Shown in pieces: positions 1 to 64,000 of a stretch of 64,000 nt of DNA. The position numbers were made by a program, and so were the translations under genes. The stretch spans positions 3,776,001-3,840,000 of the forward strand of contig JASGHG010000001.1 of NCBI GenBank assembly GCA_047602425.1. Direction: 5' to 3'. Numbering within the stretch: the first letter of the stretch is position 1; every line of letters starts with the position of its first letter. The DNA is from Nibricoccus sp. GTDB lineage: Bacteria; Verrucomicrobiota; Verrucomicrobiia; Opitutales; Opitutaceae. The notes below the pieces were generated by a model. That model did no database searches and had not been told where the DNA came from. It saw only the letters and a program-made list of their open reading frames with translations.

Positions 1-1125
1 ATTGCACATGGCAACGCGTGCATCAAAACCTGCGGCCATTGCGAGGGAAATAAACAGGAGATTGATATCGGCTTCACTTCCCTTGCCCGCGGTGAGGATT
101 TCGGCTGCGTTTTCATTTTTTTTAAGGACTTTGCGTTCCTCGGCGGTCAGGTGCGTTGTTCCGCGTGATAGGTTGGTTATGTGGATTCGGCACCATTCGT
201 GGATTGCTTTGAGCTTGGCGTCATCGGTCGCCGCTGCGCCGACAATCTCCCGAGCTTTTTCGACGAGAGTGGGCGTGGTTTTCAACATCGAGGCATGTTC
301 CTTGTAGAGCTCCTTGCTGTATTTTCGCCAAAAATCAGCCGGCAAATCGCGTTTGGAATCGCTATAGAACAAGTGCATCGATGGGCAACTTATCAGAACC
401 GGAGGCGAGAGCGGCTCGCTGATGAAGGCCGGAAGGTTTCTAAATTCGAAGGTGAAAAATCCATCCTTGGGGATGAGCTTTTGATTGGCACAGAGGTAGC
501 TGAGCGCCCGGATGTGATACGCCCCCACGTACTGAGGGGGAAGTTTTGGCAGGCCGACTTTGTAGCGTACGAGCCTGGTCGGCAGACTATTTTGAAACAC
601 GATTGCGGCGGCAAATTTTGGTTTGGTGGAATAAATGCGGTACTTGTATTCAATCACCGCTCCAACTTCGAGGGCGGGAAGCGCAAACGTCTTTGTGTGC
701 ACGCGGCCTTCACGATCACGGAATTCCTCGCGATTGTGGATGTCCTTCGATTTTACCTCAGTGACGTACCCGGCGGGTGTAATGGTTCGCGCGGCCAATT
801 CCGAGATGCTTTGATCGTTTTCGCAGGCGATTTTAACCAGCGAGAAATACTCAATGCCGCGCGTGGAAAAAATTTTCGCTCGGACATAGCGTGTCGCTTC
901 CGCGCTGTCCAAGGACTTGTAATTGAGCAGGACGTCCTCGACGAGAATTTCAGCTCCTGCTTCGGCATCGATCTTAGGCGTGGTTTCAGCGAGCTCTGCT
1001 TTGTCGATTTTTGGCCATTCTCGCCAGTCTCCCGCGTCTGCCTGCGAAGCGGCCAAAGCGAAAAGGCTGAGGCACCATAGCCTGATTAATAGTAATCGTT
1101 TCTTTCCGAGGATAGCCGAAAGCAT
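1..1125 (-). CDS. Secreted DUF3857/transglutaminase-like domain protein (3' end runs off the window)
   Basis: Not in the ORF track because there is no stop in the window. Manual translation of both ends from ATG 1125 gives MLSAILGKKRLLLIRLWCLSLFALAASQADAG (signal peptide)...YVRAKIFSTRG...ARTITPAG...EADINLLFISLAMAAGFDAR in one frame, a pattern typical of DUF3857 + transglutaminase proteins. Confidence 0.75.
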   Translation of the reverse strand, partial: MLSAILGKKRLLLIRLWCLSLFALAASQADAGDWREWPKIDKAELAETTPKIDAEAGAEILVEDVLLNYKSLDSAEATRYVRAKIFSTRGIEYFSLVKIACENDQSISELAARTITPAGYVTEVKSKDIHNREEFRDREGRVHTKTFALPALEVGAVIEYKYRIYSTKPKFAAAIVFQNSLPTRLVRYKVGLPKLPPQYVGAYHIRALSYLCANQKLIPKDGFFTFEFRNLPAFISEPLSPPVLISCPSMHLFYSDSKRDLPADFWRKYSKELYKEHASMLKTTPTLVEKAREIVGAAATDDAKLKAIHEWCRIHITNLSRGTTHLTAEERKVLKKNENAAEILTAGKGSEADINLLFISLAMAAGFDARVAMCN

Positions 1126-1247
1126 GGTGAATTGGTTTTAGTCATGCCAACGAGTTGGGCAACACGGAACGTTCAGGCTGATTGGTTGTCGCGGCTACCG
1201 TCCGCAGGGTCCATGCGCGATTTCGGCGAAGCGCTGCCCCGGTCAAT

Positions 1248-1283
1248 AAAAAAACCGGCGCACCCGAGGGAGCTGCCGGTTTC
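1248..1283 (-). terminator. Rho-independent terminator after the AsmA-like gene
   Basis: Minus strand AAACCGGCAGCTCCCTCGGGTGCGCCGGTTTTTTT: GC stem followed by a U-tract, about 20 bp past the stop at 1305. Confidence 0.7.
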
Positions 1284-1304
1284 GATAGACTATCGTGGCT
1301 GTCT

Positions 1305-2051
1305 TTACTTTTTCCCGCCGAGCAGGTCGCGGAGGCCTTCGCCGGCTTTGTCGAGGAGGCCGCGTTTGCCGGCTTCCACGGCGGCAGCCTTGGCTACGCG
1401 GATGGAGATTTCCTTGATAATTGCGATGGAGAGTTCCTGCGGGGTTAGGCCACCTTCCTTGGTGCCAATATCGGTCATCACGAACTCAGGCAGCGTCACG
1501 CTGTAGCTCTTGCCGGCAGCGATGCCTTTGACCGTGACGTTGGCGAGACGGAAACTCTTGATCTCGATTTTAGGCTCTTTGGCTGGTTCGGTTTTGGCGG
1601 GTTGCGGCGCCGTAGTCTCGGGCTTTGGCTCGGTCTGCGCTTGCTGGGTGCCACCGGCGGATTGCTGGATGTTCTTTATGAGATCCTGGAGGTTGCTGTT
1701 GGTAATGGTTGTTTCGTAAATGATCTCGGGGTTGTCGATCACGATGCTGTTGACGACAATGTGGTCGCTCGTGAGCGATTTGGGTTCGAGATGAATGGAA
1801 ATTTCCCGGAGGAAAAACGCATGCTCGGACGTCCAGCCTTTGGGATTGCCAATGGTGAGTTCCTTAAGCGCGCCTTTGCCTGAAAACGGCGAGATGTCGG
1901 CTTCCTTGAGGACGACGGTCGTTTGGGTGATTTTTGGACCGGCGGTATTGACCGCGGTTTTCACGATCGTGCCGAGCTTGGCAATAATGATGATGATGGC
2001 GACGACCGTTACGACAAAGAGGCCGGCCAGAATGATCAGGAGTTTTTTCAT
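1305..2051 (-). CDS. AsmA/DUF748-like membrane-anchored protein
   Basis: MKKLLIILAG N-terminal TM anchor and IGNPKGW / IVIDNPEIIYE motifs; start moved to ATG 2051. Confidence 0.65.
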   Translation of the reverse strand: MKKLLIILAGLFVVTVVAIIIIIAKLGTIVKTAVNTAGPKITQTTVVLKEADISPFSGKGALKELTIGNPKGWTSEHAFFLREISIHLEPKSLTSDHIVVNSIVIDNPEIIYETTITNSNLQDLIKNIQQSAGGTQQAQTEPKPETTAPQPAKTEPAKEPKIEIKSFRLANVTVKGIAAGKSYSVTLPEFVMTDIGTKEGGLTPQELSIAIIKEISIRVAKAAAVEAGKRGLLDKAGEGLRDLLGGKK

Positions 2052-2185
2052 GAGAGAAGGGAGATAGACGTGTAACCGAACACTGACAGCGCCCATGCGA
2101 AGATGTGCGACGTGAAATTTACACGACGATTTTCGCTTGTCACGCTCGCTTCGCGCCCGACGCTGGAGGTCGAAAATAAATTCTC

Positions 2186-4026
<1,841 letters not shown>

Positions 4027-4027
<1 letters not shown>

Positions 4028-5373
4028 TGCCGTTCGCGCAAGGGCGTTCGATGCTGCTTAAAATGAATGCCCGCCGCATGCCCGGAAGTCACGCCGGGCA
4101 TCTGGAGCATCCCCGCCAACGTCATTCGACCGCTGGTGACGGTAGACTCCATTCGCACGGATGGGTGATTGCCGGTTTGCTCTTGGTTTTGTTTTTTGGC
4201 GGTTGCGCAACGGCGCCGACCGTTTACCGCGAGCCGCCGAAGCTGGCGGTGGAGGATCGTGTCGAGGCCAATCTCAAGGTCTTCGACAAGGCGTGGTCCT
4301 TGGTGGATAGGAATTATTTCGACCCGAAATTTCGCGGCGTCGACTGGCGCGCTCAGCGCGAAAGGTATCGGCCGGAGGCTGCTGCCGCGGCGGATGACGA
4401 CGCTCTTTATCGGGTGATTAACAGAATGGCGGCCGAGTTAAAGGAATCGCATCTCGCTGCGTTGTCTCCGCGGAGAACGCACGAATTTTCGTCGGGCTTC
4501 CGCGTGGCGGCGGGCTTTACGTGGCAGGTGGTTGAAGGCCGGCTGGTGGTGACACGTGTGGTGCCGGGGAGTCCGGCTGAACTCGCGGGTATCAAGCCGG
4601 GTTGGGTGGTCGTGTCGCGGAATGGTATAGAATTTTCCGCGGAGCCTAGGCGCGACAGTTTTGTGGCGCGCATGGGCGAGGCGATTCGTTTTGTATTTCT
4701 CGACGAGCACGAACAACGGCGCGAACTTGAGCTTCAACCGCAGCCGTTGAAATTCGAGCAGCGCGTGGCCCGGGTGCTGCCGGACGGCACGCTGTATTTG
4801 CGCTTCGACGAATTCACGACGCTGGAATCGACATCCTGGCTCAGCGAGCAATTGAAAATGCATCGCGCGGCACCAGCCGCTGTGATCGATCTGCGGCAGA
4901 ATCCCGGTGGCAAAATGTTCGGCTTGCGCATGGCCGTGGCGGAATTTTTCGAGCACCGCGTCCTCATTGGCCACATGGTGAAACGCAGCGGGCGCGACGG
5001 TTTGCGGAGCAGCCTTTCTCTTCTCTCTGCCAAGTTTCCAGGCCGCGTGGTTCTTCTGGTTGGACCGAACACCGGCAGCGCGGCTGAAATATTTGCCCAC
5101 GTATTGCAGCATGAACACCGCGCCACCGTGGTCGGCCGGAAAACCGCGGGCGCGGTTGTCAGTTCGCTATTCTACTCGTTGCCGGGCGGTGGAAAAATGC
5201 AGGTGCCGTTTTGCGACTACGTTGGAGTCGACGGCCGGCGACTCGAAGGGCGCGGTGTCACGCCCGACGTGGAAGTGCGCGCGACGCTTGCGGACTTGCG
5301 CGCTGGTATCGATGCCGAGCTTGAGGCTGCGCTGGCGGAATCGAAGAAAATTGCAGTTGCCCGCGGACGATGA
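4027..5373 (+). CDS. S41-family peptidase with PDZ domain, probable lipoprotein
   Basis: LLLVLFFGGC lipobox-like segment, PGSPAELAGI (PDZ), IDLRQNPGG, GSAAEIF, LEGRGVTPD. TGATG overlap with the parE stop; the true start may be further downstream. Confidence 0.85.
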
Positions 5374-5438
5374 GGCTTAAATTTCGTGCTTGGCGGGGGC
5401 AAGCAGAGCGTCCGTAGTTAAGTTTTCAATTTTAGGAA

Positions 5439-7610
5439 ATGGCCAAGAAAAAATCGCCCAAGAAGAAACAAGACGACCAAGCAGAGCTGCCGCTTGAACA
5501 ATCGGCACAGGCTGAGAACAAGAAGGCGGAGGCCATCGAGTCGAAGTCGGAAGTCGGAGGTCGGAAGTCGGAAGACAACACGGCCGAGGCTGGAAGCCAG
5601 AAGCCGGAGGCCAGCGTTCATGCTGAAGCTGCCACCGTGGCCAAAGGCGGCAACGGCAAGGATGCCCCGCTGGCGAAACATTACCGCACGTGGTTTCTCG
5701 ATTACGCGAGCTACGTGATTCTCGATCGTGCGGTGCCGCACATGGACGACGGTTTGAAGCCCGTGCAGCGCCGCGTGCTCCACACCTTATGGGACATGGA
5801 CGACGGCCGCTTCCACAAGGTCGCCAACGTTGTAGGTGCGACGATGAAACTTCACCCGCACGGCGATGCGTCGATCGGCGCTGCTCTCGTGGCTATCGCG
5901 CAGCGTGGCTGGTTGATCGAACCACAAGGTAATTTCGGCAACATCTACACGGGTGATGAGGCGGCGGCACCGCGTTACATCGAAGCGCGCCTGACACCTT
6001 TTGCGCGCGAAGTTCTTTTCAATCCGAAAACCACAACCTGGCAACAGAGCTACGATGGACGCAATCGCGAGCCAGTCACGCTGCCCGCGAAATTCCCGAT
6101 CGTACTCCTCGAAGGCGCGGACGGTATTGCCGTCGGTCTTTCGACGAAAATCCTGCCGCACAATTTCAACGACCTCTGCCGGGCGGCGGTGAATCATCTC
6201 CAGGGAAAAACCTTCCGCATTTATCCTGATTTTCCGACGGGCGGCATCGCCGATTTTTCGGAATACAACGACGGCGAGCGCGGCGGCAAGGTGAAGATCC
6301 GCGCAAAGATCGAACAACGCAGCAAGTACCTGCTCGCGATCACCGAACTGCCCTACGGCCTCACGACTGAGGCACTGATCGAATCGATCCTGGCCGCCAA
6401 CGCTAAGGGGAAGATCAAGGTTCGGCACGTCGACGACAACACAGCCGACAAAGTTGAGATCCTTGTTCACCTGCCGCAGGGCGCCGATCCCGAACAAGTT
6501 ATTCAACAACTCTACGTTTTCACGAGTTGCCAGGTGAATCTCTCTCCGGCGGCGTGCGTGATCGAAAACGACGAAAAGACGGGCAACGACAGACCGATCT
6601 TCCTCGGCGTGCGCGAAATTCTCAAACGCTGCGTCGACAAGACAAAGGCGCTACTCAAGCAAGAGCTCGAAATTAAACTCGGTGAACTCGAACAACAGTG
6701 GCACTGGGATTCGCTCGAGCGCATTTTCATCGAGGAGCGCATCTACCGGCGTATCGAAAAATCCAAGACGTGGGAAAGCGTGCTTGAGGAAATCCGCGAA
6801 GGATTGAAACCCTTCATCAAAAATCTCCGCCGCGAAGTCACTGACGACGACATCACGCGCCTGACGGAAATCCGCATCAAGCGCATTTCGGCTTACAATC
6901 GTTTCCAAGCCGACGAGGCGATCAAGAAGATCGAGGAAGGCATGAAGGAAACGAAATCGAACCTCAAGAACCTCACGGCCTACGCCGTCGCTTGGTACGA
7001 GATGCTGGCCGAAAAATACGGCAAGGGCATCAAACGCCGTACGAGTTACGACGAGATCGAGCAGATCAGTGCGCACGAAGTCGTTTCCTCGAACCAACGT
7101 CTGTATGTAAATCGCGAGGAAGGCTTCATCGGCCTCAACTGGCGCCAGCACGAATTCGTGCTGGAATGCTCGATCCTCGACGACGTCATTTGCTTTATGG
7201 CGGACGGCACGATGAAAGTCGCACGTGTGGCCGACAAGGTCTTCATGGGCCGCGAAATCCTCCACGTGGCCGTGCTCCCGAAGGACGGCGACAAGGGTTT
7301 CTACACGATGATGTACCAGGACAAGGAAAGCGGGAAGGCCTTTGCCAAACGTTTCCAAGTCGGCGGCGTCACGCGCGAAAAACTCTACAATCTCACTCCG
7401 AGCGAAGGTTCGAGAGTGGTATTTTTCGATGTGGCCAAGGTCGAGGCGAGTATGACGAAAAAGGTCAACGTGACGCTGAGCGGCCGCTGCTCGGCGCGCA
7501 TCAAGGAATTCGAATTCGACCTATCGCCGCTCACCTTGGGCAGTCGCAACGCCAAGGGCCTCACCGTAACCAAATATCCGATACGCGTGGTCAAGCGCGC
7601 GGAAGGCTGA
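5439..7610 (+). CDS. parC: DNA topoisomerase IV subunit A (GyrA/ParC family)
   Basis: DGLKPVQRR, HPHGDAS, QGNFG, AAAPRYIEARL (catalytic Tyr), PDFPTGG. Confidence 0.93.
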   Translation: MAKKKSPKKKQDDQAELPLEQSAQAENKKAEAIESKSEVGGRKSEDNTAEAGSQKPEASVHAEAATVAKGGNGKDAPLAKHYRTWFLDYASYVILDRAVPHMDDGLKPVQRRVLHTLWDMDDGRFHKVANVVGATMKLHPHGDASIGAALVAIAQRGWLIEPQGNFGNIYTGDEAAAPRYIEARLTPFAREVLFNPKTTTWQQSYDGRNREPVTLPAKFPIVLLEGADGIAVGLSTKILPHNFNDLCRAAVNHLQGKTFRIYPDFPTGGIADFSEYNDGERGGKVKIRAKIEQRSKYLLAITELPYGLTTEALIESILAANAKGKIKVRHVDDNTADKVEILVHLPQGADPEQVIQQLYVFTSCQVNLSPAACVIENDEKTGNDRPIFLGVREILKRCVDKTKALLKQELEIKLGELEQQWHWDSLERIFIEERIYRRIEKSKTWESVLEEIREGLKPFIKNLRREVTDDDITRLTEIRIKRISAYNRFQADEAIKKIEEGMKETKSNLKNLTAYAVAWYEMLAEKYGKGIKRRTSYDEIEQISAHEVVSSNQRLYVNREEGFIGLNWRQHEFVLECSILDDVICFMADGTMKVARVADKVFMGREILHVAVLPKDGDKGFYTMMYQDKESGKAFAKRFQVGGVTREKLYNLTPSEGSRVVFFDVAKVEASMTKKVNVTLSGRCSARIKEFEFDLSPLTLGSRNAKGLTVTKYPIRVVKRAEG

Positions 7611-7657
7611 GCCCAATCACGGCGTTGGCGATGAACCTCGGAGAAGGCTTGAGTCAA

Positions 7658-7733
7658 GGTGGGGCGCGTTGACCTCAACGCGCTTTCCCAACGTCGCCCG
7701 AATACCAGCGCATTGAGGTCAATGCGCTCCACC
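7658..7733. repeat. Inverted REP doublet (REPIN-like) between convergent parC and batD
   Basis: GGTGGGGCGCGTTGACCTCAACGCGCT (7658-7684) and its inverted copy AGCGCATTGAGGTCAATGCGCTCCACC (7707-7733); each unit is a GTGG tetranucleotide plus hairpin, with compensatory stem changes. Confidence 0.85.
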
Positions 7734-7774
7734 CAATTGCAATGTTACGGCTAAGCGCGTCCTGCCCTGGTGCG

Positions 7775-10276
7775 TTATTTCCAAATCGCGACGAGGTCTT
7801 CGCTGCGGATCCAGCCGGTCTGGCCGTTGGGAAAGCTGAGGTGCGCCCAGGTTTTGCCGATAAAGTTGTTATCGACAACAGCCACGGTGCCGCCGGAGAG
7901 CGGGGTCGTTTTTTGCGAGGTTTCGACCTCCGTAGGGATCGACCGGAGGGTGGTGGTGCGCCAGACGACGACGGCGCGGGCGTCGTTGAGCGGTGAATAC
8001 ACACGCAGGCTGAAGCCAGCGGCACCGCCGAGGAAGCTGGAAAACACGAAGAGCGCGATTGCGGTAATTTTCAGCCAGCGGGCGGACTTGCCGTAGGCGC
8101 GCAACAAGAGCAAGGCAAAGGCGAGGGCGGCCAGGATTGAAGCGAGAATGGCGGCATATTGCCACTGCGTAGGCGAAAGCAGGCCGGCGATTTGATGCGG
8201 TGGATGTGCGGCGGAAAAACCCGAGAAAACCGACGGAGCGAAATTGGCGCGTTCGATGGCGAACGTGAGATTCCACCGGATCGCCGGATCGGTGGGATTT
8301 TGAGCGAAGGCGGCGGCGGCATGTGCGGCTGCTTCCGCCCAGCGATCCTGTTGGGCGATTGCGAGCGAGAGATTGTGATGCGCGGCGGGATTCGCCGGAG
8401 TTTTCACCAGCGCGGCGCGCCAGGATTGTTCGGCTGCAGCAAAATCGCCTTTATCGTATGCCGCTTTGGCATCGGCGGCGTGGAGAGAGGTGCCAGTCAG
8501 GGCGAAGCCGAGCGCGAGAAGGGCGGCGAAGGGAAGGAGATTTTTTAAGCGAAACAGTTGCCAGAAGGAAAAGCCGGGAACGTGGTGCGTCGCCAGGGCT
8601 TCACGCGCGCGGGTGCTCCAGTCCGCCGGGAGGGGAGTGGCATCGCGGTAGAGGGCGCGTTCGGTCTCGGCCCACAACGCTATCCACTTGGCTTCGCTTG
8701 TGGGAAAACTGTGGGCTGCGGGCACCGCGGCGGAGAATTGCCAGAGGAGAGCGATCTCTTTTTGCCAAGTGAGGATGAGTTTGGCGGTTTCTTCTGGGTT
8801 TTGAGAGGAACCCAATGCATCGATTGCGGCGAGCGCTCGCTGGCGGGCTTCGCGGCGTGTGCGCGCGGGATCGGTCACGCGCGCGCGGCGGAAGGCGAGC
8901 CAAAGCCATAAGGCGAGCAGCACGGCGACGGGCGCACAAAGGGCGGCGATGAAACGATTTTGCTCCAGTGGTTCTGCGGCTTCGCCAGCGTCGGGCAAGG
9001 GATCGCGCGGGATGCCCTTGGGCATGGCGGGTGGTTTTGGCTGGCTTTCCGTGGGGGCCGGCGACGCCGGAGTCGCAGCGCTGACGGTCGGCTGGGGAAC
9101 TTCCGCCGCGGGCGCGACGCTGACGGTGGTCGCGGGTGCGGTGACGGTTTGGTATTCGCCTTTTGCAGGATCGAAGTAGGACCAAGTCACAGGGCCGAGC
9201 GTGTAGCTGCCGGGCTTCGTTGGGATAAGAACCACGTCCTCAACCAGTGTGGCCTCGAAAAGGGCGCCTTCCTTGGGCGTGCGTTTGGCCTGCGGTTGCA
9301 CGGCGCGAAAATCTTTCGAAACACTCCGTGCGGGCAAGCCGGGGAAACTGGGCCAGTTGCCAGTGCCGGCGAGCGTGAGCGTCCAAGTGATCGGTTCGCC
9401 CACGCTGGTGGTGGCGGGCACAACGTTGGACTTGAGCGTGAACTGGCCAACGGCGCCATTGAACGAAACCGGTGCATTGGACGGCAACGGACGGACCGTG
9501 ACGACCGGCTTGTTACTGGTGATGGCGAATTGTTCGATATTGGGGCGGTTGAAGAAGCCGAGGCCCGCGGACCCTGTCGTAATATTGACGAGCTGGTTTC
9601 CCTCCGGCAGCGTCAACGGACCCGGTTTACCGATTGAAGCCCGGGTGTTTTGGTAGACGGTGATGAAGGGCTCGCCATTGATCTGGGATTCGCGGGCGGC
9701 GAGCTTGCTCCATTCCTCCGTGACAAGTGCGGATGGCTTCCAGTCGAGCAGGCTGCCGACCAATCCATCGAGGCTGTAGATGTTTCGCTTGCGGACATTG
9801 AGATTGTATTCGATGGGGAAAACCTCGCCGGCCCAGACGGTGGCCGGGATGTTGAAATTGGCGGTGGCGACTGATTCAAGCGAAACGCCACCGGCGGTCG
9901 CGGCACCAACGGAGTAATTTGCAGCGGGCACGTTGATGCGACCCTTGTCGGTATCGACTGAAAACTCCGGAATGACGATGTCGGCGCGTTTGGTGGGGCG
10001 TGCCGCGTAAGTGAGAGACTCGCTGCGGGAGACCGAACCATTGACAATCGATGTCTGGCTGGAATTTCCGGCAAATTGCAGGACGAGGCCATCGACGGAA
10101 GGCAGGGTGGGCTGCCCTTTGGGGGCGCAGCCTTCGAAAATAAGCAGGAGCTGGTTAGCCTGGCCGAAGGCGAGGGTGCCGCTTGACGGTTCCCACCGTC
10201 CGGATTGTGCATGAGCAAGGGTGGCCAGGCTGAAAGTGGCGAGAAGGGCGATGACGATTTTTTGGAGGCGGCGCAT
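7775..10276 (-). CDS. batD: BatD-family protein with C-terminal TPR and SH3-like (BatE-like) region
   Basis: Signal peptide, FNGAVGQFTL, GEPITWTLTLAGTGN, YFDPAKGEY, AYDKGDFAAA/HHNL TPR, NGQTGWI; last gene of the MoxR-vWA operon. Confidence 0.85.
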   Translation of the reverse strand: MRRLQKIVIALLATFSLATLAHAQSGRWEPSSGTLAFGQANQLLLIFEGCAPKGQPTLPSVDGLVLQFAGNSSQTSIVNGSVSRSESLTYAARPTKRADIVIPEFSVDTDKGRINVPAANYSVGAATAGGVSLESVATANFNIPATVWAGEVFPIEYNLNVRKRNIYSLDGLVGSLLDWKPSALVTEEWSKLAARESQINGEPFITVYQNTRASIGKPGPLTLPEGNQLVNITTGSAGLGFFNRPNIEQFAITSNKPVVTVRPLPSNAPVSFNGAVGQFTLKSNVVPATTSVGEPITWTLTLAGTGNWPSFPGLPARSVSKDFRAVQPQAKRTPKEGALFEATLVEDVVLIPTKPGSYTLGPVTWSYFDPAKGEYQTVTAPATTVSVAPAAEVPQPTVSAATPASPAPTESQPKPPAMPKGIPRDPLPDAGEAAEPLEQNRFIAALCAPVAVLLALWLWLAFRRARVTDPARTRREARQRALAAIDALGSSQNPEETAKLILTWQKEIALLWQFSAAVPAAHSFPTSEAKWIALWAETERALYRDATPLPADWSTRAREALATHHVPGFSFWQLFRLKNLLPFAALLALGFALTGTSLHAADAKAAYDKGDFAAAEQSWRAALVKTPANPAAHHNLSLAIAQQDRWAEAAAHAAAAFAQNPTDPAIRWNLTFAIERANFAPSVFSGFSAAHPPHQIAGLLSPTQWQYAAILASILAALAFALLLLRAYGKSARWLKITAIALFVFSSFLGGAAGFSLRVYSPLNDARAVVVWRTTTLRSIPTEVETSQKTTPLSGGTVAVVDNNFIGKTWAHLSFPNGQTGWIRSEDLVAIWK

Positions 10277-10278
10277 GG

Positions 10279-12111
10279 TTACCAATCTTTGGCTGGTTTT
10301 TTAGGCGCGGTGACGGGGCCTTGCATGAGTTGATAAAGCTGGGCGGGGGAATCTTGATCCTTGAGCTGTTCGAGCTTCTGAAGAGGCGCGGCGAGGGCGG
10401 TATCCTGGACGGCCTGGCCTTCTTTCTTCTCTTGGGCGCCGCCGACTTTTTGTTGTTCGGTGGGATCGGCTGGAGGCTGAGGCTGATTGGATTTCTCGGC
10501 GGACTTTTCCTTCATGTCGCCGAATGCGGACTGCTTGGGCGGCGGTGGCTGGCCCTGTTGGGATTGTTTCTGCTGTTGTTTTTGTTGCTGGGAGTTTTGC
10601 GGCTCCTGTTTTTTTTGCTGCTGCTGTTGTTGGTCTTTTTTGTCCTGCTTTTGCTCCTGTTGTTGAGATTGCTGCTTCTCGTCCTGCTTGGGTGGCTCTT
10701 TTTTCTTCAACAGAGCTTCGAGTTCACTGCGAAGTTTTGGCCAGTCGGCGGCTTTGGTGTCGAGCGCCTCGCCAAGACCAACGCCGGCAAGGGCATCGTT
10801 GACAGGGCCGGGCGAAATATGTTTTTGGCCGGTCTGAAGATCCTTTCCGTAGGCGATGGTACTATTGGCTAGTTCGGCATAGTCGCGGGCCGTGAGATCC
10901 TTGCGTTGCGAAAGGCTGGCCACGAGTTTTGTGAGCGTGTCGGCTGGAGGCGGGCCTTTGGGCGGTTCTTTGTCCGCTGCGTGGACGGGGGAAAGGCTGA
11001 AAGGCTGAAGGACAGAAAGGCTGAGGAGGAGAAGAATGATGGCTAGGTTTGAAATTTGCGGTTTGGCGTTTGGGATTTCGGGCCGCTGGGCAATCCGGAC
11101 ATCACGGAGACGCGGACGAACCGGGAATTCCCACCAAAAACTCCAAAGGAGCAGCCAGATCGCGGGGGCGAGCACCCATTGAAAACGCTCGACGAGGCGG
11201 GCGCGGTTGCGTTCCGCAAAAGTACCTTTTTTGCCAGTGTCGATTGTTGTTTGGATGAGTTGGGCGAGATCGACCCAGGAACTGGCATCGGCATAACGGC
11301 CGTTGGTTTCGGTTGCGAGCTGTTGAAGCGTTGCGTTTTCCAGTTTCGAAAGAACGACGGCGCCGCGTTCGTCTTTCACAAACCCGCCGGATCCATCGGG
11401 AATCATGGCGCCGGCCGCGGTGCCGACACCCAAGCCGATGACGCGAATACCCTTTTCCTTGAGTTCGGCGACGTGCGATTTCCAATCGTCGTCGGTCGCT
11501 TCGCCGTCGCTCAGAACGATGAGGAACCGATCGGCGCTGCCGGAGGAGCCGAAAGCGGTAAGAGAAGTTTGGAGGAGGGCGGTGTAGTTGGAACCCCCTT
11601 GCGGCAGGTAGGCCGGGTTGAGGCCGGGCAGAAAGTCGCGGAGGATCTCGTAGTCGGCGCTGAGGGGGCTTTGCAGAAAAGCCGTACCAGAAAATACCAC
11701 CAAACCGACGCGTTCGCCGCGGAGTTGTTCGAGCAGGCTGGTGATGAGAAGCTTGGAGCGGTCGAGGCGGGACGGGCGCACGTCGTCGGCGCGCATGCTA
11801 CGCGAAAGATCGAGGGCAATGATGATCTCGCGAGATTCCTCATAAACGGCCTCTTCAAGTTTGCCCCATTGCGGACGAGCAAGGGCGACGACGGCGAGGC
11901 TGAGTCCCAACCAGAGGCGCCAGCGGAGGCGGCCGGTGATTTTACCGGTGGTGTCCGGTTTGAGCGAGAGCTCGGACGGGCCTGCCTCGGCGCGAAGGAT
12001 TTTTGGATGCGTGGCGCTGGCGATGGCGCGACGACGGCGGAGCTCTCCCATCGCGAAGGCGAGCGGTAGGAGCAGGAGCCAGAAGGCATGGGGCCAGTGG
12101 AAGGTCATCAA
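10279..12111 (-). CDS. batB: vWA-domain protein BatB with Gln-rich BatC-like tail
   Basis: ALARPQWG, DLSRSM (MIDAS), RVGLVVFSG, SDGE, C-terminal poly-Q and KDW end. Confidence 0.85.
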   Translation of the reverse strand: MMTFHWPHAFWLLLLPLAFAMGELRRRRAIASATHPKILRAEAGPSELSLKPDTTGKITGRLRWRLWLGLSLAVVALARPQWGKLEEAVYEESREIIIALDLSRSMRADDVRPSRLDRSKLLITSLLEQLRGERVGLVVFSGTAFLQSPLSADYEILRDFLPGLNPAYLPQGGSNYTALLQTSLTAFGSSGSADRFLIVLSDGEATDDDWKSHVAELKEKGIRVIGLGVGTAAGAMIPDGSGGFVKDERGAVVLSKLENATLQQLATETNGRYADASSWVDLAQLIQTTIDTGKKGTFAERNRARLVERFQWVLAPAIWLLLWSFWWEFPVRPRLRDVRIAQRPEIPNAKPQISNLAIILLLLSLSVLQPFSLSPVHAADKEPPKGPPPADTLTKLVASLSQRKDLTARDYAELANSTIAYGKDLQTGQKHISPGPVNDALAGVGLGEALDTKAADWPKLRSELEALLKKKEPPKQDEKQQSQQQEQKQDKKDQQQQQQKKQEPQNSQQQKQQQKQSQQGQPPPPKQSAFGDMKEKSAEKSNQPQPPADPTEQQKVGGAQEKKEGQAVQDTALAAPLQKLEQLKDQDSPAQLYQLMQGPVTAPKKPAKDW

Positions 12112-13313
12112 CGAGAAAAGGCTGAAGGGCTGACAGGCTGAAGGGCTGAAGCGCCGGGAGATTTGAGATTTGAAGAATTTGAAATTTGAGAAGATGGCCG
12201 GTTTGAGTTAGTTCGGCGCAGGAGGGCCGCCAGTAAGAGCAAGGCCAGACTGGGAATTGCGCACCAAGGGAAGAGTTCGGTCGTGATCAGATAGGTCTTG
12301 GCCTTGAACTCGATTTTGCGCGACCGATTGATGGCGTCGAATGCGGACTTGATTGTGCGGTTATCGTCGGCGCGGAAAAAGCGTCCGCCGGTGGTATCGG
12401 CGATGTCGTGAAGTAGTCCTTCATCAAGATCGGAGAAAAAGCGATCGTAGCCGAGCTTGCGGCCATTGACGATGACGGGACGACGCGCCCAGCCGTCTTT
12501 ACCCGCGCCGATTGTATAAACAGGGATACCGCGAGATTTGGCAATTCCGGCTGCTTGATCTGGAGGCAAAGTGCTGAGCGTTCGTCTCTGGCCATCCTTT
12601 TCAATTATAGATTCGCGCCCATCTGTTAGAAGAATGACGAAGGCGCCTTTGCGTCGACCGCCCTCTTCGTGCGAAGCCTGTTCGAGGCGGGTGAGAGCCA
12701 CGCCGAGCCCGTCGCCAATCGCGGTGCCATCTTCAATGATGCCGGTTTGAATGCGTTCGGTTTGCCGGGAGAGCCAGTCGTGGTCAAAGGTAAGCGGCGC
12801 CATCGTGTAAGCGCGCCCGGAAAACACGACGAGGCCAATCCGATCGTTGGAGCGCTCTTCGATGAAGGCTTGAATAACTGGTTTTACCGCTTGCAGGCGG
12901 TTGATGGGTTGACCGTTTTTTTCGTAGTCCTCCGCCAGCATTGAGCTGGAAATGTCGATCGCGAGCATGAGGTCGTAGCCTTCGGAGCGGACCTCGCGTT
13001 TGTCATGCACTGTTTGAGGACGGGCGAGCGCGACGATGAGCAGGGTAATGCCGGCGGCGGCGAGGATTTCGGGCCAACGCGAAACGGTGGTGAAAGACTT
13101 GCGGTGCCACGAAGAAGCAAAAGGTACAACTAACACGGGTACGCGCCGCCGCCCACGCATCCAAATCACGATGGGGATGAGAAGCAGGGCGAAGAGCCAT
13201 TCCGGATTTGCGAGGCGCAAATCCAAAGTTCCAAGTGGCAAGTTCCAAGTGCCAAGAATCGAGCCGCCTAAAGGAGCGGTCAGATTTTGCAGCGCATGGA
13301 TCGGTGTACTCAT
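12108..13313 (-). CDS. batA: vWA-domain protein BatA
   Basis: ALARPQ, DISSSM (MIDAS), DRIGLVVFSG, GTAIGDGL, LLTDG. Start re-placed at ATG 13313 to avoid overlapping DUF58. Confidence 0.85.
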   Translation of the reverse strand: MSTPIHALQNLTAPLGGSILGTWNLPLGTLDLRLANPEWLFALLLIPIVIWMRGRRRVPVLVVPFASSWHRKSFTTVSRWPEILAAAGITLLIVALARPQTVHDKREVRSEGYDLMLAIDISSSMLAEDYEKNGQPINRLQAVKPVIQAFIEERSNDRIGLVVFSGRAYTMAPLTFDHDWLSRQTERIQTGIIEDGTAIGDGLGVALTRLEQASHEEGGRRKGAFVILLTDGRESIIEKDGQRRTLSTLPPDQAAGIAKSRGIPVYTIGAGKDGWARRPVIVNGRKLGYDRFFSDLDEGLLHDIADTTGGRFFRADDNRTIKSAFDAINRSRKIEFKAKTYLITTELFPWCAIPSLALLLLAALLRRTNSNRPSSQISNSSNLKSPGASALQPVSPSAFSR

Positions 13314-13347
13314 CCTGATACTTGTTACTTGGACCTTAATACTTGTT

Positions 13348-14247
13348 TTAACGATGCATTCTCGCGTGGAAGAAGCGGACCAGCGCGTCGAGGCAGTTTT
13401 CCTCGGTCGTGATCGCGAGGCGGCTGAGCGGATCGGGGAAGAGCGCCTGCCAGGCTTGCTCGCGTTCGGCGCGCCATGCGGCGTGGGCCTGACGTTCGGC
13501 ACTGGAACCAGACAACGTCACCAAGCGGCCTTGGACCGGGTCGTATGCGGCAAAGGTTTCGCCCGAGGGCAGGTCTCGTTCCCACGGGTCGTCGACGCGG
13601 AAGCCCATGGTTTGGTAACGACGTTGCATGACCGACCAGCCTTCGGGAGCGGGCGCGGGTGGAAAATCGCCAAGCCAGATGAGTACGCTGTGCTTCGGCG
13701 CGGAACTGGCGACGAGGCGCCAGGGTATGCTTGTTTCCGGCGTCTGGTTGTTGTTGGCGAAATCCGGCGCGCCGCGTCCGATGAGCGTCGAGGCGGCGTG
13801 CATGATAGCGCCGCGTCCGCGGACGGGCTCGCGAAAGACGTAGCCGTCAGGTCGGGCATGAAGGTAGCCAACACGGTCGCGGTTGACGGCGCCGAGCATC
13901 ATAACGAGGCCGGCGAGTTCGAGGAGAGCCTCGCGTTTCGATTGGGCGCCCGAGCCGAATTGGAGGCTGGGGGTATCGTCGAGCACGATCATCAGCGTGA
14001 CCTCGCGTTCTTCGACGAATTTCTTGCGGTAGGGTTCGCCGAGGCGCGCAGTGACATTCCAATCGATGTCTCGGACATCGTCGCCAAAGGAATATTTCAC
14101 AACCTGGTCGAATTCCATGCCGCGCCCGCGAAAGGCCGAGCGATATTCGCCGCTGAGCACATTCTCCACGGCATGGCGCACGCGCCATTCCAACTGACGC
14201 AGAATGGCCAGCGAAGCAGTGGAGGTGTTTGTTGGTTCGGCAGGCAT
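13348..14247 (-). CDS. DUF58 domain protein
   Basis: GEYRSAFRGRGMEF, GDDVRDIDWNVTAR, EERE; follows the MoxR ATPase. Confidence 0.9.
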   Translation of the reverse strand: MPAEPTNTSTASLAILRQLEWRVRHAVENVLSGEYRSAFRGRGMEFDQVVKYSFGDDVRDIDWNVTARLGEPYRKKFVEEREVTLMIVLDDTPSLQFGSGAQSKREALLELAGLVMMLGAVNRDRVGYLHARPDGYVFREPVRGRGAIMHAASTLIGRGAPDFANNNQTPETSIPWRLVASSAPKHSVLIWLGDFPPAPAPEGWSVMQRRYQTMGFRVDDPWERDLPSGETFAAYDPVQGRLVTLSGSSAERQAHAAWRAEREQAWQALFPDPLSRLAITTEENCLDALVRFFHARMHR

Positions 14248-14259
14248 TGATTGGCTAAA

Positions 14260-14355
14260 AATCTTTCTTCTTTATCTTAATCTTTCTCTTTCTCCCGGTT
14301 CGGATGTTTGCGGCGTCGCTGAGAGAAAGATAAAGAGAACGAGAAAGAATAAAGA
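14260..14355. repeat. Inverted pair of ~6-bp-period TCTTTC/GAAAGA microrepeat arrays
   Basis: ATCTTTCTTCTTTATCTTAATCTTTCTCTTTCTC ... GAGAGAAAGATAAAGAGAACGAGAAAGAATAAAGA in the MoxR-DUF58 spacer. Confidence 0.7.
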
Positions 14356-14364
14356 CTGTTGAGG

Positions 14365-15339
14365 TCAGAGCTTCGGCACCGGGGTTTTTTCCAAGACCTG
14401 ACCGATGAGTTTGTCGGCGTTGATTTCCTCGGCCTCGGCTTCGTAGGTCAGGCCGATGCGATGACGGAGAACGTCGGGGGCGATATCCTGAATCAACGAA
14501 GGACTCACGAAGTCCTGCCCGCGCAACCAGGCGAGCGCACGGCCGGCTTGGAAAAGGGCGAGCGAGGCGCGGGGCGAAGCGCCAAAGTTAAGGTATTTCT
14601 TTCCCGGTTGGAGCTGGTTGCGTGGGTCGGTCGCCAGCGCGCGGGTGGCATGAACGAGCGCGAGAATGTAGCCTTGAAGGGCGGGCGCGACATGGACCTT
14701 GTCGACCTCGGTGCGGAGCGAAAGCAGTTCTTCGCCGGAGGAGACGGCTTCGAGCGCGGGTTGTTTTGTGACCTGGCCCCAGCGGGTCATCATCTCGGTT
14801 TCCTCGGCGAGGCTCGGGTAGTCGACGAGCAATTTGAAAAGAAAGCGATCGGTCTGCGCTTCAGGCAGCGGGTAGGTACCTTCCTGTTCGACGGGATTTT
14901 GCGTGGCCATCACGAAAAAGGGCTTTGGAAGTGGATGGGTTTGCCCGCCGATCGTGACTTGGCGCTCCTGCATGGCTTCGAGCAAAGCGCTTTGGACCTT
15001 GGCGGGGGCGCGATTGATTTCGTCGGCCAGCACGAGATTGGCGAAGACCGGGCCGCGGTGCGCGGTGAACTCGCCGGTTTTTGGCTGAAAGATCATGGTT
15101 CCGACGACGTCGCTTGGCAGCAGATCGGGCGTGAACTGTATCCGCTCAAATTGGACGCCGAGGGCGGTGCCGAGCGATTTGACGAGGAGGGTTTTGGCGA
15201 GACCGGGCATGCCTTCGAGAAGGACATGTCCGTTGGCCAGGAGGGCAACGAGCAGGCGTTCCACGACTGCATCCTGACCGATGACTGCTTTGCCGATTTC
15301 TTCGCGGAGTTTTTGTGACCAAACGGGGCCGGTGATCAT
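14365..15339 (-). CDS. moxR: MoxR-family AAA+ ATPase
   Basis: GHVLLEGMPGLAKT, RIQFTPDLLPSD, LADEINRAPAKVQSALLEAM, ATQNPVEQEGTYPLPEAQTDRF, GASPRAS. Confidence 0.95.
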   Translation of the reverse strand: MITGPVWSQKLREEIGKAVIGQDAVVERLLVALLANGHVLLEGMPGLAKTLLVKSLGTALGVQFERIQFTPDLLPSDVVGTMIFQPKTGEFTAHRGPVFANLVLADEINRAPAKVQSALLEAMQERQVTIGGQTHPLPKPFFVMATQNPVEQEGTYPLPEAQTDRFLFKLLVDYPSLAEETEMMTRWGQVTKQPALEAVSSGEELLSLRTEVDKVHVAPALQGYILALVHATRALATDPRNQLQPGKKYLNFGASPRASLALFQAGRALAWLRGQDFVSPSLIQDIAPDVLRHRIGLTYEAEAEEINADKLIGQVLEKTPVPKL

Positions 15340-15421
15340 GAGTGAATTATTGGACCTTGTTGAAGGTGGGTTTGACTCTGAAAGCACGAAAGAGTTTCGC
15401 TAATGTCTGAAAGGGCACCAG

Positions 15422-15817
15422 ATGAATCTGCCAACGCAAATCCAAAGAAGAGTCGACATGTTGGGCATCCTTCCGGCCGACGTGGAGGAAAAATTTGTGC
15501 GCGGATCGGGACCGGGTGGGCAAAAGATCAACAAAACCTCCTCTACGGTGTGGTTGAAGCACCGGCCGACGGGCATCGAGGTCCGCGTGCAACAAGAGCG
15601 TTCGCAGGCGGCGAACCGCGAGTTGGCCTGGACGGAACTCTGTGCGAAACTGGAAACCTCCCTGCGCCAAGCCGAAGCCGCGCGGCAACAGGCGCGCGAA
15701 AAGGAGCGGCGGCGCAAACGCCCCAAAAGCTACGCCCAAAAACAGCGAATGATCGCGTCGAAGCGGCATCGGAGCATGGCGAAAGGAATGCGCGGACGGG
15801 TCGCGGGCGAAGAGTAA
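15422..15817 (+). CDS. Codon-independent peptidyl-tRNA hydrolase-like RF-1 domain protein (GGQ; ArfB/C12orf65-like)
   Basis: EKFVRGSGPGGQKINKTSS, QERSQAANRELA and a basic C-terminal tail; 131 aa with no codon-recognition domains. Confidence 0.85.
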   Translation: MNLPTQIQRRVDMLGILPADVEEKFVRGSGPGGQKINKTSSTVWLKHRPTGIEVRVQQERSQAANRELAWTELCAKLETSLRQAEAARQQAREKERRRKRPKSYAQKQRMIASKRHRSMAKGMRGRVAGEE

Positions 15818-15964
15818 CGCGTTGGCCGTCGATGCGATTTTGGCAGGGATTTTACCTCAGCGTTATCGCCTTGGCGTCGAACGTCTGTAATGAAAACTGA
15901 AATACGTTCGCAGCCGTCGCTTCGAGAGGAACAACGGCGCGGTGAGCGGTTCAAATATTTTTCC

Positions 15965-16396
15965 ATGCTTCCGAGTCCCCTGCGCATCTTCGTTTTTTCA
16001 TCCGTGCTTTTGCTCGCGGCGTGTTCGACCGCGCCGAAGAAAGGACAGCCATTGCCCACTCCGCACCCGTCGTCACAACCGGAAAAGAACGTGTTGTATT
16101 CGCCGGAAAAGACGCCGGCGTTGAAGGCGGGCGAATACGCGATCTGGGTCGAATCCGATCCCAAGGGCGGCATCGTGGTCATCGATGGCACGCCGGTCGG
16201 CCGCACGCCTCAGCAAATCGTGGTGAACGGGACCGCCCGTGGATTTTTCCACGACAATGTTTCGATCAAAGTTCGTTTTGTCGCGACCGACTCGGATCAC
16301 ACATCGCAGACCGTCGAGGAGGTTTTGACGCCGCTCGACAAGATTCCAGCCCGCGTGCGTTTCACCGCGCAAGGAGCGATGCGCGTGGCGCGGTGA
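15965..16396 (+). CDS. PEGA-domain lipoprotein
   Basis: LLLAAC lipobox; VESDPKGGIVVIDGTPVGRTP PEGA motif. Confidence 0.75.
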   Translation: MLPSPLRIFVFSSVLLLAACSTAPKKGQPLPTPHPSSQPEKNVLYSPEKTPALKAGEYAIWVESDPKGGIVVIDGTPVGRTPQQIVVNGTARGFFHDNVSIKVRFVATDSDHTSQTVEEVLTPLDKIPARVRFTAQGAMRVAR

Positions 16397-16476
16397 GGAT
16401 ATAGGGAGTAAGGTCGCTGGAGATGGTTTTACTGTGGAATTCAGGACCGCTGAACAAGCTTTCCGAGGGCGACCTA

Positions 16477-16815
16477 TTAAAACAGCGCGTCAAAAATGTA
16501 GGAGACATCGACTCCATTGAGCGCTGCTTCCACGGTCTTTTTGATTCCAAAAACTGCACCGAGTACAGTAAGCCCACCAAGAGCAAAAAGGAGAAGGGCG
16601 AGCCATCCTATATCTTCTCTTGAAGCGAACAAACCAGAGGTAACTAGGAGCACGCCACCAAATGCGACGAGCACGCGTTTCCACGGCTCCAATGTTTGTA
16701 CGCGCAAGTTTGCGCAATTTTCTTTTCGCAGCGAGGACTGGCCGCGATCAATCGCTTTCTGAGCCTCACGCAGGGCTTGCTGCTCGATGTACCTTTTGTG
16801 TGATTCGGTGCTCAC
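16477..16815 (-). CDS. Hypothetical two-TM membrane protein
   Basis: 112-aa ORF with two hydrophobic segments, directly downstream of the ArsR-methyltransferase gene. Confidence 0.55.
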   Translation of the reverse strand: MSTESHKRYIEQQALREAQKAIDRGQSSLRKENCANLRVQTLEPWKRVLVAFGGVLLVTSGLFASREDIGWLALLLFALGGLTVLGAVFGIKKTVEAALNGVDVSYIFDALF

Positions 16816-16831
16816 CGATTTTTTGAGTGTT

Positions 16832-17761
16832 TCACTTCACCCCGCTCGCGAGCAACGTTTCGAAGTGCGGCTCGGCGGGTTCCTGGGCGACGGTGGTGAC
16901 TTCGACTTGTTCGAAACCGGCTTTTTTTAGGAAGCCATGCAGCGCGTTTTCTTTGAAACCCAACCAGACGTCCGCATAGAGTTCTCGGGCCTTTTCGAAC
17001 GTGTGGCTCTTTAAATCGAGGACGAGGACCTGGCCACCGGGGCGGAGGATGCGATGGGCTTCGTCGATCGCTTTTTGCGGATGCTGGGCGTGGTGCAGCG
17101 CCTGACTGAGAATCGCGAGGTCCACCGAACCTTCGTCCAGAGGGACGTTTTCGATGTCACCGAGTTTGTAGGCGAGATTGGACAGATTGTTCTTGGCGGC
17201 GAGTTCGGTGCCGACTTCAACCATGCGCGGGGAATTGTCGATGCACCAGACATGAGCGGCGCGGCGGGCGAGGAGTTGCGAGATGAGTCCTTCGCCGGCA
17301 CCGAGGTCAGCGATGGTGATGGCGGGCGTGAGGCGGAGCGCGAGGTGACCAATGGCCTCCCACGACCGACCGGGGCAATAGTTTTTGCCGAGCTTGCCCG
17401 CGATGAGATTGAAATAGGATTCCGACTGCTGACGGCGACGGACGAGAATGCGGTCGAGATTGGCACGGTCTTCGGCGAGTTCAGGCAGGCCGGCGACGGC
17501 GTTGCAGGCGGTGCTGATGAGCAGGTGTTGGTTGGGGTCGAGCTGCGGCGGGATCGAGTAGAAAGCTTTGCGTCCATCGCGGCGGTCAATCACGAGATCG
17601 GCCTGGCGCAAGAGGGCGAGTTGCGACGATATGCGCGACTGGGCCATGCCGAGGATCTCCTGCAACTCGGCGACCGAGAGTTCCTCGTGCAGAAGCAGCG
17701 CTAGCAGGCGCACGCGCGTCGGGTCGGAGAGGACTTTGAGTGTATCCCAGGATGCTTTCAC
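16832..17761 (-). CDS. ArsR HTH + SAM-dependent methyltransferase domain regulator (SahR-like)
   Basis: LSDPTRVRLLALL..ELSVAEL..SRISSQLALLR HTH; ADLGAGEG SAM motif; ALHHA, RILRPGG. Confidence 0.88.
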   Translation of the reverse strand: MKASWDTLKVLSDPTRVRLLALLLHEELSVAELQEILGMAQSRISSQLALLRQADLVIDRRDGRKAFYSIPPQLDPNQHLLISTACNAVAGLPELAEDRANLDRILVRRRQQSESYFNLIAGKLGKNYCPGRSWEAIGHLALRLTPAITIADLGAGEGLISQLLARRAAHVWCIDNSPRMVEVGTELAAKNNLSNLAYKLGDIENVPLDEGSVDLAILSQALHHAQHPQKAIDEAHRILRPGGQVLVLDLKSHTFEKARELYADVWLGFKENALHGFLKKAGFEQVEVTTVAQEPAEPHFETLLASGVK

Positions 17762-17831
17762 CGAACCGTACCGTGTCGGGAAGAAGCGGCGGGGTCAATA
17801 AGCGTTCGCGCGGCCCGACCGAGGCCAGCCT

Positions 17832-18458
17832 TCACCGTACTTGCAGCGTCCACTGGCGGGAATTTTGCGAGCCGATCAGGCGGACTTGGTAGGTGCCGGG
17901 CTTAAGCGTGCCGCCGGGGATGGTGACGAGCACGGGGTTGTCGCGGCTGCGGGCGAGCAGTTCGCCGCCGATTTTTTCGAAGCTGGCGACGATGGCGAGG
18001 TCTTCGTTTTTCAAATACACATACGTTTCTTCAACGGTGGATTTTTTGTCGGGCAGCGTGCAGGTGAACTGAAACGCGTAGGGCATCAGCGACGCCACCT
18101 CGGCCGGCGCGGCGACGCTGGAAAAACTTTCGGGCAACGCGGGTTTGTCGATCAACGTTTCGGCGAGTTCAGTGGGAATGCCGCCGGGAATGATTTGATG
18201 CGTGGCGAAGGTATTGCCGAGGCGAGCGGCGGAATTTTTCGGGTCAGCGGGCAGGGAGATGGTCGCGGCGATGCGCTGATAGCCGGCTTCCTGAAGCCGT
18301 TGGACGGTGGCGCGATCCTTGGCGTCCTTGTAGGGTTGGTGGGCGACGCCGGGTTTACGGTAGCGGATTGTGATGAAAGTGTAGCCAACAATGAAAACGA
18401 GGATCGAGATCACGATCCATTTCATGGGCCAAGGTTTCTGATTTGGGCGGGCTGGCAT
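17832..18458 (-). CDS. Hypothetical membrane-anchored protein
   Basis: PWPMKWIVISILVFIVGYTFI anchor followed by a globular region; divergent from proS. Confidence 0.65.
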   Translation of the reverse strand: MPARPNQKPWPMKWIVISILVFIVGYTFITIRYRKPGVAHQPYKDAKDRATVQRLQEAGYQRIAATISLPADPKNSAARLGNTFATHQIIPGGIPTELAETLIDKPALPESFSSVAAPAEVASLMPYAFQFTCTLPDKKSTVEETYVYLKNEDLAIVASFEKIGGELLARSRDNPVLVTIPGGTLKPGTYQVRLIGSQNSRQWTLQVR

Positions 18459-18543
18459 GCGCGTCGGGGAGGTAAGGGCGGCGCGGGCTGTGTCGCAAAT
18501 ACATTTGCGCCGGGGCGGAGTGGCTGTTTCGTTGGCCGACTTT

Positions 18544-20310
18544 ATGAAGTATTGGTCGCAGTTTTTCATTCCCACCCTCAAGGAAAGTCCGGCTGACGCC
18601 GAAATCGCTTCGCACAAACTCCTCGTGCGTGCGGGCCTCGTTCGCAAGCTGGGCGGCGGCCTCTACACCTTCATGCCATTCGGCCTTCGCGCGCTGCAAA
18701 AGATCACGCAACTTTGTCGCGAAGAAATGGACCGCGCCGGCGCGATCGAGCTCTGGATGCCGCATGTGCATCCGGTTGAACTTTGGGAACAAGGTCCACG
18801 CTGGGCTGCGGCGCGCGAAATCATGTTCCGCGCCGATACCGCCGGCGCCGGCAAAGGGCGTTCGAAAGAGCCCGAATTTGTTCTTGGCCCGACGCACGAG
18901 GAAATCATCACGCCCCTCGTGAAAACCGAAATCACGAGCTACCGCGATCTGCCGAAGAACTTTTATCAAATTGCCACAAAATTCCGTAACGAGATTCGTC
19001 CGCGCTACGGCCTGATGCGTGCGCGTGAGTTTGTGATGATGGATTCGTACTCCTTCGACACGACCGACGACGGCGCGGTGAAGAGCTACTTCAACATGAA
19101 GGAGGCCTACGAGAAATTCTTCAAACGCGTGGGAGTGCTCTCGATTCCCGTCGAGGCCGACACGGGCGTGATGGGCGGTAGCTTCTCCCATGAATTCATG
19201 GTTCCTGCCGAAGTGGGCGACGACGACATCATCTACTGCGAGGAAAGCGGCTACGCGGCCAACCGCGAAAAAGCCACCAGTGGCCTCGTGCCGAAAGATC
19301 TTACTGACGCGGCGCCGGTTGGCGCGGTCGAGGAGTTCGCCACGCCCGGCGTCGTGACCATCGCGGCGCTCGAAGCGACGCCGTATTCAGTTCCTGGCGA
19401 CAAGCAATTCAAGACCCTCGTCTTCATTGGCGACGGCAAGCCTTTTGTCGTCATTCTTCGCGGCAGCGACGAACTCGAGGAAGCCAAACTCGGCTCGCTT
19501 GGCTTCACTCTGTTCCGTCCGGCCACGCCGGAAGAGATCGAACCCGTCCTCGGCGCCAAACCTGGCAGCCTCGGCGCGGTCAATGGCACGATCAAAAATC
19601 CGTCCGCGCTCGCCGGCATTTTCGCCGATCACGCCATCCGCCTTGTCGGCAACGGCACGACCGGCGCCAACAAAGACGGTTTCCACCTGCGCAACGTCAA
19701 CGTCACGCGTGACCTCGCGATCACGAAGTTTGGCGATTTCCGGCGCGTGCGCGCGGGCGAACCCTGCCCGAAATCCGGCCAGCCGCTCAAGGTCCGCCGC
19801 GGCATCGAGGTCGGCCACATTTTCAAACTCGGCACGAAATACTCCGAGAAGTTCGAAGCCGTTTTCACGGACGATCAAAAGCAGTCGCACCTCATGGTCA
19901 TGGGCTGCTACGGCATCGGTATCAGCCGCACCATGCAGGCCGTGATCGAGCAAAGCCACGATAACGACGGCATCATCTGGCCGTGGAATGTCGCACCTTT
20001 CCACGTGCTCGTCTGTTTGCTTGATCCGCAGCTGCCCGAAGCCGCCGAACTCGCGAAAAAGATCGGTGCCGCCGCTGAAAAGGCCGGTGCGGACGTGCTG
20101 ATCGACGATCGCGTCGAGCGCCCAGGCGTAAAATTCAAGGACGCCGACCTCATTGGCGTCCCGCTGCGCATCACGATCGGTGGCAAAGGTCTCAAGGAAG
20201 GCGTCATCGAAATGAAATGGCGCAACCAAAAAGACATCGCCAAGATCGCCGTGGCCGAAGCCGAAGCGAAGATCGCCGCCGCCGTGACCGAAGCCGCCGC
20301 CAAGGCCTGA
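18544..20310 (+). CDS. proS: Proline--tRNA ligase (with INS editing domain)
   Basis: ASHKLLVRAG, LGPTHEE, KFRNEIRPRYGLMRAREF, GIEVGHIFKLGTKYS, MGCYGIG, GVKFKDADLIG. Confidence 0.97.
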   Translation: MKYWSQFFIPTLKESPADAEIASHKLLVRAGLVRKLGGGLYTFMPFGLRALQKITQLCREEMDRAGAIELWMPHVHPVELWEQGPRWAAAREIMFRADTAGAGKGRSKEPEFVLGPTHEEIITPLVKTEITSYRDLPKNFYQIATKFRNEIRPRYGLMRAREFVMMDSYSFDTTDDGAVKSYFNMKEAYEKFFKRVGVLSIPVEADTGVMGGSFSHEFMVPAEVGDDDIIYCEESGYAANREKATSGLVPKDLTDAAPVGAVEEFATPGVVTIAALEATPYSVPGDKQFKTLVFIGDGKPFVVILRGSDELEEAKLGSLGFTLFRPATPEEIEPVLGAKPGSLGAVNGTIKNPSALAGIFADHAIRLVGNGTTGANKDGFHLRNVNVTRDLAITKFGDFRRVRAGEPCPKSGQPLKVRRGIEVGHIFKLGTKYSEKFEAVFTDDQKQSHLMVMGCYGIGISRTMQAVIEQSHDNDGIIWPWNVAPFHVLVCLLDPQLPEAAELAKKIGAAAEKAGADVLIDDRVERPGVKFKDADLIGVPLRITIGGKGLKEGVIEMKWRNQKDIAKIAVAEAEAKIAAAVTEAAAKA

Positions 20311-20331
20311 TAAAACTGACTCTCTGAAGAG

Positions 20332-20448
20332 TAACCACTTATTGTCACTGAAGGTCACTAATGCATGTGCCCTGGACCGAGTTTCCACATGCCTCGCCGC
20401 TGTTTTATTTCCTTTGTATCAGTGTCTATCAGTGAACATCAGTGGTTA
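20332..20448. mobile_element. Gene-less inverted-repeat element with three 10-bp-period CACTRAT-like units per end
   Basis: TAACCACTTATTGTCACTGAAGGTCACTAAT (20332-20362) ... ATCAGTGTCTATCAGTGAACATCAGTGGTTA (20418-20448); same architecture as the GxxExxY termini. Confidence 0.6.
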
Positions 20449-20473
20449 AAGAATAGTTTGTAGAATAAATCGC

Positions 20474-20779
20474 GTGCCCGAAAATCCGAACACATCGCCG
20501 ACACCTGTTGCGCATCCAGAGACCGAGCTTGAGCTGCATGGTCTCTGGAAAGTGGTTGTGCTGAATGATCCGGTGAACCTCATGTCTTACGTCGTGATGG
20601 TTTTCCGCAAAGTCTTCGGTTTCGATGAGCCAACGGCACGCAAACACATGATGGAAGTGCATGAGCAAGGTCGTTCGGTCGTGTGGACGGGCCTGCGCGA
20701 AAAAGCCGAGGCCTACGCCTTCACGCTGCACCAGTGGCACCTCACCGCGATCATCGAGCCCGACGAGGCGACGCACTGA
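20474..20779 (+). CDS. clpS: ATP-dependent Clp protease adaptor ClpS
   Basis: WKVVVLNDPVNLMSYVV, MMEVHEQGRSVV, EKAE. Confidence 0.92.
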   Translation: MPENPNTSPTPVAHPETELELHGLWKVVVLNDPVNLMSYVVMVFRKVFGFDEPTARKHMMEVHEQGRSVVWTGLREKAEAYAFTLHQWHLTAIIEPDEATH

Positions 20780-20801
20780 CGCTCACGAGGTTTGTTTCCG
20801 A

Positions 20802-20827
20802 GGTGGAGCGCGCCGTTCCGGCGCGCT
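20802..20827. repeat. Single REP-like hairpin
   Basis: GGTGGAGCGCGCCGTTCCGGCGCGCT: GTGG plus an 8-9 bp stem, same style as the 7658 REP. Confidence 0.6.
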
Positions 20828-20849
20828 GTTCGGATTCGATCTTTTTTTT

Positions 20850-21067
20850 ACCGCTAATGGAGTTTCCTCAAAGAGGAAACTTACTTGGTGTGCTTCGCCT
20901 AATCGGCTCAGCCAACCTGTTAAGGGGCCGGCTGATCGCAAGCCGGTTTGAAAATGGATGTATTACTCACCCGGTCTGCGATTAGCAGACCCCGCAACTT
21001 ACTCCGTAGGCGATCAGCCGGAGGGGATCTCTAAAGTTTTCCCCATTGGGAAAACTCCATTAGCGGT
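20850..21067. mobile_element. ~220-bp fold-back (MITE-like) element with ACCGCTAATGGAGTTT termini
   Basis: 16-bp perfect terminal inverted repeat, each end carrying its own hairpin, plus an internal IR CCGGCTGATCGC/GCGATCAGCCGG. Confidence 0.65.
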
Positions 21068-21089
21068 TCCAAAAACGGATCGAAAAAAA

Positions 21090-21815
21090 CTACGTCTCAC
21101 CGGCCGGTTTGCGCAGATATTTGGTTCGCCGCGCGCCGCTGGTGCCGGTGGGTTTGCGTCTTTGCTTTGGTTCGCTGTAGGGTTTTCTTCGATACCCGGC
21201 TTTGTTCGGATCGCACGCGCAGCGGATTTGGTGGTCCTGCATGCGCTTGAAAATGCCGAGCAGTTGCTCCGGCAACACATACTGATCGAGTCCGGACTTC
21301 TCCAGACTGAGCAAGAGCTCATGGCATGCCTCCAAGGTCGAGAGGCAGCCATCCTGCGGTTGTTGTTTGATCACGTAGCGACTGGGCGCGGTGGGTGTGA
21401 ACATCACGCGCGGCAGGCGTTGCAGACTCGGGCTGAGTTTCAGCATTTTCCGCGCACCGCTCCACGTGGCGTCCAGAATGAAAACGGTCAGCCGACGTCC
21501 GCCGAGATCGCCGATAGTGAGTTCGCCTTGTGAAAGATTCTTTGCCTCGGTGCCGGGGTAGAGGAGCACGGGAAAATTCACCGGATCGCGGATAAGCTCC
21601 TGCACGGTCTCGTCGTTGTCGAAACCGACACCCATAACGATCTCGCTGTTCTTGAGACAGAGGTGCGTGAGGCGGCCGGTATTGGCTTTCTCCTCCTTGA
21701 ATTCCTTCGGATGCATCAAAAACACGAAGCGTGTCTTTGTCTCAATCGGTTGGATCGATTCGCACCAGCAAAGAGGCTTCGGCCAGAAGCAGCGATAGCA
21801 CATCACGCGACTCAT
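21090..21815 (-). CDS. DTW-domain tRNA-uridine aminocarboxypropyltransferase (TapT/YfiP-like)
   Basis: CxxC...CxC N-terminus, HPKE, NTGRL, LLYP, ILDATW, LSTLEA. Confidence 0.9.
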   Translation of the reverse strand: MSRVMCYRCFWPKPLCWCESIQPIETKTRFVFLMHPKEFKEEKANTGRLTHLCLKNSEIVMGVGFDNDETVQELIRDPVNFPVLLYPGTEAKNLSQGELTIGDLGGRRLTVFILDATWSGARKMLKLSPSLQRLPRVMFTPTAPSRYVIKQQPQDGCLSTLEACHELLLSLEKSGLDQYVLPEQLLGIFKRMQDHQIRCACDPNKAGYRRKPYSEPKQRRKPTGTSGARRTKYLRKPAGET

Positions 21816-21829
21816 GGGCGGAGGGAATG

Positions 21830-21897
21830 GCCACAAAAAGCACAGAAGGCGCAGAAGAGCTTTATTATGTGCATAGGCCGTTTGTGCTTTTTGTGGC
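21830..21897. repeat. Inverted pair of 9-bp-period CACAAAAAG-type units
   Basis: GCCACAAAAAGCACAGAAGGCGCAGAAG ... TTTGTGCTTTTTGTGGC (16/17 inverted match). Confidence 0.7.
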
Positions 21898-21913
21898 AAA
21901 AATTTCTGCGGAC

Positions 21914-22849
21914 TCAAATCGCCTCGTCGGCGACGCCCCAACGGAGATTGTAGAGCGAGTTCACGAACTCTTTGATGCCGCCAAATTCGGCGAGCGCGAT
22001 GAAGGTCGCGAGCGCGGCGGGCATCACATCAGCGCGGCCGAAGGGAACGCCGGGGATTTTGCGTCGCGTGTCGAGATCGACGGAACCGACGAGTTGAAGA
22101 AGTTCGCGCAGTTGAGCGACCGTGATCGTGGGGCCGATGTCTTCGAGCTCTTTGCCTTCACGGGCGGCGAGAATGACGCGGGCGGTCGTAAGCGTGCCGC
22201 CGGTGCCGATCGTGATGGCGCCCGGGGGTAGATCGAAGGCAAAACCGTTTTTCGCGAGCTTCTCCTTGGTTAATTCGCTCACGCGCAGGCGGGCTTCGTC
22301 GGTGAAAGGTTGCGTCGGATCGGCAACGCAACGCTCGGTCAAACGCACGCAGCCGAGCTGGAAACTTTGGGCTTGGCGGATGGTACGGTTTTGAAAAGAC
22401 AGACATTCGAGGCTGCCTCCGCCGAGGTCGAAGAGATAGAAGTTTTGCAGGCCGGCGAGCGCGGGATCGCAGGTGAGGCCGCGCCCAATGAGATTGGCTT
22501 CTTCGTCGCCGCTGAGGATGCGCACGCTATAGCCGGTTTTGTCGAAAATCTGCTGGCGAAAAATTGCACCATTTGTGGCGTCGCGCACGGCGCTGGTGGC
22601 GACGAGGATGGTTTTAGCCGGAGTGAAATTTGCGGCATCGGCGAGCAGTTCTTTGACGGCGGCGAGTCCGCGGGCCATGCCTTCGTCGCTAAGTCGTGGT
22701 TCGGCTTTGCTAATGCCGGCGCTGATGCGGGCATCGAGGGTTTTGTAGAAAAGCGAAGTCAGCCCGCCGGTGCTCGTGCGTTGGGCGACGAGGATCTTGA
22801 TCGAGTTGCTGCCAATATCGATGACGGCGACGGACGGGAATGCGTTCAC
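21914..22849 (-). CDS. ppx: Ppx/GppA exopolyphosphatase family protein
   Basis: AVIDIGSNSIK, ATSAVRDA, LSGDEEA, DLGGGSLE, LGCVRL, GTGGT, RADV; start re-placed at GTG 22849. Confidence 0.9.
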   Translation of the reverse strand: MNAFPSVAVIDIGSNSIKILVAQRTSTGGLTSLFYKTLDARISAGISKAEPRLSDEGMARGLAAVKELLADAANFTPAKTILVATSAVRDATNGAIFRQQIFDKTGYSVRILSGDEEANLIGRGLTCDPALAGLQNFYLFDLGGGSLECLSFQNRTIRQAQSFQLGCVRLTERCVADPTQPFTDEARLRVSELTKEKLAKNGFAFDLPPGAITIGTGGTLTTARVILAAREGKELEDIGPTITVAQLRELLQLVGSVDLDTRRKIPGVPFGRADVMPAALATFIALAEFGGIKEFVNSLYNLRWGVADEAI

Positions 22850-22856
22850 GGAAAAA

Positions 22857-24140
22857 TCACAGGGCCTTGATTGCGTCGGCGAGGACCTCGCAGGCTTTGG
22901 TGATGGCGGGGCCATCGTGGGCGGTGCTGAGAAAGGCGGCCTCGTAGGCGCTCGGCGCGAGGTAGACGCCTTGGTCGAGGCAGAGGCGGAAAAGGCGGGC
23001 GAAAAGTTTGGCGTCGCCTTTAAGCGCGGTGGCGTAGTCGCGGACCGGCGTATCCGTGAAGAAAATACTGAACATCGAACCGCATTGTGGAACTTGCACA
23101 GGAATCCCCTTGGCCTGCGCGGCGGCCACGACGGTGCCCTTGATCTGCTGGCCAAGAATATCAAGGCGGCCGTAGGGATTTCCCTCGTCGAGCAATTTGA
23201 GTGCGGCGATGCCGGCGGCCATTGCGAGCGGGTTGCCGCTGAGCGTGCCGGCCTGGTAAACGGGTCCGAGCGGTGCGAGGCAGTTCATGATATCGGCGCG
23301 TCCACCAAAGGCGCCAACGGGCAGGCCGCCGCCAATGATTTTTCCTAAACAGGTCAAATCGGGAACGATGCCTTCGCGCTCCTGCACGCCGCCTTTGGCG
23401 ATGCGGAAACCGGTCATGACTTCGTCGAAAATGAGAACCGTCCCGTGCTTGGCGGTGATCTCACGGAGGAACGCGAGGTAACCGGCATCGGGCATGATGA
23501 ACCCGACGTTGCCACAGTAGGGCTCGATGATTACGCCGGCGATTTGGCCGGGATTCGCAGCGAAGGCGGCCTCGAGTGCGGCGCGATCGTTGTAGGGGAG
23601 GACAACGGTTTCCTGGGCGAACGAGGCGGGCACACCGGCGCTGTCCGGACTACCATGGGTGAGCGCTCCCGAACCAGCTTTGATCAGCAATGAATCCGAG
23701 TGGCCATGGTAGCAGCCGGCGAATTTCACGATTTTGTCGCGCTTGGTGAAGCCACGGGCGAGGCGGATAGCCGACATCGTGGCTTCGGTACCGCTGTTGC
23801 ACATGCGGACCTTTTGGATTGATGGAAAAAACTTTATGATGAGCTCGGCCATCTCGACTTCGTAGGGATTGGGCGTGCCGAAGCTCGTGCCGTTTTCGAG
23901 CGCGGTGGCGATGGCCTTTTTGATCGCGGGGTGGTTGTGGCCGTGAATGGCGGGGCCCCAGGTGCAGACGAAGTCGACGAGGACTTGGTTGTCGCTCGTA
24001 ATGAGTGTGGCGCCGCGTGCGGCCTTGACGAAAAACGGTGCGCCACCGACGGAGCGGAAAGCGCGGACGGGCGAATTCACGCCGCCAGGAATAAGCTGCT
24101 GGGCGCGGGCAAAAAGTTGTTCGGAGGTTGAGGAAGACAT
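22857..24140 (-). CDS. hemL: Glutamate-1-semialdehyde 2,1-aminomutase
   Basis: [61 protein letters not shown]. Confidence 0.97.
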
Positions 24141-24150
24141 GACGGATATT

Positions 24151-24610
24151 TTTTTAACCGCTAATTTTCGCTAATGGGCGCTAATTCAGACAGGAGAGCG
24201 AGTGTTGACGAAACGTTTCCATTGGAGCGAAGGAAACGCGGCAAAGTTGATGAGGTAACCGACGGACTTGCGGGTGACTCGGAGGTAATTGAGGAGTTGT
24301 GCCTCGTGTTCTTCGGCGAGTGTTTTGACGGCTTTGAATTCAACGACGACTTCATCAGCAATGAACAGGTCGGGACGCAAACGCTTTGTGAGAGGTTGGC
24401 CCTTGTAGAAAACAACAAGTTCGGATTGGGCAGCGAACGGAATGTTTCTCGCATTTAATGCGCGCTCCATGCTCTCCTGATAAATTTCCTCGGATAGACC
24501 GCCGCCCAGATCATTGTACACATCGAAAGCAGCGGCCATAATGTCATACCCGAGCTGTGCGAGTGGCTTGTCTGAATTAGCGTTCATTAGCGAAAATTAG
24601 CGGTTAAAAA
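24151..24610. mobile_element. Putative 460-bp element: GxxExxY nuclease gene bounded by 42-bp terminal inverted repeats
   Basis: Left 24151-24192 TTTTTAACCGCTAATTTTCGCTAATGGGCGCTAATTCAGACA; right 24569-24610 TGTCTGAATTAGCGTTCATTAGCGAAAATTAGCGGTTAAAAA; 40/42 complementary. Confidence 0.7.
24186..24587 (-). CDS. GxxExxY protein (PD-(D/E)XK nuclease superfamily)
   Basis: GLSEEIY (GxxExxY), RPDL, VEFKAV (ExK), AQLLNYL, GYLINF. Confidence 0.92.
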   Translation of the reverse strand: MNANSDKPLAQLGYDIMAAAFDVYNDLGGGLSEEIYQESMERALNARNIPFAAQSELVVFYKGQPLTKRLRPDLFIADEVVVEFKAVKTLAEEHEAQLLNYLRVTRKSVGYLINFAAFPSLQWKRFVNTRSPV

Positions 24611-24629
24611 CGGTTTATTTTCCGTTAAC

Positions 24630-26336
24630 TTAGCTCACGTATTTTTGGACGATGGGGATGCGGCGGCCGACGCCGAAGGCGAGGGGGGTGGTTTTCAGGC
24701 CGGGGGCCATTTGCTTGCGCTTGTATTCATTGAGGTCGACCTTGCGAATGATGTCGCTGACGACTGGTTCGGCGAAACCTTGCGCGATCAAGTCACGGCG
24801 GGAGAGGCCTTCTTCGACGTAGCCTTTGAGGATTGCGTCGAGCACGTCGTAGGGCGGCAGGCTGTCCTGGTCGACCTGGCCGGGGCGGAGTTCGGCGGAC
24901 GGCGGTTTTTCGATCGTGTTGAGCGGTATGATTTCGCGGTTGCGATTGATCCAGCGCGAGAGGGCGTAGATCTGCGTTTTGAAAACGTCGGAAATGACGG
25001 CGAGGCCGCCGCACATGTCGCCGTAAAGCGTGCAATAGCCGACTGCGACTTCACTCTTGTTGCCGGTGGTGAGGAGAAGCGAGCCGAACTTGTTGGACAG
25101 AGCCATCATGATGACGCCGCGCACGCGGGCCTGGATGTTTTCCTCGGTGACGTCGGGTTTGCGACCGGCAAAGATCGGACCGAGCGCGGTCTCGGCAGCG
25201 GCTACGACATCGGCGATGGCGATGGTTTCGAAACGAATGCCGAGGGTTTTCGCGAGAACGCGGGCGTCGTCTTTCGAGTGTTGCGACGAGATCGCGGAGG
25301 GCAGGGAAACGCCGATGACATTTTCCGGGCCGAAGGCTTCGGCGGCGAGCACAGCAACGACCGCAGAGTCGATGCCGCCGGAAAGCGCGATGAGCGCGCG
25401 CTTAAAACCGGATTTGAACGCGTAGTCGCGCAAGCCGAGCACGAGGGCGGCGTACACATCGGCGGAGGGATCGGAGGGTGGTAGGGACGACCCGCCGGGT
25501 CGTCCGTCAACGTCATCTGCGGGTAAGTTACGCGCGACCGGACGGCCCGGCGGTTCGTCCCTACCTTCGGAAAAACTCACATCGACGATGCGCAACTCTT
25601 CGGCAAACGCGGCGAGGCGGGCAATGACGTTGCCCGACGCATCGGCAACGAGTGAGCGGCCGTCGAAGATCAACTCGTCGTTACCGCCAATCGCATTGCA
25701 ATATACAAGTGGACAGCCGAGGGTGCGGACGCTGTCGATAACGAGTTGTTCGCGTATGTCGCTTTTGCTGTAATGCCAAGGGCTGGCGGAGAGATTGATG
25801 ACGAGATCGACGCTTTTGGCGGCGAGGCTGGCAACGGGATTGGCGCGGTAAAGGCGTCCGGTGTCGATTGCGGGGTTTTTCCAAATATCCTCGCAAATGG
25901 TGAGCCCGATTTTTTTACCGCCGAAATTGACGATGGCGGGCTCGCGGGCGGCTTCGAAATACCGATCTTCGTCGAACACGTCATAGGTCGGCAGCAGGCA
26001 TTTGCGGCCGATCACGGCGATCTCGCCGCGTTGGCAGAAGGCGGCGGCATTGAACCAGCGGCGGCCTTCGGCGGAGGGGTTCGTTTCGACGAAGCCGATC
26101 ACGGCGGGCACTTCGCCGATTTCGACGGCGATTTCGGTGAGCGATTCCTCGTTGTCGGAGACGAAGCGTTTTTTGAACAACAGATCGCGGGGCGGATAGC
26201 CGCAGACAATCAGCTCGGGAAACACGACGAGTTCAGCGCCTTGAGCGACGAGCGTGCGGTAGGCGTCGAGGATTTTGCGGCGATTGCCGGCGAGGTCACC
26301 GACGGTCGAGTTGAGCTGGGCGAGTCCGATGCGCAT
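24630..26336 (-). CDS. nadE: Glutamine-dependent NAD+ synthetase
   Basis: Nitrilase domain ([21 protein letters not shown]) plus synthetase domain ([35 protein letters not shown]); start at ATG 26336. Confidence 0.96.
25480..25565. repeat. GTAG-type REP doublet located in-frame within nadE
   Basis: GGTAGGGACGACCCGCCGGGTCGTCCG (25480-25506) and CGGACGGCCCGGCGGTTCGTCCCTACC (25539-25565); 25/27 inverted match. Confidence 0.85.
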
Positions 26337-26465
26337 GAGAAAGGCATCACGGTGAACGGCTTTCCGGGGGCTGACAACTCGCAAGGCATCGACCCGGCTC
26401 GCGGGGATGTATGCCTCACCGGGGCCGCAGGAACCCTCCGAGATTGTCTCCCGTAAAATGACCAG

Positions 26466-26549
26466 CGTGCAGTGGGGCTCAAACTGCGTGCAGACAAGGG
26501 TGAATGGCGTGCAAATTCGACTGAACTCCGTGCAAACGAGGCAAACGCC
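26466..26549. repeat. Four 21-bp-period units, each starting CGTGCA
   Basis: CGTGCA at 26466, 26487, 26508 and 26529. Confidence 0.6.
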
Positions 26550-26704
26550 TTCCAATTCCGATTGGCATAACGAGTGCTGCGACGAGTCCACTTTGGACCA
26601 CGCCAAAGCGAGCAGCATCGCACCGGATGCTTCGCTACGTTCAGCATGACAAAGATGAGCAGCAGCGACTTAAGACGCATCTATCACTCAATGAGAACTT
26701 CAGC

Positions 26705-26771
26705 TGGAGGGTCGACTTCCACGTCGACCGTTGGATCGAGTGGCGCGGCCGACGTGGAAGTCGGCCCTCCA
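26705..26771. repeat. GGAG-type REP doublet
   Basis: TGGAGGGTCGACTTCCACGTCGACCG (26705-26730) and CGGCCGACGTGGAAGTCGGCCCTCCA (26746-26771), with compensatory stem changes. Confidence 0.85.
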
Positions 26772-26949
26772 TTCGACCGAGTTTCCGCTCAGTGTTTGGT
26801 CAAGAAGCGGCTATGGTGCCCGCGAAACCACTGGGCTTCACGCAGCGATCGGGGCGACAAACGCCTTGAGTCACTGCCAACGCCAGCTAGAACCAGTGCT
26901 TACCCTTTGCAGACCCAACCGTGCGGAAGACCTCAAATTTTAACCTGCC

Positions 26950-27270
26950 ATGACTAAAGTGATTTTAGTTCTATTGAGTAGCCTTTTGTTGGTGACAGTT
27001 GGTTGCAGTCATACCCGTGCTTCGAAGAAAAAGGAGCCGGCCACCCCGGTGACAACCACCGAGTTCACACCGAATCGGGAACAACTGGTGCGTGATCGGG
27101 CTGAAGAATTGCGGACGAAAGGAATTCCTCCGGATCAAGCGTTGCGTCTCGCGCAGGGGCAGATTCCGGTCGTGCAAACCACCACGTCGCAATCGGCCAG
27201 CGCGGAAAAGGAGAGGAAGGCGCAGGAGAAGTTCGAAAAAGATCTGAACAAATCACTGAACCCACGGTAA
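26950..27270 (+). CDS. Small hypothetical lipoprotein
   Basis: MTKVILVLLSSLLLVTVGC lipobox-like signal. Confidence 0.7.
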   Translation: MTKVILVLLSSLLLVTVGCSHTRASKKKEPATPVTTTEFTPNREQLVRDRAEELRTKGIPPDQALRLAQGQIPVVQTTTSQSASAEKERKAQEKFEKDLNKSLNPR

Positions 27271-27281
27271 GGGAGCTTTGG

Positions 27282-27451
27282 TTGAACAGAGATAGGTTTC
27301 TATCTCCATCCGTGTTTCAGAGGCGGTAAGTGGTTCAATGGGTCTTTTTTTTGACCACTTATGAACACTGATGGGCGCTGATAACAAACCAGGCACAACA
27401 GAATTGCACCCTACGGTCGGAAGCTCCGTTCCCTCAGTTTCCTCCTGTAAA
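27282..27451. repeat. Cluster of degenerate periodic terminal-repeat ends
   Basis: ATCCGTG...TAAGTGGTTCAA (27308-27338), TTGACCACTTATGAACACTGATGGGCGCTGAT (27351-27382) and CTCCGTTCCCTCAGTTTCCTCCTGTAAAA (27424-27452). Confidence 0.55.
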
Positions 27452-27587
27452 ATGGGGCGTTAAAATAGTTGGAGAGAGATTAGTCTTCAGGCGGTTGAGG
27501 GCGATTGCCTGTAACAGTCCGGTTACCATCGTGTCCTTTTTGTCCGACGAAAAGGGAGTAGGTTGCACCACTAAACAGAGGTGTCTT

Positions 27588-27971
27588 ATGAAAACTAAAT
27601 CCATTCGTTATCTACAATTTGTAGCCGTGATGACCGCTTGCGCGTTTCTCTGCGCATGTACAAGTGTACAGACGGTTCAGTCGTCCGACATTGGCAGGCT
27701 TTCCACCTTGGTCCACACGCGCGACACTGTGCGTTGCACGATGAAAGATGGCTCACAGGTCACACTGAAAGTCAGTTCGGTCGAACAAGATACTCTCGTC
27801 GGTGTGGATGGCCGCCGGGTTGCGGTGGCTGAGGTGGCCGGAGCCGAAATCAAACGCTTTGATAGCACCAAATCCATTTTGCTGGGCGTGGTGATCGCTG
27901 CCGGCGTGGTGGCTGCCGCGGCCGCAGGTGGAGGAGGAGGCGGCGGAGGCGGTGGTGGTGGCGGCTACTAA
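27588..27971 (+). CDS. Small lipoprotein with C-terminal TM and poly-Gly tail
   Basis: AFLCAC lipobox; C-terminal hydrophobic helix then GGGGGGGGGGGGY. Confidence 0.7.
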   Translation: MKTKSIRYLQFVAVMTACAFLCACTSVQTVQSSDIGRLSTLVHTRDTVRCTMKDGSQVTLKVSSVEQDTLVGVDGRRVAVAEVAGAEIKRFDSTKSILLGVVIAAGVVAAAAAGGGGGGGGGGGGGY

Positions 27972-28035
27972 AGGTGCGCGCTAGAGGTTGGCCGTGGCAA
28001 GCGGTATAGGTTTCATCCTGAATTCCGCAGAAGGA

Positions 28036-28177
28036 TTAACCACTTATAATCACTTATTGGCACGATGCCTGAGTTGTAGCGAATAGAAAACCAAGACTCG
28101 GTTCATCGGTGAGGTGAATGATTTTGGTCAGCTAAATTCTGACCATCAGTGTTTCTCAGTGAAAATAAGTGGTTCAA
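28036..28177. mobile_element. Gene-less inverted-repeat element with 10-bp-period CACTTAT/CACTGAT ends
   Basis: TTAACCACTTATAATCACTTATTGGCACGAT (28036-28066) ... ATCAGTGTTTCTCAGTGAAAATAAGTGGTTCAA (28145-28177). Confidence 0.6.
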
Positions 28178-28318
28178 CTGCGGTTAAGGTTCATCGCATC
28201 CGATGGGTAGACGGGACCTATCTCTTCGGTCTGTACACGCTGAACCCGCCGCGTTGGTTGCGGCGTGTCCAGCGGTTATGCGCGGTCTTAAACGGCTATG
28301 GCGTTGTTTTTCCGTTTC

Positions 28319-30895
28319 CTAATGGCGTGGGCGGCACGGGGTGTTGTCGAGCGGGTCGGTGCCGTTTTGGAATTCCTGAAGATTTGGAATGCGATCTCGG
28401 TCCGGGTCGGCGTTGTCGGCGGCGATCCCGGTGTTGTCCGCCTGACCGAAATGGAGAATGCGCCAGGCTTCGAGAGGGGTGAGCTGCGGCACGTGGGTGG
28501 CGACAACCAGTGAGTACGAGTCCACCTCGATGGTTTTGCGATTTGTATTTAGGGGTGTGATCGCAAATACGCCTGCGACGAGATCGGAACGTCCGTCGAG
28601 GAAAGAGGGCGCGGACAAGGGATTCCATTCGAGATTGTCGATCAAGTATCGCCAGGCGCCGGCTTCGCGCGTGAGGGTAATGGTCATTCCATCGGCGGCA
28701 TTGAGTCCAAAACCGAAGAAGCGTCCGTCGAAGTCCACGTTGTTTTGCGTGTGGACGGAGAGGCGTTCGGGCGCGCCAAAAACGATCGTTTCAGAGCGCG
28801 TCAGGAAATTGCTATTGGCTCCCACATACACGCCAACCTGATCGATGAATTCCAGCGTGGTGAGCGGACGGAAGACTGCGGTCACGGCAAAATCTTCGGT
28901 GCCGGTGAAGCCGAGGCTGCTCAGGCTCACGCCGGGCAAACTGGCGTTGGCGAAGTTGAACTGGCCGAAGAAGTCGGCCTGGGTCGAGGAAAGTTCGAGC
29001 GCGCCCGTGTTGGTGTTTAGTCGGAGGTTAGGATCCAGCACGGGCAGCGCGGCGCCGGTTCCCGGGAGCTGTGCGGTGAAACCGGTCAGAAGTCCGGCGG
29101 CATCTTGCAGGCCGGAACTCGCGGCCGAACCAAAGTTCAGGTCTACGCGGCGCACGACATTTACGGAGCGCGCAGTAATCGTGAACGTGTAGTGCGTTTG
29201 CTTCGGATTGTCGGGTGACGTGTTGACCGCCACAATGGTCACGGGGTAGGCCACGTCGACTTGCGAGAGGGTGGGGCGCCACGAAACGACACCGGTCGCC
29301 CGGTCGACGGTGAGACCGGCGGGACCTGTCGCGACGGAGTAGGTGTGGTCGTCCCTGCGATCATTGCCAGGTTCGGGCAGGCAAAACGTATTGATATCGC
29401 CAAAAAGCGCGAGCCGGTTTGGCAGGGAGACGATGCGCGGGGTCTGGCGGCTGGTCACAGTGTGGCTGCCCCAGATTGCGACGCCCTCCGTCGACAACGC
29501 GGAGAACGCGTAGACCCAGGCACCCTGATCGTCGTCCCACTGCGTGCTAAAGACGCCTTGGTAAGTTTTTCCATCGAGGGTGAGCGCGAGGTCATTGTTG
29601 CGCGAAAAATTCCAGGTCCCCGTCGCTGCGCCAGTGACGGTACCGTTGGGCTGTAGCGTAATGAGGGAAGAAGTTTGCAGCGCAGGGCTGATCGCCTTGC
29701 CGTGATTGATGAGTTTATAGTCGCCGGTGACGTCGTGGCGGTCGTGACGTTCTTGTTTTTCGCCGGCATAACGATGCGGCGCGACCACGAGCCAGTCGTC
29801 CGCATTCATGTACATTTGATGCACGCGGACTTCGTGTTCCTCACCTCGATCGACGAAGCGCGTGTGAAAGACGAGGAAGTATTTTTTGCTCTGCGGATCG
29901 TAATAAGCGGAGTTGTGGCCGGGCGAAAGGTAACCGCGTGTGGCGCTGACGGGTTCGCCGGCGACGGAGAGGAATTGATAATTGCCCAGCAATTTCACGC
30001 CGTAGGGTGCAATGGCGGCGTCATCGAAGAACGAGCCGGGAGCGCCGGAAACGTTGGTCATCTCATTGCCCGAGGCATCGAAGAAGGGGCCGTCGGGCTG
30101 GCGTGAACGGGCGACGCGGATGTTATAACCACCGTCTGCCGACAAACCGCCGAAGGAGAGGAAAAGGTAGTAATAATCCGACTCCGGACTGTAGAGCATG
30201 CATGGCCCTTCGATGCGGGAATGGTTTCCACCGATGAGTTTCTTGCCATAGCCTTGGTTCGGCAAAGGCAGGCCACTTGAGGGATCGAGTTGCAGAATGA
30301 AGATGCCGCCGGAATAGGAGCCATAGACCATCCAGAGCCGGCCGGTTTTGTCGAAAAATACATCGGGATCGACGGCATTGGGATGGCGCGTGGCGTCGTA
30401 GATTGTTCCGTCCAAACTCGGCAGGCCCCACATTCCCGACTGCACGATGACGCCGAGGTCGGTGTAAGGCCCCGTGATCGAGTCGGAGACGGCAACGCCG
30501 AGCACGGCGCGCGGTTGGTCGCCGCGGGCGATGCAGTAATAAAAATAGTAGCGTCCATCCGCGAGACGGATGACATCGGGCGCCCAAAAACCGGGATTGT
30601 TGCCGATCCATGCGACCGACGAAGCGAACGTCGCAAAGGGAAATGGAAACAGCGGGTTGTCATCGGTGGGGCCAGTGGACAACTGCGTCCAATGCATCCA
30701 ATCCGTGGTTGTGGCTGACGCGAGATGGGATCCGAAGACGTAAAACTGGGAGCCAGCCTTCACGACCGAGGGATCGTGCACGGAGACATTGGTAAAAGAT
30801 GGAATTTCCGCCGGAACAGAAGGGTGCGCAAAGGCGGCACCGACGCAGAACAGACCGGCGCCAAGGCCGGTAAGCAGTGATTTTGGGTGGAGCAT
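28319..30895 (-). CDS. Secreted GH43 endo-arabinanase-like glycoside hydrolase with C-terminal Ig-like/lectin-like modules
   Basis: SVHDPS, WAPDV, NAVDP, YGSYSGGIF, SRIEGP, SPGHNS, FHTRF; PAGLTVDRATGVVSW Ig-like; DPDRDRIPNLQEFQNGTDP tail. Confidence 0.88.
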   Translation of the reverse strand: MLHPKSLLTGLGAGLFCVGAAFAHPSVPAEIPSFTNVSVHDPSVVKAGSQFYVFGSHLASATTTDWMHWTQLSTGPTDDNPLFPFPFATFASSVAWIGNNPGFWAPDVIRLADGRYYFYYCIARGDQPRAVLGVAVSDSITGPYTDLGVIVQSGMWGLPSLDGTIYDATRHPNAVDPDVFFDKTGRLWMVYGSYSGGIFILQLDPSSGLPLPNQGYGKKLIGGNHSRIEGPCMLYSPESDYYYLFLSFGGLSADGGYNIRVARSRQPDGPFFDASGNEMTNVSGAPGSFFDDAAIAPYGVKLLGNYQFLSVAGEPVSATRGYLSPGHNSAYYDPQSKKYFLVFHTRFVDRGEEHEVRVHQMYMNADDWLVVAPHRYAGEKQERHDRHDVTGDYKLINHGKAISPALQTSSLITLQPNGTVTGAATGTWNFSRNNDLALTLDGKTYQGVFSTQWDDDQGAWVYAFSALSTEGVAIWGSHTVTSRQTPRIVSLPNRLALFGDINTFCLPEPGNDRRDDHTYSVATGPAGLTVDRATGVVSWRPTLSQVDVAYPVTIVAVNTSPDNPKQTHYTFTITARSVNVVRRVDLNFGSAASSGLQDAAGLLTGFTAQLPGTGAALPVLDPNLRLNTNTGALELSSTQADFFGQFNFANASLPGVSLSSLGFTGTEDFAVTAVFRPLTTLEFIDQVGVYVGANSNFLTRSETIVFGAPERLSVHTQNNVDFDGRFFGFGLNAADGMTITLTREAGAWRYLIDNLEWNPLSAPSFLDGRSDLVAGVFAITPLNTNRKTIEVDSYSLVVATHVPQLTPLEAWRILHFGQADNTGIAADNADPDRDRIPNLQEFQNGTDPLDNTPCRPRH

Positions 30896-31032
30896 GTTCT
30901 TCGAGACGTTGGGAGTTAACGGACGAAGAAGCTGGTAAATCTAAATGCGCCAACGGACGGCTTTTCCCGACAAAGGCCGCGCGGAAGGGTGGTTTTATTA
31001 CCATCTTCAGCGGCGAAGGCCCCGGGGCAGCC

Positions 31033-31218
31033 TTATTCTTTTCTATCTTTAAGCCGCGTTGGCCTCTCCAGCGCGAGCGGCACCCACGGAATGCGGTCTT
31101 CGGTCCAGATCGCGATTTCAGGAGGAAAACGCTCAGGTTCATCCAAGGAGGCAATCGTAACGTCAATTGTCGGAGCGTCGTCGCTTTCCCTGAACAGTAA
31201 CGTTGTGCCGCAACAGCC
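31033..31218 (-). pseudogene. 3' fragment of a GFA (CENP-V/glutathione-dependent formaldehyde-activating) family gene
   Basis: Manual translation GCCGTTLLFRESDDAPTIDVTIASLDEPERFPPEIAIWTEDRIPWV...KE*; no start codon, and an in-frame stop lies a few codons upstream inside the neighbouring gene. Confidence 0.65.
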
Positions 31219-33551
31219 TATTGGTTCGGCTTATAGTCGAAAAGTTTGTCGGTGCCGGGGACGAGGGTGTGATTTTTCCAGAGGGATTCGGAACGCTTGG
31301 TCCCGTTCGGCCACCACGTGATCCATTCACTCGTGCCGTCGTCCCGATGGGTCCATTCCCACTCTTTTTTGCCGTCGGTGGACCAGAAAGTTTCGACGCC
31401 GGATTTTCGGCCGAGGTGGTAGGTGGTGACGTGTTGCTTCGCGCCGCTCGGATAAAACCAGGTTTCTTCGCCTTCGAGCAAAACGCGACCGTCGTCAGCG
31501 ACGCCGCTGCTCCACGTGACGCGCGGTTTGCCGTCGGGAAAGTTTTCACGATGCGTTTGAACGTCGGAAATTTTCGCGGCGTTGCTCGCGTCGAGGCGCG
31601 GATCGTCGTCGGCGAACGTGGCATCGCTGAGGATCCATGCTTCGTTTAGTTCGAAGTGCAGCCCGGGATGGTTGCACGAGGTGATGAGGTGGATGACGCC
31701 GTTGGGCGCCTGCCGGGCGACGGAGTAGCCAAGGCTCGGCCGGGCGCGGTGTACGGAGTACGTGCCGGGGAGCCGTTTGATGCGCCACGTCTCGCCATCG
31801 TCGTCGGAAAGCGCGACGTAGGAACCGTCCTCCTTGATCGAGTCTGGTTTTTTCGTGCGCTTCGACGGATAAAAATCGCCGGCCATGAACAGCCGTCCGC
31901 TCGCGAGGCGAATGATAGATGGCCGCTGCCCACTGCTGAGCTGCGAGAAGGGCGTCTTGCTCATTTCGTAGGAGCGTCCGCCGTCGCGGCTGATGGCGCG
32001 TGGCATGAAATTATCGATGCCCGAGTTTTTTCCGCCCATGCCGAGAATACTGCCGTCTTTCCGCAGGACAAACGTTGTGTGGCGACCAAACGTCCGGCCG
32101 AGCGTGTCGTGCCAGGTCGTGCCATCGTCGGTGGCCCAAAGCATCGATTGCGAGCCGAGCGGATCGCCCTCAGCTGCATCGACCGCGAGATACGTGCGAC
32201 CGTTGTTATCGCGAATCACGGAGTTGATGGGCTGGGGCCGTTCAAGCGCGGAGCCGAGCGGGCCAGTGATGCGAGGAAAGTTCACGCTGCTCCACGTGGC
32301 GCCCAGATCGTTGGAGGTAAGAAATTGAAACGGGAAATGGCCTTCCTCATGGGGATTGCCCCAGAACAACCAGAGCTTACCGCCATCCGCCCAGAGTAAC
32401 GGCGCGTGATCGTTGGCGCCCGGCGTGTCGATGAACGGGCAGGGCATGTCCCATTGTTCGGCGCCGAAACGCAGTCGGGCTGCGATCAAACTCACTTCGG
32501 GTTCGTATTCCCAACTCGACGAATAAATCACCAACAAGGCGTCGCCATTGGGCAGCACGGCGAAACCAGGACTGTGGTTGTGATGGCGAAATGACGGATG
32601 CAGACCGGCGCGGTGTTCCTTCACAAAATCGATCGTGCCCTCCAACGGCATGGGCAGCATCCGCCGACGTCGCAGGTACGGCTTGGCCGGATCGGGACCG
32701 CGAAGCACATCGTCGGAAGTCGCAGTAGAGAGCTTGACGCCTTGGGTCATAAACGACGGTTCGGCTGCGAGGGGCGCGGTCTGAACCGCTGGAGCGAGCA
32801 CGACACGAAACCCGATACGGTGGAGGCCGTATTTTTGCGGATTGGGATCCGTTGACGAGGCGGGGGCGAAATTCGGCGGGGCGCCGGCGCGGTTTGACGG
32901 GCGGAGGTAATTGTCGGGTTTGAATTTCTCCGGCGTGTCGAGATAACCGCCACGCACGACCTTCATGAAACCGCTGGCGCGACCCGCAGGATCGCGTTGA
33001 GTGGCGAAAGAATATTCGCCGTACCAATCCGCGCACCACTCCACCGGACCGTTGTACAATTGGCGCAAGCCCCAGGGATGAATCGCCTTTCCGGTGGTTT
33101 CCCACGTGGCGCCATCTTTTCGTCCGGCGCGAGCGGCGAACTCCCATTCCGCCTCGGTGGGCAGGCGGTAGTTCCGTCCCTCTTTGTGGCTCAGCCACGC
33201 GCAAAACGCGACGGCGTCATGCCAGCTCATACCTGCTGCGTAAGGCTTGTAGGCATCGTTGAGCGGCGCGTCGGGTTTGAACTGGCGAAATTGCTCTGCG
33301 GTGACCTCGGTCTCCCCGATGAAGAACGGGGCCGAGATCGCGACTTGATGCGTGGGCGACTCGTCCCAATTGGCCGGCTTCAACGCCGAGCCCATCGTAA
33401 ATTCTCCGGCGGCGACCGGCACGAGTTTCATCCCGAGGGAGTTGGTGATTGGTTCGGCTGCGCGGGCTCTCAACGCGAGGGCGAGCGAGAGCGACACGCC
33501 CGCGAGCAAAAGTACCTTGGTCGATGAAGCAGGTGCAGGAGGGATTTTCAT
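31218..33551 (-). CDS. Secreted FGE-sulfatase-domain + BNR/sialidase-like + MORN-repeat protein
   Basis: NSLGMKLVPV, ETEVT, YRLPTEAEWEFAAR, EWCADWY, IGFRVV; Asp-boxes SNDLGATW, TDDGTTW, SRDGGRSY, SDDDGETW; WYPSG/WSTDG/WWPNG repeats. Confidence 0.85.
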   Translation of the reverse strand: MKIPPAPASSTKVLLLAGVSLSLALALRARAAEPITNSLGMKLVPVAAGEFTMGSALKPANWDESPTHQVAISAPFFIGETEVTAEQFRQFKPDAPLNDAYKPYAAGMSWHDAVAFCAWLSHKEGRNYRLPTEAEWEFAARAGRKDGATWETTGKAIHPWGLRQLYNGPVEWCADWYGEYSFATQRDPAGRASGFMKVVRGGYLDTPEKFKPDNYLRPSNRAGAPPNFAPASSTDPNPQKYGLHRIGFRVVLAPAVQTAPLAAEPSFMTQGVKLSTATSDDVLRGPDPAKPYLRRRRMLPMPLEGTIDFVKEHRAGLHPSFRHHNHSPGFAVLPNGDALLVIYSSSWEYEPEVSLIAARLRFGAEQWDMPCPFIDTPGANDHAPLLWADGGKLWLFWGNPHEEGHFPFQFLTSNDLGATWSSVNFPRITGPLGSALERPQPINSVIRDNNGRTYLAVDAAEGDPLGSQSMLWATDDGTTWHDTLGRTFGRHTTFVLRKDGSILGMGGKNSGIDNFMPRAISRDGGRSYEMSKTPFSQLSSGQRPSIIRLASGRLFMAGDFYPSKRTKKPDSIKEDGSYVALSDDDGETWRIKRLPGTYSVHRARPSLGYSVARQAPNGVIHLITSCNHPGLHFELNEAWILSDATFADDDPRLDASNAAKISDVQTHRENFPDGKPRVTWSSGVADDGRVLLEGEETWFYPSGAKQHVTTYHLGRKSGVETFWSTDGKKEWEWTHRDDGTSEWITWWPNGTKRSESLWKNHTLVPGTDKLFDYKPNQ

Positions 33552-33583
33552 GGGGATGGGACGAGCATGCGGACGTTTTTCGC

Positions 33584-34327
33584 TCAGAGATTTTTCAGGC
33601 GGATGTTGCGATATTCGATTTTCATGGGAGGCCCGACGTGCACCTGCACGCCCAATAGTCCTTCCGATCTTCGATGGGCAGCATCGTCGTCGATCACCAC
33701 GCTCATCACGTGGCCGTTGACGATGTGCGTGAGCACGTGGCCGCGCGCGATGAGGTGAACCTCGTTCCAGTCCTCTTTTTTGATGAAGGAGGCGAGCTGT
33801 GGGGCCTCGCCGAGTGAGGCGATCACCGCGGGTTTAGCGGACGAATTGATGGTCACGGCTTCACCTCGTTTGGCCAGAAACGTGCGGCCCTTTTCCTCGT
33901 AGTTCTGGCCGGTGTAGCGATCCGCACCGTCGATATCCGCCTGATAGCCGCGCATGGCCCACTTCTGGCCTTCGATTTCGGTGCTGCGATAGTTGATGCC
34001 GCTGTTGCCCTTGGCGGTGACGCGATATTCGAGCTTCAATTCGAAATCGCGGGTGGTCCCGGCTCGCCAGATGATAAACGAATTCTGTTTCAGCAGAGTC
34101 TCCGGCGTGACCTCGCCGACCAGTGCGCCGTTTTCCACGCGCCAATATTTGGGATCGCCTTCCCAGCCATTGAGGGACTGGCCGTCGAAGATCGTAATGA
34201 AACCATCGTCAGGCGAAGGCGCGATGGTTGCGGATTGCGATTGAGCGAGAGCAAAGGGCAGCGCGATGCCGAGCGAAATCGCGAGTGCAATGAGCCGCGC
34301 GAGGAAGGGGAATGAAATGTTACGCAT
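33584..34327 (-). CDS. DUF1080 (3-keto-disaccharide hydrolase-like) protein
   Basis: IFDGQSLNGW, DFELKLEY, GNSGINYRS, GYQADI, DWNEV, GVQVH, YRNIRLK. Confidence 0.9.
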   Translation of the reverse strand: MRNISFPFLARLIALAISLGIALPFALAQSQSATIAPSPDDGFITIFDGQSLNGWEGDPKYWRVENGALVGEVTPETLLKQNSFIIWRAGTTRDFELKLEYRVTAKGNSGINYRSTEIEGQKWAMRGYQADIDGADRYTGQNYEEKGRTFLAKRGEAVTINSSAKPAVIASLGEAPQLASFIKKEDWNEVHLIARGHVLTHIVNGHVMSVVIDDDAAHRRSEGLLGVQVHVGPPMKIEYRNIRLKNL

Positions 34328-34427
34328 GGGGCGGGGTTGAACGAAGTCGTCTCGGCAGTGACGTTTCGCAACCCGAGGCGTTACGCGGTTTTCGAGACGT
34401 TGAACGGCCCCGCCCGCCGAACCTGAA

Positions 34428-35351
34428 TCACATCGCTGCCTTGGCGGCGGTGGCCATGGCGGCGACGGGGACTTCGCGGCCGGTCCAAATCGAGAGCGCC
34501 TTGGCTCCTTGATGGATGAGCATCGAGAGGCCATTGGCGTTGGGGATTTTTAACTGTTCGGCTTGGGCGAGGAGCTTGGTCTGCGGTGGGTTGTAGATCA
34601 TGTCGTACACACCGGAGGGGCACGGAAGTTTCGCCAGGTCGGCTGGCGGAGCGTCGGTATCCTTGAGGCCGGCGGAAGTGGCATTGATCACAATGGCGCC
34701 GGTGGGCAGTTCGGCGGGCGGTGTTGCCGGATCGAAGCCATGCAGCGGGATGCCTTTGGCGATGGAAGACAGTTGTTGCAGCAGCGAGTCGCGGTTGGCG
34801 GCGGTGCGATTGGCGAGCCACAGGGAACGGCAGTGGCGTTGCAAGCATTCGACGGCGGCGCCACGGGCGGCTCCGCCGGCCCCGAGGAGAATGATGTGCG
34901 AACGGGAGACATCGAGGCCGAGGTCTTCGCGAATGGCGGTGGCGAGGCCGTGGCCATCGGTGTTGAAACCTTGCCAGCCTTTTTCGGTCGCGAGGAGCGT
35001 ATTGACGGCGCCGATGGGCTGGGCGGCGGAATCGATCGCGCCGGCGAGACGACCGGAGGAAATTAAGTCGTTGGCGATGACTTTGTGCGGGATGGTGAGG
35101 TTGAGACCGCGGAAGTTTTTGGCGCGAAAACGTTCGAGGGCGCGCGGGAGATCTTCAGGTGGAATGTCGAAGCGGAAGTAACGCCAGTTGGAGAACTGTT
35201 TGTCGGTGCGGGCGAGTTCGGCCAGCGCGGCATTATGCATGGCCGGGCTAATGGAGTGTTTAATCGGATGGCCGAGCACGGCGAGGGCGACGCCGGGAAA
35301 GTTCCAGCTATCGAGATCGGAAAGAGTGTGGACGGGTTCAGGGGTGGCCAT
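34428..35351 (-). CDS. aroE: Shikimate dehydrogenase
   Basis: GHPIKHSISPAMHN, NLTIPHK, GAVNT, NTDG, GAGGAARG, INATSAG, DMIYNP, GLSMLIHQG. Confidence 0.95.
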   Translation of the reverse strand: MATPEPVHTLSDLDSWNFPGVALAVLGHPIKHSISPAMHNAALAELARTDKQFSNWRYFRFDIPPEDLPRALERFRAKNFRGLNLTIPHKVIANDLISSGRLAGAIDSAAQPIGAVNTLLATEKGWQGFNTDGHGLATAIREDLGLDVSRSHIILLGAGGAARGAAVECLQRHCRSLWLANRTAANRDSLLQQLSSIAKGIPLHGFDPATPPAELPTGAIVINATSAGLKDTDAPPADLAKLPCPSGVYDMIYNPPQTKLLAQAEQLKIPNANGLSMLIHQGAKALSIWTGREVPVAAMATAAKAAM

Positions 35352-35374
35352 GTTAACGCGGAGTTTTTAGAAGG

Positions 35375-35602
35375 GCCACAGAGGGCACGGAGCGATGACA
35401 CAGAGTTCACGGAGGAAATGCCATGGAAAATTTTAGGTGGAAGGTGGCAGTTTTTAACCACGGCGGCGCAGGAGTTCAGAGTGTGGATTTTTTTCAGGAG
35501 AAAACGGAGAGAACAGAGATGGAGACGGTGAACCAAGCACGCATGGTCTTTCCATCACTACAACTCTGTGCCTCTGTGTCTTCGCTCTGTGTTCTCTGCG
35601 AC
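35375..35602. mobile_element. Gene-less inverted-repeat element with CACAGAG/CACGGAG periodic ends
   Basis: GCCACAGAGGGCACGGAGCGATGACACAGAGTTCACGGAG (35375-35414) ... CTCTGTGCCTCTGTGTCTTCGCTCTGTGTTCTCTGCGAC (35564-35602); extra orphan ends are nested inside. Confidence 0.6.
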
Positions 35603-35637
35603 CCAACTGCCTATTTTAAACCTACCTTGGTTCCTAT

Positions 35638-36507
35638 TTACGGCTGAGCGTGGTGGTTGTAGGTGGTTTCGAATTCCTCGACGAAGCTGGCAAAGAGGCG
35701 GGCATGGACGGTGTCATTGGCGGCTTCGTAATGATGCACGAGATTGCGGCAGCAACGGCAGAGGACCTCCCGCACGGGCGTGGGCGCGAGGTCGCTGATT
35801 TGGGGCGAGATATTGCGGGCCCGGAGCCAGTCGAAAAGGCTATCGGGCGTGCGAAAGGCGCCGTTTTCGAACGGGTCGATAAAGAAAGGTTCACCCTCGG
35901 TGTAGCAACCCACGACGAAATGGCCGGGCAGGCCGACGGGTTCAATTTCCAAGCCGACGCGATGGGCGACGAGCAGGTAGACGATGCTGAGGGAAATGGG
36001 CAGGCCTTTGCGGCGAGTGAGGACCTGGTCAAGGTAGCTGTTGAGCGGGTCCATGTAATGCTCGGCGTTGCCGTGAAAACCGTTTTCGTGAAAAAGCACG
36101 CGGTTGAGAATACGGCATTTTTCGCGGGCGGTCATCGGCTCGGCGAAGAGTTCGCGGCAGCGGGCGGCGAGGGCGTCGAGTTGTTCGCAGCAATGGGCGA
36201 TATCGATACGCGGGTGAACGGTGCGGCTGAGGAGCAGGGCTCCGGTTTCGAGTTCGTAATTGAGCGAGCGGATGAAGCCGCGGAATTCGGCGACAGGGTC
36301 GGAGAACTTTAATTCTTCAAGAAACCAGCGGGCGTGGAACGCGAGGGGACGATTGTTGCCGTTGGCGATCGATTTCAGAAAGTGGAGCGCCGCGGTTTGG
36401 TGTTCAAGAAAGTGAGTGAGAAGCGCCTGGCGAACGGACGGCTGGGGGTCGTCGAGCAATTCCAGAAACGCGGTCTGGAGTTCGGAGCTGAGGCGTTCGT
36501 TTTCCAC
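35638..36507 (-). CDS. SirB1/transglutaminase-like (Transglut_core2) protein
   Basis: GFHGNAEHY, NSYLDQVLTRRKGLPISLS, GLPGHF, FIDPF. Confidence 0.88.
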   Translation of the reverse strand: MENERLSSELQTAFLELLDDPQPSVRQALLTHFLEHQTAALHFLKSIANGNNRPLAFHARWFLEELKFSDPVAEFRGFIRSLNYELETGALLLSRTVHPRIDIAHCCEQLDALAARCRELFAEPMTAREKCRILNRVLFHENGFHGNAEHYMDPLNSYLDQVLTRRKGLPISLSIVYLLVAHRVGLEIEPVGLPGHFVVGCYTEGEPFFIDPFENGAFRTPDSLFDWLRARNISPQISDLAPTPVREVLCRCCRNLVHHYEAANDTVHARLFASFVEEFETTYNHHAQP

Positions 36508-36754
36508 GCGGGAAATGACACCGGAAATAAAGCGGCTCGCAACCAGTATTGGCAGGGCGAAAACTATCAGTTGTTGGAATGGAACACCCGAGGCCCGACC
36601 TCGGCGCGGGGCACTGGCCGGCGCTTAATTTTTAAAAATTTTGTGAGGCTGGAGGACGGGACGTGGGGGGCGGATTGTGCCTCGACAAAGGTGGCGGGGC
36701 TGGCTTCGTTGTGCCTAGCCCGTTCACGGGCAATTCCAAGCATCACGCCAGCTC

Positions 36755-39700
36755 ATGAAGTTATATCAGTTTTCGCGCAATCAGTTGACTGCGATCGGAG
36801 CGATCGCGGGGGTGACTGCGTTGGTGGGCTGGGCGATCAACGGCGTGATCCCCAAGTATTTTCCCGCCGGCGATATTGTCTTTTTGACTTTGGCGGCGGT
36901 GGCCGCTGCCGGCGCGATGACCATGTTAACCAGCCAGCGTTTGTGGCGGGAATTGGATCAGCGGAACCGCGAGTTGCAGATCTCGGAGGAGCGCCATCGT
37001 TTGTTGTTGGAGCAGGCAAGTGACGCGATTCTCGTATATGAAGCGCAGACCGGTCTGATCGTGGAGGCCAACCGCGTCGCTTGCGAAGTGCTCGGTTGGA
37101 AGGAAAAAGAGGTAATCGGCCAACGTCATACCGTGCTGCATTCGCCGTCGGAGCGTGATACGATCCGCCGTTCCTTCGAGGCGCACGTGAAACATGGTGG
37201 TATCGTTGAAAACGAGATCCTCATGAAGCACCGCAACGGGGAAGTTATCCCGATGCATGCCCGCTCATCATTAGTGACGACAGGGGCAAAGCGTTATGTG
37301 CAGTCGATCTTACGCGATCTGCGACCCCGCTTGAAGGCCGAGGAAGCCTTGCGAGTTTCCGAATCGAGACTGCGCGAGATTTTCGAACGCACGCCTGTGG
37401 CAATCGTCGAAGGAGATTTCACGGCGGTCGGACGTTGGTTGCAGGAGCTACGCACCGCGGGCGTAACGGAACTGGATCTTTATCTGAAGGCGAATCCCGG
37501 AATGCTCGCCGAGCAATACGTCAACGTGAGAGTGACCGGAGCGAATCCGGCGGCTTTGCGCCTGTCACGCGTCCCCGACTTGGTCACTTACGCTCAGCGT
37601 CGACAGACCTCAATCACGCCCGAAGTATTGAAGACGTTCCAAGCCGAATTGGAGGCCATCTGGCACGGGCGTTCCGAGTTGGTCTGCGATCTGCCGCATG
37701 GACCGGGCGGAGGCAGCACGGGACCGAGCGTAATGCATTGGAGCGTGGCGAAGATCGATGACTGCCTCGACCTGCGCCGCGTGGTTGTCGTTTATTCCGA
37801 TCTGAGCGACCTGCGCGCAACCGAGGCGCGTTTGCGCGAGGTGGAGGACCGATGGGAACTCGCCGTCAAGGCGCTCAACGTCGGCATTTACGAGAAGAAT
37901 TTTGTCACTGGCGATGGTTATGTTTCGGACCGTTGGAAACAAATCCTCGGTTTTACCCCTGACGAATTGGTCGGCGGAGCCGGCGAATGGCAGGCCCGCA
38001 TCCATCCGGACGATCATGACCGCGTGATCGCGCAATTGCAGGCCCACCTGCGGGGCGAGTCCGAGTACTACCGGGCTGAATACAGACTGCTTTGCAAGGA
38101 CGGCCAATACAAGTGGGTCGAGGCCCGCGGCCGGGCTTTGTTCGACGAAAAGGGCCAGCCCCAACGCCTGATCGGCGCGCATGCCGACATCAGCGAAAAC
38201 AAAAAGGCCGACGCCGCGCTGCGTTCGTCCGAGCTGCGCTTCCGCGAACTTTTCGAACGCACTCCCGTCTCGATTCTCGAAGAGGATTTTGCCGAGGTGG
38301 GTTATTGGTTGAAACAGCAAGCCCTGAACACACGTGCAGAGCTTGAAGCGGCATTGAACGAACAGCCGGAGCTCTTGTGCGAAGGATACCGGTTGATCCG
38401 CCTGCGCGCGGCCAATCGCCATGCCATGGCTTATCTGTCGGAAGCTTCTCTCGGTGGAAGTACCCCGCGCGAAAAACTGGCGCCGCCGGCCAGTGTGTTG
38501 AGCGCGTTTCGCGAGGAGCTGATCGCCATCCTTGAAGGACGCGACGAAGTGAATGCCGAAGTGAGCTTCGTGGACGCCCGCGGTCAGGCTCATTACCAGA
38601 CTGTGCGCTGGTCGGTTGCGAGGTTGGAAGACGGTATGCTCGATCTGGGCCGGGTGCTCGTGGTCCTTGTCGATATCACTGAGATCAAGAACGCCGAGGA
38701 GAATGTCCGACAAGCCGAGGAACGCTGGGAACTCGCCGTTCGCGGCACCCAGGACGGCATCTGGGAGTTTAATCTCAGGACGCAAAAATGTTTCTATTCC
38801 GACCGCTGGAAACAGATGCTCGGATACGAACCAGATGAAATCGGCACAGGCCGCGACGAGTTGTTGACGCGCATTCATCCCGACGATCTGGGCCGCGTCA
38901 ACGACGCCTTCGAGACGCATTGCCGCGGTGCCACGGAATTTTTTCACTGCGAATTCCGGGTGCTTTGCAAAGACGGTTCGTACCGCTGGATTTTGTCGCG
39001 CGGCCAGGCCACCTTCGACGCCTCGGGCACCGCGCAACGCGTGCTCGGCTCTCACACCGACATCACCGAACGCAAGCTCGCGGAGGACGCCTTGCGCGAA
39101 AGCGAGACGCGCTTCCGCGTGCTCTTCGAGCATTCGCCGGTCGCGATTGTCGAGCAGGACTACCGCGCGATCGCGACATGGATCAAGGAGCTCCGGGAAA
39201 AAGGCGTGACCGATCTGCACGCCTACATGGATGCCAATCCCGACGAGGTCGCCCGCGTCATGGGCCTTGTGGCGGTGGTGAATTTGAATCAGGAAACGGT
39301 CCGCATGGCGCGGGCCAGCTCGAAGAAGGAACTTCTCGAAAACCTATTGCAGGTGTTCACCGCGGATTCCTTGCGGGCGCGTCGCGACGCTTTTGTCGCC
39401 GTTTGGGATGGGCGCAACGAGATCGAAGGCGAAATCACTTTGCATGCGTTGGACGGCGCCGACCGCCGCGTTTATTTCCGCTGGTGGTTGCCCAACCTCG
39501 GCGGGCGTCAGGGCTTCGAATCGACGCAGTTGGTGCTTGTCGACTTGACCGATATCCGCAGCGCCGAGGCGGCCCTGGCCGCCGAACGCGAACGCTTGCG
39601 CGTGACCTTGCGCGCCATGGCCGAATGCCTGCTCACGACCGACACGGATGGAATCGTGCAATTCATGAACGAGGTCGCCGAACGCGCCACCGGCTGGCCC

Positions 39701-41095
39701 GCCGGCACAGCCATCGGACGCGGTGTGGAACAGGTTTGTGTGCTCCGCCACGACAAGACCAGGGCCAATATCACCATGCCGATTGCGCGTTCGATCTCCG
39801 AGCACCGCGTAGTCGATTTCCCACTACATTCGACCTTGATCAACCGACAGGGCGCGCAATGCATGGTCGACGGTCGCTGCGCGCCGATGCACGACCTTGC
39901 GGGCCGGGCGATCGGTGCGGTGGTCGTTTTCCGCGATATCACCGAACGCGTTCGTCTCGAAGCCGAACTACTCCGCTCCTCCAAGTTGGAATCGGTCGGC
40001 ATCCTTGCCGGTGGCATCGCGCACGATTTTAATAACATTCTCACCGTCGTCATGGGCAACGTCACCCTCGCCATGCTCGACTCGGGCGTGATGGCTGCCG
40101 CTGGCAAATGGTTGGGCGAAGCCGAGCGCGGCGTGTTGCGTGCCCGCGAATTGACTCAGCAGCTGCTCACATTCGCCAAGGGCGGCGAACCGGTCCGCAA
40201 GACCGTGCAACTTCAGCAGATCGTCCGCGAGGTCACGGAGTTCGCCCTGCACGGCTCGAAGGTCCTTTCCGAGTTTAAATTCGACGCGGATCTCTGGGCG
40301 GCCGATGTCGATAAGAGTCAGATCGGTCAGGTCGTGCAGAATCTCGTCATCAATGCCGTGCAGGCCATGCCCGAGGGTGGCCAGGTGGTGCTTTCGATTC
40401 ACAACGAAGAGGTCACGCCCGAATCCGCCCGTCCATTGCAGGTCGGCAAATACCTGCGCTTGGAAATCGCCGACACGGGCATGGGCATCCGGGCCGAGCA
40501 TTTGCAGCGTATCTTCGATCCGTATTTCACCACCAAGCAGTCGGGCAGCGGTCTGGGGTTGGCCACGGTTTACTCGATCGTACGCCGTCACCAGGGGCAT
40601 ATCGACGTCGATTCCGAATTGGGCAAGGGCACGACGTTCTACATCTGGCTTCCCGCCGTGCCCACAGCGGCCATTCCAGAACCGGAAACTCCCGACAAAC
40701 TCATCAACATGTCCGGGCGCGTCCTTTTCATGGATGATGAAGACACGATCCGCACGGTCGCGGTCACGTTGCTCGAACGTCTCGGCTTCAAACCCGATGC
40801 TGTGGCTGACGGCGCCGCGGCGGTCGAGGCCTACAAAAAGGCCCTCAACACCGACAATCCCTACCGTCTCGTGATCATGGATCTCACCGTCCCGGGCGGC
40901 ATGGGTGGCCGCGAAGCGATGGAGGAATTGATCAAGATCGATCCGCGTGTCCGTGCGATCGTTTCCAGCGGCTACTCCAGCGATCCCGTGCTTTCGAGCT
41001 ATCGCGCCCACGGTTTCCGCGGCATGGTGCCGAAACCTTACAAGCTCACCGATCTCGCCCGCACCATACGCAGTGTGTTGGAAGAATCTGCCTGA
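36755..41095 (+). CDS. Membrane-anchored multi-PAS hybrid histidine kinase/response regulator
   Basis: Two TM helices, multiple PAS/PAC domains, AGGIAHDFNNIL (H-box), NLVINA, DTGMGI, FDPYFTTK, GLGL, and a C-terminal receiver (MDDE, MDLTVP, KPY). Confidence 0.95.
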   Translation: MKLYQFSRNQLTAIGAIAGVTALVGWAINGVIPKYFPAGDIVFLTLAAVAAAGAMTMLTSQRLWRELDQRNRELQISEERHRLLLEQASDAILVYEAQTGLIVEANRVACEVLGWKEKEVIGQRHTVLHSPSERDTIRRSFEAHVKHGGIVENEILMKHRNGEVIPMHARSSLVTTGAKRYVQSILRDLRPRLKAEEALRVSESRLREIFERTPVAIVEGDFTAVGRWLQELRTAGVTELDLYLKANPGMLAEQYVNVRVTGANPAALRLSRVPDLVTYAQRRQTSITPEVLKTFQAELEAIWHGRSELVCDLPHGPGGGSTGPSVMHWSVAKIDDCLDLRRVVVVYSDLSDLRATEARLREVEDRWELAVKALNVGIYEKNFVTGDGYVSDRWKQILGFTPDELVGGAGEWQARIHPDDHDRVIAQLQAHLRGESEYYRAEYRLLCKDGQYKWVEARGRALFDEKGQPQRLIGAHADISENKKADAALRSSELRFRELFERTPVSILEEDFAEVGYWLKQQALNTRAELEAALNEQPELLCEGYRLIRLRAANRHAMAYLSEASLGGSTPREKLAPPASVLSAFREELIAILEGRDEVNAEVSFVDARGQAHYQTVRWSVARLEDGMLDLGRVLVVLVDITEIKNAEENVRQAEERWELAVRGTQDGIWEFNLRTQKCFYSDRWKQMLGYEPDEIGTGRDELLTRIHPDDLGRVNDAFETHCRGATEFFHCEFRVLCKDGSYRWILSRGQATFDASGTAQRVLGSHTDITERKLAEDALRESETRFRVLFEHSPVAIVEQDYRAIATWIKELREKGVTDLHAYMDANPDEVARVMGLVAVVNLNQETVRMARASSKKELLENLLQVFTADSLRARRDAFVAVWDGRNEIEGEITLHALDGADRRVYFRWWLPNLGGRQGFESTQLVLVDLTDIRSAEAALAAERERLRVTLRAMAECLLTTDTDGIVQFMNEVAERATGWPAGTAIGRGVEQVCVLRHDKTRANITMPIARSISEHRVVDFPLHSTLINRQGAQCMVDGRCAPMHDLAGRAIGAVVVFRDITERVRLEAELLRSSKLESVGILAGGIAHDFNNILTVVMGNVTLAMLDSGVMAAAGKWLGEAERGVLRARELTQQLLTFAKGGEPVRKTVQLQQIVREVTEFALHGSKVLSEFKFDADLWAADVDKSQIGQVVQNLVINAVQAMPEGGQVVLSIHNEEVTPESARPLQVGKYLRLEIADTGMGIRAEHLQRIFDPYFTTKQSGSGLGLATVYSIVRRHQGHIDVDSELGKGTTFYIWLPAVPTAAIPEPETPDKLINMSGRVLFMDDEDTIRTVAVTLLERLGFKPDAVADGAAAVEAYKKALNTDNPYRLVIMDLTVPGGMGGREAMEELIKIDPRVRAIVSSGYSSDPVLSSYRAHGFRGMVPKPYKLTDLARTIRSVLEESA

Positions 41096-41098
41096 TTT

Positions 41099-42064
41099 AT
41101 GAAAAAACCGGTCACCTTTCTTTCGCTCGTTTTGTTTCTGCTTGCAGGTTCGGTCAGCATGTTTGCCGGCTTGCAGGCCGATCCGGCTGCGGTGGATCTC
41201 GGGCGCCGTCAGCAGGAACAAACCATCGCTTTCGAGGTGAAATTGGTGAACAACGGCAAGGCTCCGTTGGAAATTCTTTCCGTTAGGGCCGATTGCAGTT
41301 GCACGGCCGCGGCTCCGGGCAAACGCACGCTGGCCCCGGGCGAGAGTACGCCGCTTCAAGGTAGCGTGGAAACACGCGGTTACATCGGCCGCTTGCGGCG
41401 CAATGTCCTTGTTCAAACTTCCGCCGGCGAACTGACGATTCCCATCGATCTGAATATCTCGCTCTTCAAAAACTGGAGTCTGGAACCGTCGACAATCATC
41501 GTTCCTCCAAGTCCTAAGGGCCAGGTTGCGGAGGTGAAGGCGACGTTACAACATTTTGGAAACGGTCGCGTCCAGCTCGGCAAAATCACCTGCGCGCCCG
41601 ACTGGCTGCAGGCGGTTTCGAAAAGCGACGACGGCAAAAACTTTCAGCTGCAGTTTATCAAACCGGCCGACGCTCCGGCAGGAAACTACACGGTCAAGGT
41701 CGCCGTGGCGACGAACGATTCGGCAGAGCCAAATATTTCGTTTAATGTATTTGTTCCCATCACTTCGACGCTGCGCGTGTCGCCCAATCCCGTGGTGTTC
41801 CCAACCGTCAAGGCGGGACAAAAAACCGTGCGTGAAATCACCATCGTGGGTTGGACGGGAGGCGGCACGCCGCAGTTGGTTCTTCAGCTTGGTGAGGCTC
41901 GCTTGATCGATCACGAAAACGGCAAGTTTCGTTATGAATTGACCGTGACGCCCGCGAATCCGGGACCCTTCACGCAGTTGATGCGAGTCTACGACGGCGA
42001 CAAACTTGAGGCTGAGCTTCCTCTCATCGCCCGAGCCGAACCCGTCGAAGCGCCTAAACCGTAG
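41099..42064 (+). CDS. DUF1573-domain secreted protein
   Basis: Signal peptide, NNGKAPLEI..V..DCSCT, LAPGES. Confidence 0.85.
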   Translation: MKKPVTFLSLVLFLLAGSVSMFAGLQADPAAVDLGRRQQEQTIAFEVKLVNNGKAPLEILSVRADCSCTAAAPGKRTLAPGESTPLQGSVETRGYIGRLRRNVLVQTSAGELTIPIDLNISLFKNWSLEPSTIIVPPSPKGQVAEVKATLQHFGNGRVQLGKITCAPDWLQAVSKSDDGKNFQLQFIKPADAPAGNYTVKVAVATNDSAEPNISFNVFVPITSTLRVSPNPVVFPTVKAGQKTVREITIVGWTGGGTPQLVLQLGEARLIDHENGKFRYELTVTPANPGPFTQLMRVYDGDKLEAELPLIARAEPVEAPKP

Positions 42065-42091
42065 GTCGCGCTTTTGGTTTTTTCGCGGAAA

Positions 42092-43072
42092 TCACGGGAA
42101 TAGATCCCCGGTGTTAAAGACTGCTTGCGCGAGGCCGGCTCGCGTGACGAGCAACGGCGTAGTATCGCCTGTATTGATTGAGCTGAGCGTTTTGGCCTGA
42201 GCGGCGAGAATTGTTTCTGCATCCTCCTTCTTTTCCAAGGCCGCCGGAAAAAATGCGGCAAGGCGTGCCGCAGCGGCATCGGGGCTCGCCAGCACATTTT
42301 CCTTTTCCATCAGGAGCACGCTCATTGTGGAGATAAACGCGTCGCGTCGGGTCAGTTCCCGTTGCGACAGCACTGAGGCCACAACAGCCAGGGTGAGCGC
42401 GCGGTTCCTGTCGTTGACTTTGAAATAGAGCGCCGGGCCAAGGTCGCGGTTTTTGAAATTTTCCTTCGTGAGTTTTTCGAGGAGGTCGATGCACGATGGA
42501 CAATCGAAGCTAAGAATAACGGCCGGACTGCGCGGATGGATTTTGCCGAGCCAGGGCAGGGCGCTTGCCTTGTCCGCGAGCGTGGCAAGTTGCGCGGGTT
42601 GCGCCGTACCGGATTGCGCTTGGTGATTGGCGTGGGTTCGGGCCAGCTGAAATCCGCCACCTGCCAGCGCCAGGGCAAGGACGGCCATCCAAACACGCGG
42701 CCGTTCATGGTGCAGAAATAGGGCGCCCCACGCGGCGACGGCGTGCAGCGTGCAGTACAGGCAAAAACCCCGCAGAACAAAAAATTGGATCACCATGAAA
42801 AACGCGGCTCCGCCCGCCAGCATCAGCAGGAATACATCGCGTTTGTCCTTGTTCGGAATAAAAATGACACCGAACCAGAGTAGCGCGGCATAAACGCCGA
42901 CAGGCACGTGGAGAATCGAGCCGAACTTGCTGTAGAGAATTGTCTGGCAATTTCCCGGGCCGACGCAGGGCAGGGCGAAAAATTTCAACAACGCGAGATA
43001 AACCGCCAGCGCGAGACCTAGGGTATAACAGATGGTTGCGAAGGTATGCTTGAGCGGGTGGGGCAGGGTCAT
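42092..43072 (-). CDS. Vitamin K epoxide reductase (VKOR) family protein with C-terminal thioredoxin-like CxxC domain
   Basis: PC...NC..IL.SKF, FCLYC and several TM helices; DCPSC in the soluble tail. Confidence 0.8.
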   Translation of the reverse strand: MTLPHPLKHTFATICYTLGLALAVYLALLKFFALPCVGPGNCQTILYSKFGSILHVPVGVYAALLWFGVIFIPNKDKRDVFLLMLAGGAAFFMVIQFFVLRGFCLYCTLHAVAAWGALFLHHERPRVWMAVLALALAGGGFQLARTHANHQAQSGTAQPAQLATLADKASALPWLGKIHPRSPAVILSFDCPSCIDLLEKLTKENFKNRDLGPALYFKVNDRNRALTLAVVASVLSQRELTRRDAFISTMSVLLMEKENVLASPDAAAARLAAFFPAALEKKEDAETILAAQAKTLSSINTGDTTPLLVTRAGLAQAVFNTGDLFP

Positions 43073-43193
43073 TGGCGTACGTGGGCAGTGTGCAGGGTTG
43101 CGCGTGGTGTTCAATCCCGGGGTTGCCGGAATGTGGCGATGCCCCCCGGTGGTTTAGATTGACGTGTTCGTTCGGCTCACTTCCACCTTTTGC

Positions 43194-43874
43194 ATGCTAC
43201 CGCTCTGGGACGATGCTCCGCGCCGCCGACCGGCTACTTTCACTGTGCTTCTCATCGCCGCCAATCTCGGTGTTTTTACGTACGAGGTCGTATTGGCCGC
43301 GCAGGGAGGCAACGCGCTGGCGACCTTTATGGGGGAAAACGCGCTCGTGCCAAAACGCTTGCTCGCCAGCCTCGACGACCTTGGGCAATGGCGCACGGTC
43401 TTGAGTTCGATGTTTCTTCACGGTGGCGTGGCGCACGTGTTGGGGAACTGCTGGTTCCTTTGGATCTTCGGGAAGAACGTGGAAGACCGACTCGGACCGG
43501 CGCGCTATCTATTATTCTACTTGTTGTCGGGCTTCGGAGCCGCGGCATTGCAGGTGGCGATGAGTGCACAGTCAACCGTCCCCATGGTTGGGGCGAGCGG
43601 GGCGATTTCCGGCGTGCTGGGCGGATATTTGGCGCTGTTTCCGACGGCATGGATTTTCACGCTGGTACCTTGGGTGGTGCCGATCGTGCCGCTGCCGGCA
43701 TTTGTGTTATTGCTCGTTTGGTTCGGTTTGCAGGCGCTCAATGGCGTGGGTTCTCTGGTTGATGAAACTTCGGTTCGTGGCGGCGTGGCCTGGTGGGCCC
43801 ACGCGGGCGGTTTTTTAACCGGGCTGGGGCTTATGCTCTGGTTGAAAAGCCAGCGTTGGCTCCGCAAGCGTTGA
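43194..43874 (+). CDS. Rhomboid intramembrane serine protease
   Basis: SMFLHGG..H..GN, FGKNVED, VGASGAISG, WWAHAGGF. Confidence 0.93.
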   Translation: MLPLWDDAPRRRPATFTVLLIAANLGVFTYEVVLAAQGGNALATFMGENALVPKRLLASLDDLGQWRTVLSSMFLHGGVAHVLGNCWFLWIFGKNVEDRLGPARYLLFYLLSGFGAAALQVAMSAQSTVPMVGASGAISGVLGGYLALFPTAWIFTLVPWVVPIVPLPAFVLLLVWFGLQALNGVGSLVDETSVRGGVAWWAHAGGFLTGLGLMLWLKSQRWLRKR

Positions 43875-43974
43875 GATTTTAGGTCTAATAGCTGTTTCTT
43901 GCCTTGATGGGGTGCAGTGGTTTGCGCAAAAAATGAAACCAACCGCCAAAACCGTGGTCCATCTGCCTCCTCAA

Positions 43975-44370
43975 ATGAAAATCTCCAAGCTCATCTCCTG
44001 CCGCACTCTGCTCGCGTCTTTTCTCGCCCTCGCGGGCCTTCAATCCGGTTGCTCGACCGTCGTCGACACCACCACGCCCGGCGCCGTCATTTATGTGCGC
44101 GGCGAGTTGCAGGCCAATTTTGACCGCCGCTTCGACGTGGTCTCCCGGACGGCCAATAAGGCCCTCACCGAGCTCCAATTTTCCAAGATCGAGGAGAAGA
44201 AAGACGCACTCGTCGCGATCCTTGAGGTCCGCACCGCCGAGGACGTTCGTATTTACGTCAAAGTCGAAAAACAATCCGAGTCGCTCACCAGCGTCCGCAT
44301 TCGCGCCGGCACCCTCGGCAACGAAAAACTTTCGTACGCCATCTTCAACAAGATCAAAGAGCTCCTGTGA
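43975..44370 (+). CDS. DUF3568-like lipoprotein
   Basis: LQSGC lipobox; YVRGEL, VRIRAGTLGNE. Confidence 0.7.
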   Translation: MKISKLISCRTLLASFLALAGLQSGCSTVVDTTTPGAVIYVRGELQANFDRRFDVVSRTANKALTELQFSKIEEKKDALVAILEVRTAEDVRIYVKVEKQSESLTSVRIRAGTLGNEKLSYAIFNKIKELL

Positions 44371-44736
44371 GCCGAACGATGCCTTTGAGGTAGAGCGCAT
44401 TGACCTGGCAGTCCGCCATAATTCGCTGACAAGTTCCGCCAGAGTTTCGCTCACACTTTCCGAAGTCCGAGTCCTTCCCATGGGAAGCGGGGAGGCAGGG
44501 AGGGGCGCAGCCCCTCCCTCTCCGAACCTAGTGCGATGACAAGTGCTGGGAGGCAATGCTCACCAAAACGAGTCGGTGGAAGTAAACGTGGTAACCGCCG
44601 GCCGTACGTTTGCATCCTACTGACGTTTGCCGGCTAAGTGAATATCACCATTGAGCCGAACCGTTCGCACCAGCCAACCGTTTGGATAGACCGGCACCAG
44701 CAGCGGCGGCAATGGGCTGGGTTGTGGCCGGTAGCG

Positions 44737-45600
44737 TGAGCTTGCCCCGAAAAAGTGGACAGGAGGTTGGGCGATATGGTTGAGGGGTTAATTGATTTGG
44801 TTTTCGAAGTCGACAGGAGAGATGAAGCCGAGGGCAGAATGGCGGCGTTCTCGGTTATAAAAATGGATACAATCGAAGATCGCTACGCGGGCTTGCTGGT
44901 GGGTGGCGAAGCGTTGGCGATAGACGCATTCGGTTTTGAGCGTGCCCCAGCCTGATTCCATCATGGCGTTGTCGTAGCAGTTGCCGCGGCGGCTCATGCT
45001 TTGAAGTACACCAGCCTGGGTTAAAGCGCTTCGATACGTTTGGCTGGCGTACGCCGCGGTCGGAGTGCAACAGCAAGCCGGGTTTGGGGTGGCGTTGGGC
45101 ATAAGCGTGGCGCCAGGCATCGAGCACAAGTTGAGTGTCGATTTTCTCGCTCATGGCCCAGCCAACCAGGCGGCGGCTGCAATAATCTTTGATCGCGGCC
45201 AGGTACAGCCAGCCTTCGTCGGTTGGGATGTAGGTGATGTCGCTGACCCAGGTTTGAGTGGCCGGTTTGGCTTCTTTGAGGCGGTTGGGGGCGATCGGCT
45301 CGTCGTGATCGCTTTGGGTGGTTTTCACACGGCGGCGTCTGGGTCCGCAGCCGCGAAGGCCGGCTTTACGCATGAGCCTGGCGATGCGTTTGCGGCTGGT
45401 GTTTTCTTTTCGCTGGCGCAGGGCCTGGTGCAGGCGGGGTACCCAGTAGGTGCCGCGGCTTTGGCGAAACTCGGCTTGGATTAGGCCGAGTAGTTCGGCA
45501 TCGCGGCGGGCGCGCGGGCTGGACTGCTCTCGCCGGATTTGCCAGCGGTAATAGCCGCTGCGGGACACCTCAAAGCTCTCGCAGAGTACTTTGGCGGCAG
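44737..45600 (-). mobile_element. Truncated IS3-family insertion sequence (right IR and orfB only)
   Basis: IS3-type end TGAGCTTGCCCCGAAAAAGTGGACA (44737-44761); orfB homology extends to about 45600; no orfA or left IR seen. Confidence 0.85.
44788..45600 (-). pseudogene. IS3 transposase OrfB, frameshifted and 5'-truncated
   Basis: VSRSGYY, RKRIARLMR, WVSDITYI, HSDRG then a frameshift near 45052 into YASQTY...SMSRRGNCYDNA..ES..GTLKTE..YNRERRHSALG. Confidence 0.88.
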
Positions 45601-45710
45601 GGCTGCGTGTATCGCGATATCACCTCACGCGAGCGGACGAGCTGGGACGTGGGATCCTCTTGTCTTCCCGCTTGCGCCGCCCGGCCTAAATCGCGTCTGC
45701 TCACGACCTG

Positions 45711-46307
45711 TTGAAAAACGGTTCACCAACTCCCGCCCTGATTCTTGCCTCCGCGTCGCCGCGTCGGAAACAGCTGCTTTCCGAACTTGGCCTCAAGTTC
45801 GACATCGTGGTTGCGCAAATCACGGAGCACGAGGATCCCGACACCGACCCGCGTCACATGGTCACGCATAACGCTGCGCTCAAGGCCGACTGGGTGGCCG
45901 TGCGTCACCCCGACGCGTGGGTATTGGGGGCCGACACGACGGTTTTCATCGATAATCAAGTACTCAACAAGCCCGCCGATCTCGTCGAGGCGCGAGCCAT
46001 GTTGAAACGACTTTCCGGCCGCACGCACACGGTTTTTACCGGCGTCGCGGTGCGCCATAAACATCGCGGCGTCGCCATCGATCACGGCGTCACGAGCGAG
46101 GTAACGTTTAAGGCTTTCGACGACGCCGTGGTGGACGCCTATTTTCGCGTGGTCAACCCGCTCGACAAGGCCGGCGCCTACGGGATTCAGGAAGGCCGGG
46201 AGCTGATCATCGCCGGCTGGGAAGGCTCGTTTACGAATATTATGGGCCTCCCGATGGAAGCGACGAAACAAATTTTGTCTGATTGCGGTCTCCTAGGCTC
46301 ACCCTAA
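45711..46307 (+). CDS. maf: Maf nucleotide pyrophosphatase
   Basis: LILASASPRR, LGADT, KP, LSGRTH, DKAGAYGIQ, NIMGLP. Confidence 0.95.
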   Translation: MKNGSPTPALILASASPRRKQLLSELGLKFDIVVAQITEHEDPDTDPRHMVTHNAALKADWVAVRHPDAWVLGADTTVFIDNQVLNKPADLVEARAMLKRLSGRTHTVFTGVAVRHKHRGVAIDHGVTSEVTFKAFDDAVVDAYFRVVNPLDKAGAYGIQEGRELIIAGWEGSFTNIMGLPMEATKQILSDCGLLGSP

Positions 46308-46324
46308 AGTCCAGCACGCCATTC

Positions 46325-47479
46325 ATGAGCCAGATTTCCGGCCCGACACCGCTTAAAAAAACGCCACGCACTCGCAATGTGAAGTGGTCACCCGGACGCG
46401 ACGAATTTGATCCGCGCTCTGTGATCTTTGGCGTGCTGCTCGCGGCCCTAATCTGGCCGACACTCCTGCTTCTGCTTTGGCTGGCCACGCGTCATCTTGG
46501 CAACGAAACCATCGATCCCTCACTGAAAGTCGCCCGCGCTAAGCCCAAGTTCGAGGTCAGCGTGGTTGATGATTTTATAATGCCGAGCAAGCCGCAGAAA
46601 CCGCCGCTGCAATTTGTCGAAACCAATCCTGAGGCTCCGGAAAATATTCCTGACAAAACCAATAACTTCGGCGCGCGAAATACGCAGGCTTCCCAGGAAA
46701 AGCCAAATCCCGACGCCAACGGGGATCGTGCTGCGACCGAGGGAAAGAAAGATTTTCAGAGCAACCAAGTGGTGAATGGCGAACTGCAACCTCCGCGTGA
46801 GGCTCCGCCCCCCGAACCACCGCCTACACCCGAAATCGCCGCTGCCCTCGAGAAGGCTAGCGCGGCCAACAAAGCCGAAAATCCGCTACCCGGTGTGGAA
46901 AAAATGGAAGGGCTGAATCCAAACGGCTTTGGCATGAACAAGGCCGAAAATTCCGATAACGTCACCAAGTCAGACCAAAAAGTAGAAGGCGTGAAGGATG
47001 CTCCATTAACCGTTGGCCAGATGTCGCCCTCGCAGCCGCGTATTGATCCTCGCAAACCGCAACCACGATTGCGCCTCGACAAGCCAAACACCCGCCCCGC
47101 CATTTTTCAGGAGAATAAACTGGGAAGCAGAAACAACGGCCCCGCCTCATTTGACAGCCGTTGGAGTGACTACGGCGCCTATCTCTCGCGCATGAGCGAA
47201 GCTGTCCAGATGCAATGGGAGCACATGCTTTTTCAAAGTGGTATCAAGCCACCAAATGGTTCGGTGGTGGTGGTCAAGTTCCGGATGGATAAGACAGGCG
47301 CAATTGCGGAAATAATCGAAACCCCCGCGACCAACACGGGGGGAACGCAGTATCAAAGCATCTGCGTGACCGCGATGACTTCGCGCGCGCCTTACGGCGT
47401 TTGGACGGATGATATGGTTGCGATACTTGGCGATTCGCAAGTTATGACGTGGACGTTCTATTATGGGGATCCCCCGTGA
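46325..47479 (+). CDS. TonB/TolA-like protein (TM anchor, Pro-rich linker, C-terminal TonB_2-like domain)
   Basis: Single TM, a long P/K/N-rich region, then Y..RM..AVQ.QW, VVVKFRMDKTG, APYG. Confidence 0.6.
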   Translation: MSQISGPTPLKKTPRTRNVKWSPGRDEFDPRSVIFGVLLAALIWPTLLLLLWLATRHLGNETIDPSLKVARAKPKFEVSVVDDFIMPSKPQKPPLQFVETNPEAPENIPDKTNNFGARNTQASQEKPNPDANGDRAATEGKKDFQSNQVVNGELQPPREAPPPEPPPTPEIAAALEKASAANKAENPLPGVEKMEGLNPNGFGMNKAENSDNVTKSDQKVEGVKDAPLTVGQMSPSQPRIDPRKPQPRLRLDKPNTRPAIFQENKLGSRNNGPASFDSRWSDYGAYLSRMSEAVQMQWEHMLFQSGIKPPNGSVVVVKFRMDKTGAIAEIIETPATNTGGTQYQSICVTAMTSRAPYGVWTDDMVAILGDSQVMTWTFYYGDPP

Positions 47480-48237
47480 CCGCTTCCGCGGACAACTTCT
47501 GGTCAACGCTTCCGCTTGGCCGTGACGTCGCCCTCGTGAAGCATGACGTCAACGGACTCGCCGCCTTCAACAAACCCGCGGGCAAACTCTCGCAACCCAA
47601 CAGCGCACGCGACGAAGAGCGCGCATTGCTGACGGCGCATTACGACGCCAACGGCGAATTTTATTTCTGGCCCGCCAGCGCCGAACGATCTGCCGGTAGA
47701 CTCTGGTTGTTGAACCGGCTCGACTCCGCCACGTCGGGATTGATCCTCGTCGCCAGCACCGAAAAACTCGCGAACGAAATCCGCGCCCTTTTCCAGAAAC
47801 GCGCCGTGAAAAAGGTCTACAACGCCCTCGTCTTCGGCCAGCCGCACATCGCGCGCGAAATCTGGCGCGATCGACTCGCGGTGGAAAAACGTGCCGGACA
47901 AATCCGCACCACGACGGGTGGCAACATTCCCTCGGAGGCGCACATGCGCGTGCTCCGTCAGCGCAAAGTCGGAACGCCGCTCGCCCTGATCGAATTGGAA
48001 CCCAAAACCGGTCGCTCCCACCAATTGCGCGTGCAATGCGCGCATCGCCACCTGCCGATCGTCGGCGACGCAACTTACGGCGATTTTCGCGCCAACCGCG
48101 AATTCGCCAAGGCCACGGGTGAAAAACGCCTTTTTCTCCATTCGCTCACGACAACGTTCGAATACACCTTTGGCGGGAAAACGAATTCGTTTTCCGCGAC
48201 CGCGCCATTGCCGGACGAGTTCACGGCGCTGATGTGA
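47476..48237 (+). CDS. RluA-family RNA pseudouridine synthase
   Basis: NKPAG, NRLDSATSGL, KVYNALV, TGRSHQLRVQ, PIVGDATYG, LFLHS. Confidence 0.92.
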   Translation: MTASADNFWSTLPLGRDVALVKHDVNGLAAFNKPAGKLSQPNSARDEERALLTAHYDANGEFYFWPASAERSAGRLWLLNRLDSATSGLILVASTEKLANEIRALFQKRAVKKVYNALVFGQPHIAREIWRDRLAVEKRAGQIRTTTGGNIPSEAHMRVLRQRKVGTPLALIELEPKTGRSHQLRVQCAHRHLPIVGDATYGDFRANREFAKATGEKRLFLHSLTTTFEYTFGGKTNSFSATAPLPDEFTALM

Positions 48238-48697
48238 CCGAGGCTTTCTCCATCGCGAGCATTTCGTCGAGGTAACCTTCGTCGGCCGCGAGCAGTAGAA
48301 AAATACTATCCAGCCGGCTGTCGTCGGGACCTTTATAGACGTTTTTCTTGGCGAAAGCTAAAATTCGTTCGCCGGGAAATCCGGGCCGGCCGATTTGCGG
48401 CGCAACCTGATTCCACGAGGCGATTTTTTCGGAAACGTCTGCACTGCGGCCTAGAAACCACGACGCGACTTTCTCGTCGTCGCCATTCGAACTTTGCACC
48501 GCCTGAATAATTTCATCTTTGGTCAGTTCGAAGTGCTTGAAAAAAACACCGTCTGTCGCGAGGGGATGGCAGAACGGCATGTGAAAACTGGCGTCAAGTT
48601 CCCCGGCGAGATGAAGACGGATTTTTTTGGTTAACCGCGCAAGCCACATGCAGCCCGCGAGCTTATTGGTCGGGCGGCGCTTGGGGATTTGGGCCAT
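48221..48697 (-). CDS. DUF5069-like protein
   Basis: R.P..KLAGCMWLARLTKKIRL...GEL, DGVFF, DEG. Confidence 0.7.
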   Translation of the reverse strand: MAQIPKRRPTNKLAGCMWLARLTKKIRLHLAGELDASFHMPFCHPLATDGVFFKHFELTKDEIIQAVQSSNGDDEKVASWFLGRSADVSEKIASWNQVAPQIGRPGFPGERILAFAKKNVYKGPDDSRLDSIFLLLAADEGYLDEMLAMEKASVTSAP

Positions 48698-48718
48698 GTG
48701 CGTTGCGTAAGCGGTCAG

Positions 48719-49006
48719 TCAGGCGCGAGCATTGCGAACGCGTTCCTTTTCGTCCTCGCGTTCTTCCTCCAGGCGCGCGCGCTCGCTGGCGAGCTGTTTC
48801 GAAATTTTGTCCGACTCCTCGTATTTCCCGTCGGCGAGCGCTTCGTTGAGCTGCTTTTTCAGGAAGATTTCGCGCTCGGCGATCTTGCCTTTGTAGAGAA
48901 GGTCAATTTCGGCGAGACGGGCTTTCTGCTCCGCCGAAAGCGGTTTGCCGGAATCCGGGTCGGATTTGGCGAGACGTTCCATCGCGAGTTCGTAGGCACT
49001 TTTCAT
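48719..49006 (-). CDS. Conserved coiled-coil hypothetical protein
   Basis: MKSAYELAMERL N-terminus; charged helical sequence. Confidence 0.75.
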   Translation of the reverse strand: MKSAYELAMERLAKSDPDSGKPLSAEQKARLAEIDLLYKGKIAEREIFLKKQLNEALADGKYEESDKISKQLASERARLEEEREDEKERVRNARA

Positions 49007-49094
49007 GTACCGCCAACCCTGCGCAATCGCTTTCAAAATACAAGCCCGCCCCTAAACCGCAGACCGGTCCTTGATCCCTTTTTTATATTGTAAA

Positions 49095-49186
49095 AAAGTG
49101 TCACGTAATACGTGACACTTTGGCTATTTTACTTAGGTAATACAATGGTTTTTTTCCTACGGAAGAGTGTCACGTAATACGTGACA
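49095..49186. repeat. Two copies of a TAATA-centred palindrome
   Basis: AAAGTGTCACGTAATACGTGACACTTT (49095-49121) and AGTGTCACGTAATACGTGACA (49166-49186), 69 bp apart. Confidence 0.9.
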
Positions 49187-49200
49187 GTGCGCTGGGCTAC

Positions 49201-50904
49201 TCAGCTGTATTTTATCGCGAAAATCAGGGCGAGAGCGGTAACGACGAAGGGAGGCCAGATGCCGCCACGTTTATTTTCCCAGCGCGTGCCGTAGCCCCAA
49301 AGGAGTGTTGCAAGCAAAACGCCAAAGATGACGAAGCCCGACCAACCCCTGGAAAACTGCGCGGTTCGGAACATCCCGGGAACCTTCAAGAAATAGTCGA
49401 TGCCACGTTCGCAACCGAGCAAAACAAGCGCCGAGGCATGGTTGAAGAGCGAACAAAGCGTGGTGAGTCCGGCGAGTCCGCAGAGCATCGAGATAAAGCC
49501 ACTGAGTATCACCAAAGAACCAACGGGAATAAGCACGAGGTTCGCCAGCAGCGAACCCGGTGTGAAGAGACCGAAATAGATCACGCCGCTGATCGTGCTG
49601 ACGAGCGCGGTTGAAATGCCGATGGCCAACACATTGAGCGACCAGCGCTGGACAACATCGAGCATGCGTTGCCACCACGACCAAGTGGCCTTGGGCAGGA
49701 AGCGGAAGAGTTGCCAGCGGTCACACCAAAATTCGCCGAGCGGTAAACCGAGCAGCAGCAGCGCGGCAACGATGCCGTAGGACATTTGAAAGCTCGCGGT
49801 GAACAGTTGCATTGGATCGACCACCAGGGCGCCCAAGGCCGCGAAACTGAGCGCCGCGATCGGATTAATTGGCAAGCGAAGGACAAACGATGCCTGCAAC
49901 AGCACGACCATCAGGTAGGCGCGCACGGCCGAGGGCGCAGTGCCGGTGATATCGACATAAAACCAAAGCAGAACCGCCGAGAGGACGAAACGGGCAACGC
50001 GCGGCAGGCGAAAAAGCCCGAGAAGTCCATCGAGCGCGAGGGCAATCACGGCGATGTGCAGGCCGCTGATGGAAAATAAATGCATCGTTCCGCTGCGCAT
50101 GAACCATTGGTTTTGTTCTTCGGTTAATTCCTGCTGGAGGCCGAGCAACATCGCGCGGGAAATGGCCGCGAGATCCGGATGTTTTCCCAAGCCGATGCTC
50201 AGGAACGATGAGAGGCGTTCGCGAGCGTTGTCACAGAATTTCCGATACGCCGTGGGTGGCGCGGTTTGGGCGAGCACGCGGCCGCGGTTGAGACGGAAAT
50301 TGAGCCCTTGATTGACGAGATAACCTTCAAAAGACCCAGCCGAAGCCTGACGCGGCAACGTTTGCAAAATGCCGACGACAGAAATTTCCGAGGAACGAAT
50401 TGGAACGATTTCACCCGCACGGCGCGCGAGGGAAAAATACAGGCGCTGACCCACAAGATCATTGAGGTGCGCGTCGGCTTGGATGATTTGGGCTAGACCG
50501 GAAACGCGTTTGCCATCGGCCGAGGGCGTGAAGGTGCGTTCGACGCGCAGCGTGAGTTTTGCCTCGCGCATCGGCAGTGCGTCCCAAGCAGAAAGGCGAT
50601 GGCGTCGGACCTCGTAATAGCCGGCTCCGGCGAGTAACAACCCGAGGATCAATCCCACGCCCCACACGAGCGGCCGCCTCGAAAAAATCAGCGTGACGCC
50701 GAGCAGCAACGCAGCGGTGGCTAACAACCAAATCGGCGCGGGCACGCCGACAGCAACGTGTCCGATCACGAGTCCACCGATGAAGGGTAGCAGCAGCCAC
50801 AGCACGGGCGCGCGATGACGCAAGCAGCGCGGCAACTGAGTCGAAAGCTGGCGCCCTCGGACTGCGGATTCGGGCGTCAGATCGGTATTGAATGAGCTTT
50901 CCAT
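49201..50904 (-). CDS. comEC: ComEC/Rec2 competence protein (no C-terminal metallo-beta-lactamase domain)
   Basis: SGTMHLFSISGLH, PSAVRA, SFQMSY, SLLANL; the ORF ends after the TM domain. Confidence 0.88.
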   Translation of the reverse strand: MESSFNTDLTPESAVRGRQLSTQLPRCLRHRAPVLWLLLPFIGGLVIGHVAVGVPAPIWLLATAALLLGVTLIFSRRPLVWGVGLILGLLLAGAGYYEVRRHRLSAWDALPMREAKLTLRVERTFTPSADGKRVSGLAQIIQADAHLNDLVGQRLYFSLARRAGEIVPIRSSEISVVGILQTLPRQASAGSFEGYLVNQGLNFRLNRGRVLAQTAPPTAYRKFCDNARERLSSFLSIGLGKHPDLAAISRAMLLGLQQELTEEQNQWFMRSGTMHLFSISGLHIAVIALALDGLLGLFRLPRVARFVLSAVLLWFYVDITGTAPSAVRAYLMVVLLQASFVLRLPINPIAALSFAALGALVVDPMQLFTASFQMSYGIVAALLLLGLPLGEFWCDRWQLFRFLPKATWSWWQRMLDVVQRWSLNVLAIGISTALVSTISGVIYFGLFTPGSLLANLVLIPVGSLVILSGFISMLCGLAGLTTLCSLFNHASALVLLGCERGIDYFLKVPGMFRTAQFSRGWSGFVIFGVLLATLLWGYGTRWENKRGGIWPPFVVTALALIFAIKYS

Positions 50905-50937
50905 TGCGGACGTTTGGCGAAAATGTGCGGGGTCCAA

Positions 50938-52335
50938 ATGCCTCCCTCCGAACAACCAGATCTCTTTGGGGAATCAGACACCGAACCAACGTTGATGAAC
51001 GAAACGTCGGTCGGCAAGCCTGCGTCGGCGTCGGACTCGGTTCGCCGCGAACGCCAGCCCCTGGCTGCGCGCATGCGTCCGATGGCATTGAACGAAATTG
51101 TGGGCCAGGAGCATCTGACGGCGCCGGGCTCCCTGTTGCCCCGACTTATCACGAGCAATCGGTTCGGCAGCTTGATTTTCTACGGACCGCCCGGCTGCGG
51201 AAAAACCAGTTTCGCCGAGGTCATCGCGCGCGAAACCAAAAGCCGTTTTGTGCGAATCAATGCTGTGATGTCGAATGTGGCCGAGTTGCGCGAAATCCTC
51301 GCGACCGCGCGGCGTAGAACGGACGCGCCGACCCTGTTGTTCATCGACGAGCTTCATCGTTTCAATAAATCGCAACAGGACCTGTTGCTGCCCGATGTCG
51401 AGGAAGGCAACGTGCGCCTCATCGGCGCCACCACGCACAATCCGGGCTTCTACGTGAATCCGCCGTTGCTCAGCCGCAGTCACCTTTTTCGCTTGGAGCC
51501 GCTCTCCACCGCCGCGGTGGCCGGTGTGCTCAAACGCGCACTAGCGGACGTCGAGCGAGGCTTGGGCGGACGAGGTTGTTCGGCGAGCGACGCGGTGTTG
51601 AACGATCTTGCCGTGCTTTGCGATGGCGACCTGCGCCGTGCGCTTAATGCACTCGAAGTGCTGGTCCTCAGCCTCCCGGAAAAAGCAGAGATCACTTCGA
51701 CGGAATTGGAGGCATTCGCGCGGGAACGGCGAATCCGTTACGATGCCGACGAGGACGAACACTACGATACGATTTCGGCCTTCATCAAAAGCTGTCGCGG
51801 CAGCGATCCGGATGCCGCTATGTACTGGTTGGCCAAGATGCTTGCGGGGGGAGAGGATCCGCGTTTCATCGCGCGGCGGCTCGTCATTCTTGCATCGGAG
51901 GATGTGGGTTTGGCTGACATGTTGGCGTTGCCAACGGCGATCGCGGCTCATCAAGCGTGCGATTTTGTCGGTTTGCCGGAATGCGAATATGCGCTGGCGC
52001 ATGCCACGCTTTACATTGCCCTCGCGCCGAAAAGCAACTCGGCGAATCTGGCATTGCACGCGGCGAAGGACGCAATCGCTAACCAACCCGTACAGGCAGT
52101 GCCGCTGGCGTTGCGCGACAAAGGCGGGCAGGCGAGCAAACGCGCCGGCCACGGTAAGGGTTATCGTTATTCGCACGATTATCCCGAGAATATTTCCGGC
52201 CAGAACTACCTCGAAAAACCGCTCACGCTCTACACGCCCAAAGCAATCGGCTCAGAAGCGAAAATCGCAGAACGTCTGGCCCGCTGGCAGGAATTGAAAA
52301 CGCAAATTCAGCGAGACCAGCGGAAGGGGAAGTAA
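50938..52335 (+). CDS. rarA: Replication-associated recombination protein A (RarA/MgsA)
   Basis: PLAARMRP, GPPGCGKT, FIDELHRFNKSQQD, GATTHNP, ISAFIKS.RGSDPDA, SEDVGLAD. Confidence 0.96.
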   Translation: MPPSEQPDLFGESDTEPTLMNETSVGKPASASDSVRRERQPLAARMRPMALNEIVGQEHLTAPGSLLPRLITSNRFGSLIFYGPPGCGKTSFAEVIARETKSRFVRINAVMSNVAELREILATARRRTDAPTLLFIDELHRFNKSQQDLLLPDVEEGNVRLIGATTHNPGFYVNPPLLSRSHLFRLEPLSTAAVAGVLKRALADVERGLGGRGCSASDAVLNDLAVLCDGDLRRALNALEVLVLSLPEKAEITSTELEAFARERRIRYDADEDEHYDTISAFIKSCRGSDPDAAMYWLAKMLAGGEDPRFIARRLVILASEDVGLADMLALPTAIAAHQACDFVGLPECEYALAHATLYIALAPKSNSANLALHAAKDAIANQPVQAVPLALRDKGGQASKRAGHGKGYRYSHDYPENISGQNYLEKPLTLYTPKAIGSEAKIAERLARWQELKTQIQRDQRKGK

Positions 52336-52410
52336 CCCTTCGGGATGCTTTCTAGAGTAGTACTAGGCCAATAAAAAGGAACAATTAGGCATATCGTCCC
52401 TCGCATAAAA

Positions 52411-52443
52411 GGCAGAGAGTAACCTAATAGGTTACTCTCTGCC
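52411..52443. repeat. Perfect 33-bp TAATA-centred palindrome between convergent genes
   Basis: GGCAGAGAGTAACCTA-A-TAGGTTACTCTCTGCC (16-bp arms). Confidence 0.9.
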
Positions 52444-52472
52444 GGGAAGCTCAGTGGGAAATGAGCCGGTTA

Positions 52473-54398
52473 TTATTTATCCGTGCGGAACGGGGCGGCG
52501 GGTAGCGCGGCGGAGTTTTCCAGGTTGGTCTCGGGGTTGTCGGCCCAGGCGTAGCGGACGAATTTTGGGGCGGGCACTTCGGCGCTGGTGACGACCGCGA
52601 CGGTTTCATCGATTTTGGCGGTGGCAGAATGGTAGATACCGTCCGTGCCGGCGAGAGCGAAACCTTTTACCGCTCCGGAGCCATCACGCGTGCGCAAGCC
52701 CGTAGCGTGCTGCCAGTGAATGCGCGCGGTGGCACCGTCGATCTCGACGCGCTCGAAGGTTGGGCCGGAGCATTCGAGGTTTTTCTCGCCGTAGGTTTTG
52801 GCGCGGGCGAGTAGCGCGAGACGACGACCGACGTCGAGCTTGTTGCGCGGATGGATGTCGCTGGGATTTCCGATATCGAGGATGACGGCCATGCCGGTAT
52901 TGGGCTCCGCGAGAGTTTGTGTTTGCGCCTCGCGGAGGAGCGGCCAACCGGGCCCGGCGGTGAAGTTGGCGAGTTGCACAAAATAAAAAGGGAACGGGCC
53001 CTGGCCCCAGCGCGTGCGCCAGTCACGGATCATCGCGGTGAAACGGTCGCGGTAGGTGGCGGCGACTTCAGTGTTGGACTCGCCTTGATACCAGATGGCG
53101 CCGCGGATCCCATAGCCGACAAACGGCGCGATCATGGCATTGAAAAGATACGCCGGGTTGTTTTGCGGAGCGAGGATGGCGGGGGCGGCGGGCGAGGAGG
53201 CGAATACGCTGCCAGGAACGAGCGGGACCTCGCGTTCGACGGCGTAACGCCAGTCGACGGCCAGCGAAATGGGCTTTTGGTTGCTGGCGGTTGTTTCGGC
53301 TAGCATCAGTGGCGCCGGGCCGGCGAAACCGCCATCGCCAAAATGATCGAAGACGCGCACGGCGATCACATTTTTACCGGGCTTCACAAGGGAAGCAGGC
53401 ACGGTGTAGCGGCGTTTTACCTGATAGGCATTGAGAATGTCGCGAAGCGTGGCGCCGACGCGTTCGCCATTGAAATAAGTGGTGTCGAAATCGTCGACCA
53501 TACCGAGGCTAAGCGTCAGCTCATGGCCGGCCCAGGCGGAGGGCAGGTCGAGCGTGAGACGGAACCAGACGCAGCCATTGAAACGCATTCCGGCGCTTTG
53601 CCAGAACATCGGCAACGTCATGGTCGGCCACGCCGTTTCGTTGAAATCCAGTTTGGCCCAACCGCGTGGTTCTCCTTCATTAACGCGGTCGATGGGAAAA
53701 TTTTGCAACTCCCAAGCGTCGACTTTAGCCGCGTGCTCGGCGCGGATGCGCGGAAGATCCTTTTCGGCCGCCGCGAGCTCGGCGATTTCCTTTTCGACAT
53801 CCATCACGGAACGGAGAGCCTCACGGCTGGCCCAGGCTTCGACGCGGGTGCCGCCCCACGACGTATTGATGATGCCGACGGGTACGCCGAGTTTTTGGCG
53901 GAGTTCCTTGGCGAAGTAGTAACCGATGGCGGAAAAGTCAGCGGCGGCCTTGGGCGATGCGGAACGCCAGGAGCCATTGGCGGTGGTGAGCGGTTCCTTC
54001 GAGGCGGCTTGGACAACCGTGAACATGCGCAATTGCGGATCGTTGGCCGCAGCGACTTCGGCGGGACCGCCGTCGGACATGGGGAGTTTCCATTCCATGT
54101 TGGACTGGCCGGACGCGAGCCAGACCTCGCCGACAAGAACGTCGTCGATCACCGTTTCGGTGCTGCCTTTGACGTGAAGACGATAGGGACCGCCGGCGGG
54201 CAATTCGGGGCAGGCCAGGCGCCAGCTGCCATCGGAGCCGACAGTGACGCTGATCGGAGCAGGCGCGGTTTTTGCGCCCTCGACGGTGAGAGTGATGACT
54301 TGTTGCGGTTGGTCGCGTCCCCAGACGGGATTGGTTTGGCCGCGTTGCAGAACCATGTGATCGGAGAAAAGCGGGGCGAGGAGCAGGGTGGCGAGCAT
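52473..54398 (-). CDS. Sialate O-acetylesterase family (SGNH) carbohydrate esterase
   Basis: FSDHMVLQR, GEVWLASGQSNME, WGGTRVEAW, WYQGESN, PFYFVQLA, DIHPRNK, VRYAW, PFRTD. Confidence 0.92.
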   Translation of the reverse strand: MLATLLLAPLFSDHMVLQRGQTNPVWGRDQPQQVITLTVEGAKTAPAPISVTVGSDGSWRLACPELPAGGPYRLHVKGSTETVIDDVLVGEVWLASGQSNMEWKLPMSDGGPAEVAAANDPQLRMFTVVQAASKEPLTTANGSWRSASPKAAADFSAIGYYFAKELRQKLGVPVGIINTSWGGTRVEAWASREALRSVMDVEKEIAELAAAEKDLPRIRAEHAAKVDAWELQNFPIDRVNEGEPRGWAKLDFNETAWPTMTLPMFWQSAGMRFNGCVWFRLTLDLPSAWAGHELTLSLGMVDDFDTTYFNGERVGATLRDILNAYQVKRRYTVPASLVKPGKNVIAVRVFDHFGDGGFAGPAPLMLAETTASNQKPISLAVDWRYAVEREVPLVPGSVFASSPAAPAILAPQNNPAYLFNAMIAPFVGYGIRGAIWYQGESNTEVAATYRDRFTAMIRDWRTRWGQGPFPFYFVQLANFTAGPGWPLLREAQTQTLAEPNTGMAVILDIGNPSDIHPRNKLDVGRRLALLARAKTYGEKNLECSGPTFERVEIDGATARIHWQHATGLRTRDGSGAVKGFALAGTDGIYHSATAKIDETVAVVTSAEVPAPKFVRYAWADNPETNLENSAALPAAPFRTDK

Positions 54399-54444
54399 AA
54401 GGGGAATGATTTCAATTTGAACGTGCGCCGAAGCGAAACACAAC

Positions 54445-54484
54445 CGCCGGCGTCATAGTGCGATGTTCACTATAACGCCGGCGG
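54445..54484 (-). promoter_or_regulatory. Strong hairpin about 50 bp upstream of the acetylesterase (terminator/attenuator-like)
   Basis: CCGCCGGCGTCATAGTG-CGATGTT-CACTATAACGCCGGCGG; on the minus strand it is followed by TTGTGTTT. Confidence 0.5.
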
Positions 54485-54799
54485 ATTTCCACACACACCT
54501 AACAAAAAAATTGGAGCGGGTTTGGAGACGAAGCTGAGCGATTTGCTGAGGCGGGGAGATTGGTAGCGGAGCCAGGAAGGCTTTTCTGCCATTTCGCCGA
54601 TGGGTTAGGGGGCTGGGAACGGGGGTGAAACTAACGATTTAACCTTAAATGCAGAATTTTCGCGGAGTTTCAAGACGCTTTTGGCGGTCGCCTGCGAAAA
54701 TTCGCGAACGGCAAAAATCGAGCAAGTGCAACTGGTCTGCGCGTGGAGAAACCGTGGCGAGACGACCAACAACTTTTTTGGGATTCTATAAAAAAAGGA

Positions 54800-54845
54800 T
54801 TGATAAAACGGATTTATCCCTAAATTAAATTTAACGCTAAACTAA
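54800..54845 (+). promoter_or_regulatory. AT-rich promoter region with candidate LacI-family operator(s)
   Basis: GATAAA-ACGGA-TTTATC dyad and TTTAACGCTAAA (central CG) just upstream of yicI; a LacI gene lies in the cluster. Confidence 0.4.
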
Positions 54846-54874
54846 AACTACCCCGCGTTCACCCCAAGACATCG

Positions 54875-57205
54875 ATGAAGTTTACCGACGGCAACTGGCT
54901 CCTTCAGCCGGGCGTGCAAGCCCATTATCCGGCTGAGGCTCATGATTGTACCGCCGAGCCTGGCTCGCTGGTCGTGCATGCGCCGACGCGCCCGATCCGT
55001 CATCGTGGTGACACCTTGCAGGGACCGCTCCTGACAATTCGGTTGAGTTCGCCCATGCCGGACATCATCAAGGTGCGCATTGAGCATTACAGCGGCGGGA
55101 TTGACCGTGGACCGCACGTGCCGCTGGTGCCTCAGCCGGCCGCAGTGGTGCAAATTTCCCAGAATGCCGACGAAGCGGTTTTTGCCTCTGGCGATTTGTC
55201 CGCCCACGTGAAACGCCGCGACGGCTGGGAGTTGTCCTTCAAGTCAGGCAACCGCGTTCTGACCAAGAGCGGTTTTCGCGGCATGGGCTATATACAATAT
55301 GCCGGTCACGGACCTTTTGTGCACGAACAGCTTTCGCTCGGAGTAGGCGAATGTGTATATGGTTTGGGCGAGCGATTCACCGCCTTCGTGAAGAATGGCC
55401 AGGTGGTGGAAAATTGGAACAAGGACGGTGGCACGGGCAGCGACCAAGCATATAAGGCGATTCCGTTCTATATGACGAATCGTGGTTATGGTGTGCTTGT
55501 GAATGAGACTGGCCCTGTATCGTTCGAAGTCGCCTCGGAAAAAGTTTCCCGCGTGCAGTTCAGTCTGCCCGGCGAAAGTCTCGAATATTTTATTATAAAC
55601 GGTCCGACGCCGAAGGATATATTGCGCAAGCTCACGGCGCTGACCGGACGTCCGGCGCTGCCGCCCGCGTGGTCGTTTGGCCTGTGGCTGACCACTTCAT
55701 TTACGACGAGTTACGACGAAGCCACGGTGACGAGTTTTATCGAAGGCATGAAATCGCGCGACCTGCCGTTGCATGTTTTTCACTTCGACTGTTTCTGGAT
55801 GCGCGAATTCGACTGGTGCAATTTCCAGTGGGACCCGCGCGTGTTTCCGGATCCGGTGGGATTGCTGCGCCGTTTGCACGAGCGCGGCTTAAAAATTTGT
55901 GTGTGGATAAATCCGTATATCGGGCAGCGCTCGGCGTTGTTCGAAGAAGCACGGCGCCAAGGGTACCTGCTGAAAAAAGCAGATGGCGGCGTGTGGCAGA
56001 CGGATTTGTGGCAGCCAGGCATGGGCATTGTGGATTTCACCAATCCGGGTGCCCGTGAATGGTTCGCCGCGCACCTACGCCGTCTGGTGGAGATGGGCGT
56101 AGACAGCTTTAAAACGGACTTTGGCGAGCGTATTCCAACGGATGTTGTATATTTCGACGGATCCGATCCGGTGAAAATGCACAATCACTATACCGTGCTT
56201 TATAATGAGGTTGTTTTTAACCTCCTGGAGCAGGCGCGCGGCAAGGGTGACGCCGTTGTCTTCGCCCGTTCGGCTCACACCTCCGGACAACGTTTCTCGG
56301 TGCACTGGGGCGGGGATTGTCATTCCACTTTCGAATCGATGGCGGAGAGTCTGCGAGGCGGACTCTCGTTGGGGCTTTGCGGCTTCGGTTATTGGAGTCA
56401 CGACATCGGTGGCTTCGAAGGATTGCCTCCGGCGGATGTATATAAACGCTGGTTAGCTTTTGGCCTGCTTTCATCGCACAGCCGGTTGCACGGCAGCTCA
56501 TCCTATCGCGTGCCGTGGAATTATAATGGCGAGGCTTGCGATGTACTTCGCTTTTTCACCCGGCTCAAATGTCGCCTCATGCCTTATCTTTACGGCGCGG
56601 CCGTCGAAGCGCACCGCGAAGGCGTGCCGATGATGCGGCCGATGATCGTGGAGTTCCCGGACGATCCAGCCGTCGTGACGCTTGAGCGTCAGTATATGCT
56701 CGGTTCTTCGCTTTTGGTGGCACCGGTGCTTTCTGAAGACGGCGTGGCCGATTATTACTTGCCCGCTGGCCGTTGGACGCACCTCCTTACCGGCGAGGTG
56801 CAGACGGGCGGGCGCTGGCATCGTTCGCAACATGACTTCATGAGCATGCCCTTGTGGGTCAAGGCTGGTTCGGTTATGGCCTTGGGCCAGCAGGACAGCC
56901 GCCCGGACTACGAATTTACCGAAGGCACGCTCTACCGTGTTTACGAACTCGCTGATGGCGCCACCGCCACCTGTCAGGTGCCGACGCTGAAGGGCGAGCA
57001 GGGCTCGTCTCTGAAGGTCACGCGCAGGGGCCAGCAAATCGAAGCCGTGCTGGAAGGCACCGCTTCCGGCCGCTGGCAGCTGCAGTTAGTTGGAGTGAAA
57101 TCTGTTGGATCCATCGAAGGCGCTGCTGCGCAGGCTGACTCGTTGGGTACAATTCTTGTCTGCGACAACCCTGCGATTCGACGCATCAATGTTAAACTTT
57201 CCTAG
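54875..57205 (+). CDS. yicI: GH31 alpha-xylosidase
   Basis: MKFTDGNW, YGLGERFT, WSFGLWLTTSF, HFDCFWM, FKTDFGERIP, WSHDIGGF, HSRLHG. Confidence 0.95.
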   Translation: MKFTDGNWLLQPGVQAHYPAEAHDCTAEPGSLVVHAPTRPIRHRGDTLQGPLLTIRLSSPMPDIIKVRIEHYSGGIDRGPHVPLVPQPAAVVQISQNADEAVFASGDLSAHVKRRDGWELSFKSGNRVLTKSGFRGMGYIQYAGHGPFVHEQLSLGVGECVYGLGERFTAFVKNGQVVENWNKDGGTGSDQAYKAIPFYMTNRGYGVLVNETGPVSFEVASEKVSRVQFSLPGESLEYFIINGPTPKDILRKLTALTGRPALPPAWSFGLWLTTSFTTSYDEATVTSFIEGMKSRDLPLHVFHFDCFWMREFDWCNFQWDPRVFPDPVGLLRRLHERGLKICVWINPYIGQRSALFEEARRQGYLLKKADGGVWQTDLWQPGMGIVDFTNPGAREWFAAHLRRLVEMGVDSFKTDFGERIPTDVVYFDGSDPVKMHNHYTVLYNEVVFNLLEQARGKGDAVVFARSAHTSGQRFSVHWGGDCHSTFESMAESLRGGLSLGLCGFGYWSHDIGGFEGLPPADVYKRWLAFGLLSSHSRLHGSSSYRVPWNYNGEACDVLRFFTRLKCRLMPYLYGAAVEAHREGVPMMRPMIVEFPDDPAVVTLERQYMLGSSLLVAPVLSEDGVADYYLPAGRWTHLLTGEVQTGGRWHRSQHDFMSMPLWVKAGSVMALGQQDSRPDYEFTEGTLYRVYELADGATATCQVPTLKGEQGSSLKVTRRGQQIEAVLEGTASGRWQLQLVGVKSVGSIEGAAAQADSLGTILVCDNPAIRRINVKLS

Positions 57206-57305
57206 CCGAGAATTGTTTTTGTTTTCCCCTTTTTTTGACCCTTTACAGCAACTCCGACAACCAGCCGGAGCGATGTAATCCAAAACCGAACAACCCCCCC
57301 ATACT

Positions 57306-60300
57306 ATGAAAAAGCATACCATGCACCGGCCGGTGCTGGTGCTTTTGGCAATGTGTCTTGCGCCAGGCTTTGCCTTGGCGCAAGGCGCTGCGCCGAGCAC
57401 TACAGCCACCGAGCCCGTTCAGAACAAATCGAACGATGCAACGACTTCCAGCAGTGACCTATCCGATGAGCAGGTACTGGTGTTGGATCCGTTTTCAGTC
57501 ACGACCGAGCACGAAGGCTATCAGGCGACCGACACCTTGGGCGGCGCCCGCGTCCGCACGAAATTGGCAGACACGCCTTCGTCAATTTCAGTGATCACGC
57601 CCAAATTTATGCAAGATCTGGGCGTCACCAATGCCGAGGATTTGTTGAGGTATACTACAAACACTGAAATCGCCGGTCTTAACGGTAATTTCTCTGGCGT
57701 CACCAGTCGTGGTTTCGGCGCGGTGGGCGCAGCGGAAGGCTCGCGCCATGCGAATCCATCGGGGACGAATCGTGCACGTGGTCTTACCGCCATGGATAGC
57801 ACAAGGAACTATTTTAAAACCTATATCCCGGGCGATAGTTTCAATGTAAGCCGTTGGGAAATTGCGCGTGGTCCGAACTCGTTCCTGTTCGGTGTCGGAA
57901 GTCCCTCCGGTATTAACAATGTGATGACGAACGAAGCCGTATATAAAAATATGGGCTCCCTCGAAGGTAAAGTGGGAAGCTTCGGCACGCATCGTGAGAG
58001 CGTTGATTACAACTATGTACTCGTTCCAGGACAGCTCGCTCTTCGAGTGGATGCATTGAATGACGATACACAGTACCAGCAGAAACCTGCTTTCAGCCGT
58101 TCGAAGCGAATTTATGGAACGGTGCGTATCGATCCCAAGGTGCTAGATACCGGTTGGGCTCACACGAAGATTCAAGCCAACTTCGAACACGGAAAAGTCG
58201 ATTCAAACCTTCCCCGCGAGTTGCCGCCGCTGGACTATATTAGCGGCTATTTCCAAGGGACCAATAAAAATGGTTATGACCCGTTTACCTATAATAGTAA
58301 CGGCCCGAACAATTATGACGTTAACGCTTCTCCGTGGGTGACCAACGCCAACAACATGCACTATGCATGGGGAAATAGCGCGACCTACTGGTACGATGCT
58401 CTCTCCGGCAATCTGCTCCGAGCTGCCCAAAGTGGTATGGGTGGCACGGGAGCTCCCGCTGGTCTTACCAACGTGCGTCAGGATGGTAACACCTTCCATA
58501 TATATACAGCCGGCTTTGCGCACTTTGCCCGGTCCCAAGATTATACTTATCCGAATTCGTTCCCGGGCGCCTATGCGCGCACTGTGAACTATCTCGATAA
58601 GAGCCTCTCAAATACCTCCATCTTCGATTTCTACAACAAACTGATCGATGGCCCCAACAAACGTGAGTGGCAGAACTGGGACTCTTTCAACGTCAACGTG
58701 GTTCAAAGTCTGTTTGATAACCGACTGGTCATTCAAGCCGTGGCAGACCATCAGAAATATACACGTGGAAAAGAAGGTCTGCTGACGTCCTATATAACGC
58801 CATTTATCTCGGTCGACTTGGACTCTTATATGCTCACCTATCCGTCGTGGTTGCCTCAGGCCCAGACGAATCCCAATGTCGGCAGGCCATTTATTGCCGG
58901 CGACATGAGCGGTGGCGGCAACAACTCAGCCGACTACACGACGCGCAACTATCAGTTGACGGCCTCCTATTCGCTGAAATTTGAAGACCTGATTGGAAAA
59001 GGACCGTTGGCGAAGGTTCTCGGACACCACGAAATAACCGGGCTGGCTGGCAGATATACCACCCTGGCGGACCTCAAGGCTTGGGATCTATACGCGATGG
59101 ACACGATCTACGCCCAAAATGCCCGCAGAACGGATATGACGTTGTCGAATCGGACCGTGAGCTGGGTCGCCTATCTTGGGCCGACGCTGAAAAACTGGAA
59201 TTCCCCTGCGGGATCAAACCTCAGCAGCCTAACCAATCCTTTGATTCCGACATCGGGACCGGTTAAAGTTTGGAATAACACCTACACTGGTGATCTAACG
59301 GCTGTTAATAATCCTTGGAATAATCCTATACCGGGAGTCGTCGGTGGTGTGACAACAACCCAAATTAATAATCCGGCAAACTACGCTGGTTATACCTCAC
59401 TGGCGTCAACGGTTCTTAATTCGCAATACAATCGAGACCAGCTGTACACTTCGGGCAGCAAGTCCGATGAAACGATCACCTCGAAAGCCCTCATGTACCA
59501 AGGCTATTTCTGGGATGATACGGTCATCCCGATGATTGGTTTGCGTACCGACAAGGTGCGTCAACGTGGTAACCAAGCTGTGGTCTATGCGGAAACTGGC
59601 GTGGCAAACATGAACTACAGCCTGATCGATTCAGGCGTTACCGTGGAAACGAAATCGAGCAGTTATGGCGTCACGGTCCACTTGCCGAAATCGATTAAAA
59701 AGAAGCTGCCAGGAGAAACGGATATTTCACTGTTTTACTTCCATGGTGAAAACGAAACGCCTCGCGTGCGCTACGGCATCGACGGATCGATGCTTCCAAG
59801 CGAGTCGGGACGTACCAACGACTATGGCGTTCAACTCGATACCTTGAACGGTCGTGCGTCGCTGCGTTTCACGGTTTTCAAAACCGAAAATAAAAATGCC
59901 CAAGCCTCCTATGGACAGCCACTCGGTGCCGCGGGCTGGCTGATCGACTCGCTTCCTTCGTGGACCCTCACGATGGCTGCGAGTGGTATCATGACCTCGC
60001 AGGGTAATCCTCCTGACACCGGTAATTCCTGGCTGTGGGGTTGGGGACAATCGAACCCAGCTCTGGCTGCCCAGATTGCCACGGCGATTCGCAATGAATT
60101 CCCAAAGCTGTTCCCGCAGTCTTACTGGGATCAATACGGCATGCCGGTCAGCGTGGCGGCCATTCAGCGGGGAGATTGGGCCAACGTCGTCTCCAACGGA
60201 GCAGGACCCTATCCTTGGAGCATCAACAACACGCACTTGATTCACGGTGTGCAGCCGATCATCGACCAGAACATTGTTTCGAAGGGCTATGAAATCGAAG

Positions 60301-60929
60301 CTAACCTTAAGCCTCTGAAGGGCTGGGATGTTTCTTTCAATGCCTCGAAGGTAAAAGCCTACCAAACTTCCCTAGGTGAAGGCGCCGATCGTTACTTGAA
60401 CGGCATGGCTCGCTTGTGGCTGGGTACTGTCATCGGTGATACACCTGAATGGGGTGGTGGACCGATTCGCAACGAGTTCATGAGCGGCATTTGGGCTCCT
60501 TACCTCACGCAGGTCGCCTTGACCGGCACCGAGCAGCCTGAACTGCGGAAATGGAACTTTAAGGTCATCTCGAACTACACGTTCTCTCGCGGTCCTTTGA
60601 ATGGCTTCAACTTCGGCGGAGCCTATCGTTGGGCTTCGAAGCCGATTCTTGGTTATGGTATCAAACGGACCACGCTGTTCGGGAACTCCGCGTGGATCGC
60701 GGACGTAAACCAACCGCATTACGGCACGATCGATTCTCATTTCGATCTGTGGGTTGGTTATCAACGTCAGCTTTCCAAGAAGCTCGACTGGAGAATTCAA
60801 CTCAACCTGCGCAACGTCGGCGAGCGCGCTCATTTGACTCCGATCTCCGTCGAGCCGGATGGCACGTGGGCCCAGCAGCGCATCGTGAACGGTCAGACCT
60901 TCGAGGTGAGCAACAAGTTCATGTTCTAA
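57306..60929 (+). CDS. TonB-dependent receptor
   Basis: Signal peptide, VLVLDPFSV (TonB box), GYQATDTLGGAR..TKL.D plug, RGPNSFLFG, WRIQLNLRN, C-terminal F. Confidence 0.9.
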   Translation: MKKHTMHRPVLVLLAMCLAPGFALAQGAAPSTTATEPVQNKSNDATTSSSDLSDEQVLVLDPFSVTTEHEGYQATDTLGGARVRTKLADTPSSISVITPKFMQDLGVTNAEDLLRYTTNTEIAGLNGNFSGVTSRGFGAVGAAEGSRHANPSGTNRARGLTAMDSTRNYFKTYIPGDSFNVSRWEIARGPNSFLFGVGSPSGINNVMTNEAVYKNMGSLEGKVGSFGTHRESVDYNYVLVPGQLALRVDALNDDTQYQQKPAFSRSKRIYGTVRIDPKVLDTGWAHTKIQANFEHGKVDSNLPRELPPLDYISGYFQGTNKNGYDPFTYNSNGPNNYDVNASPWVTNANNMHYAWGNSATYWYDALSGNLLRAAQSGMGGTGAPAGLTNVRQDGNTFHIYTAGFAHFARSQDYTYPNSFPGAYARTVNYLDKSLSNTSIFDFYNKLIDGPNKREWQNWDSFNVNVVQSLFDNRLVIQAVADHQKYTRGKEGLLTSYITPFISVDLDSYMLTYPSWLPQAQTNPNVGRPFIAGDMSGGGNNSADYTTRNYQLTASYSLKFEDLIGKGPLAKVLGHHEITGLAGRYTTLADLKAWDLYAMDTIYAQNARRTDMTLSNRTVSWVAYLGPTLKNWNSPAGSNLSSLTNPLIPTSGPVKVWNNTYTGDLTAVNNPWNNPIPGVVGGVTTTQINNPANYAGYTSLASTVLNSQYNRDQLYTSGSKSDETITSKALMYQGYFWDDTVIPMIGLRTDKVRQRGNQAVVYAETGVANMNYSLIDSGVTVETKSSSYGVTVHLPKSIKKKLPGETDISLFYFHGENETPRVRYGIDGSMLPSESGRTNDYGVQLDTLNGRASLRFTVFKTENKNAQASYGQPLGAAGWLIDSLPSWTLTMAASGIMTSQGNPPDTGNSWLWGWGQSNPALAAQIATAIRNEFPKLFPQSYWDQYGMPVSVAAIQRGDWANVVSNGAGPYPWSINNTHLIHGVQPIIDQNIVSKGYEIEANLKPLKGWDVSFNASKVKAYQTSLGEGADRYLNGMARLWLGTVIGDTPEWGGGPIRNEFMSGIWAPYLTQVALTGTEQPELRKWNFKVISNYTFSRGPLNGFNFGGAYRWASKPILGYGIKRTTLFGNSAWIADVNQPHYGTIDSHFDLWVGYQRQLSKKLDWRIQLNLRNVGERAHLTPISVEPDGTWAQQRIVNGQTFEVSNKFMF

Positions 60930-60992
60930 TCTCTATCAGCAGACGCCTACTCTCGGGAATTTGCTAACCCACAGCCTGAGAGTACAAATTGC

Positions 60993-61026
60993 AGCCCGCA
61001 TGGCCCCTGGTCATGCGGGCTTTTTC
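60993..61026 (+). terminator. Rho-independent terminator after the TBDR
   Basis: AGCCCGCATGGCC-CCT-GGTCATGCGGGCT followed by TTTT. Confidence 0.85.
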
Positions 61027-61132
61027 ATTTCACAGCGGGCTTGCGATGTCCGCCCGGGGCTGGTCTGCTGCGAGCTTCCTGTTTATCGCCCGATCGGCCA
61101 TCCTGTATCAGAAACCTTTTAACATCGGTAAT

Positions 61133-61660
61133 ATGAAGTCCCGTTTGCTCGTTCTCGCTGTCCTTGCCCTTACGGCCTGCATGGCCCCCGGACCTCAGGC
61201 CCGGATCAAAATTTCGACGGGCGAACGGGTGGTGGTCGGCCTTCGCGACGGCAGGGTTGAAGGTTTTCAGAGTGACGTTGTAAAGGTCCTGGCCGCCCGG
61301 TTGATGTTAAACGCCCAAAACAAAAACGGCGTCTACGATCTGGGGCTTCTGTTTGTCGACGGCGCCCAGCCTGCAAGTATTTTGGTGGAAGATGTGAGCG
61401 ACGAAAAACCCGTCCTTGTATTGCGTGATGACAAACCAGTCCTCAATCAACGCATCTGGCACAAGACCAGCGAACCCGTTGATTTGATGTCAGATTCCAT
61501 GAAGTGGATGCACGATATCGACGATAGTTTTCGCGTTTACGATTTCCATATCACGTTGCAAGACGGACGAAAAATCAGGGTGCTCCAAGCCTCGATCTAT
61601 CTTGGTTTCTTTAAGTCCGCCATGATGCAGACAATCAACCCCGACAAAAATAAACCCTGA
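61133..61660 (+). CDS. Hypothetical lipoprotein
   Basis: MKSRLLVLAVLALTAC lipobox. Confidence 0.75.
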   Translation: MKSRLLVLAVLALTACMAPGPQARIKISTGERVVVGLRDGRVEGFQSDVVKVLAARLMLNAQNKNGVYDLGLLFVDGAQPASILVEDVSDEKPVLVLRDDKPVLNQRIWHKTSEPVDLMSDSMKWMHDIDDSFRVYDFHITLQDGRKIRVLQASIYLGFFKSAMMQTINPDKNKP

Positions 61661-61711
61661 GCGCTGGATTCCGCCGAGGAAATCGAGTTTATCTCTTTCA
61701 CCCCTTTTCCC

Positions 61712-62822
61712 ATGACGTCCTCGAAAAAACCGAAATCCCTGCGCGCCGCGACGCTTTCCGATGTCGGGCCGCGAGGCGGGCGTTTCGGCGATGGCGGCTT
61801 CGGCCGTGCTGAACGGCGCCCGTACCTCCTCCCGCATCGCTCCCGAAACGCGCGATCGCATCCTGCAGGCCGCCGCCAAGCTCCAATACCGCCCCAATGC
61901 CGCCGCGCGAGCTCTGGCCAACCGCCGCATGCACACCCTCGGCCTGGCCGCAGTCATCGAAGGCGGCGAGCTCAATCCGTACTTTCTCGAAGTTTTCAAC
62001 GGCATTCTGGAGGCCTGCTCCCGCCGCGAACAAAACACCACGGTTTTCACTCTGCATGACTGGCGCCGCGACGCCGCGCGTCTCTCCGGCTGGTGCGATG
62101 GCCGTATCGACGGCATGATTTTGGTGGCCCCGACGATGACGGCTGAAACGGCGAAACACCTTCCGACGCACACACCTTTCGTCGCGCTTCATGCGAACAT
62201 CGCTGTCGCCAACGTCGTCAACATCGAGACCGATGAGGAGCGTGGTTCCTATGAAATGGTTCGTCATTTGATCGCTCAGGGGCACCGCCGGATCCTGCAT
62301 GTGAGTGGAGACGAAGGTTTGGTCGGCGCCGAGCGTCGCTTGCGCGGTTACAAAAGGGCTTTGGTGGCCGCCCATATTCGCGTGGATAGCTCGCTGATTA
62401 TTCAGGCCAGCTTTAGCACCGAGAGCGGCCGCAATGCCATGCGTGGTTGGTTAAAACGCCATGCGGGCGAACCGCTGCCACACGCGGTTTTTTGCGTGAG
62501 CGATGGCGTGGCGATTGGCTGCATGGAGGCGTTGGCCGAAGTCGGCCTGCGAGTCCCCGACGATATTTCAGTGGCCGGTTTCGACGATACGCTGGCGGTC
62601 CGCACCACGGTTCCGCAGCTCACCACGGTTCGCCAACCTCTGCGTGCAATGGGCAATCGCGCGGTCGAAGTTTTGCTCAGCTGTATCCAGCGTCAAAACG
62701 ATCAAGCGCTGCCTGCACCGCAAAATCCCGTAGTCTTTCCGGTTGATCTGGTTCCGCGCGCCTCCGTCGGTGCGCCGCCTGCCGTCCGCCGTATCGTACC
62801 TTCGTATCGCGGAGTCGTCTGA
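61712..62822 (+). pseudogene. LacI-family transcriptional regulator with a +1 frameshift in the HTH (real lesion or sequencing error)
   Basis: MTSSKKPKSLRAATLSDVG in one frame continues as REAGVSAMAASAVLNG...LQYRPNAAARAL...VPDDISVAGFDD..LTTVRQP in another; there is an extra G in GGG at 61766-61768. Confidence 0.8.
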
Positions 62823-62933
62823 TATTGAGGGGTTAACGGGGGATTTTCCCCGCCATGGGGCTGAGGGATTTTTTATCAGTTTTTTGGATACGCACATTTA
62901 ATCCAAGTGCGAAAAGAGCCGATTTATAAGGGC

Positions 62934-63197
62934 ATGGAACACTCACCTAGCTCAGAATCAGCCCTCTATCCGTACCCGCTCGACGAAATCAAGAGCATGG
63001 CGGACGAGTGCGGCTTCTCGGTCGAGCAAATGGCGAAGGCGTTGCACCTGAAGGAAACAGCCAAGGCTCAGCAGCTCTCAGACTCGGAGTTGGCCGAGGC
63101 GCTCATCTGGAGCGTCTGGGTGGACATCAATCCGAAGAAATGTCCGCTGTCCTTCGCCTTGCTGGAAGAAGCCATTACCCGTCTGCAGAAGCGATGA
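62934..63197 (+). CDS. Small hypothetical protein
   Basis: 87-aa ORF with protein-like composition, flanked by AT-rich spacers. Confidence 0.55.
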   Translation: MEHSPSSESALYPYPLDEIKSMADECGFSVEQMAKALHLKETAKAQQLSDSELAEALIWSVWVDINPKKCPLSFALLEEAITRLQKR

Positions 63198-63311
63198 CGC
63201 TCGTGCCGGTTTACCGGCGCGCCTCCCGCCCCGCGGTTTGAGGCGAGGCGGAGCACCCGTCGCTCAACTTAAAAAAAGCGCAGAGGGATTTTCTCTCCCA
63301 GTCGGACTTTT

Positions 63312-63350
63312 AAAAAATTAAACGTGGAGGGGCTTCGCAGCACCTCCACG
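63312..63350 (-). terminator. Rho-independent terminator after the outer-membrane protein gene
   Basis: Minus strand CGTGGAGGTGCT-GCGA-AGCCCCTCCACG-TTTAATTTTTT. Confidence 0.75.
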
Positions 63351-63380
63351 GTTTTTACCCGAACAATTGATGAAGGGGGT

Positions 63381-64000
63381 TTAGAACACCCACGTTACGC
63401 CGCCCCGTGCGAGGTGGGTTTCCAAACGATCCAGATTGCAGGTGAGGTTGGGCATGCGGAAATCGGCGCCCTCGATGCTTTGATAGGCATAGCTGAAATC
63501 AAGCCGCAGCCGATCGATGATCTTAACCGAGATGCCCGCCGTGGCGCTCCAGGTGAAGCTGGTGGCGGTGTCGGATTGCGTTCTCGCGTAGGTGCTGCGT
63601 TTGAATTCCTTCCAAAGTTCGGACTCCATGCGCAACCTGGCATAACCAGCACCCGCACCTAAAAAGAAACGGACGCGTGCGTCGGTCTGGCCGAGGTACA
63701 AACGATAGTTGGCCATGATAGGGACGATGGCGAGCGCCGGCCGGTAGTCGGCGGCGATGTTTGTACCATTGCTGAGCTTCAGGAAGTCGCCATCGACGGT
63801 GAAATGTTCGGTGCTGGTCGGAAGGTCGAAATAATCGCCGTCGATGCGCAGGGTGGTGGTGCCGCGGGCGTCGTCCGGCCGATGGCCGCGAACCTCGGGT
63901 TCGGCCCAGGCGAGCACGCCAAGCGAGAGCGAGAGTTCATGCTGCGAAGCGGCATCCAAAGTCGAACCAACCGATATGCTGCCCGCTGCGCCGGCCTGAT
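63381..64000 (-). CDS. Outer-membrane beta-barrel (OmpA/Opa-like) protein, 5' end outside the window
   Basis: PIMANYR, FFLGAGAGYA, FTWSATAGIS, LDFSYAY, C-terminal GVTWVF; the frame is open to the window edge. Confidence 0.8.
   Translation of the reverse strand, partial: QAGAAGSISVGSTLDAASQHELSLSLGVLAWAEPEVRGHRPDDARGTTTLRIDGDYFDLPTSTEHFTVDGDFLKLSNGTNIAADYRPALAIVPIMANYRLYLGQTDARVRFFLGAGAGYARLRMESELWKEFKRSTYARTQSDTATSFTWSATAGISVKIIDRLRLDFSYAYQSIEGADFRMPNLTCNLDRLETHLARGGVTWVF

Follow-up and report, generated by a model that had tools for sequence, protein, structure and literature searches.

A 460-bp unit at 24151-24610 fills the gap between nadE and hemL in the 64,000-nucleotide stretch of DNA analysed here (the window), and it consists of a GxxExxY gene held between two inverted arms (Table 1). 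The question raised by this locus is whether such a package is a self-contained selfish unit, as the original prediction proposed, or an accessory gene that happens to lie within a palindrome. The two arms measure 42 nt each, are complementary at 40 of 42 positions (95%) and are separated by 376 nt, leaving 10 bp outside the arms on the hemL side and 19 bp on the nadE side. All three genes are co-oriented on the minus strand. Direct reading places the ATG inside the nadE-side arm and the TGA inside the hemL-side arm, and the two arm mismatches are bases 1 and 2 of codon 2; these placements had been predicted, as had a 133-aa GxxExxY gene as the sole content of the gap between arms matching at 40/42, with which the TIGR04256/PF13366 scores and the arm alignment agree. 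A promoter scan found no promoter of the gene's own, and its one weak antisense site is matched in shuffled sequence. When all 839 genes of 300-600 bp in this genome are scored for flanking inverted repeats, the gene at 24186-24587 ranks first; a score of at least 30 is reached by just three of them, and all three are GxxExxY genes.

Table 1. Unit in the nadE-hemL gap and gene-less arm pairs in the window (window coordinates).
Feature	Position	Strand	Remarks
hemL, downstream host gene	22857..24140	-	
hemL-side arm	24151..24192	+	T-run + AAC + three CGCTAAT at a 10-bp period; overlaps last codons and TGA
GxxExxY / PDDEXK_3 gene, 133 aa	24186..24587	-	same strand as operon
nadE-side arm, inverted partner (40/42)	24569..24610	-	holds ATG and first codons
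nadE, upstream host gene	24630..26336	-	
Gene-less CACTRAT arm pair, proS-clpS gap	20332..20448		
CACTRAT-type arm pair (28037-28175) inside IS-like ends CCT...AGG	28017..28189		5-bp direct repeat on both sides; MITE with arm pair
Gene-less CACRGAG arm pair	35373..35604		type also found around this genome's GxxExxY gene between gatA and gatB

The 133-aa protein scores 128.8 bits against TIGR04256 (GxxExxY; cut-off 35) and 130.4 bits against PF13366 (cut-off 22). It carries G30xxE33xxY36 together with P72D73, E83xK85 and Q97xxxY101, so that the PD, ExK and QxxxY motifs are intact, as had been stated. In a 107-row alignment, K85 and N114 are invariant, and G30, E33, Y36, D73, Q97 and Y101 are kept in at least 90% of the rows. 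A model predicted from this alignment reached a pLDDT of 90.6 (a single-sequence model, at pLDDT 38, was discarded), and its best Foldseek match was Cas4 SSO0001 (E 8.7e-5), with further matches to lambda exonuclease, RecE and AddAB; the VIA Z scores of BpuSI (8.0) and Cas4 (7.9) were tied. On this model, the GxxExxY protein is a predicted PD-(D/E)XK nuclease with a RecB/Cas4-type fold. Solved structures searched by sequence gave nothing better than E 0.1, and a profile search of the protein returned matches only to GxxExxY/PDDEXK_3, plus Cas4 at E 0.2, and no transposase domain. No HUH (Y1), DDE or recombinase domain was detected in the protein, whose fold matches are PD-(D/E)XK.

The closest named homologues belong to the Verrucomicrobiota, and PF13366 is present in 76 of 151 sampled genomes of the phylum, as well as in further phyla. 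The gene is found on 8 of 72,556 plasmid records and in 2 of 50,697 phage records, both from one haloarchaeal virus. Paralogues within a genome are at most 82% identical (170 pairs, 24 genomes). GxxExxY genes retain 74-83% amino-acid identity at saturated four-fold sites, which indicates purifying selection. A table row in PMC3424549 gives the function of the PF13366 family as unknown, and a passage in 10.1101/2021.01.26.428298 mentions a GxxExxY protein as the incidental neighbour of an RT. Our literature search, which covered main texts with few subscription papers among them, found no description of GxxExxY-linked repeats.

If the arms at nadE-hemL belong with the gene, homologues elsewhere should carry arms as well. 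We collected 134 distinct gene matches from 30 relatives, 39 genome-contig loci and the genome itself, of which 127 had enough flanking sequence. An inverted-repeat score of at least 12 was reached at 91 of the 127 loci, compared with 11 of 300 cross-paired flanks and none of 127 shuffles; the remaining 36 have no clear inverted repeat. Among metagenome loci, 46 of the 70 that were usable (of 77) have an inverted repeat, versus 3 after shuffling. The gene occupies either the loop of a single arm pair or the space between arrays of whole hairpins (L128, L076, L121, L135), and numerous arms are single or face outward from it. Gene direction follows the operon, at 72 versus 7 loci with respect to the downstream neighbour and 66 versus 4 with respect to the upstream one.

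The arm motif also follows the protein. On a quick tree of 116 rows, 78 of them labelled, the arm motif changes 32 times, versus 57.5 times (minimum 50) for shuffled labels. Since kin share labels, the crossing of sites and clades is a stronger point than the tree: the clade of the window's gene retains CGCTAAT/CACTRAT arms at hemL and at unrelated sites (an ABC permease pair, gmk-coaBC and others), and in one and the same gap (pheS-pheT, before alaS, after resB) different clades are found, and the motif differs with the clade. Every GxxExxY lineage comes with heptamer-array arms peculiar to it. Both the flanking repeats of homologues and their co-variation with the protein had been put forward as checks on the original prediction, and the results of both support it. 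The seventh motif base co-varies with residues 25 and 100, which are candidate specificity residues; this suggestive covariation is confounded with clade. At several loci (L191, at G003:C19:250-720 and 8900-9650; L128, L076, L083 and L121), arms are amplified as tandem units, with a REP-like palindrome in L191 and L083 and, in some, on both sides of the GxxExxY gene. Nests of several unrelated hairpin pairs share one gap at L316, L317 and L318 (G171, where PF13366 was not found, and G150).

Five PF13366 genes are present in this genome, all between neighbouring genes of housekeeping operons (gatA-gatB, nadE-hemL, pheS-pheT, argF-argG and a peptide ABC ATPase pair), and all five have a periodic arm motif of their own (CACRGAG, CGCTAAT, ACGAAG, CGCGAAT and CACGGAT). 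An arm consists of a heptamer repeated in direct orientation, is not palindromic and has a T-run on its outer edge. A 10-bp phasing that sets the sites on one face of the DNA had been proposed; it holds for the CGCTAAT type but not as a general rule, as arms elsewhere in this genome are of 9-bp or 9/13-bp types. Weight matrices, of which CACTRAT is the loosest, identified 272 arms in 151 clusters, mostly without a gene and dispersed over intergenic gaps, which supplies the genome-wide tally of gene-less pairs that had been called for. Head-to-head pairs number 60, versus 1 that is tail-to-tail; 62 arms stand alone, and others form nested mixtures. For the CGCTAAT type, there are 38 strong arms in the genome, 22 of them with a facing partner. 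Gene-less copies of the same end architecture had been claimed for the window, and the architecture does recur at three sites there (Table 1), but with different motifs; the other CGCTAAT arms lie elsewhere in the genome. Also in the window are a degenerate CACAAAA-type pair before a DTW-like gene (~21829-21897) and a CACTRAT arm opposite an arm of another type (~27352-27450).

By gap, 104 of the 151 clusters are co-directional, 21 convergent and 16 divergent, with 10 inside called genes, approximately the proportions of all gaps in the genome. The median distance from the upstream stop codon to the start of the arm is 15 bp in 47 co-directional pairs. A T-run and TCGGA-rich DNA are seen in the flanks. 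The interiors of the gene-less pairs are unique, and tblastn found no GxxExxY remnant in them, so that copying of whole units is not seen in this genome. Flanking direct repeats around 58 same-type pairs are no longer than in shuffled sequence; a short target duplication could have decayed, because the copies are old. Local clustering of arm types within 20 kb was not significant (p 0.07-1.0). Arm pairs at G000:C1 3983882-3984102 and 4765809-4765918 have received insertions from two further families of dispersed repeats, namely an element of 155-170 bp in ~30 copies and a REP-like palindrome. Elsewhere (G000:C1 1761266-1763358 and 848712-849101) are transposase-like genes that resemble RAYTs, named from the look of the translation, with 27-bp inverted repeats of their own.

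We searched the 151 genomes drawn from the phylum with a general arm pattern. At least 7 matches occur in 46 of the 76 genomes with PF13366 and in none of the 75 without it; at least 4 occur in 56 of 76 versus 2 of 75, and the totals are 1442 and 45 matches, although p-values for this co-occurrence overstate it because the sampled genomes are related. The counts far exceed the genes' own arms (G151 has 1 gene and 65 matches), and in family f23 the sole carrier among 24 genomes has 25 arm matches. Eleven carriers have zero matches to the general pattern; in five of seven zero or near-zero carriers that were inspected, the gene has an arm type outside the pattern. Only carriers of the gene family have gene-less arm pairs in abundance. 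At the level of single motifs, CGCTAAT arrays have 39-88 matches in three congeners with this clade and 5 in a complete congener without it. The cognate dependence is loose, because CGCGAAT arrays are common in G008, G005 and G007 (39, 13 and 12 matches), where no gene of that clade was found.

The reading we favour, at a probability of roughly 0.5, is by analogy a partnership of the RAYT/REPIN kind, built on a predicted nuclease of Cas4/RecB fold, with the nadE-hemL unit as its gene-bearing form. That the protein moves the arms we infer. The behaviour of the locus in relatives, the turnover of the gene-less pairs and the ends of some of them bear on this reading and on its competitors.

Of the 17 family genomes that could be evaluated before hemL, 7 have the gene with arms, 2 have arms without the gene and 8 have neither. 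Across the order, seven genomes have a bare, arm-free nadE-hemL gap of -2 to 56 bp, the empty site looked for in relatives. The unit adjoins the 5' end of hemL even where the upstream gene is not nadE (L008, L032, L242). It is common to three of the four evaluable genomes of the genus, and the GxxExxY genes of G000, G002 and G003 group with L036 and L037 (93/97); it is an old resident before hemL in the genus, yet not a purely vertical one. At L010 and L036, the hemL genes are sisters (94% identical, 100/99), and their GxxExxY genes are 58% identical with different arms; sisterhood of these two is excluded at an AU p of 1.2e-10 for a pair that was named after distances were seen. The filled hemL alleles do not form one clade (p 9e-13), and the single-clade test of the hemL-site genes gave p 0.03. 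Different GxxExxY lineages have replaced one another at hemL. The claim of a discrete unit made of gene and repeats fits a package that relatives have, lack or have exchanged for another at this site.

The shared position in the genus and the grouping of its genes there could be accounted for by a plain accessory gene of vertical descent whose palindrome is fortuitous or purely local. We regard this explanation as refuted by the top score among 839 genes, the family-wide arms and the empty and replaced alleles, and we give it hardly any weight.

Further observations concern DNA around the hemL site. In L015 (G015:C34), the DNA separating nadE from the unit contains a diverged duplicate, 61 bp long, of the hemL 5' end as well as an ORF for a small membrane protein, an arrangement that looks like a recombination scar. 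In L024 (G019:C35), a CGCAGAT arm pair upstream of hemL encloses an 85-aa membrane-protein ORF, with further arms and no GxxExxY gene, and arms may thus carry other cargo. In the window, the last 16 nadE codons (24630-24680) have the same DNA sequence in six relatives irrespective of the unit, and the codons upstream differ.

A nuclease gene that is exchanged at one site invites comparison with intronless homing, in which the enzyme would cut the empty allele near the junction and the unit would be copied by recombination through the flanking genes, as a driven minimal mobile element; the arms would protect the filled allele, and gene-less pairs would be decayed units. The reuse of the same conserved gaps, the allele replacement at hemL, the hemL duplicate of L015 and a fold shared with recombination-promoting exonucleases are in keeping with it, as is the four-fold identity among filled alleles, which is 0.86 over the last 30 codons of nadE versus 0.56-0.66 upstream. 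We rejected a co-conversion tract as the source of this rise, however, since it is confined to the nadE 3' end, occurs also in nadE genes without a unit and does not recur generally at 10 other sites. Members of one protein clade sit at unrelated sites, and dozens of gene-less pairs without a gene remnant would be left unexplained. Homing is accordingly an unlikely account of the system.

Gene-less pairs come and go between relatives. We followed 12 pair-holding gaps, taken from three syntenic regions chosen for holding several pairs and from proS-clpS, and classed the alleles by eye. Among 51 orthologous alleles, 35 have no arms, 5 another arm type, 8 arrays of 7-bp period, 1 the same pair and 2 a related or single arm; the proS-clpS gap is empty (1-7 bp) in all four congeners. 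The one pair shared with G003 has conserved arms and interiors that cannot be aligned. Gene-less inserts extend ~10-25 bp past each arm, with relatives too distant to fix the exact junctions; in two gaps, the empty allele is a stop/start overlap that reappears on both sides of the insert. In the gatA-gatB gap, L345, L346, L347 and L349 have a gene-less CAGGAA-type pair, and this genome and G003 have a CACRGAG gene unit.

Some arms have spread by another route. G002 contains a young family of ~176 bp with CGCTAAT arms, present in 16 near-identical copies, 11 of which have a perfect 5-bp duplication, and the outer ends begin with CCT. A 1570-bp element with the same ends, in at least four copies at 95-98% identity, encodes a DDE_Tnp_1_4 transposase; we take this element to be of the IS1380 family. 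We had considered the burst in G002 as proof of GxxExxY-driven transposition and rejected it in view of the IS-type ends, the 5-bp duplication and the matching transposase element: this burst of arms is hitchhiking on a MITE, and it inflates the arm count of G002. In the five genomes in which the spread of IS-type ends was assessed, they enclose at least four GxxExxY arm types; in this genome they occur at only a handful of the 272 arms, and most gene-less pairs are without them. MITEs of ~175 bp with CCT...AGG ends and 5-bp WTNAW duplications were recorded in G002 at L161-L176 and L187-L190. Further MITEs of this size with arms lie at L201, L203, L205 and L206, at 28017-28189 of the window and at G000:C1 3851600, 4368520 and 4820000. 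The outer T-run of the arm fits the target consensus of these MITEs.

A second packaging system was encountered in the same kind of gap. Genes of PF05635, which encode a four-helix bundle and no nuclease, are boxed by inverted arrays of 7-bp period in four of five cases, with one motif per gene, and gene-less 7-bp hairpins occupy the same operon gaps as the PF05635 units. Such genes and arrays were recorded at L382, L383, L384 and L386, in the gyrB-gyrA gap (G000:C1 1652428) and at L363, L365, L368 and L369. In the literature searched, no description of this packaging of PF05635 was found. The packaging architecture does not depend on a nuclease, because PF05635 genes are packaged alike, and this is the main caution for our reading.

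These results bear most directly on the explanation that competes best with ours, a binding-site system without mobility of its own. Here the protein would bind the arrays for the host or for itself (autoregulation, chromosome marking, or an addiction or defence function with a toxic nuclease held in check by the arms), and the arms would be kept by selection and spread by IS-derived MITEs, REP-like tandem units and recombination. Conserved arms around unalignable interiors, even in the pair shared with G003, are in keeping with it; a single-copy gene that is under purifying selection and nearly absent from plasmids and phages fits as well, as do the IS-type ends around several arm types, the tandem amplification of arms in G003 and the packaging of the four-helix-bundle genes. 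Yet most gene-less pairs in this genome lack IS ends and are nevertheless missing from the orthologous gaps of congeners, nested pairs of different types look like repeated insertion, and the clusters have no preference for regulatory gaps, being co-directional as gaps are in general. On balance, we consider this explanation doubtful, though clearly ahead of homing.

The arms could also act at the RNA level, as a long stem in the operon mRNA (removed by RNase III in the manner of an intervening sequence, or serving as a stabiliser) that loops out the insert and keeps the host genes coupled. The predicted transcript does fold into an arm-to-arm stem that buries the ATG (z -6.2), the start and stop codons hug the arms, and the two arms of gene-bearing units agree at 76 of 132 spacer positions, versus 52 when shuffled within clades (p <1/3000). 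A first figure of 73/102 was set aside, as it mixed families and included four near-identical copies. Against an RNA function, sense-strand mismatches of the G-U type are not enriched (85 versus 114 in the pairs of this genome, and 40 versus 60 in 59 gene-bearing units), the match between gene-less arms is no closer than for arms drawn at random from the family, many arms stand alone or point outward, and Rfam gave no match to E 1 in 23900-24900. A spacer match without G-U bias would fit a stem formed by the DNA itself, or conversion of one arm by the other; damping of translation would be a side benefit. We judge an RNA-level element improbable, even more so than homing.

In the RAYT/REPIN-like partnership that we favour, the GxxExxY gene would be expressed by read-through from the operon, and its translation would be limited by the 42-bp stem in which the ATG is buried. 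The protein would bind the heptamer arrays, several copies per arm, and nick or cut the DNA immediately beyond each arm's outer T-run. Host repair would then join the released pair, together with ~10-25 bp of flanking DNA, into another intergenic gap, and for this reason no fixed target duplication would be expected. To our knowledge, no PD-(D/E)XK enzyme joins DNA unaided. Gene-less pairs would move often and gene-bearing units rarely; the latter could also pass between lineages through homologous recombination in the conserved flanking genes, and IS-derived MITEs and REP-like tandem units would carry some arms further afield. More tentatively, and with the odds somewhat against it, GxxExxY proteins may constitute a new class of transposase or mobilising enzyme of 130 aa, which would read a heptamer code in phased arrays, excise pairs and seed operon gaps. 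That would make a convergent RAYT/REPIN-like world in about half of the phylum's genomes, with the four-helix-bundle genes and 7-bp arrays as a sister design.

Among known systems, the RAYT-REP/REPIN pairs and the REPtrons and TIRtrons come closest. The portions of PMC3116915, PMC5581495 and PMC3733652 that treat them describe a single-copy, mostly chromosomal gene beside its own repeat class, and propose read-through expression damped by a hairpin. The GxxExxY system likewise comprises several distinct pairs of gene and repeat in a genome, together with scattered inverted doublets whose arms are conserved, and is rare on plasmids; its gene lies inside long inverted repeats, as in TIRtrons, or is flanked by hairpin arrays. 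The analogy to RAYT/REPIN in the original prediction fits, with a single-copy gene, a cognate repeat and dispersed inverted doublets. The enzymes differ, an HUH tyrosine transposase there and a predicted PD-(D/E)XK nuclease of Cas4/RecB fold here, and so do the repeats, which are GTAG/CGTC-tagged stem-loops in REPs and non-palindromic heptamer arrays at 9-13 bp in our system.

The parallel analogy to IS/MITE pairs holds less well. One gene between terminal inverted repeats and short gene-less pairs with the same ends are shared with IS and MITEs, but here there is no transposase domain, there are no near-identical copies and no constant target duplication, and the interiors are not deletion derivatives. 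The divergent paralogues, the lack of target duplication beyond chance and the long residence before hemL all speak against that analogy. Of the proposed selfish unit, the discrete package, the cognate arms and the gene-less pairs that track the gene have stood; the IS-like behaviour has not, and some of the arms were spread by an unrelated MITE.

Homing enzymes of the PD-(D/E)XK superfamily exist (I-Ssp6803I is an example), and free-standing homing endonucleases are known. With these the unit shares a small nuclease gene wedged between conserved genes and empty alleles in relatives; it differs in that GxxExxY units occupy several sites, are bounded by repeats and have no general co-conversion signal. 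Similarity to minimal mobile elements is found in the different whole-gene cassettes between the same conserved genes (hemL, pheS-pheT, alaS, resB, gatA-gatB) and in a plausible exchange by homologous recombination, to which the nadE 3' signal and the L015 duplicate point, without being general elsewhere. The minimal mobile elements of Neisseria are defined, in the part of PMC3082526 that introduces them, without dedicated ends or a dedicated enzyme, whereas the cassette here has cognate arms and a genome-wide repeat population. Finally, PF05635 genes, including those of 23S rRNA intervening sequences, resemble our system as small operon-gap genes boxed by inverted periodic arrays with gene-less versions, and differ in the 7-bp period and the non-nuclease protein. 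The GxxExxY genes and their arms thus belong to none of the families tested and apparently represent an undescribed family of selfish DNA.

Overall, the link between protein lineage and repeat gives the PF13366 family a concrete candidate substrate, and the arms make up a major unannotated share of the intergenic DNA of this genome, at ~270 in one genome. A nuclease of 130 aa with many natural specificities would be of practical interest. If the protein mobilises the arms, it would represent transposition chemistry without a recognised transposase, and the system would offer, in parallel to RAYT/REPIN, a natural test of why repeat populations are maintained in genomes.
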